NCBI GenBank assembly: GCA_965222895.1
Contig: CBDCVB010000002.1
Coordinates: 1,477,663 to 1,541,662 of the forward strand
DNA from: Dehalococcoidia bacterium
Lineage (GTDB): Bacteria; Chloroflexota; Dehalococcoidia; Lucifugimonadales; UBA3495
Direction of reading: 5' to 3'
DNA length: 64,000 nt
The first letter of the stretch is position 1; every line of letters starts with the position of its first letter. Below are positions 1-64,000 of the stretch, piece after piece. The translations under genes were made by a program, and so were the position numbers. The notes under the pieces are model-generated. The model was not told the origin of the DNA, did no database searches, and worked only from the letters and a program-made list of their open reading frames with translations.

Positions 1-708
1 ACCGGCCCCATCTACGTCAACGGCGCAGAGCCGGGCGATGCCCTCCGTATTGAATTCGTCAGCATCATTCCCAAAGAGAACCCCGCCCACATGATTATGC
101 CGGGGCGGGGCTTTCTGGAGGCGGAGTTCACCGAAGCCTATCCCACCGTCATGAGCATCGACAACGGCCACCTGGTGCTGCCGAGTGGCGTTCGCCTGCC
201 CCTGCGCCCGTCGATGGGACTGGTGGCCACCACGCCCACCTACATCCAGCAAACGGCCAGCGACAGCGGCCCCTACGGCGGCGACATCGACATGAAAGAG
301 CTGGTGGCGGGTAGCGTTTTGTATCTGCCCGTGTTTGTGCCCGGCGGTCTGCTCGCCTTGGGCGATTGCCATGCGGTCGTGGGAGACGGCGCGGTGGCCG
401 GAACCGGCGCCGAGTGTTCCGCAGACACCCACATCCGCGTCACCGTCGAAAAGGGGATGAACCTGTCTGGCCCGCGCGCCATCACCCCGGAACATTACGT
501 CGTCCTGTCTCACGGTGACGACCTCGGCCCCGCCATGAAGCAGGCGGTGCGCGAAATGGTCGACTTCCTGGTCGCCGACAAGGGCTTGGAACCCTACGAC
601 GCCTACACCCTGTGCAGCCTGGCCGGCGACGTTCGGGTCTCCCGCACCTTCCGACCCATCAGCCCGGTGAAAATGATGCTCTCCCGCCAGGCGTTGGAGC
701 AGCTCTGA
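1..708 (+). CDS. Acetamidase/formamidase-family amidohydrolase (5' end outside window)
   Basis: Frame 1 is open from base 1 (TGPIYVNGAEPGDALRIEF...) into the listed ORF 91..708. The GPIYV.GAEPGD and CHAVVGDGA motifs are typical of the FmdA/AmdA family. Confidence 0.8.
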   Translation, partial: TGPIYVNGAEPGDALRIEFVSIIPKENPAHMIMPGRGFLEAEFTEAYPTVMSIDNGHLVLPSGVRLPLRPSMGLVATTPTYIQQTASDSGPYGGDIDMKELVAGSVLYLPVFVPGGLLALGDCHAVVGDGAVAGTGAECSADTHIRVTVEKGMNLSGPRAITPEHYVVLSHGDDLGPAMKQAVREMVDFLVADKGLEPYDAYTLCSLAGDVRVSRTFRPISPVKMMLSRQALEQL

Positions 709-717
709 CGCCTAGCA

Positions 718-779
718 GTCATTCCGCTCTCCTTTTCGTCATTCCGGCGAAAACCGGAATCCAGCAGGTTTCCTGGAAT
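718..779. repeat. Short palindromic repeat family B (GTCATTCC..GCGAAA..GGAATCC), copy 1 of 2
   Basis: gtcattccgctctccttttcGTCATTCCGGCGAAAACCGGAATCCag with stem ATTCCGG/CCGGAAT. A related copy lies at 52896..52972. It starts 10 nt after the amidase stop, so it may double as a terminator. Confidence 0.5.
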
Positions 780-800
780 ACATCCCAGCTCAATCAGACA

Positions 801-831
801 GAATCCTGTTTATCCTGTTCATCCATGTAAA
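801..831. repeat. Short repeat family C (ATCCTGTTYATCCTGTTCATCCMTGTAAA), copy 1 of 3
   Basis: gaatcctgtttatcctgttcatccatgtaaa. Near-identical copy at 35298..35333 and a degenerate copy at 59414..59448. Confidence 0.5.
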
Positions 832-842
832 TACCCGCCCCC

Positions 843-1622
843 TTACGCTACCGAATACCCCCCATCCACCGTAATCACCGCCCCGGTTACGTAATCGGAG
901 GCGCGGCTGGCCAGAAAGACGGTTGCGCCCTGCAACTCGCTAGCCTCACCCCACCGCCCCATCGGGATCCGCCGGTTGATGAGATCGTAGCGTTCGGGTT
1001 GGGTTTCGGGTATAGCCTGGGTCAACTCGGTCATAAACCAGCCGGGCAGGATGACGTTGGACTGGATGTTCTCCGGCGCCCAGGCTACGGCAAAGCTTTT
1101 GGCCAGCTGCACCACGCCGCCCTTGCTGGACGCATAGGGCGCGCCGCTGCCGCCGCCGCCGAAGATGCTGAACATACTGCCGATGCTGATGATTTTCCCG
1201 CCGCCCTGGGACTTGAAGTGGGGGTAAACGGCCCGGCTGGCGAGAAAGGCGGAGCGCAGGTTCACATCCAGCACATTGTCCCATTCGGCGGCGGTGGTCT
1301 CCTCCGGGGGCTTGCGGACGGTGGTGCCGGCGTTGTTGATGAGGATGTCGATGCGCCCGAAGTGAGCGGCGGCGCGGGCCACCATATCGTCGATGTCAGA
1401 GTCGCTGGTAACGTCCGCGTGGATGGCGTGGGCACGGCGGCCGGTCGCTGCGATGGTGGCGACGGCGGAGGCGTTTTTTCCCTCGTTGCGGGCGGCAATG
1501 GCGATGTCGCACCCCGCTTCGGCCAGCCCCAGGGCCATGCCCAGTCCCAGCCCGCCGTTGCCTCCGGTAATCAGGGCCACGCGGCCCGTCAGGTCGAACA
1601 AACCGCCGTTGTTGCTGGTCAT
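843..1622 (-). CDS. Short-chain dehydrogenase/reductase (gluconate-5-dehydrogenase/KduD-like)
   Basis: 259-aa ORF with TGGNGGLG Rossmann motif, NNAG, and catalytic S...YASSK. Confidence 0.85.
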   Translation of the reverse strand: MTSNNGGLFDLTGRVALITGGNGGLGLGMALGLAEAGCDIAIAARNEGKNASAVATIAATGRRAHAIHADVTSDSDIDDMVARAAAHFGRIDILINNAGTTVRKPPEETTAAEWDNVLDVNLRSAFLASRAVYPHFKSQGGGKIISIGSMFSIFGGGGSGAPYASSKGGVVQLAKSFAVAWAPENIQSNVILPGWFMTELTQAIPETQPERYDLINRRIPMGRWGEASELQGATVFLASRASDYVTGAVITVDGGYSVA

Positions 1623-1682
1623 TGGTATCCTCTGATTTGCGTCTGTCGCAATGCTGGTACAGTATCGTCTGGCCCCCCACGA

Positions 1683-2375
1683 TCAAACGTGCATCGTGTC
1701 CCCATCGTATCCGCACATCCCGCACCTCGGAGAGTTGACGACCGGCAACAGGTATTCCGATGCTGGGCCGGTAGTTGGAGCGCAGCCGTCGCAGAACCCA
1801 ACCGTCATTGCTAACCAATCATCCTCTGAGAAGCCAACCTGTGTTGCGGTCGCTCCACATTGCTGGCACTCGATAACCGGCGCGTCATTGCGGGCCAGCA
1901 GCCGGATTTGCCCAGTTCCTCCGTCCAATTCCGCGAGACTTCTCAGCGTCAGCTCTGTAGTTGTACCAAAGTCGTACTCGTAGCTAAACTTCGTTCCGGG
2001 CGAGGCTACCCGTCCCAGCGCGATGTTCATGCTTTTCCCGTAACCGCCCGGATAGGAATCGTAGCCCACCCCGGCGATCATGAACGTGCTGAGGTGGCCG
2101 CAACATTCCACCCATATTCTCCGCAGGTACTGATCCAGTTCCTCCAACTTGCTGCCGGACGGGATTTCCAGGTGCAACCAGTACTCCGGCCGGTAGGCGT
2201 CTTCCACCACAAGATGGATGCTTCTGGACGGCCGGGAGCGCCGGCCCGGTTCGCTGCGCCCTTCGTCCGGGCGGCCGGTTCTGGTCAGGCAGCTTTTCAA
2301 GTGCCGCGACATCCCTGATTTGCGAAATGACTTGCGGCACAGCTCACAGGTTCCCGCTCCGGTGGCGCTGCTCAT
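1683..2375 (-). CDS. Hypothetical protein, pRiA4b ORF-3-like domain with Cys-rich termini
   Basis: Listed ORF 1683..2447; start placed at the internal ATG (MSSATGAG). CELC..HLKSC zinc-finger-like N-terminus. YWLHLEIPSGSKLEELDQYLRRIW..GHLSTF resembles the pRiA4b ORF-3 family signature. C-terminal CxxC pairs. Confidence 0.5.
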   Translation of the reverse strand: MSSATGAGTCELCRKSFRKSGMSRHLKSCLTRTGRPDEGRSEPGRRSRPSRSIHLVVEDAYRPEYWLHLEIPSGSKLEELDQYLRRIWVECCGHLSTFMIAGVGYDSYPGGYGKSMNIALGRVASPGTKFSYEYDFGTTTELTLRSLAELDGGTGQIRLLARNDAPVIECQQCGATATQVGFSEDDWLAMTVGFCDGCAPTTGPASEYLLPVVNSPRCGMCGYDGDTMHV

Positions 2376-2480
2376 AATCCTCGCTCCTCTGTTGAAAATC
2401 AGCGTTATGGGCAGTGGGTGTTTCTCCTTGCCGCCGCCCAGTCCCAATTATTCCCCTTCGCGGCAAGTTTGTAAATCGAA

Positions 2481-2505
2481 CAGGGGCGCCCATTGGACGC
2501 CCCTG
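2481..2505 (-). terminator. Hairpin downstream of hppA
   Basis: CAGGGGCG-n9-CGCCCCTG, 29 nt past the hppA stop. On the minus strand it is followed by TTCGATTT. Confidence 0.4.
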
Positions 2506-2533
2506 CTATTCCGATAGCGTGTACCTGTGGTTC

Positions 2534-4591
2534 TTACAGGTTTATCAGTGAGGGCACTGCCACGAACGCCGGTGCGAAGACCAGCGACACAATGGCCATC
2601 AGCTTGAGCAGGATGTTCAGGCTGGGGCCGGAAGTGTCTTTGAACGGGTCGCCGACCACGTCGCCCTCCACGGCGGCCTTGTGGGCGTCTGAGCCCTTGC
2701 CGCCATAGTTGCCCAATTCTACGTACTTTTTGGCGTTGTCCCAGGAACCGCCGGCGGAGGCCATCATGATGGCCAGCATGAATCCGGCAGACACCGAACC
2801 GATGAGCAGCCCACCCAACGCAGCCTCCCCCAGAATGAATCCGGTGGCGATGGGCGCGGCAACCGCCATCAAACCCGGAACGATCATTTCGCGCAATGCG
2901 CTGCGGGTGCTGATGTCCACGCAGCGGGCGGAGTCCGGCTTGGCAGTGCCTTCCATCAATCCGGGGATTTCGCGGAACTGCCGGCGCACCTCGTCAACGA
3001 TGCCCTGGGCGGCACGACCAACCGCCTGCATAGTGAGCGCCGAGAAGATGAACGGCAGCATCGCGCCGATGATCAGTCCGACCAGAATTTGCGGCTGCAG
3101 GAGGTTGATGCCCGTGCCGCCCTCAGACAACCGTCCGTCGGGCCCCAGGGTGATCAATCCGGCGCTGACTGAAAAAGCGGCGAGCAGCGCCAGCGCAGTC
3201 AGGGCGGCGGAGCCGATCGCAAATCCCTTGCCGGTGGCCGCCGTGGTGTTGCCCAAAGCGTCCAGGGCGTCGGTGCGCTCGCGTACCTGCGGGTCCAGGT
3301 TGGCTTGCTCCGCGATGCCGCCGGCGTTGTCGGCGACCGGCCCGTAAGCATCGGTCGCCAGGGTAATGCCTAGGGTGGACAATAGGCCCACGCCCGCCAG
3401 CGCAATGCCGTAGAAACCGGCGAACCAGTAGGCCAACAGAATGGCGACCGACACGCAGAACACTGGAATCAGGGTGCTGAGCATTCCGCTCGCAATCCCC
3501 TGAATTATCACGGTCGCCGCGCCGGTTTCCGAGGCTGCGGAAACTCTCCTGGTTGGAGAGTAGCTGTACGAGGTGTAGTATTCCGTGGCCAGTCCGATGA
3601 TTGTTCCGGCGACCAAACCGGCCACCACGCATCCGAACCAGAACCAGTTGTGGGTCAGTGTGATGGTGAGAATGGCGGCGAAGATGATGAGCAGTCCGCC
3701 GGCGGCGAATATGCCGTAGCGCAACGCCCACAAAAGCCGCTCGAAGTTGGCCTGCTCTCCACTGCGGACGACGAAGGTGCCCAGGATGGCGGCGATGATG
3801 CCGGCTCCGGCCAGCAGCATCGGGAACACTGCTTGCGAATGGAATGCGCCCGCGCCGGCAGCCAGCGCCACCGCGGAAATGATACTGCCCACGTATGACT
3901 CGAACAGGTCGGCTCCCATGCCCGCAACGTCGCCGACGTTATCGCCCACGTTATCGGCGATGACGCCCGGGTTGCGGGGATCGTCCTCGGGTATCCCTGC
4001 CTCTACCTTGCCAACCAAGTCGGAACCAACGTCGGCGGCTTTGGTGAAAATGCCGCCGCCCACGCGCGCAAACAGGGCGATGGAGCTGGCTCCGAATCCG
4101 AAACCGGCCACCGCCGTGATGTCCCGGAAGATTACATAAAGGATGGTAACGCCCAGCAGGCCGATGCCCACCACAGTTACACCCATGACGGTGCCGCTGG
4201 AAAAGGCGATACGCAGAGCGGGGTTGAGTCCTATCATGGCGGCCGCCGCGGTGCGGATATTCGCCCTGACCGCCACGTTCATGCCGACGTACCCCGCCAG
4301 GCCGGAGCAGATCGCGCCGACCAGGTAAGATATGGCGGTTGCCGGTACGCCCAGGTTGTGTTTAAAGATGGTGTAGTCCAACACCCCCAGCACGATGGCA
4401 ACGACAATCACGAAAGGCACCAGCGACAGGTATTCGCGGCGCAGGAACGCCGACGCTCCGGTGCGGATGGCGTCGCCAATTTCGATCATGGTCTCATTGC
4501 CGCGGTCGGCGCCGATGACCCGATACGCGATGATGGCCGCAAATACCAGGGCGATGACCCCAGCGGCCAGTGCCACAATGATTGATTCCAT
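2534..4591 (-). CDS. hppA: Membrane-bound H+/Na+-translocating pyrophosphatase
   Basis: Multi-TM ORF with the hallmark motifs [28 protein letters not shown] and [10 protein letters not shown]. Start moved to the ATG at 4591, which is preceded by GGAGAGGAGAG. Confidence 0.95.
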
Positions 4592-4681
4592 ACTCTCCTC
4601 TCCGTTTTCAGCTATATTGACCGACAAACGTTACGAAACTAGCAGAACGACGGGCAGGTGTCAATGAGAGCCCAATCTCAC

Positions 4682-4825
4682 GCGTACCCGCTATAATCTG
4701 TCATTGCGAGCGCAGCGTGGCAATCTCGTCGCTGAAATCGCCGTTGTTGCCTCAAAGAGATCGCCACGTCGCTGCGCTCCTCGCAATGACAGTTGGCCGG
4801 TTGGTTTGACAAGGTGGGCACGTGT
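4682..4825. repeat. MITE/REP-like inverted-repeat element family A, copy 1 of 4
   Basis: GTCATTGCGAGCGCAGCGTGGCAATCTCG (4700-) faces its inverted partner GAGATCGCCACGTCGCTGCGCTCCTCGCAATGAC (-4790). GCGTACCC..CTTTGACA-type subterminal units flank it. Intergenic. Confidence 0.7.
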
Positions 4826-4871
4826 GAGCGGGCCGGATATTGTCGCCTCGGTCTGACAGTGGCTGCGGTAG

Positions 4872-5438
4872 CTATGCGTAGTCAGACAAGTTTATGATAC
4901 TGGGGTCAATCTTTCCGTCCTGAATTTGCAGGAGCGCTACAGTGCCGGGCGACCCGGGAACATGGCGCCGGCCCGGATAGGTCGGGCTGCCCGGATTGAT
5001 GAACAGCACGCCGTCGCGCCATTCAATCAGTTCTTCGTGGGTATCACCAAACGCCACCACATCCACACTCCCGCCGAATTTGCGGTGCAACAGGTCGGGC
5101 AGCCTGGAGGCCGGGTATTGCAAGCCGGCGCCGTCGGGCGTGGTCATGATGGCGGGGGTAGGCCACTGGATGTCATGCACCATGCCGATGCGCGTCCCGG
5201 CAACTTCAACGATGCGAGAAACGTCGGCGAGGCGACCGCCGGGTTCGCGGGGGTCTTCGTAGCCACGCACCGCCAGCACCGGCGCCACCTGCTCCAGACA
5301 GTCCAGCACGCCGATACATTCCAGGTCACCGCAATGCAGCACCAGGTCGCAGCCCTCCAGGGCGTTCAGCACGTTGGCCGGCAAGTCCCAGCCGCTGCCG
5401 GCGGAGTGAGTATCGGACACGAGGCCGATCTTTACCAT
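4872..5438 (-). CDS. YfcE/MJ0936-family metallophosphoesterase
   Basis: MVKIGLVSDTH.., GD.., GDTH.. motifs; 188 aa. Confidence 0.85.
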   Translation of the reverse strand: MVKIGLVSDTHSAGSGWDLPANVLNALEGCDLVLHCGDLECIGVLDCLEQVAPVLAVRGYEDPREPGGRLADVSRIVEVAGTRIGMVHDIQWPTPAIMTTPDGAGLQYPASRLPDLLHRKFGGSVDVVAFGDTHEELIEWRDGVLFINPGSPTYPGRRHVPGSPGTVALLQIQDGKIDPSIINLSDYA

Positions 5439-5468
5439 GACACGTTAGTATCCGACACGTTAGTATCC
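5439..5468. repeat. Perfect 15-bp tandem duplication (GACACGTTAGTATCC x2)
   Basis: 5439-5453 and 5454-5468 are identical. They directly abut the start codon (5436-5438, minus strand) of the phosphoesterase gene. Confidence 0.9.
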
Positions 5469-5497
5469 CCAAACGCGTTGCATTTCGGCACAAGTTA

Positions 5498-6508
5498 TCA
5501 GGTCTGGGGCGCCAGCGCTTCCAAAGTACCGAGCATAGTTTCGCGATCTGTGCCGTGGGGGAAGGCGACGATGGGCATATCGACGCCGTTGGCTCTGAAT
5601 CTGCCCATTTTCCGCCGGCAATCTTCGGGCGAACCAATGACGGTGATGCTTTCGATCATTTCATCGGTAATGGCGGCGGCGGCTTTGCTCCGGTCGCCTT
5701 CTGCCCAGGCGGCCCGCACCGCATCGCCCTGGGCCCGGTAGCCGTACCGACCGAACAGGTCGTAGTAATACTGGCCCATACCGCCAACGTAAAACGCCAT
5801 GTGAGCCCTGGCCTGGGCGGTGGCCTCCGCCAGCGCGTCGCCATCGTCGGTGGCACAGCACAGGATTTGAGGCGCGGTGGTGATGTCGGCGATGGAACGT
5901 CCGGCAGCCTCGGCGGCGTCGATCAGCGGCTGTTTGATTTGGGGGAGCTGCTCGCAGTGCATCCAGATGGGTAACCAGCCATCGGCCAGCTCGCCGGTGA
6001 GCTGTAGGTTGCGGCGTCCCAGCGACGCGACGTAGATGGGTATGCGTTCCTGAACCGGCGACACTCCCATGCGGAATCGTTTCAGTTCGTAAAATTTGCC
6101 TTTGTAATTGACGCGGTCTCCGGAGAGGGCCATCCGCACTATGTCGATGTACTCCCGGGTGCGCGTAACCGGATGGTCGAATTTGACGCCGTGCCAGTCT
6201 TCGATGACGATGCGCCCGCTGGTGCCCAAGCCCAGGATGGCCCGCCCGCCGCTGATGCAGTCCAGCGACGCGATGCTCTGCGCAATCAGTCCCGGCGTGC
6301 GGCTGTACACCGTGACAATGCCCGTGCCCAATCCGATGCGCTCGGTGTGGCACGCCAGCATGGTCAGCACGGTGAGCGCATCCCGCCCCCAGGATTCGCC
6401 GGTCCAGAAGGAATGGTAGCCCAGCCGGTCGGCGGCCTGGGCCACTGCAATCAGGTCCGTGTCGTCGTTGTTGTCGCGGCTGCTGAAGGTGAGGGCGATG
6501 GCGTCCAT
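5498..6508 (-). CDS. Luciferase-like (LLM class) flavin/F420-dependent oxidoreductase
   Basis: C-terminal 336 aa of the listed ORF 5498..6736. The homologous part begins MDAIALTFSS..LGYHSFWTGESWGRDA. The ATG at 6508 avoids overlap with the upstream gene, which ends at 6607. Confidence 0.8.
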   Translation of the reverse strand: MDAIALTFSSRDNNDDTDLIAVAQAADRLGYHSFWTGESWGRDALTVLTMLACHTERIGLGTGIVTVYSRTPGLIAQSIASLDCISGGRAILGLGTSGRIVIEDWHGVKFDHPVTRTREYIDIVRMALSGDRVNYKGKFYELKRFRMGVSPVQERIPIYVASLGRRNLQLTGELADGWLPIWMHCEQLPQIKQPLIDAAEAAGRSIADITTAPQILCCATDDGDALAEATAQARAHMAFYVGGMGQYYYDLFGRYGYRAQGDAVRAAWAEGDRSKAAAAITDEMIESITVIGSPEDCRRKMGRFRANGVDMPIVAFPHGTDRETMLGTLEALAPQT

Positions 6509-6606
6509 ATAAGCTGTTGTCCCGGGCAGACTGAATAGCGGCAAAATTGTTGTGGAGATTTTGTTGTGGCAAGGATGACTTGTTGTGGCGATGTCGTGGT
6601 GGCGGG

Positions 6607-7182
6607 TTAGTTGCGATTTTGCCAGATGATGTACGGGTCCAGCGCGTCGCCGGTGAGGGATTCGCCCAGGGCTTCGCTGGTAATGGGGTAGGTTTGCGAC
6701 TCCTGGATAACCAGTTCGCGCATTTTTTCGCCCCATTGTTTCACGTCGGCGGGTTCGGCGCGGCCCGAAAGCATATCGGTAAAGCCTTCAACCAGCTGGT
6801 CGACCGGAGCGGCCAGCACGGGGCCGGAAATGACGTACACCACGACCTCAGGCAGGTTTTCTTCGTCGTGGAAGTCAACCCCCAGGCGTTCCAGGATCGA
6901 GTTCATCGCTACGGCCCGCACGATTTCGTCCGCTTGCGTTGGCATATTCATCATGTGAGCGAATGGGTGGTCCTGTCCTTCCCGCAGCGAGATGGAAAAT
7001 TCGTTTTCCACGGCCCGGTAATATTCGTCATTGAACACATCATCGGCGGATACCAGAGCGATTTTCGCCGGGGAGACGCGCAAGTCTACGGCGATGAATT
7101 CCTGCAGATGGGGAAATATAGCCAGGGTGATGTCGGGCCGACGGCCGTTGGGCAACGGGCCGCCGTTCAGTTCCTCGAACAA
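6607..7182 (-). CDS. Hypothetical protein (no family recognised)
   Basis: 191-aa ORF with a TTG start preceded by AAGGAG at a 7-nt spacing. Acidic, no TM segments. Confidence 0.5.
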   Translation of the reverse strand: MFEELNGGPLPNGRRPDITLAIFPHLQEFIAVDLRVSPAKIALVSADDVFNDEYYRAVENEFSISLREGQDHPFAHMMNMPTQADEIVRAVAMNSILERLGVDFHDEENLPEVVVYVISGPVLAAPVDQLVEGFTDMLSGRAEPADVKQWGEKMRELVIQESQTYPITSEALGESLTGDALDPYIIWQNRN

Positions 7183-7272
7183 AGCTGCGCTCCTTGTAAT
7201 TGGTAACGGCCGGCCAAGTCGCCGGCGGTTTAGCCAGCAGGGGTGATCAAAGTTGGCGAGGACGTGGGCGGG

Positions 7273-8034
7273 TTACGCGTTGACCAAACGTTTCACAGCG
7301 TCGGGTACGCCGGAAAGGTCATCTACCGTTTCATCGGCCTGCGAGTTCGGGTCATCCGGGTCTTCCGGTTCATAGAAACCTTGAATCCAGACCGACTTCA
7401 TACCGATCCGGTTGGCGCCGACTACGTCGTTGGTAACGTGGTCTCCGATGTGGATCGTGGTCGCCGGCGTGGCCCCCAGTGATTCGATGGTCATCAGGAA
7501 TATCTCGTCAGAGGGTTTCGCCAGCAATACTTCGTCGGAGAAGGTCAGCGTGTCGAAGTATTCCACGATCCCGTTCCGCCGCAGAAATTCCCGGAACGTG
7601 TAGCCCGGAGTCATGCCGGTGTTAGAGATGAGGCCAATATTCAAACCCAGCCGATGCACCGATTCCAGGGTTTGATGCGTGGCGTCGTGAAAGATGGGCG
7701 GGTATTCGAAAAATGATTCGGCGTACACCCTTTCAATCTCGGCGATGGTTGCTTCCGACAGGCGGTCTACCAGACCCTCGCTGACGAGGTTGATGAAGAT
7801 TTCCACCTGATTACGGAAGCTGACGTCCTTGTTGGTGTCCCGGACGGCGCGGCAAGCGCGGTAACAGGCGCGATAAGCCTCCCGGATGTGGTCGGGGTCA
7901 AACTCCTCCCCGTGGCCGCGTAAAAGGTCGTGAGCGCCGTCCAGTCGCACCTGCGCCCGTTTTTGTCCCAGCTCCCGGTTGTCCAGGATTAGGGTTTGCC
8001 ACAAGTCAAAAGTTACTGCCGTGATGGTGGACAC
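7273..8034 (-). CDS. HAD-superfamily hydrolase (subfamily IA, DREG-2/haloacid-dehalogenase-like)
   Basis: Motif I FDLWQTL, SNT (motif II), and the C-terminal GDH..ND motif. GTG start. Confidence 0.8.
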   Translation of the reverse strand: MSTITAVTFDLWQTLILDNRELGQKRAQVRLDGAHDLLRGHGEEFDPDHIREAYRACYRACRAVRDTNKDVSFRNQVEIFINLVSEGLVDRLSEATIAEIERVYAESFFEYPPIFHDATHQTLESVHRLGLNIGLISNTGMTPGYTFREFLRRNGIVEYFDTLTFSDEVLLAKPSDEIFLMTIESLGATPATTIHIGDHVTNDVVGANRIGMKSVWIQGFYEPEDPDDPNSQADETVDDLSGVPDAVKRLVNA

Positions 8035-8109
8035 GATGCAATCCCTGCCAAGAGAGAAGACCAGGAGAGAAGAAAATTGAATCGGGTGGGGGTTGGGTTA
8101 GCAGTGGGG

Positions 8110-9522
8110 TTACAGGGGCGGCCGTTGATTGTGCCAGTCGGTGGCCTGTTGGTAGGCGTGGGCGGCCCGTAGCACGGTTGATTCGTCGAAGTTGCGACCC
8201 GCCAGGTGTAACCCCGCCGGCAGACCATCATCCGCGAACCCGCACGGCACTGAAATGGCCGGGGAGCCGGTGATGTTGTAAACCCGGGTGTAACGGGTCA
8301 GCAGCGGCACGGCCGGCACCGATTCGCCGTCGATGTCGATGCGGCGTTCCAGAATCACCGGCGCCGTTACCGGTTCCACGGGGCCAGCCAGCAGGTCAAC
8401 GTTTTTCAGCAGGTCGGCAACCTGCTGGCAAAAAACCTGCCGGGCCTGTTGGGCGCGCAGATACTCGCCGGCAGAGATGAACAGGCCCTCTTCCAGGCGG
8501 TCGCGTACCTGCGGGTAGAGCTTGTCGCCATCGCTCAGCAAAATGTCGCGATGCGCGGCGGTGGCCTCGGCGCTGAGGATGACGTTGCTGATGGCCTGGG
8601 CGTACTGGAACATTGGGAGGGACACTTCGACAATCTCGGCGCCCAGCTCACCGAGCACGCCGATAGCCCGGTGCGCCAGGTTAGCAACCTGAGAGTCGAT
8701 GGGCCCGTCGAAATACTCTTTCACCACACCAATGCGCAGGCCCCGCACGTCGCCGGTAAGCGCGGCTGTATAGTCGGGCACCGGCACATTGGCGGTAACG
8801 TGGTCGCGGGGATCTGGCCCGGCGATGGCGTTCATCGTCAGTGCGGCGTCTTCTACAGTGCGAGCCATCGGGCCGGGATGGTCAAGGCACCAGGACAGCG
8901 GCGTAAGCCCGGCGCGGCTAACCCGGCCGTAGGTGGGTTTCAGTCCCACGATTCCGCACAGGGCGGCGGGAATGCGAACGCTGCCGCCGGTGTCGCTACC
9001 CATGGTGATGGTGCATTGGCCGGCGGCGACTGCCGAACCGCTGCCGCCGCTGGAACCGCCGGTAATGCGCTCCGGGTTCCACGGGTTGTGCATATGGCCG
9101 TAGTCGGCGTTTTCTCCGGTGGGGCCGAAGGCCAACGGGTGCATATTGAGCTTTCCCAGCAGTATCGCGCCAGCCTCGCTGAACCTGGTGGCAACGGTGC
9201 AATCCTGCGTGGGCACGTGAGTGTCGTAGATACGGGTGCCCGAGGTGGTGCGGACGCCGGCGGTGTGGAACAGGTCTTTGAGGCCGACTGGAATGCCGTG
9301 CAATGGGCCCCGGTAATTGCCGCGCCCAATGTCCTGCTCGGCGCGCCGGGCGGCGGCGCGGGCCTGCTCCGGAATCAGCGTGATGAAGGAATTTAGCGTC
9401 GGCTCGGTGGCTTCAATGCGGGCCAGACAAGCGTCAACCACGTTCACCGGGGAGATTTCGCGGTCGCGAATCAGGCCGGACAATTCCCATGCCGACATAT
9501 AATGCAGTTCCTGGGCAGGCAT
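8110..9522 (-). CDS. Amidase-signature family amidase (GatA/AtzE-like)
   Basis: GGSSGGSGSAVAAG amidase signature. Start placed at the ATG at 9522, preceded by GTGAGGAA; the listed ORF extends to 9537. Confidence 0.85.
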   Translation of the reverse strand: MPAQELHYMSAWELSGLIRDREISPVNVVDACLARIEATEPTLNSFITLIPEQARAAARRAEQDIGRGNYRGPLHGIPVGLKDLFHTAGVRTTSGTRIYDTHVPTQDCTVATRFSEAGAILLGKLNMHPLAFGPTGENADYGHMHNPWNPERITGGSSGGSGSAVAAGQCTITMGSDTGGSVRIPAALCGIVGLKPTYGRVSRAGLTPLSWCLDHPGPMARTVEDAALTMNAIAGPDPRDHVTANVPVPDYTAALTGDVRGLRIGVVKEYFDGPIDSQVANLAHRAIGVLGELGAEIVEVSLPMFQYAQAISNVILSAEATAAHRDILLSDGDKLYPQVRDRLEEGLFISAGEYLRAQQARQVFCQQVADLLKNVDLLAGPVEPVTAPVILERRIDIDGESVPAVPLLTRYTRVYNITGSPAISVPCGFADDGLPAGLHLAGRNFDESTVLRAAHAYQQATDWHNQRPPL

Positions 9523-9612
9523 GGCGTTCCTCACCATCGAAAAAGGGCTACGCTCTGAAAAGGGTTGCGGGTTATGGGCGTTGCGAGCGCTCGGCTTACC
9601 AGCCGTAAGGGC

Positions 9613-9816
9613 TTACTCCGCCGCAGCGATGAAGGCAGACGGTGATTCTGCGTCGCTGACGTCAATCTCGTACAGAATGCTGATTCCGCTGCGCATCATC
9701 TGTACACGCCGGCGCAAGTCCTCCATCCGTTCGACATCTGAAGTATCCAGACCGGCGGCAGCGGCCACCTGGAGGAACGCATCGAGGGGGCATTCGGCAG
9801 CGGATTCGGTAGACAT
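9613..9816 (-). CDS. Small GatC/AtzG-like (DUF4089-like) partner of the amidase
   Basis: 67 aa from MSTESAAECPLDAFLQVAAAAGLD..IDVSDAESPSAFIAAAE. Size, position just upstream of the amidase and the acidic C-terminal ..P.AF motif fit GatC-like subunits. The start is uncertain. Confidence 0.45.
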   Translation of the reverse strand: MSTESAAECPLDAFLQVAAAAGLDTSDVERMEDLRRRVQMMRSGISILYEIDVSDAESPSAFIAAAE

Positions 9817-9989
9817 AGTTGGCTCTGGATGCGCCGGGTGAGTGGGTTCATTAGACGGCCGGCGGACGTTGGTCATTATGGCGCAGGGCGCGCCGGTTGG
9901 CAAATCACCATCGGGTGGTTGAACGCTGGCGCAGGGACAATTCCCGATGCCCGCTATGGGCTATACTTTGTTGATGTGGCTCTAATAAG

Positions 9990-10850
9990 ATGACGACAGC
10001 TAAGATGACGGCAGCCTATTGCACTTTCTGCGGCGCTGCGGTTTTGCTGGGTTCAGGCGCCTGCCCGGACTGCGGGCAGCGAATCGGCGGGCTGGATGAA
10101 CCGGCCCCGTCCGACGGGGAGCAATGGGGTCTCTGGTCGGTGGGCGGCGGATTGGCGGCGCTCGTACTGACCTCGATTCTGATTGCAGCCGTGGCGTTTT
10201 GGATGCTGCTGCCGGCGTGCGATGCCTCGGGTGGACCGCCGGCGGAATGCCGCGACAAATCCTATGGCATCGAAATGTCAATGCCGGCGGTAACGTTGAT
10301 TTCCACCATTGTCCTGGGAATTGCCCAGGTTACGCTGGTGTGGATGCTGGGGTTCCGCCGGATGCGCCCGTCGCCCCGGTTGCTGGGCTTCACGCGGCCC
10401 CAGCGGTCCCGGTGGCTGACTGGGGGCGCAGTGTTGGCGGCAATCTGCGCCAGCGTCGGATTTGCCCATCTGTACGGGCTGACGACAACTGCGTTGGGTT
10501 GGGATTTTTTGACGCCGCCGGAACTGGAACCGGATCTGGTGCTGCCCGGCGCGCTGGCGGCACTGAGTTTCGTCGCTCTGGCAATCTGGACGCCGTTGGT
10601 CGAGGAGGCTTTTTTCCGTGGGTTTGTGTTGCGCGGCCTGGTAAACCGATGGGGTTCGGCCGCCGGTCTGGTTTTGTCGGCGGCGGTTTTCACCGGGATG
10701 CACTTTTCGCTGCCGGTGTTGCTGCCCATATTCGTTACCGGTTTGCTCCTGGGGGGCTTATACTGGTACACGCGGTCGCTGTGGCCATCAATCATCGTGC
10801 ACGGTTTGCAAAACGGGCTGGCGGTGTTGCTGGCGATTAACCTGGCCTAA
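9990..10850 (+). CDS. CPBP-family intramembrane metalloprotease with N-terminal zinc ribbon
   Basis: CTFCG..CPDCG ribbon, multiple TM segments, and CPBP motifs EEAFFRGF, FTGMHF and HGLQNG. Confidence 0.8.
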   Translation: MTTAKMTAAYCTFCGAAVLLGSGACPDCGQRIGGLDEPAPSDGEQWGLWSVGGGLAALVLTSILIAAVAFWMLLPACDASGGPPAECRDKSYGIEMSMPAVTLISTIVLGIAQVTLVWMLGFRRMRPSPRLLGFTRPQRSRWLTGGAVLAAICASVGFAHLYGLTTTALGWDFLTPPELEPDLVLPGALAALSFVALAIWTPLVEEAFFRGFVLRGLVNRWGSAAGLVLSAAVFTGMHFSLPVLLPIFVTGLLLGGLYWYTRSLWPSIIVHGLQNGLAVLLAINLA

Positions 10851-10933
10851 GGCACGGCGTACCGGAAACCCGCTTTGCCACGTGCAACTGCGCTCCCGTG
10901 TTTGCACCGAGCCAAAAGACAACGAGGTTTTTA

Positions 10934-11749
10934 ATGGCTGCAAATCCTCAGACACGAACTGACCGAATTGCCGACCGTTTCGCTGCCATCAAGGCCGAGA
11001 GTCGGCCGGGGCTGGTGGTCTTTATGACCGTTGGTCACCCGTACCGCGACGCCGCGCTGGAGATAGCTCCGCAACTGGCAGCTGCCGGCGCGGACGCCAT
11101 CGAATTGGGGATGCCATTCAGCGACCCGATGGGCGAGGGCCCGGTCATCCAGGAGTCCAGCTTCGTCGCGTTGCAAAACGGTGTTACCACCCAGGACTGC
11201 CTGGACACTGCGGCGGCGGTGCGTCCGGACATAGGCGATACACCGTTGATTTTGATGGGTTACTACAACCCCGTCCTGTCCTACGGGCTGGAACGGTTTG
11301 CCAGGGCGTGCGCCACCGCAACGGTGGACGGGTTGATTATCGTGGATTTGCCGTCCACCGAAGCCGAACCGCTGGTTGGCCACCTGGAGCCATTCGGCAT
11401 CCACCTGATTCCGTTGCTGGCGCCAACCAGCACCGACGAGAGCATTGCCCAATCCGTGCGCTTGGGCGGGGGGTTCGTTTATTGCATTAGCGTAACGGGT
11501 GTTACCGGCGCCCGCTCCGAGGTGTCAGACCGGGGCCTGGGACTGGTGGACCGGGTGCGGCAGCAGACTGATCTGCCGGTGGCGGTTGGCTTCGGTATCT
11601 CTACCCGGGAGCACGTGCTGGACGTTGGCAAGCGGGCCGATGCCGCGGTGGTAGGCAGCGTCCTGGTGCGGGCGTTGGGGGATGGCCCGCCGGCGGAAGC
11701 CGCCCAGCGCGCCGCTACGGTGGTGAGCAGCCTGTCCGGGCGTCGATAG
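10934..11749 (+). CDS. trpA: Tryptophan synthase alpha chain
   Basis: LVVFMTVGHP, ELGMPFSDPMGEGPVIQ, YCISVTGVTG and GFGIS motifs. ATG at 10934 preceded by GAGG. No trpB adjacent. Confidence 0.9.
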   Translation: MAANPQTRTDRIADRFAAIKAESRPGLVVFMTVGHPYRDAALEIAPQLAAAGADAIELGMPFSDPMGEGPVIQESSFVALQNGVTTQDCLDTAAAVRPDIGDTPLILMGYYNPVLSYGLERFARACATATVDGLIIVDLPSTEAEPLVGHLEPFGIHLIPLLAPTSTDESIAQSVRLGGGFVYCISVTGVTGARSEVSDRGLGLVDRVRQQTDLPVAVGFGISTREHVLDVGKRADAAVVGSVLVRALGDGPPAEAAQRAATVVSSLSGRR

Positions 11750-11815
11750 CATCGGTTCCTGCGCCGGGGACGCATACGGCGAAAATCAGCCTTGAAGCCC
11801 GTTGACAACCCTCAA

Positions 11816-12037
11816 GCGTACCGGCTTTCACATTCCTGCGTACCCACTTTGACATTACTGCGTACTCACATTGTCATTGCGAGCGTAGCGCGGCAATCTC
11901 GTCGCCGTAGCAACGGCGGTTCGCCGACGTGTGTTCAGCCTCACCGGGATTGCCACGTCGCTAAGCTCCTCGCAATGACAGATCAACGCTGTGCTCCTCG
12001 CAATGGCAGATTAACGCTGTGCTCGCGGCAATGACAG
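11816..12037. repeat. MITE/REP-like element family A, copy 2 of 4 (with internal tandem units)
   Basis: Three ~21-nt GCGTACYC.CTTT.ACATT units, then GTCATTGCGAGCGTAGCGCGGCAATCTCG..core..GGGATTGCCACGTCGCTAAGCTCCTCGCAATGACAG. The right arm is repeated as 28-bp units at 11965-11992 and 11993-12020, plus a partial unit. Confidence 0.75.
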
Positions 12038-12059
12038 ATTAAAGTGGGTGCGGATGAGG

Positions 12060-12088
12060 TTGACAACCTGGTTGCGTCAGGGTAGTAT
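12060..12088 (+). promoter_or_regulatory. Sigma-70-type promoter for the aroG leader
   Basis: TTGACA (12060-12065), 17-nt spacer, TAGTAT (12083-12088). Confidence 0.55.
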
Positions 12089-12098
12089 TTTCTGCGAA

Positions 12099-12203
12099 AT
12101 GAACGCATCCAGCCGTCAAATCACTCGGGGCTTTTATTACCCGTTTTATTATTACGCTTACCGCAACACGGTCGGCGTAAGTCCGGTGTGTGAAGCCCGA
12201 TAA
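12099..12203 (+). CDS. Candidate Tyr/Phe-rich leader peptide (34 aa)
   Basis: ATG at 12099 to TAA at 12201 encodes MNASSRQITRGFYYPFYYYAYRNTVGVSPVCEAR. There are 6 Tyr and 2 Phe within 10 consecutive codons. No SD; the ATG lies about 4 nt after the predicted TSS. Confidence 0.6.
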   Translation: MNASSRQITRGFYYPFYYYAYRNTVGVSPVCEAR

Positions 12204-12227
12204 TTCAGGGGACAATCACTTTGGCAG

Positions 12228-12261
12228 GACTTCAGCCGGACACGGGCTGGAGTCTTTTTTA
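12228..12261 (+). terminator. Intrinsic terminator (attenuator) in the aroG leader
   Basis: GACTTCAGCC / GGCTGGAGTC 10-bp stem (one G.U) with a 7-nt loop, followed by TTTTTTATTA. It lies 45 nt upstream of the aroG ATG. Confidence 0.65.
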
Positions 12262-12309
12262 TTACGACAGCCTGAATGCCCCCGGCCACGAACGAGGAGG
12301 ACACTCAAT

Positions 12310-13359
12310 ATGGTTAGTTCACCCGCGAAGGACGTCAATGTAATGAGCAACAACGCTTTGATACGACCTTCTGAACTGGAAGCCCGTATCCCGCTGACGG
12401 CCAGGGCCGAGGCATCGGTGCTGGCCGGGCGTCAGCAGCTGGAGGCGGTGTTAAATGGCGCAGATGAACGGTTCGCGGTCATCGTTGGCCCCTGTTCCAT
12501 CCACGACAACCGGGGCGCGCTGGATTACGCAGCACGCCTGAAGCCCCTGGCCGACCGGCTCAGCGAACGGCTGCTCGTCGTGATGCGAGTCTATTTCGAG
12601 AAACCCCGCACCACCGTGGGTTGGAAGGGTCTCATCTACGACCCCAACCTGAATGACACCTACCAGATTGAGGACGGGTTGCACCGCGCCCGTCAGCTGT
12701 TGCTCGAAGTCGCCGAAACCGGCCTGTACTCCGCCACCGAGTTCCTGGACCCCATCGTGCCCCAGTACCTCTCCGACCTGGTGACCTGGGCCGCCATTGG
12801 GGCTCGTACTACCGAGAGTCAGACGCACCGGCAGATGGCGTCGGGACTGTCGATGCCGGTAGGATTCAAAAACGGAACGGATGGCGACCCGCAAACGGCG
12901 GTGGATGCGTTGGTGGCGGCCAGCACGCCCCAGGCCTTCCTGGGGATTGACCACCAGGGTCAGGCGTCTATCGTGGAAACCCGCGGCAACGACAACTGCC
13001 ATCTGGTCATGCGCGGCGGACGCAGCGGCACCAATTTCGACTCCCGCTCCATTGCCACGGCGCAGGAGGCGCTTCGCAAGTCCAGCGTGCCACCGCGTAT
13101 AGTGGTAGATTGCAGCCACGGCAACTCCAACAAAGACCACACCCGGCAGCACATTGCCTTCGAGGATGTGATTGCGCAACGCCTTGCCGGTAACAGCGAC
13201 CTGTTGGGGGTGATGCTGGAAAGCAACATCAACCCTGGGGCGCAGAAACTGGCCGAAGACCCGTCCGTGCTGGAGTACGGCGTGTCCATCACCGACTCCT
13301 GCATCGGTTGGGACGAAACGGTAAAGCTGCTGGAGTGGGCATACGAAGAGCTGGGCTAA
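12310..13359 (+). CDS. aroG: 3-deoxy-7-phosphoheptulonate (DAHP) synthase, class I (AroF/G/H type)
   Basis: IVGPCSIHD, RVYFEKPRTTVGWKGL, GARTTESQ.HR and DCSHGNS motifs. ATG at 12310 preceded by GAGGAGGA. Which isozyme (F, G or H) cannot be told from sequence alone. Confidence 0.9.
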   Translation: MVSSPAKDVNVMSNNALIRPSELEARIPLTARAEASVLAGRQQLEAVLNGADERFAVIVGPCSIHDNRGALDYAARLKPLADRLSERLLVVMRVYFEKPRTTVGWKGLIYDPNLNDTYQIEDGLHRARQLLLEVAETGLYSATEFLDPIVPQYLSDLVTWAAIGARTTESQTHRQMASGLSMPVGFKNGTDGDPQTAVDALVAASTPQAFLGIDHQGQASIVETRGNDNCHLVMRGGRSGTNFDSRSIATAQEALRKSSVPPRIVVDCSHGNSNKDHTRQHIAFEDVIAQRLAGNSDLLGVMLESNINPGAQKLAEDPSVLEYGVSITDSCIGWDETVKLLEWAYEELG

Positions 13360-13396
13360 TCGCCGGCCTTTCTCACCACTGCAACGAGTACGCACA

Positions 13397-13433
13397 GCCC
13401 TTTTCCGCTTCGCGGAGAGGGGCTTTTCTTGTT
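13397..13433 (+). terminator. Intrinsic terminator after aroG
   Basis: GCCCTTTTCCGC-TTCG-GCGGAGAGGGGC: 12-bp stem (two G.U) with a UUCG tetraloop, followed by TTTTCTTGTT. Confidence 0.7.
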
Positions 13434-13527
13434 GCCGATGGGTTCGATTGCTGGGGAATACCAGGGGAACCGGGGCGCAACGGGGAGGCATCGCGGGTTG
13501 CCACTTGGGGCTGGCCGGCAGCCACCG

Positions 13528-13536
13528 TGATATAAT
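13528..13536 (+). promoter_or_regulatory. Extended -10 element (TGaTATAAT) upstream of the GNAT gene
   Basis: TG at 13528-13529 and TATAAT at 13531-13536. No good -35. Confidence 0.3.
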
Positions 13537-13630
13537 TCCCGTAAAGGCCACATTGACGCGAGTGCCGCACATATTGTGCATCGACGCTCGCCTTCGCTCA
13601 TACCTGTTACTGATACGAGGAGGCCGGCAC

Positions 13631-14218
13631 ATGTTCCCCACCGTTAGCCTCAACACAGAAGTTACCCGGGAGGACGTTTCACGCCTCCGCGACTGGTTGC
13701 GAGACCCGGAGGTCAGTTCCCTCTGGTACGGCAACGATGATAACGACGGCCACGCGTTGCACATCGGGTACGCTCCGGAGCAGATTACCGATGCCGATGA
13801 CGAGGCCTGGAGTCAGGTTTTCCATCAGGATGAGCGGCGCATTTTCTCCCTGTACGCCACCGACGAGGCGCACATCGGGGAAGCGCAATTGCTGGTCGAA
13901 TGGCCCCTGCAAGAGGCCCAGCTGTTCATCATGATCGGACGCAAAGACTTGTGGCACCATCATTACGGAACGGCGGCGTTGATTGCCATGCTGGACGAGG
14001 CGTTCGAGAACCTGGAACTGCACCGCGTGTGGGTCGATGTACCGGAATACAACGAGCACGCGTTGCAGATGTTCCGGCATCTGGGTTTCGTGCTGGAAGG
14101 GCACCTGCGTCGTACTCACCGCAAAGATGGAAACTGGTATGACTCCTTTGCCATGGGTTTGCTGACGGACGAATACCATCGCCGACGCGACCGGGTGCTG
14201 GCTCAATACAGCGCCTGA
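13631..14218 (+). CDS. GNAT-family N-acetyltransferase (RimJ/RimL-like)
   Basis: ATG at 13631 preceded by GAGGAGG. The ...HHHYGTAALIAMLDEAF..LELHRVWVDVPEYNEHALQMFRHLGF.. segment is typical of the acetyltransferase core. Confidence 0.8.
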   Translation: MFPTVSLNTEVTREDVSRLRDWLRDPEVSSLWYGNDDNDGHALHIGYAPEQITDADDEAWSQVFHQDERRIFSLYATDEAHIGEAQLLVEWPLQEAQLFIMIGRKDLWHHHYGTAALIAMLDEAFENLELHRVWVDVPEYNEHALQMFRHLGFVLEGHLRRTHRKDGNWYDSFAMGLLTDEYHRRRDRVLAQYSA

Positions 14219-14324
14219 CCGCAATATTCACGCGACCGTCGCACTCATTGGCAATGTGGGGATGACGCCAAACATCCAGCCCCATAAGGCGGGTGCGCCG
14301 GCCCGGGCGTCGGAGGATTGAACT

Positions 14325-15035
14325 ATGCCAGTTATCACCATCAACGGAGTCATTGGCAGCGGCACACTGGAAATCGGCCACCTGGTGGCCCAGAATTTGG
14401 GCATCAACTACGTTGACCGCTACATCTTCTCGGAAGCGGCGCGCCTGGTCGGTTCACCCATTGGCCAGATGATTGAGAAGGAGCAACGCGTCATCCCCTT
14501 CCGCGAGAAGGTGGCCCGGTTCATGCAAACCGTGCTGGAACGCTCCGCCGTTGCCGGAGCCGGCGCCGAGCCATACTTCGGCCGGGGCATCGAAATGCTG
14601 CCGGCGGAGGCTTATACCGAGCTGGTGTCGGATGCGGCTTCAACCTCTGCCGTTCACGACCGGGCATTCATCGAAGCCACGACTTCCGTCATCAAGGATC
14701 TCGCCGCCGCCGGCGATGTGGTAATTATTGGGCGGGGCAGCAACATGATCCTGGCGGACACCCCCGGGGTGGTTCACGTCGGTTTGGTGGCGCCGATGGA
14801 TGTGCGTATTGACACAATGGCCAAGCGCGAGATGTTCAATCCGGAGGAAGCGCGTGCCTACTCCGAGGAGCTGGAAAACGCGCGCGTGACGTTCTATCGC
14901 AAGTTCTTCCGCATCAATGCCAACGACCCAACCAAGTATCACCTGATGCTGAACATCGGGCGGATTTCTCAGAGCACCGCGGCTGAGATTATCGGCCACG
15001 CCTCCGCTGACATCGCAGGCGTGCCAGTGGGATAA
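14325..15035 (+). CDS. Cytidylate-kinase-like family protein
   Basis: MPVITINGVIGSGTLEIGHLVAQNLGINYVDR P-loop-like N-terminus. GGAGGA SD. Confidence 0.75.
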   Translation: MPVITINGVIGSGTLEIGHLVAQNLGINYVDRYIFSEAARLVGSPIGQMIEKEQRVIPFREKVARFMQTVLERSAVAGAGAEPYFGRGIEMLPAEAYTELVSDAASTSAVHDRAFIEATTSVIKDLAAAGDVVIIGRGSNMILADTPGVVHVGLVAPMDVRIDTMAKREMFNPEEARAYSEELENARVTFYRKFFRINANDPTKYHLMLNIGRISQSTAAEIIGHASADIAGVPVG

Positions 15036-15095
15036 ATATGTTGCCGTCTGTCGCGCCTTTTCGGGCCACCCCGATATGCAGCAGCCAAACGATGC

Positions 15096-15128
15096 ACCGG
15101 GCGTCTTCACGGCGCCCGGTATTTTGTT
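15096..15128 (+). terminator. Intrinsic terminator
   Basis: ACCGGGCG-n9-CGCCCGGT followed by ATTTTGTT, 61 nt after the stop at 15035. Confidence 0.55.
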
Positions 15129-15227
15129 AGTCCGTCCGACCGATATGCGGCGCCTGGGTATTCCAGACCGGAAGCCGGTAACCGTTGCCTTCGCCTGGCG
15201 AGTAGTCAGCCGGATGAGCAGCCAGCC

Positions 15228-15836
15228 TTGATACCCATATCTGACGGCGGCCGGCCACGGGGTTCGTTTCCGGTCGTAAACGTTACCCTGCTGGGGCTGA
15301 ATGCCCTAGTGTTTTTGTGGGAAATCGGGACCGGCGGGATCGGGTTTCTATTCGGCGCCGATAGTGTCTCCATTTTTGTGTTCTTCCTGAAGTTCGGATT
15401 CATCCCCGCCGAACTATCCAGCGGCATGGAATTTGAACGGTTGAATCTCGACGTGGGCCAAGTGCAGAGCATCGCGTCGCCAATCCCCACCTGGGCAACG
15501 ATATTCACGTCCATGTTCATCCACGGCGGGTTGATGCACTTCGCCGGCAATATGCTGTTCCTATGGGTGTTTGGCGACAACATCGAAGACACCTTCGGCC
15601 ACGTCAAATATCTGGTGTTCTATCTGGTGGCGGGCGTCCTGGCGACACTGGCGCATTACGTAACCGATACGGGGTCCCAAACGCCACTGGTGGGCGCGAG
15701 CGGGGCGATATCGGGCGTGTTGGGCGCCTATCTCGTGCTGTATCCTCGCAACCGCATCCGCACGCTGATTGTCTACTTCCTGATCACCGTCGTGGAGCTG
15801 CGCGCCGCCTGGCTGCTGCTCATCTGGATAGGCTTA
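15228..15836 (+). pseudogene. Rhomboid-family intramembrane serine protease, 5' fragment (interrupted by IS)
   Basis: TTG start, MIPISDGGRP.., HGGLMHFAGNMLFLWVFG, and catalytic GASGAISGV. The frame runs into the IS at 15837. Confidence 0.85.
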
Positions 15837-16718
15837 GAGGGCGTGTGACAAATAGATTCAGGAGGGCTGGATCCGTTTGAGCATCAGGTGGACCATGGCG
15901 ATATGCACCCAGGCTTCGCTGCTTTCGGTGCGCTCCTCATAGTCTTTGCTGAGCCGGCGACATCGACTGAGCCACGCCAGGGTGCGTTCCACCACCCACC
16001 GGCGCGGCAACACCTCGAAGCTGTGGCTATCCGGTTGCCGCCGTACCACGGTCAGCACCCAACCGCCAGTGGCCCAGGCCCAGGCCACCAATTGACCAGC
16101 GTAGCCAGCATCGGCCCAGATGACTCGGAGCCGAGGGAATCGGTTCAGCAACTTCACCAACACCAGCTTGGCGCCGTCCCGATCCTGGATATTGGCGGCA
16201 TGAACCACCACGGCCAGCAGTAATCCCATGGTGTCCACTACAATGTGCCGCTTGCGTCCGGCGACCTTTTTACCTGCGTCATAGCCGCGCCGCCCCCTTT
16301 TTCAGTGGTCTGCACCGACTGGCTGTCTATGATGGCCGCGCTGGGCGTGGCCTCTCGGCCCGCCGCTTCCCGCACCCGGGCCCGCAAGGCCGACTCCACT
16401 CGTTCCCAGGTCCCGTCATCCCGCCATTTGCGGAAGTACCACCAGACCGTGCCCCAGGGTGGCAGGTCATGGGGCATCAGCCGCCAGGGTATGCCACCGC
16501 GCAGCACGTAGAGAATCCCGTTGACCACCTCCCGCAGGTCGGTGGTCCTGGGATGGCCTCTGGTGGTGTCGGGTGGCAGCAGGGGAGCCAATTCCTCCCA
16601 CTGGGCGTCGGTCAAATCGCTGGGATAAGGTTTTCTGCTCATGCCCCCAGCGTAACCGCCATCCCCTTATCACTCCAAGAACCGCCAGCGCACGTTTAGA
16701 CCATTGTCACACACCCTC
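15837..16718 (-). mobile_element. IS5-family insertion sequence (IS427-like subgroup), 882 bp
   Basis: Terminal inverted repeats GAGGGCGTGTGACAA (15837-) and GAGGGTGTGTGACAA (reverse complement, -16718) match 14/15. They are flanked by a direct TTA (15834-15836 and 16719-16721). Two overlapping transposase ORFs lie inside. Confidence 0.9.
15858..16642 (-). CDS. IS5-family DDE transposase (orfA 16238..16642 plus orfB, joined by a probable -1 frameshift)
   Basis: The N-terminal ..PWRLMPHDLPPWGTVWWYFRKW.. segment is typical of IS4/5 transposase N-termini. The -1 frame after GAAAAAGGGGG (minus strand of 16293-16302) reads RGYDAGKKVAGRKRHIVVDTMGLLL.., continuing into the DDE domain. Confidence 0.85.
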
Positions 16719-16925
16719 TTACAGGTGGTGCAGGGCCTGTTGTCCATCGGCATCAGCGACCAGGTGAGCACCGCGTTCTTCGCCCACATCGGCGGATTCG
16801 CCGTGGGCCTGGCAGTTGCAGGGGTAGTCAAGCTGCTGTGGCGGCCCCCGCAGGGACCAGCGGGCTATTACCGTGGCGGTGGCAACCGGAACCCGCAATA
16901 CTGGCGGGGCCGTCGAATCGACTAA
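16719..16925 (+). pseudogene. Rhomboid protease, 3' fragment
   Basis: LQVVQGLLSIGISDQVSTAFFAHIGGFAVG carries the catalytic His motif. It is in frame with 15228..15836 once the IS and one TTA copy are removed. Confidence 0.85.
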
Positions 16926-16950
16926 CCATTAGCCCCGATTTTTGGGCGAA

Positions 16951-17838
16951 CTAGGCTTCGGGGAAGGGGTTGAGCCCCAGTATATCCCGCGCCTGTTCCG
17001 GCGTGGCGGGTTCGCGTCCGTTGAGCCTGGCCATCGTTACCGCCCACTCTATGTATTGCGCGTTGGACGTGGGTTGTGGGTTGTTGGGCAGGAATGGGCT
17101 GTCCTCGAAACCAACGCGAATATGGGCGCCGGTGGCGATGGCAATGGCGCAAAGCGGGAAGGTTTGACTGGTGCTGCTATGGGTCAGCCAGGTTGACTCT
17201 GGGTAGTGCTCGCGGATGGTGTCGGTAATCAGCGTGTAGTTGCGGGGTGAGCCGACCATGTTCAGTCGTCCGTCACCCCAGTGGGCGCCGGGTTCCACGA
17301 GGAAATAGCGGCTGTCCCTGATGTAACCTTCGCGCATGAGCGTAATGGCGGCATTCAGGTTGCCGACATCATGCACCGCCGGCTCCGGAAAGGTGCCGCG
17401 CTGATAGCAGGCGTCCAGCGTGGCCAATATGTCCTCGAACGAGTTGGGACTGGTAACGGTGCGACGCTGACCCGTCTCCGGGTCCAGCGCCCAGCGGGTG
17501 CCCGTGCCGAGGTTCAGCGATACCATCTCCACGGGTTGCGGAGTCTCCAGCAGGTAGCGCGTAACCGCCTCCACCGGGACGTGAGCCTGCCGGGCGGTGG
17601 TATGGTTCAGGGCGAGATCGCACTGGGCGCGTATCATGGCGTCGGTCTGAGCGTACCAGGCCGGGTCGTAGCTGATGCCGCCGTCCGGAGTGCGGGCGTG
17701 GATATGCACGATGGATGCCCCGGCTTCGTAGCACCGAACGGCCTCCTGTGCCACCTCTTCGGGAGTCCACGGAACGTTGGGATTATCTTCGCGTCCGCGA
17801 CTGCCGTTCAGGCACCCTTTGATGATGATTGTGTCCAT
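16951..17838 (-). CDS. 3-keto-5-aminohexanoate cleavage enzyme family (BKACE/DUF849)
   Basis: The last 295 aa of the listed ORF 16951..18735 begin MDTIIIKGCLNGSR..VHIHAR. The upstream part of that ORF is antisense to the molybdoenzyme gene. Confidence 0.85.
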   Translation of the reverse strand: MDTIIIKGCLNGSRGREDNPNVPWTPEEVAQEAVRCYEAGASIVHIHARTPDGGISYDPAWYAQTDAMIRAQCDLALNHTTARQAHVPVEAVTRYLLETPQPVEMVSLNLGTGTRWALDPETGQRRTVTSPNSFEDILATLDACYQRGTFPEPAVHDVGNLNAAITLMREGYIRDSRYFLVEPGAHWGDGRLNMVGSPRNYTLITDTIREHYPESTWLTHSSTSQTFPLCAIAIATGAHIRVGFEDSPFLPNNPQPTSNAQYIEWAVTMARLNGREPATPEQARDILGLNPFPEA

Positions 17839-18015
17839 AATTGCCCGCCCTCTGGGTTCAGTTTTGAGTTGCATCGCAATCGGAAAAGGTCGGCTGCCGG
17901 TGTACCGGCTGCCGGGTGCGTATGCTATCATACCCGAAGCGGGCCGGCTGGACTCGATAAGGCGCCCGGGCCGCTTTGCAGTTGGAACGGGCTGTATAAA
18001 AATCAGGAGGGAACT

Positions 18016-20340
18016 ATGGTGGACTATCAACCCAATATGGTCTTGACCAGCGACCAAACTTTCAATGTCGTAGGAACCCGGCCCATTCGCCATGACGGAG
18101 CCGATAAGGTAACCGGCATGGCCCGCTACAGTGCCGACCTGAACTTGCCGGGAATGTTGTTCGGCAAAGTGCTCCGCAGTCCGCACGCTCATGCCCGCAT
18201 CAAGTCCATCGACACCAGCAAGGCCGCAGCCATGCCCGGAGTCCGCGCGGTTATTACCGGCGCCGACATCGTCGAACCGGCCGGGCGAGCGTCCGACATG
18301 GCGGAAGGTGCGATGGTGAATTTTAAATTCCTGAGCAATAACATAATGGCACAGGAAAAGGCGCTGTACAAAGGCCACGCCATTGCTGCCGTGGCCGCGG
18401 TTAACGCGCACCTGGCCGAAGAAGCGTTGGGGCTGATTGAGGTTGAATACGAGGTGTTGCCACCGGTAATGCACGCTCGGGAAGCCATGGCCGACGGCGC
18501 CACGCTGGTTCACGAGCGGCTGGCGGCGTTCAATACGGCATCGACCCGCGCCGGTGGCGTGCTGGACGACGACGATAATTCCACCGGCACCAACATCGCC
18601 AACCATTTTGAGTTCAACATGGGCGACCTGGACGCCGGTTTCGCCGCCGCCGATGTGGTGGTTGAGCGCAGTGTCAGCACCTCCGCGGTGCATCAGGGTT
18701 ACATCGAACCCCATAGCGGAACGGCGATGTGGCACGACGACGGTATGCTAACGGTCTGGTCCAGCAGCCAGGGGCACTTCACGGTGCGCGAACACACCGC
18801 TCGCCTGGTGGGTCTTCCCGTGTCTAAGGTGAAGGCCATCCCCATGGAAATCGGCGGCGGATTCGGCGCCAAGCTGGCCGTGTACATGGAACCGCTGGCG
18901 GCGCTGCTGGCCCGCAAGGCCCATGCTCCGGTCAAGGTTGCCATGAACCGCACCGAGGTGTTTGAAGCCACCGGCCCCACCTCCGGCACCGAAATATCCT
19001 GCAAGATTGGCGCAACCTCCGACGGCAAGATTGTCGCCGCCGACGTTAACCTGATTTTTGAAGCCGGAGCTTTCCCCGGATCCCCGGTGCCCGGCGCGGC
19101 CAACTGTGTTCTGTCTGCCTACGATATACCCAACACCCATATCGAAGGTTACGATATTGTGGTCAACCGCCCCAAGACGGCGGCCTACCGCGCGCCAGGT
19201 TCTCCCGCCGCGGCGTTCTGCGTCGAAGTGGCGCTGGACGAACTGGCCGAGCAGCTGGGCATTGACCCTATCGACTTCCGCTTGATGAACAGCGCCAAAG
19301 AGGGTACTCGCCGGCCCACCGGCCCGCTGACGCCGAAGGTCGGGTATATCGAAACTCTCGAAGCGACCAAGGCGCACGCGCACTATTCAGCGCCCAAGGG
19401 CGGCAAGCACCAGGGACGGGGCTTCGCCGCCGGGTTCTGGGGCAACAACACCGGCCCGTCCAGTGCAGTTGCGGTCGTAAATCCCGATGGCACCGTGAGC
19501 CTCACCGAAGGCTCGCCCGACATCGGGGGCACGCGGGCATCCATATCCCAGCAGCTCGCCGAGGTGTTGGGTATCCCGGTCGAGGATGTGAACCCCCAAA
19601 TTGGTGATACCGACAGCATTGGCTTCACCTCCAACACCGGCGGCAGCAGCGTTACCTTCAAGACGGGTTTCGCCGCCTACACCGCCGCGCACGACATTCG
19701 CCAACAGATGATTGCCCGGGCGGCGCGTATCTGGGAGGTTGAAGAGGCAGACGTGGTGTTTGAGGATGGCGTCCTCACCCACCGGGCCGACGACCAGCTG
19801 CGCCTCACGTTCCAGCAGTTGGCGGCGCGTCAGGTTCCCACCGGCGGCCCCATCGTGGGTCGCGGCGGCGTGAATCCGGGCGGAGCCGGGCCAGCCATCG
19901 CCAGCCACATCGTTGATGTCGAGGTGGACGTCGAAACCGGCAAGGTGGAAATCCTGCGCTACACCGCCGTGCAGGATGCCGGCAAAGCCATTCATCCGTC
20001 CTACGTGGAAGGCCAGATCCAGGGCGGCGTGGTGCAGGGCATTGGCTGGGCGCTCAACGAGGAGTATTACACCAACGATCAGGGGCACATGGTGAACTCC
20101 AGCTTCCTGGACTACCGGATGCCCACCAGCCTGGATTTGCCCATGATCGACACCTGCATCGTTGAGATTACCAACCCGACCCATCCTTACGGCGTGCGTG
20201 GCGTCGGCGAGGTGCCCATCGTTCCTCCCATGGCGGCCATCGCCAACGCCATCTACGACGCTATTGGCGTGAGGCTGACCGCGCTGCCCATGAACCCCGG
20301 TAACGTCCTCGAAGCCCTGTGGGAAAAAGACGGGGCCTAA
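18016..20340 (+). CDS. Xanthine dehydrogenase/aldehyde oxidase-family molybdopterin-binding large subunit
   Basis: ATG at 18016 preceded by AGGAGGG. RHDGADKVTGMARYSAD, GGGFG, and C-terminal ..GVRGVGEVP.. motifs. No Fe-S or FAD subunit genes nearby. Confidence 0.9.
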   Translation: MVDYQPNMVLTSDQTFNVVGTRPIRHDGADKVTGMARYSADLNLPGMLFGKVLRSPHAHARIKSIDTSKAAAMPGVRAVITGADIVEPAGRASDMAEGAMVNFKFLSNNIMAQEKALYKGHAIAAVAAVNAHLAEEALGLIEVEYEVLPPVMHAREAMADGATLVHERLAAFNTASTRAGGVLDDDDNSTGTNIANHFEFNMGDLDAGFAAADVVVERSVSTSAVHQGYIEPHSGTAMWHDDGMLTVWSSSQGHFTVREHTARLVGLPVSKVKAIPMEIGGGFGAKLAVYMEPLAALLARKAHAPVKVAMNRTEVFEATGPTSGTEISCKIGATSDGKIVAADVNLIFEAGAFPGSPVPGAANCVLSAYDIPNTHIEGYDIVVNRPKTAAYRAPGSPAAAFCVEVALDELAEQLGIDPIDFRLMNSAKEGTRRPTGPLTPKVGYIETLEATKAHAHYSAPKGGKHQGRGFAAGFWGNNTGPSSAVAVVNPDGTVSLTEGSPDIGGTRASISQQLAEVLGIPVEDVNPQIGDTDSIGFTSNTGGSSVTFKTGFAAYTAAHDIRQQMIARAARIWEVEEADVVFEDGVLTHRADDQLRLTFQQLAARQVPTGGPIVGRGGVNPGGAGPAIASHIVDVEVDVETGKVEILRYTAVQDAGKAIHPSYVEGQIQGGVVQGIGWALNEEYYTNDQGHMVNSSFLDYRMPTSLDLPMIDTCIVEITNPTHPYGVRGVGEVPIVPPMAAIANAIYDAIGVRLTALPMNPGNVLEALWEKDGA

Positions 20341-20348
20341 GCCCGGCG

Positions 20349-20374
20349 CAGGGGCGAATGATTATTCGCCCCTG
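20349..20374. repeat. GC hairpin repeat family D (AGGGGCGAAT-n4-ATTCGCCCCT), copy 1
   Basis: CAGGGGCGAAT-GATT-ATTCGCCCCTG starts 9 nt after the stop at 20340. Related hairpins lie at 49886..49913 and, more loosely, at 47083..47111 and 2481..2505. Confidence 0.55.
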
Positions 20375-20409
20375 TGGCCCGGCAGCCAACTACTGCGAGG
20401 GGACTGAAT

Positions 20410-20679
20410 ATGCCCGACGTATGGATACCCCCCCAGATGCAGCGCATCACCGGCGCTCCTGACCGTGTGCAGGCGTCCGGCGCCACCGTGCGCCAGGTTA
20501 TCAACAACCTGGAAACCCTCCATCCGGGCCTCAAGGAACTGCTGTACGACGAAGAAACGGATGACGTAACCCCGGGCCTGGCGGTAATCGTTGACGGCGA
20601 GGTCAGCCAACTCGGCCTGCTGGAGCGGGTCAACGAGGACAGCGAGATGCACTTTCTGCCGGCCATCGGCGGCGGTTAG
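20410..20679 (+). CDS. MoaD/ThiS-family ubiquitin-like sulfur-carrier protein
   Basis: 89 aa ending ..HFLPAIGGG. The ATG at 20410 lies within the listed ORF 20374..20679. Confidence 0.75.
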   Translation: MPDVWIPPQMQRITGAPDRVQASGATVRQVINNLETLHPGLKELLYDEETDDVTPGLAVIVDGEVSQLGLLERVNEDSEMHFLPAIGGG

Positions 20680-20683
20680 CGTC

Positions 20684-20707
20684 CGTTATAGACATCGTTA
20701 TAGACAT
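20684..20707. repeat. Perfect 12-bp tandem duplication (CGTTATAGACAT x2)
   Basis: 20684-20695 equals 20696-20707. Confidence 0.9.
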
Positions 20708-20710
20708 AGC

Positions 20711-20739
20711 GTCGGGGCGGGTTCCAAACCCGCCCCGAC
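20711..20739. terminator. Bidirectional GC hairpin, family E (GGGGCGGGTT..AACCCGCCCC), copy 1
   Basis: GTCGGGGCGGGTT-CCA-AACCCGCCCCGAC with 13-bp arms. It sits between convergent genes ending at 20679 (+) and 20756 (-). Second copy at 49931..49958. Confidence 0.6.
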
Positions 20740-20755
20740 GCATTACGGGCAATCC

Positions 20756-22597
20756 CTACTCCGGGAACAGGGTCAGCACTGCGGTTAAGCGGCTCCCGTC
20801 TTGGCCTGCGGGAATCTCGCAGTTGCCGCCATCGGCAATGTCAAGACAGTGCGGGGAGTATGAGCTAACTGCTATCACGCCCAGGCCTTCGTCCAAAATT
20901 CGGTATTCGTCATGGTCTATGTCAAGGTCGCCCGAATCCAATTGTGCAATGATGCGGTGTATGTTGACATATCCCAAAAACTGCCTGGCGCCGGGTAGAT
21001 GTTCCGCCGCCCGCAGATATTCGGCGTTGGATGATAGCGGAGAACCTGCGTTGTTTTGGAGTCCTACGATCGTCGTCAGGGTTTCCACTGTGCTGCTTGC
21101 CGTGATGTAACCTTCGTGGAGCACATACCCTGGAGCGTAAGCGGTCTCGCCCATTACCGGGTCAAGGGAAAACACTAGAGCATCCTCTTCACCGCCGAGG
21201 TCAATTGGTCGGGCGTTCACGCCAGTGTAGGTTTGCAGCAGCGTGGATAATTGGTTCATGGTGTCTTCCAGACCCTCCTTGCCGTCCTCGCGGTAAGACA
21301 GCATTGTCGCCACTTCAACCGGCGTATTGGCCGGATCTTCCTCTATCGCCGCAAAGGAGAAATCGCGAACGGCAATTACCATCTCGCCGGCCAGATGGTC
21401 GAACAGGTCCTCTTCCAGGTCTATATCAATTAGTACAGCGACGATTTCCAGCACGAAATCCAGCACGTCCGCCAGTGTGGAATCCGCCTCCAGATCGGGC
21501 AGGTTCAGGATATCTACGTCATAGTAGAACTCGTCAATACCCTGATTTATTTCGTCAATCATTTCAGCGGTCAAAACGTCGGCGACAGGGTATTCATCCA
21601 GGACTTTTCGCCAGTGGTCAACATCAGTGTCGAAAGTACCGGCCACAAAAGCAAGTGTATCGTTCGGCAACAGGTCGGCCGGGTCTGACAGGTCGGCAAC
21701 AATCAGCGGATAGTCAATGCCGATGGGTATTACTATTTCCATTGTGACGCCCTTTTCAACCCATGCCGTTGAACTGGCAAGCCACTCCGGTTCCTGGGTC
21801 CCAAGCGCAGTTGTTCCGACGACTCCAAATCCGATTGGGTCAAGGTATTCCCACAAGTCTGAGGACCGCTTGTAATCCAAATAACCGGAAGCGAAACGAC
21901 GTTCAGGAAGTGCCGCCCGGGCAGACTTAAAGATTTCGTTGGATGCCAGGGAGTCGTCCTTTTCGCCGGCAATGCGGTCAAGCGCTAATTCCAGCGCACT
22001 TTCGCCTGTAGCGAACACCAGCCAATCTTTGGTCAGGGCGTAAGCTGCTTCGCTGTCTTCCTCTATCACGATGTCAATGCCCAAATAAGAACCGGTATCA
22101 AAATCGGCTCCTTCGCTGTCCTCCATGTATTCCAACCATTTGACGAGAAAATCGTCGGCAGCATCTTGTTCGCGCACTGCGATCATCCCCACTATTATGG
22201 GTTCCTCAATACCGCTCTTGAAATCCAGCAAGCCTACTGAAATTTCAGGGCCGGCCCACGGCAATACATCTTCTTCAAAATTGATGCCGGTATCGGCCTC
22301 GAATTCTTCCTGCAGCTCGTCCACCAAATCGCGGAAAGCCGGATACTCGTTGAATCGCTGCCAAATATCCTGCATATCATTAAACTGCCCCTGTCCGGGA
22401 ACGAGCGTCAGCCAGGCGTAGGCCAGCGTGTCGGGAGGGTAGTATCGCGCCGAGTATTCCGGCGGCTTGGCCCCAACCAGCAGCGCCAGAATCGGCCCGG
22501 GTATCGGGATCAGCCGGAAATACATCCCTGCGCCCACGATGATTAAGGCTACGATTACGATGGCGGCGATTGCCACTACCCATTTTATGGCGGTCAT
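20756..22597 (-). CDS. Membrane-anchored acidic protein, DUF3352-like
   Basis: Start placed at MTAIKWVVAIAAIVIVALIIVGAG (signal anchor), followed by a large acidic extracytoplasmic region. The family assignment is by resemblance only. Confidence 0.65.
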   Translation of the reverse strand: MTAIKWVVAIAAIVIVALIIVGAGMYFRLIPIPGPILALLVGAKPPEYSARYYPPDTLAYAWLTLVPGQGQFNDMQDIWQRFNEYPAFRDLVDELQEEFEADTGINFEEDVLPWAGPEISVGLLDFKSGIEEPIIVGMIAVREQDAADDFLVKWLEYMEDSEGADFDTGSYLGIDIVIEEDSEAAYALTKDWLVFATGESALELALDRIAGEKDDSLASNEIFKSARAALPERRFASGYLDYKRSSDLWEYLDPIGFGVVGTTALGTQEPEWLASSTAWVEKGVTMEIVIPIGIDYPLIVADLSDPADLLPNDTLAFVAGTFDTDVDHWRKVLDEYPVADVLTAEMIDEINQGIDEFYYDVDILNLPDLEADSTLADVLDFVLEIVAVLIDIDLEEDLFDHLAGEMVIAVRDFSFAAIEEDPANTPVEVATMLSYREDGKEGLEDTMNQLSTLLQTYTGVNARPIDLGGEEDALVFSLDPVMGETAYAPGYVLHEGYITASSTVETLTTIVGLQNNAGSPLSSNAEYLRAAEHLPGARQFLGYVNIHRIIAQLDSGDLDIDHDEYRILDEGLGVIAVSSYSPHCLDIADGGNCEIPAGQDGSRLTAVLTLFPE

Positions 22598-22674
22598 TGT
22601 AGTATCTCCGTGTGCCAACCGGCTTGGTATGTTTGGTATGTACAGTAGTTTAGCACCCGCACAGCGAACAACCG

Positions 22675-22703
22675 TTGACAAGCGTCCACAACCGGGCTAC
22701 ATT
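22675..22703 (+). promoter_or_regulatory. Candidate promoter of the riboswitch-led cob operon
   Basis: TTGACA (22675-22680), 17-nt spacer, TACATT (22698-22703), about 45 nt upstream of the riboswitch P1 stem. Confidence 0.45.
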
Positions 22704-22748
22704 GTCAGAGTGGCTCAGGCCGCAACTTCTTAACAACCTATTCCCAGG

Positions 22749-22915
22749 CATCGGGCGCCAACAAACCAACTCAGGCTTAATGGGGAAGGCGGTGAAAGAC
22801 CGCCGCGGTTGCGCCACTGTAAGCGGGAAGCCAGACGGTAATCGTCGTCGCCGTTACAACCGGATGGCGACGAACCCGGAAGGCCCAGGCCGCAAGTCAG
22901 GAATCCTGCCCGATG
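22749..22915 (+). promoter_or_regulatory. Cobalamin (AdoCbl) riboswitch
   Basis: P1 stem CATCGGGC (22749-22756) pairs with GCCCGATG (22908-22915). Conserved core AATGGGGAAGGCGGTGAAAGACCGCC..GCGCCACTGT (B12 box) and AGTCAGGAATCCTGCC. It lies upstream of cobalt and corrin genes. Confidence 0.85.
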
Positions 22916-23022
22916 TTTTGCTGGAACTCTACTCTGCGCCCAACAGGGTCGTTCCCCTGCGGCATTCGACAGCCGGTCACAACGGTGTCGGTGCCCATGC
23001 CGCCAACCAGGTGGCATCCCGA

Positions 23023-23051
23023 CCCTGGCGAGCGTGTTGCGCCAGGGTTTT
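23023..23051 (+). terminator. Hairpin plus T-tract, probable riboswitch expression platform
   Basis: CCCTGGCG-n9-CGCCAGGG followed by TTTT, 28 nt before the first ATG of the downstream gene. Confidence 0.5.
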
Positions 23052-23078
23052 CGCATTGCAGCGCCCACTCAAAATCAC

Positions 23079-23777
23079 ATGAACACTGCCAACACCGGAA
23101 CCAAAATGACCGTGGTCGCCGTCGGCCCGGGCGACCCTGACCTGCTGACCCTCAAGGGGCGGCAAGCCCTGGAACAGGCTGACGTAGTAGTCGGGTTCAA
23201 GACGGTTTTGGATGTGGTGGCGGGACGCACCGGCAACGCCGACGTCCGGCCCATGGCGTACCGGGACCAGGAAGCGGTGCTGGATTACGCCCAAGAGCAG
23301 GCGCAACTGGGCAAGGATTGCGTGGTGTGCGTGTGGGGCGACCTGAACGTGTCCGCCAAAGAACTGCTGAATCGAGTGCGTCGGCGCGCCGATACCGTTG
23401 AGCTGATTCCCGGTGTGAGCAGTATCCAGATGGCCTGCGCCCGCGCTGGCATCTCGCTGGAAGAGTCGGTATTCATCACCCTGCACCAACGGTGGGATCG
23501 GGGTTCGGAGCTGGGTGAGCTGGTGGAAATGCTGAACCAGGGCCGGCGTAACGTCATTCTCCTGCCGCGCCCCTACGACTTTATGCCGCCCGCAATTGCC
23601 GCTAACGCCATCACCGATGGCGCCAACGCTGACCACCCGGTAACCGTGTTTCAACGCCTCACCCTGCCCGACGAACAGCGCTGGGACGGGACACTGGCCG
23701 AATGCGCCCAATTGCCCGACGACTTCAGCGATCTGTCCATTATGGTTTTCCCCCGCGACAGCGAGCACGACGACTAA
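23079..23777 (+). CDS. Tetrapyrrole methylase family protein, CbiE-like (precorrin-6Y/cobalt-precorrin-7 C5-methyltransferase-like)
   Basis: MTVVAVGPGDPDLLTLKGRQALEQADVVVG.. and ..IPGVSSIQ.. motifs. Start is either ATG 23079 or ATG 23106. Confidence 0.75.
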   Translation: MNTANTGTKMTVVAVGPGDPDLLTLKGRQALEQADVVVGFKTVLDVVAGRTGNADVRPMAYRDQEAVLDYAQEQAQLGKDCVVCVWGDLNVSAKELLNRVRRRADTVELIPGVSSIQMACARAGISLEESVFITLHQRWDRGSELGELVEMLNQGRRNVILLPRPYDFMPPAIAANAITDGANADHPVTVFQRLTLPDEQRWDGTLAECAQLPDDFSDLSIMVFPRDSEHDD

Positions 23778-23780
23778 CCG

Positions 23781-27686
<3,906 letters not shown>

Positions 27687-27717
27687 GCGACGGCCTGCGG
27701 TCAGGAGGATGTTTCGC

Positions 27718-28128
27718 ATGGAAAACACGTTGGATTTGTTGCAGGAACTGACCCGGAACCCCAAGATGATGTGGGTAGTGGGCGGCGGCTCGGTAGTCAG
27801 CGAAAACCACGCTGGCGGCATCCGGCAGCCCGAAGTTCACAACGGTTGGGCTACGGTTGAAGCCGACAACTGGCACTTTCATCTGCAACTGGAGCAAATT
27901 GACGGCATCCAGTTCGTTGAGGCTATGAGCCACGGCGACCTGAAGTCCTACTACGTCCGGTTCTCGAAGAATTGGGAAGAAACGCTGGTGCGCTGCTACT
28001 TCCCCAATCCGCACCTGGACGACGATGAAAAGCGCACCGATATGCAACCCGACAAGCTGCAGGCCTTTGAAGAGGCCCGGGACCGTTGGGTGGGCAAAGA
28101 GGAGAACCTGATATTCGTGCAGCGTTAA
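27718..28128 (+). CDS. Hypothetical protein inside the cob operon
   Basis: 136 aa from MENTLDLLQELTRNPKMMWVVGGG... AGGAGG lies 9 nt upstream of the ATG at 27718. No family recognised with confidence. Confidence 0.6.
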   Translation: MENTLDLLQELTRNPKMMWVVGGGSVVSENHAGGIRQPEVHNGWATVEADNWHFHLQLEQIDGIQFVEAMSHGDLKSYYVRFSKNWEETLVRCYFPNPHLDDDEKRTDMQPDKLQAFEEARDRWVGKEENLIFVQR

Positions 28129-28257
28129 CCGCCGCATCAACCGCGCCGACGGTGCGCTTGAGGTTGTGATACCGCGAGCGAAGTCGTACAATGAGCAGCC
28201 GTTGCGCTGCGTAGCAACCTGCCCGCAAGGGTAATATGGCAAGAGGAGTAACACATC

Positions 28258-28458
28258 ATGGCAATCATCAATCGTTTCCTTTCCACGACCAACACCGCTG
28301 CCTGGGCGCCCTGGCTGGTGGTGGGAGCCCTGGCGCTCTACATGGTTGGCTACGTTGACGGCGGCGTGCACGCCGCGGCAGTGGGATCCCCCGGTGTCCT
28401 TGGCACCGTGCATGAGTTCTTCCACCACGCCCGCCACGTTGCCTTTATGTGCCACTAG
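28258..28458 (+). CDS. cbtB: Putative cobalt transporter subunit CbtB
   Basis: 66 aa with one TM segment and the His-rich C-terminus VHEFFHHARHVAFMCH characteristic of CbtB. GAGGAG SD. Confidence 0.8.
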   Translation: MAIINRFLSTTNTAAWAPWLVVGALALYMVGYVDGGVHAAAVGSPGVLGTVHEFFHHARHVAFMCH

Positions 28459-28643
28459 CCAAATAGGTGTCCGGTGCCCATGCTGCACCGGACAATTAGC
28501 TGAGGCCGGTTTCACCGCGGTGGCGCTCACTGTAGCGTCGGGAGGAGACCCGTGAATCCGCTGGAGCTGTTAATGTAACCCGGGCACGGTCAGTTGAATC
28601 GTTCCCGAGCTACCACAGCGGTCGGAATCACAGGAGTTATAAC

Positions 28644-29408
28644 ATGGATCGCATCCTCCCGACCGCCCTACTTATGGGCGTCATCATAGGTTTTCTCGTC
28701 GCCGCCTACATGAACATTTTCAATGTTCCTGTGATGGAGTGGGCTATCGACCTTGAAGGCAAAGCGGCGGCAGAGGTTGAAGGTGGCGAAGAGACGGAGC
28801 TGCCGTTGGCCGCCCTGACCAGTCTTGGCGGCCAACGGATTGGTATGAGCCTGGCGTTCGCCGTAATTGGCGTTCTGTACGCAGCCGTTTTCACCGGCCT
28901 TTATCATCTGATGCGCCGCGCCACACCCGGCTGGAGTCTCTGGGCGTGGGCATCCATCGCTGGTCTGCTGGGATTCTGGGCAGTGTCGATGTTCACCCAG
29001 ATCAAGTTCCCCCTGAACCCTCCTGGCGTGGGTGACGAGGGTAGTTTGCTGGCTCGACAGGGCTTTCAGTTTATATTCATGATGGTTTCGGCGGTATCCG
29101 TGGCCCTGGTGCTGTACGGGGTGGGGTTCGTCAACCGCAACAACAGTGGCAACGCCCGCTGGATCCGGTATGCCGGCATCGGTCTGGCCTATGCGGTGGT
29201 GGCATTGCTCCTGGCCTTCGCCATCCCCAGCGTGCAAGACACAGTCCCGGACTGGCTGCCTCAAGAATTGACTATCTTGTTCCGCAGCTTCACCGCCGCC
29301 GGTCATTTCCTCCTCTGGATGGGCATTGCCCTGGCGACCGTGGGATACCGCACGTATCGGGAGCGGGGTATTCACGCCTTTCCGAATTCCGCCGCCGCGA
29401 CCGGCTAA
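28644..29408 (+). CDS. cbtA: Putative cobalt transporter subunit CbtA
   Basis: 254-aa polytopic membrane protein directly after cbtB, in a B12-regulated operon. Confidence 0.75.
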   Translation: MDRILPTALLMGVIIGFLVAAYMNIFNVPVMEWAIDLEGKAAAEVEGGEETELPLAALTSLGGQRIGMSLAFAVIGVLYAAVFTGLYHLMRRATPGWSLWAWASIAGLLGFWAVSMFTQIKFPLNPPGVGDEGSLLARQGFQFIFMMVSAVSVALVLYGVGFVNRNNSGNARWIRYAGIGLAYAVVALLLAFAIPSVQDTVPDWLPQELTILFRSFTAAGHFLLWMGIALATVGYRTYRERGIHAFPNSAAATG

Positions 29409-29454
29409 TCCGCCGGCCGTGACCATACCCGGCGTTGACGATACGAGGTTCCGC

Positions 29455-31551
29455 TTGACCCAGCCAGATTCCTCCCGCGAACCGCGATTTCCCTTCACCG
29501 CCATCGTCGGCCAGCGGTCGATGAAGCGCGCGCTGTTGCTCAACGCCATCAACCCCCGCATCGGCGGCGTGTTGATCCGGGGCAAAAAGGGCACTGCTAA
29601 AAGTACGGCCGTTCGTTCGCTGGCGGCCCTGTTGCCCGAAGTTCCCGTCGTGCCCGGTTGCCAATACAGTTGCCGGCCGGACGCCCCGCAGCCGGTGTGT
29701 GAGTGGTGCCAGCAGGGCGGCTCCGCCGGGGTGGCTGCTTCAACCCGCCAGGTCCGCATCGTGGATTTGCCGGTGGGGGCAACCGAAGACCGGCTGGTGG
29801 GTTCCCTGGACATCGAACAGGCCATCAAAACCGGCGAGAAGAACTTCGAGCCTGGCCTCATTGCGGTGGCCCACCGTGGGATCCTCTACATCGACGAGGT
29901 GAACCTGCTCAACGACCATCTGGTGGATGTGCTGCTCGACGCAGCGGCGTTGGGCCGCAACTACGTCGAGCGCGAGGGCGTGTCAGTTAGCCACGAAGCG
30001 GAATTCATGTTGGTGGGCACCATGAACCCGGAAGAGGGTGACCTGCGTCCGCAGCTGCTGGACCGGTTCGGCCTGGCCGTGGAAGTGGACGGGGTTTTTG
30101 AACCCGTAGAGCGGCGGGAAGTGGTGCGGCGGCGCATCTCCTACGAGGCCGAGCCCTTCCAGTTTATGGACGGTTGGGAAGCAGCGGAAGGTTCTGAACG
30201 CGCGCGCATCATCAGCAGTCAGCAGCGGTTGCCGGATGTGGTGGTGCCCGAAGAGATTCTGGAGCTCATCACCGATATTTGCGCCGAGTACCAGGTTGAT
30301 GGCCTGCGCGGGGACATCGTAATGTACAAAACGGCCAGCACTATTGCCGCCTACGAAGGCCGCACGGTTGTCAACGTAGAAGATGTGCGGGAAGCGGCAT
30401 TGATGGCATTGCTGCATCGGCAACGTCGCCAGCCCTTCCAGCAGCCGCATTTGGTTACCGAGCAACTCGATAATATGCTGGAAGAGTTCCAGAACCAGTC
30501 CCGCGACCGGGAATCATCACAAGGTGATGACTCGGGTAACGAAGACAGCGGCGACGGAGAAGGTGATAGTCCGCCGCCCCCGCCAGATGTAGCAGACGAA
30601 CCGGATGACGGCGCCGACCCGCCTCACGACGACAACGCCGGCGCCGGCGACGAGTGGTACGAAGTAGGCGACCCATACGCCGTCCAGAACCTGCCGGTTC
30701 AGCCTCCCGACCGCCGCGCCCGCCGCGCCTCCGGACGCCGCGCCACCTCGGTTAGCAGCGACTCATCCGGGCGTTACGTGGGTGCCCGTGAGCCACGGGC
30801 TGCCGTCACCGATCTGGCTCTGGATGCCACGTTGCGAGCGGCAGCGCCGCATCAAAACACCCGCCGCCTGGTCGCTGGCCCGGACGCCGGCGCCTTCCTG
30901 ATCGAACCGTGGGACGTGCGGGAGAAGGTGCGCGAAACCCACACCGGCAGCCTGATTCTCTTCGTGGTGGACGCCAGCGGTTCAATGGGCGCCCAACGCC
31001 GCATGGTCGCCGTGAAGGGGGCGGTGATGTCGTTGCTGCTGGACGCATACCAAAGACGCGATCGGGTCGGGTTGATCGCCTTCCGGGGCACGTCGGCGCA
31101 ACTGCTGTTGCCACCCACCGGTAGCGTGGAAATGGCGCAGTGGCAGCTCCAGGATATGCCCACCGGCGGTCGCACGCCGCTCGCCAGCGGCCTCTATCTG
31201 GCCATGGAAGTGCTGGAAAGGGAGCGGATGAAAGACCGGGACGTGCTGCCGCTGCTGGTGCTGCTCTCCGATGGGCGGGCCAACATGGCGATGTCCGGCG
31301 AGCAGGTCGGCTACGGCGCTTCTGCGTACAGCGAGGTGGAAAACCTGGCTCGGATGGTGGCCGATGCCCGCATCCCCGCCGTGGTGGTGGACACCGAGCA
31401 GGATTTCATCAAGCTGGAACTGGCTAAATCCATTGCGGAAGCCATGTCCGCCCGATATATCCGCTTGGACGAATTGGCCGCTGACAGTCTGGCGGCGGCG
31501 GTGCGCCAGGAGCTGCCGGCGGATGCCGCCACGGAGCCTGTGATACCATAA
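29455..31551 (+). CDS. ChlI/ChlD-type AAA+ chelatase fusion (ATPase module plus vWA domain), probable CobN partner
   Basis: FPFTAIVGQ..MKRALLLNAINP.IGGVLIRGKKGTAKST; Asp/Pro-rich linker; LILFVVDASGSMG vWA/MIDAS. Start is TTG 29455 (GAGG upstream) or GTG 29419; the listed ATG 29326 overlaps cbtA. Confidence 0.85.
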   Translation: MTQPDSSREPRFPFTAIVGQRSMKRALLLNAINPRIGGVLIRGKKGTAKSTAVRSLAALLPEVPVVPGCQYSCRPDAPQPVCEWCQQGGSAGVAASTRQVRIVDLPVGATEDRLVGSLDIEQAIKTGEKNFEPGLIAVAHRGILYIDEVNLLNDHLVDVLLDAAALGRNYVEREGVSVSHEAEFMLVGTMNPEEGDLRPQLLDRFGLAVEVDGVFEPVERREVVRRRISYEAEPFQFMDGWEAAEGSERARIISSQQRLPDVVVPEEILELITDICAEYQVDGLRGDIVMYKTASTIAAYEGRTVVNVEDVREAALMALLHRQRRQPFQQPHLVTEQLDNMLEEFQNQSRDRESSQGDDSGNEDSGDGEGDSPPPPPDVADEPDDGADPPHDDNAGAGDEWYEVGDPYAVQNLPVQPPDRRARRASGRRATSVSSDSSGRYVGAREPRAAVTDLALDATLRAAAPHQNTRRLVAGPDAGAFLIEPWDVREKVRETHTGSLILFVVDASGSMGAQRRMVAVKGAVMSLLLDAYQRRDRVGLIAFRGTSAQLLLPPTGSVEMAQWQLQDMPTGGRTPLASGLYLAMEVLERERMKDRDVLPLLVLLSDGRANMAMSGEQVGYGASAYSEVENLARMVADARIPAVVVDTEQDFIKLELAKSIAEAMSARYIRLDELAADSLAAAVRQELPADAATEPVIP

Positions 31552-31610
31552 TTGGCGGGATTCAGATGCCGGCATGGGCCGGTTAAATTCGCTGGTTTCC
31601 TGAGGTCAAA

Positions 31611-32930
31611 ATGGCGCGCACCCTCCCCTATGCCGATATGGACAAAATCCTGTCGCTATCCAAGCGGCGGGGTTTCGTGTTTCAGTCCAGCGAGGTATAC
31701 GGCGGCTTGGGTTCGACCTGGGACTACGGCCCGCTGGGGGTTGAACTGAAGCGCAACGTCAAGGAAGCGTGGTGGCGCGAGGTGGTTGTGGAGCGCGACG
31801 ACGTGGTTGGTTTGGACGCCGCCATCCTGATGCACCCCCGGGTTTGGGAAGCCAGCGGCCACGTGGAAAACTTCTCCGATCCCCTGGTGGAATGCCGCCA
31901 GTGCAACCATCGTTTTCGGGAAGACCAGTTGGATTCCGACCGTTGCCCCGACTGCGGTGGTGAATTCACCGAACCGCGGCGATTCAACCTGATGTTCCAT
32001 ACCTTCATTGGTCCGGTGGAAGATTCCAGCAACGAAATTTTCCTCCGCCCCGAAACGGCGCAGGGCATCTTTGTCAACTTCCAGAACGTGCAGACCGCCA
32101 CCCGCAAGAAGTTGCCCTTTGGCATCGGACAGATTGGCAAGGCATTTCGTAACGAGATTACACCGGGCAACTTCACCTTCCGCACGCGGGAGTTTGAGCA
32201 GATGGAGGTGGAGTTCTTTGTGCAGCCCGGCACCGACGAAGCATGGCTCCAGCGGTGGGTGCAGGATCGATTCAACTGGTACGTAAATTATGGCATCCGC
32301 GCCGAAAACCTGCGACTCCGCGAGCACGGCGTCGACGAACTGGCCCACTACGCCAAGGCAACTTACGACATCGAGTACCGCTTCCCCTGGGGCTGGGGTG
32401 AGCTGGAAGGCATCGCCGACCGCGCCGACTTCGATCTCAGCCGGCACACCGAATTCAGCGGGCAGGATTTGTCCTACTTTGATGACGAAACCCGCGAACG
32501 GTACATCCCCTACGTCATCGAACCCTCCGGCGGCGTCGACCGGGCCACGCTGGCCTTCTGGCTGGACAGCTATGACGAAGAACCGGATGGCAAAGATACC
32601 CGAACCGTGCTGCACCTGCATCGCGCTTTGGCTCCGGTTACGGTGGCCGTGCTGCCCTTAAGTCGCAACGAGCGGCTGGTCCCAACCGCGCGGTCGGTGT
32701 ACGACCTGGTCCGGCGACGCTTACGGTGTCAATTTGACGACGCCCAAAGCATCGGGCGGCGCTACCGGCGACAGGATGAAATCGGCACGCCATATTGCGT
32801 AACCGTCGACTTTGATACGCTGGACGACCACGCCGTTACCATCAGGGACCGCGACACCATGGCGCAGCACCGGGTGCCCATCAGCCGCTTGCTGGATGTG
32901 CTGCAAGACCGCTACGAGCACGGCTGGTAA
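31611..32930 (+). CDS. glyQS: Glycine--tRNA ligase (alpha2 dimer type)
   Basis: [43 protein letters not shown], and the class II core plus anticodon-binding domain. Confidence 0.95.
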
Positions 32931-32948
32931 ATTGCGCCGGGAGCCGGT

Positions 32949-34453
32949 ATGACCTCGCCCAACTTCGCCAACCGCACCCTGTATCACGGCGATAATCTGG
33001 GGTTCCTGCGCGGGATGAACAGCGGCACGGTGCAGTTGATTGCCACCGATCCGCCGTTCAACAAGAACAAGGACTTCCATGCTACCCCGGACAGCCTGGC
33101 CGCCGGCGCCGGGTTCCAGGACCGCTGGCGCTGGGATAAAGACGTTCACCCGGATTGGCTGGACCAGATCAAGGATGACTGGCCGGACATCTGGTTAGCC
33201 GTCGAGTCGGCCAAGGGCAGCTATGGGATGGATATGGCCGCCTTCCTCGTCTTTATGGCCGTCCGCCTGGCTGAAATGCGCCGCATTCTCACCGACGATG
33301 GCAGTATCTACCTGCATTGTGACCCGACCGCCAGCCACTACCTGAAAATGCTGCTTGACGCCATTTTCGGGCCGGAGAACTTCCGCAGCGAAATTACCTG
33401 GCGACGCACTAACGCCAAAGGCTTGGCGTTCAAGAGCTATCCGAATAATCACGACACCATATTCTATTATTCCAAAGGTGGAAAATTCACCTGGAATCGC
33501 CCCTTTCGCCCCCACGACCCGGAGTATGTGCGTAAGTTTTATCGCCACGTAGAACCCGAAACCGGCCGCCGCTATTGCCTCGACAATCTTACCAATCCCA
33601 ACTGGGACCGGCCCAACCTGACCTACGAATGGAACGGTCATACCCGAGTCTGGCGCTGGACGAAAGAACGAATGCAGGAGGCTCACGATAATGGGCTGTT
33701 CACTACACGTCTACCGGGATGGCGCGACAGAAACGCTATCTAGACGAAATGAACGGTATGCCGGTTGATACTATTTGGGATGACATCAGGCCGGTGCAAT
33801 CCAGATCTAAAGAGAGTACCGGATACCCAACGCAGAAACCGCTGGCGCTCTACGAACGCATCATTGCCGCCAGCAGCAACCCCGACGATTGGGTGCTTGA
33901 CCCCTTTGCCGGTTGCGCTACGACGCCGGTAGCCGCCGAGCGCCTGGGGCGAAAATGGGTAGGCATTGACATCTGGGACAAGGCGCACCAAACCGTCCTG
34001 GAACGTCTGCATAGTGAGGGGCTAATCACAGTGGACGGCAAAGACCGCGGGCCGGCGCAGCCAACACTAGCCGGCGGTGACGTTCACTACGTGACCGCGC
34101 CACTGCTGCGCACCGACGATAACGAAACCGCCATCCCCTACCTCAAAGTTAAAGTCCGTTTCCCCGAACCTCCCGGCCCCAAATACTCCCGCGACCAAAT
34201 CTTTAATATCCTCATCGAGCAAAACGGTATCGTCTGCCGGGGATGCGACCGCCGCTTCGACGACCCGCTGTATCTTGAACTGGACCATAACACGCCCCGC
34301 TCCGACGGAGGCATCAATCATATCTCCAACCGCGTCCTGCTCTGCAGTCCGTGCAACCGCATCAAGTCCAATACGCTGACCCTCTCCGGGCTGCGCCGCG
34401 AAAACCGGCGGCGGGGGCGGATGGCCGGGCAAATTGACTCGGCAGCCGGGTAA
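32949..34453 (+). pseudogene. N4/N6 DNA methyltransferase (beta class) fused to a C-terminal HNH nuclease domain, split by a 1-nt frameshift near 33698
   Basis: ORF 32949..33743 carries TDPPFN (motif IV). ORF 33719..34453 carries KRYLDE, GYPTQKP, DPFAGCATT (motif I) and the HNH segment CRGC..LDHN..N..LLCSPCN (about 34235-34378). The family-typical junction ..DNGL-VHYTSTGMARQKRYLDE.. needs a -1 shift at CTGTT (33696-33700). Confidence 0.8.
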
Positions 34454-34497
34454 AATTTCGCGGTTCCGCCCACTCGGTTTATCCGGGCCAGAATATT

Positions 34498-35328
34498 ATG
34501 CCCCCCACAATCGTCGCCCAGGCCCTGCGTCGGGGGCTTTATACTCGCATTGTTGGTCGCCGGATACGGTTCTATCAGTCGACGCGCTCCACGATGGACG
34601 ACGTGGCCGAGTTGGCCCGTGCCGACGCCGAGGAAGGGTTGGTAGTGGTAGCCGAGACGCAGACCGCCAGCCGGGGCCGCATGGGTCGCCGGTGGGTGTC
34701 GAAGCCGGGGAACCTGTACTTTTCGGTTCTGTTCCGCCCCAACGCCGGGCAACTGTCCCTGCTCAGCCCCATGGCCGGCGTAGCGGTGGCCCGGTCGCTG
34801 CGGCAGGTTGCCGGCGTGTACCCGTCCATCAAGTGGCCCAACGATATTATGATTGAAGGGCTGAAAGTCGCCGGCATTCTGGCGGAGAGCGCGTTGATGG
34901 GACCCGTAGTGCAATACGCGGTGGTGGGCATCGGAATCAACGTCGAGCTCGATGTGTCTACGGAGTCGGAAATCGCGGCCACCGCCGGGAGTTTGGACCA
35001 CTTCGCCAGCGATGCAACAGACCGTTCCGAGCTGCTACGCCGGATTCTGCAACACCTGGATGCCCTGTACCTGGACCTGCGTCGTGGGAAATCTCCCGTT
35101 CCCGAATGGCGCCGGTGGCTGGACACGCTGGGCCAGCGCGTCACCGTAACCCATCACGGTAGCGACACCACCGGCGTCGCCGAGGACATCGACGCATCCG
35201 GCAACCTGCTGCTGCGCGACGACGCGGGCAATCTGTTGACCCTAACCGCCGGAGATATTACCCTACGCACCATCACCACATCGGTTCAATCAATCCAAAA
35301 ATCCTGTTCATCCTGTTCATCCCTGTAA
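34498..35328 (+). CDS. birA: Biotin--[acetyl-CoA-carboxylase] ligase (no HTH domain)
   Basis: ETQTASRGRMGRRWVSKPG.., KWPND.., and the C-terminal SH3-like part. The last ~10 codons are contributed by a family C repeat. Confidence 0.9.
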   Translation: MPPTIVAQALRRGLYTRIVGRRIRFYQSTRSTMDDVAELARADAEEGLVVVAETQTASRGRMGRRWVSKPGNLYFSVLFRPNAGQLSLLSPMAGVAVARSLRQVAGVYPSIKWPNDIMIEGLKVAGILAESALMGPVVQYAVVGIGINVELDVSTESEIAATAGSLDHFASDATDRSELLRRILQHLDALYLDLRRGKSPVPEWRRWLDTLGQRVTVTHHGSDTTGVAEDIDASGNLLLRDDAGNLLTLTAGDITLRTITTSVQSIQKSCSSCSSL

Positions 35329-35333
35329 AAATC
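35298..35333. repeat. Short repeat family C, copy 2
   Basis: aaatcctgttcatcctgttcatccctgtaaaaatc. It overlaps the birA stop and ends 8 nt before the next ATG. Confidence 0.5.
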
Positions 35334-35341
35334 GGAGACCT

Positions 35342-36151
35342 ATGCTTGAAAATCTGAATCTGGATGGCAAGGTGGTGGTAATCACCGGCGGCGGCACGGG
35401 CCTCGGGCTGGAGATGGTGCGCGCCCTCACTCGCTCCGGCGCCAACTTGGCCATCGCCGGGCGTCGTCCGGGGCCCATCGAAGTCGCCCGCGACGAAGCG
35501 CTGGCCGCCGGGCGGGACGCCATCGCGGTGCCCACCGATGTCGCCAACTCGTCCGACGCCAACGGTCTCATCGACGCTGCCGTAGGCCATTTTGGCCGCG
35601 TGGATGTGCTCATCAACAACGCGGCGATGGTGGGCGACAACGTCCTGAAACCCATCTGGGAAATCACCGACGACGACTGGGAATCGGCGATGTCCGTGAA
35701 CCTGTCCGGCGCGTTCTACTGTGCCCGTGCCGCCGCGAAGGCAATGGCCGACGTTGGGAAAGGCAAAATCATCAACGTGGCCTCGGGATTCGGGTTGCGC
35801 GGCGGTCGCGACATCTATATGTACTGCTGTTCCAAGGGTGGCGTCATTCAGCTAACCCGGGTGCTGTCGTTCAGCCTGGCCCGCTATGGCATTACCGCCA
35901 ACAGCATCGTGCCGGGGTTCATCCCGACTATCGATCCTGCCGCCGAGATCAACCGCACCCTGCCGCAATCCGGCGACTTTTTGCCCTCCGGCAAGTTGGG
36001 GCGCCCGGAAGAATTGGGGCCGATTGCGGTTTTCCTGGCGTCGGACGCATCCGATTATATGACCGGCGAGATGTTCATACTGGACGGCGGCGGGCTGGCT
36101 GCTGGAATCGCTCCCACCGGCCACGCTCCCCTGGCGCCGCTGGAATTCTAG
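35342..36151 (+). CDS. Short-chain dehydrogenase/reductase (catalytically complete)
   Basis: TGGGTGLG, NNAA, VAS, and YCCSK (YxxxK). Confidence 0.85.
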   Translation: MLENLNLDGKVVVITGGGTGLGLEMVRALTRSGANLAIAGRRPGPIEVARDEALAAGRDAIAVPTDVANSSDANGLIDAAVGHFGRVDVLINNAAMVGDNVLKPIWEITDDDWESAMSVNLSGAFYCARAAAKAMADVGKGKIINVASGFGLRGGRDIYMYCCSKGGVIQLTRVLSFSLARYGITANSIVPGFIPTIDPAAEINRTLPQSGDFLPSGKLGRPEELGPIAVFLASDASDYMTGEMFILDGGGLAAGIAPTGHAPLAPLEF

Positions 36152-36158
36152 GAGACCG

Positions 36159-36923
36159 ATGCCACTGCCCGCAGAGTTTGACCTTACCGGCCGCACCGCC
36201 ATCGTGGCCAGCGCCGGCGGCGGAGAAACGCCTCACCTGGCGGCGGCGTTGGCCGAAGCGGGGGCGCAGGTGTTCGCCGTCGCCCGACACCCCGAGAGCC
36301 TGGAAGCAATGCGGGATGCCGTGGCCGGCGTAGCCGGCGCCGCCGGCTACGGATGCGCCGGACGCTGGGATACGCCGGAGGGTGTGGCGGCGATAACCAC
36401 TGCCTTCGGAGCGGTGCACGAGCGGGTGGACATCCTGGTCAACGACACCCGCAGCTTCTTCGCCAAGCCCGCCGCCGATATTACGCTGGAAGAATGGGAC
36501 GAATTGCACAATCGCAACGTGCGGGCCACTTTTCTGCTCACCCAGGCGGTGGGACAACAGATGCTGTCGCAGCAGTACGGGCGCATCGTCAACGTGATTT
36601 CCAACCTGGCCGAACGCGGTATCCACAACTGCTCGGTGTTCAGCGCCACGCAGTCCGCAGTCCTGTCGCTGACGCGCTCGCTGGCGGTGGAATGGGGGCG
36701 CAGCGAAATCCGGGTCAACGCGATTGGTTCGGGCTGGTCAACGGAGGAAGAAATACCGCTGGAAACGCAGCGCGAGGAGTTACTGGTTCGCTACACCCCG
36801 CTGCGTCGGCTGGGACACCCTCGGGATCTGGCCGCGTTGTTGGTGTTCCTGTGCTCCTCGTTCTGCGACTACCCAACCGGGCAACCGATATACATAGATG
36901 GCGGGTCAAACGCCCATCCGTAA
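36159..36923 (+). CDS. SDR-fold paralogue with degenerate cofactor and catalytic motifs
   Basis: The Gly motif is replaced by VASAGGGETPH, NNAG by VNDTR, and YxxxK by FSATQ. It starts 7 nt after the preceding SDR. Confidence 0.75.
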   Translation: MPLPAEFDLTGRTAIVASAGGGETPHLAAALAEAGAQVFAVARHPESLEAMRDAVAGVAGAAGYGCAGRWDTPEGVAAITTAFGAVHERVDILVNDTRSFFAKPAADITLEEWDELHNRNVRATFLLTQAVGQQMLSQQYGRIVNVISNLAERGIHNCSVFSATQSAVLSLTRSLAVEWGRSEIRVNAIGSGWSTEEEIPLETQREELLVRYTPLRRLGHPRDLAALLVFLCSSFCDYPTGQPIYIDGGSNAHP

Positions 36924-36974
36924 TGTCCACGGCAGGCATGGTTCAAATGGCGCTTGGTGGTACAATAACCCTCG

Positions 36975-38411
36975 ATGTCTACTGCTAACGTTGCCGCACG
37001 CGCAGTAACGCCGGTGCGCCGGCTGCCGGGGATGCGCGATTTGTCCGCCGCCGCTTGCCAGAATATGCAGGCGGCACACCGGCTGATTGCCGCCCTGATC
37101 GGGCGATTCGGTTATTCCCAGGTGGAAGTGCCGGTGCTGGAATCCACCGAGCTGTTTCTGCGGAAATCCGGCGGCTCCCTCGCCTCGCAGATGTATTCTT
37201 TCACCGACCCCGGGTCCAACGCGGCCAGTCTGCGCCCCGAGTTCACGTCGGCCATCATGCGACATTACCTGGAAATGAACGCGGGAGTCGCGCCGGCTCC
37301 GGTTGCCCGTTGGCAGTACGCCGGCCCGGTGTTCCGCTATGATGCCCATGATGCCGAGGGCAGCGGGCAATTCACCCAGGTAGGCGCTGAACTGGTAGGA
37401 TCGGACAGCCTGCTCGCCGACGCCGAACTGCTGGCGCTGGCCGCCGGTGTTCCGGCTGCCCTCGGCGTTGACGGCTACCTGCTGCGGCTGGCCGACCTGG
37501 ATGTGCTGGACAGCGTGCTGGACACCGTTGGGCTGTCTGAACGCGCCCGCTCTTTTATTGTTGCCCACATGAACCGCATCGGATCAGACGGCGCCAACGT
37601 CGCAACCACGCTGAACCGCGCCGCCGAGTTGCACATAGTGGCCGGCCATGACCTGCTGGACGAGCAGAACAACCTGGCTGGGGCGGTTGCCGGGCTACCC
37701 GATGGCGAGGCCCGCGAGGTGCTTGCTGGGTTCATGCGCTGGAATGGCAATTCGGAAACGCTGGTCGGGCAACGAACGTCCGAAGAAATAGTCGACCGAC
37801 TGCTCCGCAAACTGCGGGGCGGTGATGACCGCGGCGCCGTGGAGCGCGGATTGACGCTGGCGGCTAAACTCGCGTCAGTTAACGGCGACCCCAAAGACGC
37901 CGTCGCTGCCGCTCAGGAAATCGTCGCCGGAGCCGGGGCAGCCCCGGCTCCGGTCAACCGACTTGCCGAGCTGATTGGCCTGATTGCAGATGACCCGGCA
38001 TTAGCGGGGCACTTATCCGTCGACTTCGGCCTGGCGCGTGGCATTGCGTATTATAATGGCATCATATTTGACATAATATCCACGGGCGACCAGCAGAATC
38101 TGGGCGGTGGCGGGCGTTACGATGCGCTGGCTCGGGCCCTTGGCAGTCCGGACAGCGTTCCCGCCCTGGGATTCGCTTACACGCTGGAAAAGCTGATGTC
38201 GGTAATTCCAGGAGGCCGGCAATCACCCAGCGTCTCTGCGGCTGTGCTGGTTGCGCCGGAAGGGCCGGCAGCATATCGGGCTGCGTTGCGCGCGGCTGCC
38301 GAAGTGCGGCGCGATGGCGGCGTGGCGGTGCTGGACGTGGGCGGCGAACCTGCGTCGGACGGCGAATATCGATGCACCGTGTCGGTAGGGGCGGATGGCG
38401 TCATCGAGTAA
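36975..38411 (+). CDS. hisZ: HisRS-like protein, probable ATP phosphoribosyltransferase regulatory subunit HisZ (long, with anticodon-domain-like C-terminus)
   Basis: LPGMRD, LRPEFT, GGGGRYDAL and RGIAYYNG are present. Class II motif 2 reads FRYDAHDAEGSGQFTQ and lacks the RxE/R residues. Located directly upstream of hisG. Confidence 0.65.
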   Translation: MSTANVAARAVTPVRRLPGMRDLSAAACQNMQAAHRLIAALIGRFGYSQVEVPVLESTELFLRKSGGSLASQMYSFTDPGSNAASLRPEFTSAIMRHYLEMNAGVAPAPVARWQYAGPVFRYDAHDAEGSGQFTQVGAELVGSDSLLADAELLALAAGVPAALGVDGYLLRLADLDVLDSVLDTVGLSERARSFIVAHMNRIGSDGANVATTLNRAAELHIVAGHDLLDEQNNLAGAVAGLPDGEAREVLAGFMRWNGNSETLVGQRTSEEIVDRLLRKLRGGDDRGAVERGLTLAAKLASVNGDPKDAVAAAQEIVAGAGAAPAPVNRLAELIGLIADDPALAGHLSVDFGLARGIAYYNGIIFDIISTGDQQNLGGGGRYDALARALGSPDSVPALGFAYTLEKLMSVIPGGRQSPSVSAAVLVAPEGPAAYRAALRAAAEVRRDGGVAVLDVGGEPASDGEYRCTVSVGADGVIE

Positions 38412-38443
38412 ACACGGCCCGCCAACGCCCACACGAAACGAGG

Positions 38444-38505
38444 AAACGCAGCACAATGAAAAACGCAGGACAATGATAAAGGTAGCACGGAAAAAGGTAG
38501 CACGG
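38444..38505. repeat. Two adjacent pairs of short tandem repeats in the hisZ-hisG spacer
   Basis: AAACGCAG(C/G)ACAATGA at 38444-38459 and 38461-38476. AAAGGTAGCACGG at 38478-38490 and 38493-38505; the last unit overlaps the hisG GTG start by 1 nt (38505). Confidence 0.85.
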
Positions 38506-47689: not shown

Positions 47690-48655
47690 TCAGTCGGTGT
47701 TGAACAGGGCGGCCAAACCGCCGCCGTCGGCCAGCAGCCGGAGCGCGGCGGCGTAAGGCTCGGTGGTCCTGGCGTCGATTGCCGCCAGAATGTCGGCCAT
47801 CTCCGGGTCGTTCTGGAGCAGGATGCTCACCCGGCGGTAAAACTCCTCCTGCACCGACTCCACGAACTCCTGCCGGCGGCGCGCCGAACGACGCTCTTCC
47901 AGACCGCCGCTGTCGGTTAGAAACGCCCGGTGCTCTCCAACGCTCTGCCACATTTCGGCGATGCCGACGCTGGCATACGCCTGGGTTTGCAGAACCGGCG
48001 GGTTCCACCCGGTGGAGAGGCTTGCCAGATGCAACATCGCGGTTACCGCGGCGGCCATCTGGTTGGCGCCATCCCGGTCGGCCTTGTTGATTACATAAAG
48101 GTCGGCGATTTCCATGACGCCAGCCTTCAGCGTTTGGATAGAGTCGCCGGACTCAGGCATCATCGTAACGATTACGGAGTCGGCAACGCTCATGATGCCC
48201 AGCTCGGTTTGACCCACACCCACAGTTTCAACCAGCACCACGTCCTTGCCGGCGGCGTCCAGCAACCTGACCATGCTTTTGACGATACGCGGTAGCCCGC
48301 CCGACTGCCCACGGGTGGCGACGCTGCGGATGAATACGCCAGCGTCCAGGTAGTGCCGCTGCATCCTGATGCGGTCGCCCAGCAACGCGCCGCCGGTAAA
48401 CGGGCTGGTCGGGTCTACCGCCAGGATGCCCACCGTCAGATCTAGTTTCCGCAGGTGCTCGGTGAGGCGGTCAACCAGCGTACTCTTGCCCACGCCGGGC
48501 GGCCCGGTGATGCCCACCGTGTAGGCGCGTCCGGTGTGGGGATCCAGCTGTTCCATCGCCGGCGCAGCCGCCGGGTCGCCCCGCTCCACCATCGTGAGTA
48601 GTCGGGAAAGGGCCCGCAGTTCGCCACGCAACACTCGGTCAGCCAGGTCATTCAT
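47690..48655 (-). CDS. meaB: Methylmalonyl-CoA mutase-associated G3E GTPase (MeaB/ArgK)
   Basis: ..RALSRLLTMVE.., P-loop GPPGVGKST, and ..ETVGVGQTE... Start at ATG 48655; the listed ORF extends to 48724. Confidence 0.85.
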   Translation of the reverse strand: MNDLADRVLRGELRALSRLLTMVERGDPAAAPAMEQLDPHTGRAYTVGITGPPGVGKSTLVDRLTEHLRKLDLTVGILAVDPTSPFTGGALLGDRIRMQRHYLDAGVFIRSVATRGQSGGLPRIVKSMVRLLDAAGKDVVLVETVGVGQTELGIMSVADSVIVTMMPESGDSIQTLKAGVMEIADLYVINKADRDGANQMAAAVTAMLHLASLSTGWNPPVLQTQAYASVGIAEMWQSVGEHRAFLTDSGGLEERRSARRRQEFVESVQEEFYRRVSILLQNDPEMADILAAIDARTTEPYAAALRLLADGGGLAALFNTD

Positions 48656-48756
48656 CGAAATCACGTCGTCGGAAATCGTAACATTTGCGCCGAAACACGA
48701 CGACCAATCTAACACCGCCGCCATTGCCGGTCAACGTATTGGCCCCCGGTTCCTAC

Positions 48757-48894
48757 GCGTACCCGCTTTAGTCTGTCATTGCGGGGAGCATAGCGACGTG
48801 GCAATGTCGGTGAGGCTGAACACAGGTCGACGAACCGCCGTTGCTACGGCGACGGGATTGCCACGCTACGCTCGCAATGACAAAGTTGGTACGC
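48757..48894. repeat. MITE/REP-like element family A, copy 4 of 4 (inverted relative to copy 2)
   Basis: GCGTACCCGCTTTAGTCTGTCATTGCGG..core..CGCAATGACAAAGTTGGTACGC. The reverse complement of its 61-nt core differs from the copy 2 core at 5 positions (manual alignment). Confidence 0.75.
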
Positions 48895-48985
48895 GTGAGT
48901 CCCGATTCCCTTAACAACGCCCCGCCGAGCGGTTATCATCAACGGCAGATTCAGACGTAATACCAACAATACAGAGGTAAACAAA

Positions 48986-49864
48986 ATGGTTGTGCCATCA
49001 AACACGCTGGAAGGCAAAGTGGCGATTGTAACCGGAGCGGCCAGCCCCATCGGAATGGGTCGGTCGATCACCACCGGACTCGTGAGAGCAGGCGCTCGGG
49101 TCGCCATGCTCGACATCAACGAGGACTGGCTGGACCAGACCGCCAACGATATGCGCGAGCTGGGCGGCGACGATGCCGTGTTGCCCATCATCGCTGACGT
49201 TACCGATCCCGAATCAGTGCGCAACGCGGTGGGACGTACTATCAGCGAGATGGGCGGACTGCACATTCTGGTCAACAACGCTGGCATTAATCCACGCACC
49301 GCCGGCTTCACCTCCAGTGGAGCCTCCGGGAGTCGCACCGACTATTGGGACATTGCTCCGGAGGCCTGGTTGCGGGTCATCGCCGTGAACCTGAGCGGCC
49401 CCTTCATAATGTCCCACGCCGTGGCCGGGCACATGATTGAGCAGGGCTACGGGCGCATCATCGGCGTTACCACCAGCATGGACACCATGTGGCGCAAGGG
49501 CGGCGCGCCCTACGGCCCCTCGAAGGCAGGCCACGAGGCGCTCGTTGCCATTATGTCGCAGGACCTGGAGGGCAGCGGAGTTACCGCCAACGTGCTGACG
49601 CCAGGAGGTGCCACGGCCACGAACATGGTGCTGCCGCCGGAAGGTTCCAGCGCCAGCACCCTGATTCAACCCGAAGTCATGCAGGCTCCCGTGGTGTGGA
49701 TTGCATCCGAGGACGCCAGCGACTGGAACGGCCGGCGCATCATTGCGTATCACTGGGACGAGTCGCTGCCCCTGGCTGAGCGGTTGGAAAAATGCGGCGC
49801 ACCGGCGGCCTGGCCCCAACTCGGGTTGCAGGCCGTGCATCCGGATTGGTACGGCAGAGGTTAA
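48986..49864 (+). CDS. Short-chain dehydrogenase/reductase
   Basis: TGAASPIGMG, NNAG, and S..YGPSK. Confidence 0.85.
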   Translation: MVVPSNTLEGKVAIVTGAASPIGMGRSITTGLVRAGARVAMLDINEDWLDQTANDMRELGGDDAVLPIIADVTDPESVRNAVGRTISEMGGLHILVNNAGINPRTAGFTSSGASGSRTDYWDIAPEAWLRVIAVNLSGPFIMSHAVAGHMIEQGYGRIIGVTTSMDTMWRKGGAPYGPSKAGHEALVAIMSQDLEGSGVTANVLTPGGATATNMVLPPEGSSASTLIQPEVMQAPVVWIASEDASDWNGRRIIAYHWDESLPLAERLEKCGAPAAWPQLGLQAVHPDWYGRG

Positions 49865-49885
49865 GGCAGCCTAGAAACCCGATAC

Positions 49886-49913
49886 GTAGGGGCGAATAAT
49901 AATTCGCCCCTAC
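49886..49913. repeat. GC hairpin repeat family D, copy 2
   Basis: GTAGGGGCGAAT-AATA-ATTCGCCCCTAC. Confidence 0.55.
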
Positions 49914-49930
49914 CTGACACGTAAAAAACG

Positions 49931-49958
49931 TGGGGCGGGTTTCAACCCGCCCCGTTTT
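49931..49958. terminator. GC hairpin family E, copy 2, with T-tract
   Basis: GGGGCGGGTT..AACCCGCCCC followed by GTTTT. It lies between convergent genes ending at 49864 (+) and 49985 (-). Confidence 0.6.
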
Positions 49959-49984
49959 CCGGTGTCGATTGGCCTTTCGGTCAG

Positions 49985-50371
49985 TTATCCAACGGCGAGG
50001 GTCTCGGCGTCAGTGATGAAAGCGTTCGTTTCCCTGATACGGCGCTCGGTGTGAGGGCCGCACATTCCGTTGTAGAAGCAGGATCCGTGCAGGTAGCTGA
50101 TACGGGTGAAGTAACGCCCAACCAGGTTCTCCGCGCTAGGCATCTGACTGGCGAGTTCGAGAAGCCCCTCGGTGGTGAAGGCCGTTGTTTCCGGTTCGTC
50201 ACCCGTGCGCGCTAATATGAGGGCGTCGGTGGCTCGCTTGGTGGCGCACCAAGCTTTCTCGGCGGCGTCGCGGATGTCGCCGTGTTCAAGTCGTTCGAGA
50301 GCCTGGGCGTGAACCAATCTGGCGTCTGCGAAAAGTTCGTCAACCCGGTCCTTGATTGAAGCGGTAGTCAT
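49985..50371 (-). CDS. PaREP1-family (HEPN-superfamily-like) protein
   Basis: 128 aa from MTTASIKDRVDELFADARLVHAQALERLEHGDIRDAAEKAWCATKRATDALI..LHGSCFYNG, a pattern typical of PaREP1 proteins. The listed ORF extends to 50491. Confidence 0.55.
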   Translation of the reverse strand: MTTASIKDRVDELFADARLVHAQALERLEHGDIRDAAEKAWCATKRATDALILARTGDEPETTAFTTEGLLELASQMPSAENLVGRYFTRISYLHGSCFYNGMCGPHTERRIRETNAFITDAETLAVG

Positions 50372-50546
50372 GTATTGGCTGCTCAAGTTTGGTAAGGGTA
50401 CTTGTCCCAAGAGGGAACTGAAGGTGTCAATCCAAGCACAGATGGCCGTCGCCGCAATTACAGAACGGCACTCCTTGATATCTGGACGCAATCCCCATTC
50501 TTACCTATGCTTACCACACGGTATAAGGGGAGGATCGAAGATGCAA

Positions 50547-52757
50547 TCAGTGTCTGAAACCGCTGTCGAAGCCCACCGCGCCGGGTTTGATTAGCAGGTC
50601 GGGCCGGTTGCCCCAGCGTTTCAGGAACCGGCCGAAATTTTTGCGGCTCAATTCGTCGCGCTGGTTCCCATCCAGCTCTTCCCACTGTCGATGTTCGTGG
50701 CGAACCAAAGCCAACTTGCTGTCGCACACGACGCGGAAGCCGGCGTTTTTGAACTGGAAGCAATAGTCGATGTCCAAGTTCCGGTAAAAGCGGAAAGACT
50801 CGTGCATCAGGCCCACCGCAGGCATATCGGCCCGTCGGAAGGCCATGCAATAAGCCTGCATCGCGTCGGCGTCGCCTTCCTCCACCTCTTCGTGGAAGTG
50901 CTGCATATCGTCGGTGGTCAGGCCATACGGCCCGAACACCCCCACGGTTTGGTCTGACAGATGCTCGGCCACCGGCGCCAGTATGTCGCCCACCACCTCG
51001 GTCGATGCGTCAATCAGTATGACGTAGCGGCCGCGGGCCTGCTTGATGGCGATGTTCTTGCCGGCTGCGTCGCCCACCACGTGGTCGCAGTGGATGACTT
51101 TCAGGTTTTCGTGTTGCCGCTGCGCCTCTTCCAGGTAATCGGCGGTGCCGTCGGTAGATCCGTTGTCAACCACAACGACTTCCGCCGACGCGCCGGCCGT
51201 GTGCTTCAGGATGGCTTCCACGCAGCGGCGCACGTCGTCAACGTAGTCGTAGGCGTTGAGCAGGAAGGAGTATTCGTACAGGTCGGGCTGGTCCAGCAGC
51301 GAAGGCACTTCTCTCGATGCAGACACTGATGACCAGCGCGATTCCTGGCGTTCCAGCGGTGTTTGAGGTCGCACGCGGGTATCGCCGGCCGTGTCTTCAA
51401 CCACCAGTCCGCTTGACTTCGCGTCCGAGCGCAGCGCGTCGGCGGCGTCAAAAGCGGCCTGCTGGCGCAACGCCAACCGGCGGGCGATGAGTTCTTCGCG
51501 ATCGGGTCCGATGTCGTATTGAACCGGCACGTCGTCCAGATTGAGGCCAAACACCCGGTCGAAGTCCAGAATCAAATCCAGCTTGTCCGCCGACGGCAGG
51601 TGCGAGCTGACCATGTCCCAGGTGATGGCCAGTCCGCGGGGCAGGTCCAGATCATTGCGAACCGCCTCCCAGAAGCGATTGCGCCATTCGTTAACCACGC
51701 CCTGGTCTTCCAGGCGAGCCCCATTGTTGTCGGGGGAGTACTGCCAGTTCCAGACGCGGTTCCGCAGGTTGGTCAGGGCTTTCTCAGCGGCGCGCAAGGA
51801 CGTGAACGTGAAGTTCATCCGGTGCCGGTAACGAACCGTCATGCACAGGTAGCGGAACGCCAGCGGGTCGAACCCGCGGGCGGCCAGGTCTTCGATGAGG
51901 AACACGTTGCCGGCGGATTTGGCCATCTTGGCGCCGTCGGCGAGCAGATGCTGTCCGTGTACCCAGTAGTTGACGTGCTGGTCGCCGAACGCCCCTTCGC
52001 TCTGGGCGATTTCGTCCTCGTGGTGGGGGAATACGTTATCCACGCCGCCGGTGTGAAGGTCGAACCGTTCGCCCAGGTACTTGTGGGCCATCGCTGAACA
52101 CTCGATGTGCCAGCCGGGAAATCCCTCTCCCCAGGGGCTGTCCCACTTCACGTCGCGACCCGGCTCGGCGGCCTTCCACAGCGTAAAGTCGCGTGGATCC
52201 TTTTTCAAAGGGTCAGCTTCGGCTCTCACACCTTCCAGCAGGTCGCCGCCGATATTATTCGACAGCTTGCCATAATTGGCGTAGCTGTTGACGCTGAAGT
52301 AGATGTTCCCGCCGGCTTCGTAAGCCGACCCATTGCCCATCAGCGTACCGACCATGTCCAGCATTTCCGGAATATGCTGCGAGGCCCAGGGGAACACGTG
52401 GGCGGGAAGGATGTTGATGCGCGCCTCGTCCCGCCAGAAGCAATCCGCGTAAAACTCGCCAATCTCCTGGATGGTTTTGCCTTCTTCCAGCGCGGCCATA
52501 ATCATCTTGTCGCCGCCGGCTTCAACCAATTCCTGGCGCATATGGCCCACATCGGTGATGTTCTTGATGTGGTAAACCTCATTGCCGTCAACAGTCAGCA
52601 CACGCCGAATCCAGTCGGCCATCAGGTAAGTGCGCAGGTTGCCGATGTGAGCATACCGATAGACGGTCGGCCCGCACGTGTACATTGCGACGCGCCCGGG
52701 CGTCATCGGCTTAATTTCCTCAGTGGTTTTGGTAAGGGTATTGTAAATACGTAACAC
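50547..52757 (-). CDS. cysS: Cysteine--tRNA ligase fused to a C-terminal family-2 glycosyltransferase domain
   Basis: The N-terminal ~470 aa contain CGPTVY, HIGN(LR), WHIECSAM, FPHHEDEIAQSE, KMAKSAGN and a DALR-like tail (..LRQQAAFDAADALRSD...GLVVEDT). The C-terminal ~250 aa contain ..VVVVDNGSTDGT.., ..ILIDAST.. and a GT2 fold. Confidence 0.9.
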   Translation of the reverse strand: MLRIYNTLTKTTEEIKPMTPGRVAMYTCGPTVYRYAHIGNLRTYLMADWIRRVLTVDGNEVYHIKNITDVGHMRQELVEAGGDKMIMAALEEGKTIQEIGEFYADCFWRDEARINILPAHVFPWASQHIPEMLDMVGTLMGNGSAYEAGGNIYFSVNSYANYGKLSNNIGGDLLEGVRAEADPLKKDPRDFTLWKAAEPGRDVKWDSPWGEGFPGWHIECSAMAHKYLGERFDLHTGGVDNVFPHHEDEIAQSEGAFGDQHVNYWVHGQHLLADGAKMAKSAGNVFLIEDLAARGFDPLAFRYLCMTVRYRHRMNFTFTSLRAAEKALTNLRNRVWNWQYSPDNNGARLEDQGVVNEWRNRFWEAVRNDLDLPRGLAITWDMVSSHLPSADKLDLILDFDRVFGLNLDDVPVQYDIGPDREELIARRLALRQQAAFDAADALRSDAKSSGLVVEDTAGDTRVRPQTPLERQESRWSSVSASREVPSLLDQPDLYEYSFLLNAYDYVDDVRRCVEAILKHTAGASAEVVVVDNGSTDGTADYLEEAQRQHENLKVIHCDHVVGDAAGKNIAIKQARGRYVILIDASTEVVGDILAPVAEHLSDQTVGVFGPYGLTTDDMQHFHEEVEEGDADAMQAYCMAFRRADMPAVGLMHESFRFYRNLDIDYCFQFKNAGFRVVCDSKLALVRHEHRQWEELDGNQRDELSRKNFGRFLKRWGNRPDLLIKPGAVGFDSGFRH

Positions 52758-52895
52758 GCTGCAACTCCGGCCGGAGATTGGTTGGCGTCAGTTTAGCAGG
52801 ATAGAACGCGGATTGCACATCCGCCCGTGCCGGCATCGAACACCCGACTGCCCCAGAGCCGTTGTTACGTCAATCTCAGGTGTGTTGACAAATAC

Positions 52896-52972
52896 CGTCA
52901 TTCACGCAAAAGCATCGTCATTCCCGCGAAAGCGGGAATCCAGTGGCCGATCCTGCTTTCGCAGAAGTGACG
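52896..52972. repeat. Short palindromic repeat family B, copy 2
   Basis: CGTCATTCACGCAAAAGCA-tc-GTCATTCCCGCGAAAGCGGGAATCCAG-..-TGCTTTCGCAGAAGTGACG: imperfect outer inverted repeat around a central hairpin. Confidence 0.5.
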
Positions 52973-52999
52973 GGTTGGTTTGCCAATTGTCAACAGGCT

Positions 53000-55318
53000 C
53001 TAGGGAGTTGGCATCCGCACGGCACCCGAGTCTTTAAGCGCCTGGATCTCCGTCGCCGAGTAGCCAGCCTCCGCCAGAACCTCGTCGGTGTGCCGGCCGA
53101 ACCACGGCGTGGGTATTCCCAGGCGGGGCGGCGTCGCCGAGAGTCGTGCCGTGGTGCCCGAATGATCAACGCTCCCCCAAACCTCGTGCTCGCGGGTCAC
53201 GATGAATCCGGCATTACGCACCACCGGGTCGTTCCGGTAGTCCTCCATGGTCAGGTTGGCCGTAACCGACACGCCGCAGGGCCGCAGCGTCCGGGCCCAG
53301 TGTTCAATGGTGTTGGTTTGGATGGCGTAGCCCAAAGCGTCGGCGGCGCCGGCGTCGCTGTTGGCCGAGGCCACCGGAACCAGCTCCGGCAGTTGCAGCG
53401 CGGCTTGCCAGGCGGCGTCGTTCGGGAAATGGAGGTACAGCCAGCCATCCGATGCCTGATACAGCCGGGAGCGGGCCGAGTAACCGCGCACTTGCACGCC
53501 TTCCAAGTCGGCGCGCTGGTAGCCCGCATAATCCAGGAAGTAGGGAGACTGCAACAGCCCGGCGGTGAGTGCCAGACCGCTGTCCATCGACTGACCCTGC
53601 CCGGTGCGGTTACGTTCGTGCAGCGCCAAAGCCACTGCGTATGCGCCCATCAACCCGGTGCCGTAGTCGTTGACGGCGTAGGGCGACAGCATGGGGGCGC
53701 CGTTGCGACCGCCGCGACGCACTTGCATCCCGCTGGTGCCCTGAGCCAGCTGTTCCCAGCCGGCGCGTTCCGACCAGGGGCCGTCGTAGCCAAAGGCGTT
53801 CAGCGAGGCGTAAACGATGTCGGGCTTGACCTTCCTGACTTCCTCGTAGCCGAGGCCCAGACGTTGCACGGCAGACTTGCGGTTGTTTTCCACAATCACG
53901 TCGGCGGACTCTACCAGCTTCCAGAACACTTCCCGGCCCTCATCGGATTTGAGGTTGAGCATGATGCTGCGTTTGCCCCGGTTGACATCAATATAGCCAA
54001 TGGGGTCAAGGATGCGGGTGGGATCGTCAATCTTGATGACATCGGCGCCGAACTCGCCCAGAGTGCGCCCGCAGGTCGGCCCGGCCAGGATAATGCAAAG
54101 GTCGAGCACGCGAACGCCCTGCAAGGCGCTGAGCACGTCGCCGTTGGTATTGGCGGGGTTTTGAGCCGGACGCACCGGGGCTCGCGCGGCCTCCTCAAGC
54201 ACGGCATCGGTGTGCTCGCCCAGTCGGGGGGCGCTGCCCTGGATTGCGCCCGGTGTGCCGCGCAGCCGGACTTGCACGCCGGGCTGCTTCATGGCGCCGC
54301 GCTCGGCGTCCTCAACTTCCACCACCATCTTGCCGGCGATGGCGTGCTCGTGCACCAGCCATTCGTCCACGGTCTTGCAGACGGTACACGCGCCGCCCTG
54401 GGCGTTGATGTCGGTCTCCCACTGCCAGGCCGTGCGCTCCCTGAACATCTCGGCAAACCGCTGTTGCCAGAAATCCAGCGTGTCCGAGTCCCCCGGCCGG
54501 CCAAACAGCGGCACAACTTCGTCAATCCAGTCGGTGCGGCCCGCGGCGGTCAGAGTCTGACGGGCGAAACGTTCGAACATCCCGTGATGATATATCCAGC
54601 GACCGTCCGCGCACTCGTAGGGATGCGACATCACCGAGCGCGGGAAATCAAACTGGTTGACATATTCGAAGTTGTTGAACTTGATGATTCGGCTGCCCAT
54701 GGCGGTGAACATCGCGGAATGCAACGGCACCTCGATGCGCTGGCCCTGGCCCGAATTGTCGCGGGCGTTGATTGCCATTGCGACCGATACCGACCCCAGC
54801 GCCGCGGCAAATGTGCTGGCGATGGGCAGCGGGGTGAACAACGGCTCCCCGTCGCTCTCGTCAGTCTCCGGATAAAGGCCCGTCTCAGCGCTGATGACCG
54901 GATCCCACCCCGGTTCGTTGCGGCTGGGATGTTCCTCGCCGTAGCCGGGCAACGAGCAGTAGATTAGGCGCGGGTTGTCGGCGGAAAGCTCGTCGTAGCC
55001 GATGCCCAGCCGGTCGGCCACTCCCGGCCGGTAGTTTTCAATCACGACGTCGGCGTTAGCCGCCAGGCGGCGAGCGCCCTCGCGGCCGGCATCGGTTTTC
55101 AGATCCAGCACCACGGACCGTTTGCCCCGGTTCCAGGTGGCGAACGCCGGCTCCGAACGCGCCGGATCGCCGCCGGGTCGCTCAACCTTGATGACGTGGG
55201 CGCCCTGGTCGGACAGCAACATCCCCAGCATCGGGCCCGGAACATATTGCCCGAATTCCACAACGTGAATGTCGCGCAGCGCACCGGCCGCCCGGGCGTC
55301 GTTACCGTTGGTGGTCAT
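53000..55318 (-). CDS. Tandem (two-module) family III CoA-transferase (CaiB/BaiF/Frc type)
   Basis: 772 aa. Module 1 reads ..HVVEFGQYVPGPMLGMLLSDQGAHVIKVERP... Module 2 reads ..VRVLDLCIILAGPTCGRTLGEFGADVIKIDDP... Each module is about 380 aa. Confidence 0.85.
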   Translation of the reverse strand: MTTNGNDARAAGALRDIHVVEFGQYVPGPMLGMLLSDQGAHVIKVERPGGDPARSEPAFATWNRGKRSVVLDLKTDAGREGARRLAANADVVIENYRPGVADRLGIGYDELSADNPRLIYCSLPGYGEEHPSRNEPGWDPVISAETGLYPETDESDGEPLFTPLPIASTFAAALGSVSVAMAINARDNSGQGQRIEVPLHSAMFTAMGSRIIKFNNFEYVNQFDFPRSVMSHPYECADGRWIYHHGMFERFARQTLTAAGRTDWIDEVVPLFGRPGDSDTLDFWQQRFAEMFRERTAWQWETDINAQGGACTVCKTVDEWLVHEHAIAGKMVVEVEDAERGAMKQPGVQVRLRGTPGAIQGSAPRLGEHTDAVLEEAARAPVRPAQNPANTNGDVLSALQGVRVLDLCIILAGPTCGRTLGEFGADVIKIDDPTRILDPIGYIDVNRGKRSIMLNLKSDEGREVFWKLVESADVIVENNRKSAVQRLGLGYEEVRKVKPDIVYASLNAFGYDGPWSERAGWEQLAQGTSGMQVRRGGRNGAPMLSPYAVNDYGTGLMGAYAVALALHERNRTGQGQSMDSGLALTAGLLQSPYFLDYAGYQRADLEGVQVRGYSARSRLYQASDGWLYLHFPNDAAWQAALQLPELVPVASANSDAGAADALGYAIQTNTIEHWARTLRPCGVSVTANLTMEDYRNDPVVRNAGFIVTREHEVWGSVDHSGTTARLSATPPRLGIPTPWFGRHTDEVLAEAGYSATEIQALKDSGAVRMPTP

Positions 55319-55399
55319 TTTCCAACTCCTGATACGTGTGGTCCGATGACGTGAAATTCGACACCATCCTGGTTGAATGTGTCACCTTGCTGGAACTCA

Positions 55400-55537
55400 T
55401 TAGCCAAAGCCATCGAAAGCGGAGAACAATCCGATCCCCATAACTATTAATACCAGTATGAACGCGACCAAGTAGAAAACTAACATCGCGCAGCCGAAGC
55501 CGATCCCGAATTTGAAACCGTCGATTATCCGGTCCAT
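55400..55537 (-). CDS. Candidate 45-aa hydrophobic mini-protein
   Basis: ATG at 55537 to TAA at 55400 encodes MDRIIDGFKFGIGFGCAMLVFYLVAFILVLIVMGIGLFSAFDGFG. No SD. It lies between two minus-strand genes in a more AT-rich spacer. Confidence 0.3.
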   Translation of the reverse strand: MDRIIDGFKFGIGFGCAMLVFYLVAFILVLIVMGIGLFSAFDGFG

Positions 55538-55600
55538 GTCACAATCGGTCGCACGCCGGGCGTGCAACCCCTACTCCCAATATCCCCTATATCCCCGGCA

Positions 55601-64000: not shown

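Follow-up and report, generated by a model that had tools for sequence, protein, structure and literature searches.

What does a short open reading frame (ORF) crowded with tyrosine and phenylalanine codons, lying between a promoter and a terminator-like hairpin, do in front of a DAHP synthase gene? The initial annotation of this locus had read the arrangement as a transcription attenuator. We followed up that proposal in the 64,000-nt stretch of DNA that carries the locus (hereafter the window) and in relatives of the gene. The interpretation is supported by the conservation of the unit, by compensatory changes in the antiterminator, by frozen synonymous sites and by the linkage of the unit to aroG. 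From sequence comparison and folding models, we estimate at about 85% the probability that a ribosome-mediated leader-peptide attenuator sets aroG expression according to charged tRNA-Tyr and, secondarily, charged tRNA-Phe.

Promoter, leader ORF and aroG

The elements that surround the leader ORF are as follows.

12060-12088, + strand: sigma-70-type promoter (-35 box TTGACA at 12060-12065, 17-nt spacer, -10 box TAGTAT at 12083-12088)
12099-12203, + strand: leader ORF of 34 codons, from the ATG at 12099 to a TAA stop at 12201-12203, peptide MNASSRQITRGFYYPFYYYAYRNTVGVSPVCEAR
12132-12161, + strand: regulatory codon run FYYPFYYYAY, codons 12-21, with 6 Tyr and 2 Phe
[quoted passage not shown]
12310-13359, + strand: regulated gene, a class I-alpha DAHP synthase of the aroFGH family, aroG (TIGR00034 aroFGH, 464 bits; PF00793)

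The promoter matches the consensus at 10 of 12 positions and, from its location, transcription is predicted to start at about 12094-12097. The leader ORF is on the same strand as aroG and lies 106 nt upstream of the aroG ATG. Promoter, spacer, mini-ORF, aromatic run and stop codon all lie where the initial annotation had placed them. The SD that it reported is also present, but at about 38 nt past the terminator stem rather than 45 nt, and the ATG of aroG is at 12310, not 12311. A terminator-like hairpin is found 3' of aroG (13396-13424), so that the gene is apparently monocistronic. The gene upstream of the leader unit is trpA (10898-11749).

To place the aromatic run in context, we scanned all six frames of the window. 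Among 127,942 ten-codon windows, FYYPFYYYAY is the sole one with at least seven aromatic residues (8 out of 10), and the next most aromatic site in the same scan has 6. As the G+C content of the window is 61%, the AT-rich Tyr and Phe codons of this run are unexpected.

We then compared aroG and its flanks in relatives, which fall into a close clade (97% to 81% protein identity) and a more distant one (66% identity, hereafter the 66% clade). In all, 18 loci were usable, including L001, the one close relative that a scan of genome contigs gave, with DAHP synthase identities of 66-97%; the closest DAHP synthases come from metagenome assemblies of sponge-associated Chloroflexota/Dehalococcoidia. 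All 18 present a TTGACA box, a TAnnAT-like -10 box, an ATG, an aromatic mini-ORF and a strong terminator with a T-run. The alignment of upstream regions that had been proposed as a check of the annotation thus recovers an FY-rich mini-ORF and a terminator hairpin in each of these relatives. The mini-ORF is 34 codons long in 13 of 13 close relatives, where its consensus is G-[YF]-Y-R-P-F-Y-F-Y-A-Y-R, and 27 codons long in the 66% clade. Within the close clade the frame, the 34-codon length and the position of the stop relative to segment 2 (see below) are all conserved. Sequence conservation starts at or just upstream of the -35 box, and the unit stays beside aroG with trpA as the preceding gene or, in its place, a transposase (L161, L173-L175), a helicase (L178) or luciferase-like genes (L180-L185). 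We thus assign it to aroG rather than to trpA.

The ATG of the leader ORF lies 10 nt past the -10 box, which leaves no room for an SD sequence before it. In the 18 relatives the ATG lies 29-33 nt beyond the end of the -35 box and 6-10 nt past the -10 box, though the sequence between them varies. Given this conserved spacing, the expected start site and the ATG are 0-4 nt apart. The gap to the -10 box is only 6-7 nt in L173-L175 and L001, whose ATG has its A at approximately the expected +1. From these distances, leaderless or near-leaderless translation of the leader is plausible, and we consider it rather probable.

The attenuator could also be real while its leader is not leaderless. In that case the mini-ORF would be translated without an SD from a longer transcript, produced by trpA read-through or by an upstream promoter, or initiation would be non-canonical, from a start site several nt upstream. 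The interval from the trpA stop at 11749 to the promoter at 12060 contains no predicted terminator, so read-through transcripts are possible. The usual spacing between a -10 box and the start site gives the window a 5' UTR of 2-5 nt and not of zero, and aroG itself uses a strong SD. Leaderless genes are moreover a predicted minority in Chloroflexi, at about 5% of genes, in 4 of 12 genomes (PMC3160421). However, a near-consensus promoter is held at 29-33 nt from the ATG in every relative despite the variable sequence between them, four loci have their ATG where +1 is expected, the arrangement survives with upstream genes other than trpA, and conservation begins at the -35 box. We regard a longer or non-canonically initiated leader as unlikely.

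RNA pairings in the leader

The attenuator reading relies on the following RNA elements.

12128-12143, + strand: segment 1, putative 5' strand of the anti-antiterminator, pairing with 12184-12198
12152-12180, + strand: hairpin P1, 12152-12163 with 12169-12180, its 5' arm formed by codons Y19-A20-Y21-R22
12181-12198, + strand: segment 2, antiterminator 5' strand within the final codons of the ORF, pairing with 12227-12241
12226-12263, + strand: intrinsic terminator, with 5' arm (segment 3) 12226-12237, loop 12238-12244 and 3' arm (segment 4) 12245-12256

Consensus folding was performed with RNAalifold on an alignment of 14 sequences running from the predicted start to the T-run. With a mean column identity of 81%, these related sequences offer few independent compensatory events, probably two to four.

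In the core of the terminator, GACTTCAGCC (12228-12237) pairs with GGCTGGAGTC (12245-12254), and TTTTTTATTA follows. The T-run shares the last two bases of the 3' arm and extends to about 12263. The 10-bp stem described initially is thus present, and our scan extended it to 12 pairs (12226-12256; -18.4 kcal/mol, compared to -18 to -22 kcal/mol in relatives). Over the 14 sequences, 99% of cells are paired in this stem, with both-sided changes at two pairs.

The antiterminator is made of three helices (12181-12187/12235-12241, 12191-12195/12230-12234 and 12197-12198/12227-12228), slightly more than the pairing of 12181-12195 with 12230-12241 proposed in the initial annotation. In the 14 sequences 92% of its cells are paired, versus 26-40% when the partner strand is slid. 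Compensatory changes occur at two of its pairs, in 5 sequences: G12181-C12241 becomes A-U in four of them, and A12193-U12232 becomes G-C in L166, where the terminator partner of 12232 fits too. Position 12241 is in the loop of the terminator, hence the covariation of 12181 with 12241 is explained by the antiterminator alone.

Hairpin P1, which is conserved and was absent from the initial annotation, was recovered by RNAalifold along with the terminator; 92% of its cells are paired, and U-G to U-A changes occur in its 3' arm. The segment 12174-12184, in this same arm, resembles the 3' arm of the terminator. We considered its pairing with 12227-12237 as a rival antiterminator and rejected it: 82% of cells are paired, half of the sequences break two pairs and no compensatory change is seen.

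Segment 1 can form two helices with segment 2 (12128-12134/12192-12198 and 12138-12143/12184-12190), both present in minimum free energy folds of the window. The complementarity noted earlier between 12126-12133 and 12193-12199 therefore stands in this shifted and longer form, but its conservation is weak: 72-87% of cells are paired across relatives, changes are one-sided only, and the 14-sequence alignment contains no compensatory change. On these comparisons the putative anti-antiterminator is the weakest element of the set. Free energies were calculated at -17 to -25 kcal/mol for the antiterminator region, -19 to -22 kcal/mol for the terminator and -26 to -32 kcal/mol for the leader domain with P1, so the three predicted structures are of comparable stability.

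With these elements, the attenuator would work as follows. Transcription would begin a few nt before the ATG at 12099, and the leader would be translated as it emerges, probably by leaderless initiation. When Tyr- and Phe-tRNA are plentiful, the ribosome would reach the stop codon at 12201 and cover segment 2 (12181-12198); the terminator (12226-12256) and its T-run could then fold and the transcript would end about 50 nt before aroG. When these tRNAs are scarce, the ribosome would stall within 12132-12161, with segment 1 and P1 melted or covered and segment 2 left free. Free segment 2 would pair with the 5' arm and loop of the terminator (12227-12241) before the 3' arm is made, allowing read-through into aroG. 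In RNA that is untranslated or released by the ribosome, segment 1 would fold onto segment 2 around P1, and termination would again be favoured. In this scheme we infer the start site, leaderless initiation, actual termination and the dominant amino acid.

The initial annotation had also suggested folding the leader with ribosome footprints masked. We folded transcripts ending just before the 3' arm of the terminator, with an imposed 30-nt footprint. With the ribosome on any aromatic codon, the pairing probability of segment 3 was 0.8-0.9, and with the ribosome at the stop codon it was 0.4-0.5 (window, L001, L163, L166, L172 and L177). In the 66% clade, the same folds gave a shift from 0.75 to 0.2-0.5. 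A footprint at the stop covers 12181-12198, and the 5' arm of the terminator is therefore largely released. In most sequences, segment 3 is thus captured upon a Tyr/Phe stall and freed at the stop. L169, L170, L173 and L174 showed little or no switch in this simple test. Even without a ribosome, the antiterminator is predicted to form in the window, L001, L164 and L176, so termination there would depend mainly on a ribosome at the stop; in some sequences, the anti-antiterminator fails to outcompete the antiterminator in the folds.

Equilibrium folding of the complete leader preferred the terminator in nearly all relatives whatever was masked. The window is the exception, with a terminator-pair probability of 0.48 when free and of 0.01-0.19 with a stalled ribosome. 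We dropped this analysis as a test of the switch, since the local terminator wins, as one would expect with a kinetic switch, and the result is uninformative on such a switch. Given this equilibrium preference, the model relies on co-transcriptional kinetics.

The leader of the 66% clade is unrelated in sequence (MKNAGTVWFYAYYYFTDTNTVGRGDAS), and its terminator also differs (CCCCAGCCGACAACGGACTGGGG followed by a T-run). Right after its aromatic run, ACCGAC pairs with GUCGGC, which can alternatively pair with GCCGAC in the 5' arm of the terminator. Judged from these complementarities, this clade appears to follow the same attenuator logic, in a textbook layout.

Codon constraint and other readings of the unit

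We analyzed which leader codons are constrained, using aroG from the same 14 genomes for comparison. Of the six degenerate leader codons whose amino acid is invariant, five keep a single codon, versus 18 of 229 in aroG (Fisher's exact test, p = 3e-5). These five frozen codons (TAC19, GCT20, TAC21, CGC22 and CCG29) all lie within the stems of P1 or of the antiterminator. Codons 2-10 vary freely. Within the aromatic run, F, Y, H, C, R and L replace one another while the composition is kept, but Y19 and Y21 are invariant. Substitutions that are radical for the peptide and mild for the RNA are found at codon 31 (Cys/Trp) and codon 32 (Glu/Gly). Frozen codons in stems and tolerated radical substitutions together mark a leader peptide that counts through its codons and its RNA, not a functional peptide. 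Protein-level selection was rejected on this codon evidence as the cause of the peptide conservation.

These data bear on the idea that the promoter-to-terminator unit is an independent small gene placed beside aroG by happenstance, encoding either a functional 34-residue Tyr-rich peptide, such as the precursor of a modified peptide, or a small RNA of about 165 nt that acts in trans. The unit does have its own promoter and terminator, and conserved residues are present in the core and C-terminal part of the peptide (G11, Y19, A20, Y21, R22 and P29). Trans-acting products of attenuators also have a precedent in Sinorhizobium, where such functions are known for attenuator-derived RNAs and leader peptides (PMC6614838, PMC7298713). 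Yet the conserved residues coincide with the RNA stems and are written with identical codons, the Cys/Trp and Glu/Gly substitutions preserve the RNA, and the N-terminal third of the peptide is unconstrained. In varied contexts the unit always directly precedes a DAHP synthase gene and shares its strand, and DAHP synthase genes of other phyla likewise follow unrelated FY-rich mini-ORFs that have terminators. No modifying enzymes were found in the neighbourhood of the relatives' loci that we examined. An independent gene is thus very unlikely. A trans role may nonetheless exist on top of attenuation: if the attenuator is real, its abundant terminated leader RNA or peptide might have trans functions like those of rnTrpL and peTrpL in Sinorhizobium.

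Another reading accepts the terminator switch and has it operated by a leader-binding protein, a tRNA or a metabolite, as in a T-box, a riboswitch or a TRAP-like system, the ORF being incidental. In Firmicutes, aromatic amino-acid genes are under T-box or TRAP control, which lends this reading some appeal, as does the striking conservation of P1. T-box control of tyrosine genes is also mentioned in the literature (PMC1262725). However, Rfam covariance models for leaders (Phe_leader, Trp_leader and others), T-boxes and riboswitches gave no gathering-score match in 11750-12400, and an E-value threshold returned only chance-level hits there (E at least 0.65). The leader is shorter than a T-box needs, and the only feature common to the unrelated leaders of other clades is an aromatic codon run inside an ORF. 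The frame, the length and the stop position relative to segment 2 are also conserved. We find such a ligand-operated switch highly improbable.

Finally, a chance ORF beside the terminator of trpA has a negligible likelihood: long spurious ORFs are frequent at 61% G+C, but an AT-rich Tyr/Phe run is unexpected at this composition, the terminator lies 477 nt past the trpA stop with a promoter between them, the ORF and terminator stay with aroG where trpA is absent, and the uniqueness of the run in the window, together with the recurrence of the arrangement in every close relative, excludes chance and refutes this reading.

Distribution and comparison with known systems

Similar leaders were sought upstream of DAHP synthase genes from many phyla. 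Among the matches listed, an ATG-initiated mini-ORF in which 5 or more of 10 residues are aromatic lies upstream of the gene at 17 of 152 loci, whereas the reverse-complement control of the same 152 loci gave 0. A clear terminator separates the ORF from the gene in 9 of these 17, which include the gammaproteobacterial loci L051 (GFFWFGFYYFFEK) and L076 and other Chloroflexota (L002, L003 and L005). When distant loci were folded with masks, 3 of 9 switched clearly (L003, L005 and L081). Relatives on metagenome contigs among the matches listed have at most 57% identity and are too distant for covariation analysis, but they do show that FY-rich leaders occur in other lineages.

These observations leave room for a wider proposal, which we make tentatively: Tyr/Phe-rich leader attenuators may be widespread and uncatalogued as a control on entry into the shikimate pathway, may have arisen repeatedly (in Chloroflexota/Dehalococcoidia, Gammaproteobacteria and others), and may be leaderless in Chloroflexota. 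The FY-rich leaders of other phyla suggest that this class escapes annotation pipelines. As the element falls in no Rfam family, an RNA family model could be seeded from the alignment of 14 sequences and the structure supported by it.

Under the wider proposal, this locus would be the first case of classical attenuation to be documented in Chloroflexota. If our reading of the locus is true, control of DAHP synthase of the aroR type would extend beyond Actinobacteria. A further case of a probably leaderless leader peptide would also be added, in which ribosomes load at the nascent 5' end itself. As attenuation of this kind is textbook material, it brings a modest conceptual gain. The locus offers a concrete, testable regulatory element for uncultured sponge-associated Chloroflexota, a group with next to no described gene regulation, and it suggests that these sponge symbionts tune the entry of carbon into aromatic amino-acid synthesis through the charging of tRNA-Tyr and tRNA-Phe.

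The leader shares its layout with the classical enterobacterial attenuators trpL, pheL and hisL. In each case the regulatory codons are clustered, the 1:2 (putative here), 2:3 and 3:4 pairings exclude one another, an intrinsic terminator is present, and the stop codon is located where a ribosome that terminates on it would mask segment 2. Those three have an SD and a 5' UTR and control operons of terminal pathways. Here, segments 1 and 2 are separated by the extra hairpin P1, and conservation of the 1:2 pairing is weak. TyrR and TrpR are described as repressors of the DAHP synthase genes of E. coli (PMC11802643).

Leaderless leaders are known from two bacterial groups. In Deinococcus deserti, 14 predicted attenuators are leaderless (PMC4007540). 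There, as may be the case at our locus, the start codon is at or within one nt of the transcription start, before genes for amino-acid biosynthesis or tRNA synthetases; that organism belongs to another phylum, and its start sites were measured, whereas those here are predicted. Leaderless ilvB leader transcripts are found in Corynebacterium diphtheriae (PMC5784534) and C. glutamicum (PMC11857589).

The closest parallel to the present leader is aroR of C. glutamicum, a likeness drawn from the description of aroR. Neshat and co-workers reportedly described attenuators of C. glutamicum in 2014 as leaderless transcripts. The aroR sequence encodes a leader peptide with the motif Phe-Tyr-Phe, before an operon containing the DAHP synthase gene aroF (PMC11802643, PMC4046766, PMC3890552). 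Ribosome stalling under Phe limitation increases transcription there, and the response is to Phe and not to Tyr (PMC11802643). Together with the leaderless leaders of Corynebacterium and Deinococcus, aroR-aroF provides a precedent for both features that the initial annotation had found unusual. That annotation had presented a Tyr-dominated leader on a DAHP synthase gene as undescribed in this type of genome, which claims too much; a Phe/Tyr leader on such a gene is precedented in C. glutamicum, while its occurrence in Chloroflexota and the long Tyr-dominated run appear to be undescribed, as the literature that we covered, incomplete in its coverage, contains no such leader from Chloroflexota and no Tyr-dominated one. 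Both systems have a short leader ORF with Phe and Tyr codons and a class I DAHP synthase gene, and the stalling response proposed here would be analogous to that of aroR. They differ in that aroR heads an operon, whereas aroG is apparently monocistronic, and in that aroR belongs to Actinomycetota and carries a single Phe-Tyr-Phe, whereas the chloroflexotal leader carries a long run of 6 Tyr and 2 Phe whose invariant positions are Tyr.

The predicted end of the aroG transcript

The DAHP synthase gene aroG is followed, 37 nt after its stop codon, by a strong terminator-like hairpin:

13396-13424, + strand: 13 pairs and a T-rich tail

This hairpin implies, from the sequence, that aroG would be transcribed alone and that the acetyltransferase gene downstream would have a separate promoter.

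Other elements in the window

A dispersed repeat occupies the interval between trpA and the leader promoter (11816-12042):

11816-11859: two shorter units of 22 nt
11872-11883: inverted arm, TGTCATTGCGAG
11959-12042: tandem part, three 28-nt units with the core CTCGCAATGACAGATTAA
4693-4710, 44464-44568 and 48768-48785: further sites in the window

The core is found 7 times in the window versus 0.03 expected, and it is also present upstream of the leader promoter in the relatives L162, L163 and L176. In appearance, the dispersed repeat is REP- or MITE-like.

Two further features lie downstream of aroG:

15858-16238, - strand: transposase-like ORF
22736-22927, + strand: cobalamin riboswitch RF00174

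At the gathering score, the window has no Rfam match besides the riboswitch (71.6 bits, E = 1e-15). In relatives, DDE_Tnp_1 or IS1 fragments are found close to aroG. The window's only other aromatic-rich stretch, PWDYCWPWWF (6/10, near 16231, - strand), is read from the same DNA as the transposase-like ORF in a different frame, and is probably a frame artefact.

Aromatic leaders of other DAHP synthase genes

In the clade whose DAHP synthase is 66% identical to that of the window (L180-L185), the leader is a different one of 27 codons, M[KN]NAG[TA]V[WC]FYAYYYFTDTNTVGRGDAS, with a clean 1:2, 2:3, 3:4 layout. It lies at about 1730-1880 of each locus and adjoins the cobalamin-related genes CobN and CbiA.

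In other lineages, Gammaproteobacteria included, a Phe/Tyr(/Trp)-rich mini-ORF followed by an intrinsic terminator was found upstream of the class I DAHP synthase gene at nine loci (L051, L076, L081, L112, L132, L140, L002, L003 and L005). Their mini-ORFs, with peptides such as MKKFFYTYYYFRL, ..GFFWFGFYYFFEK and MIQNYFTYYYYFKK.., are unrelated. The presence of unrelated mini-ORF and terminator units before DAHP synthase across lineages suggests, at the sequence level, that aromatic leader-peptide attenuators of this gene evolved repeatedly.
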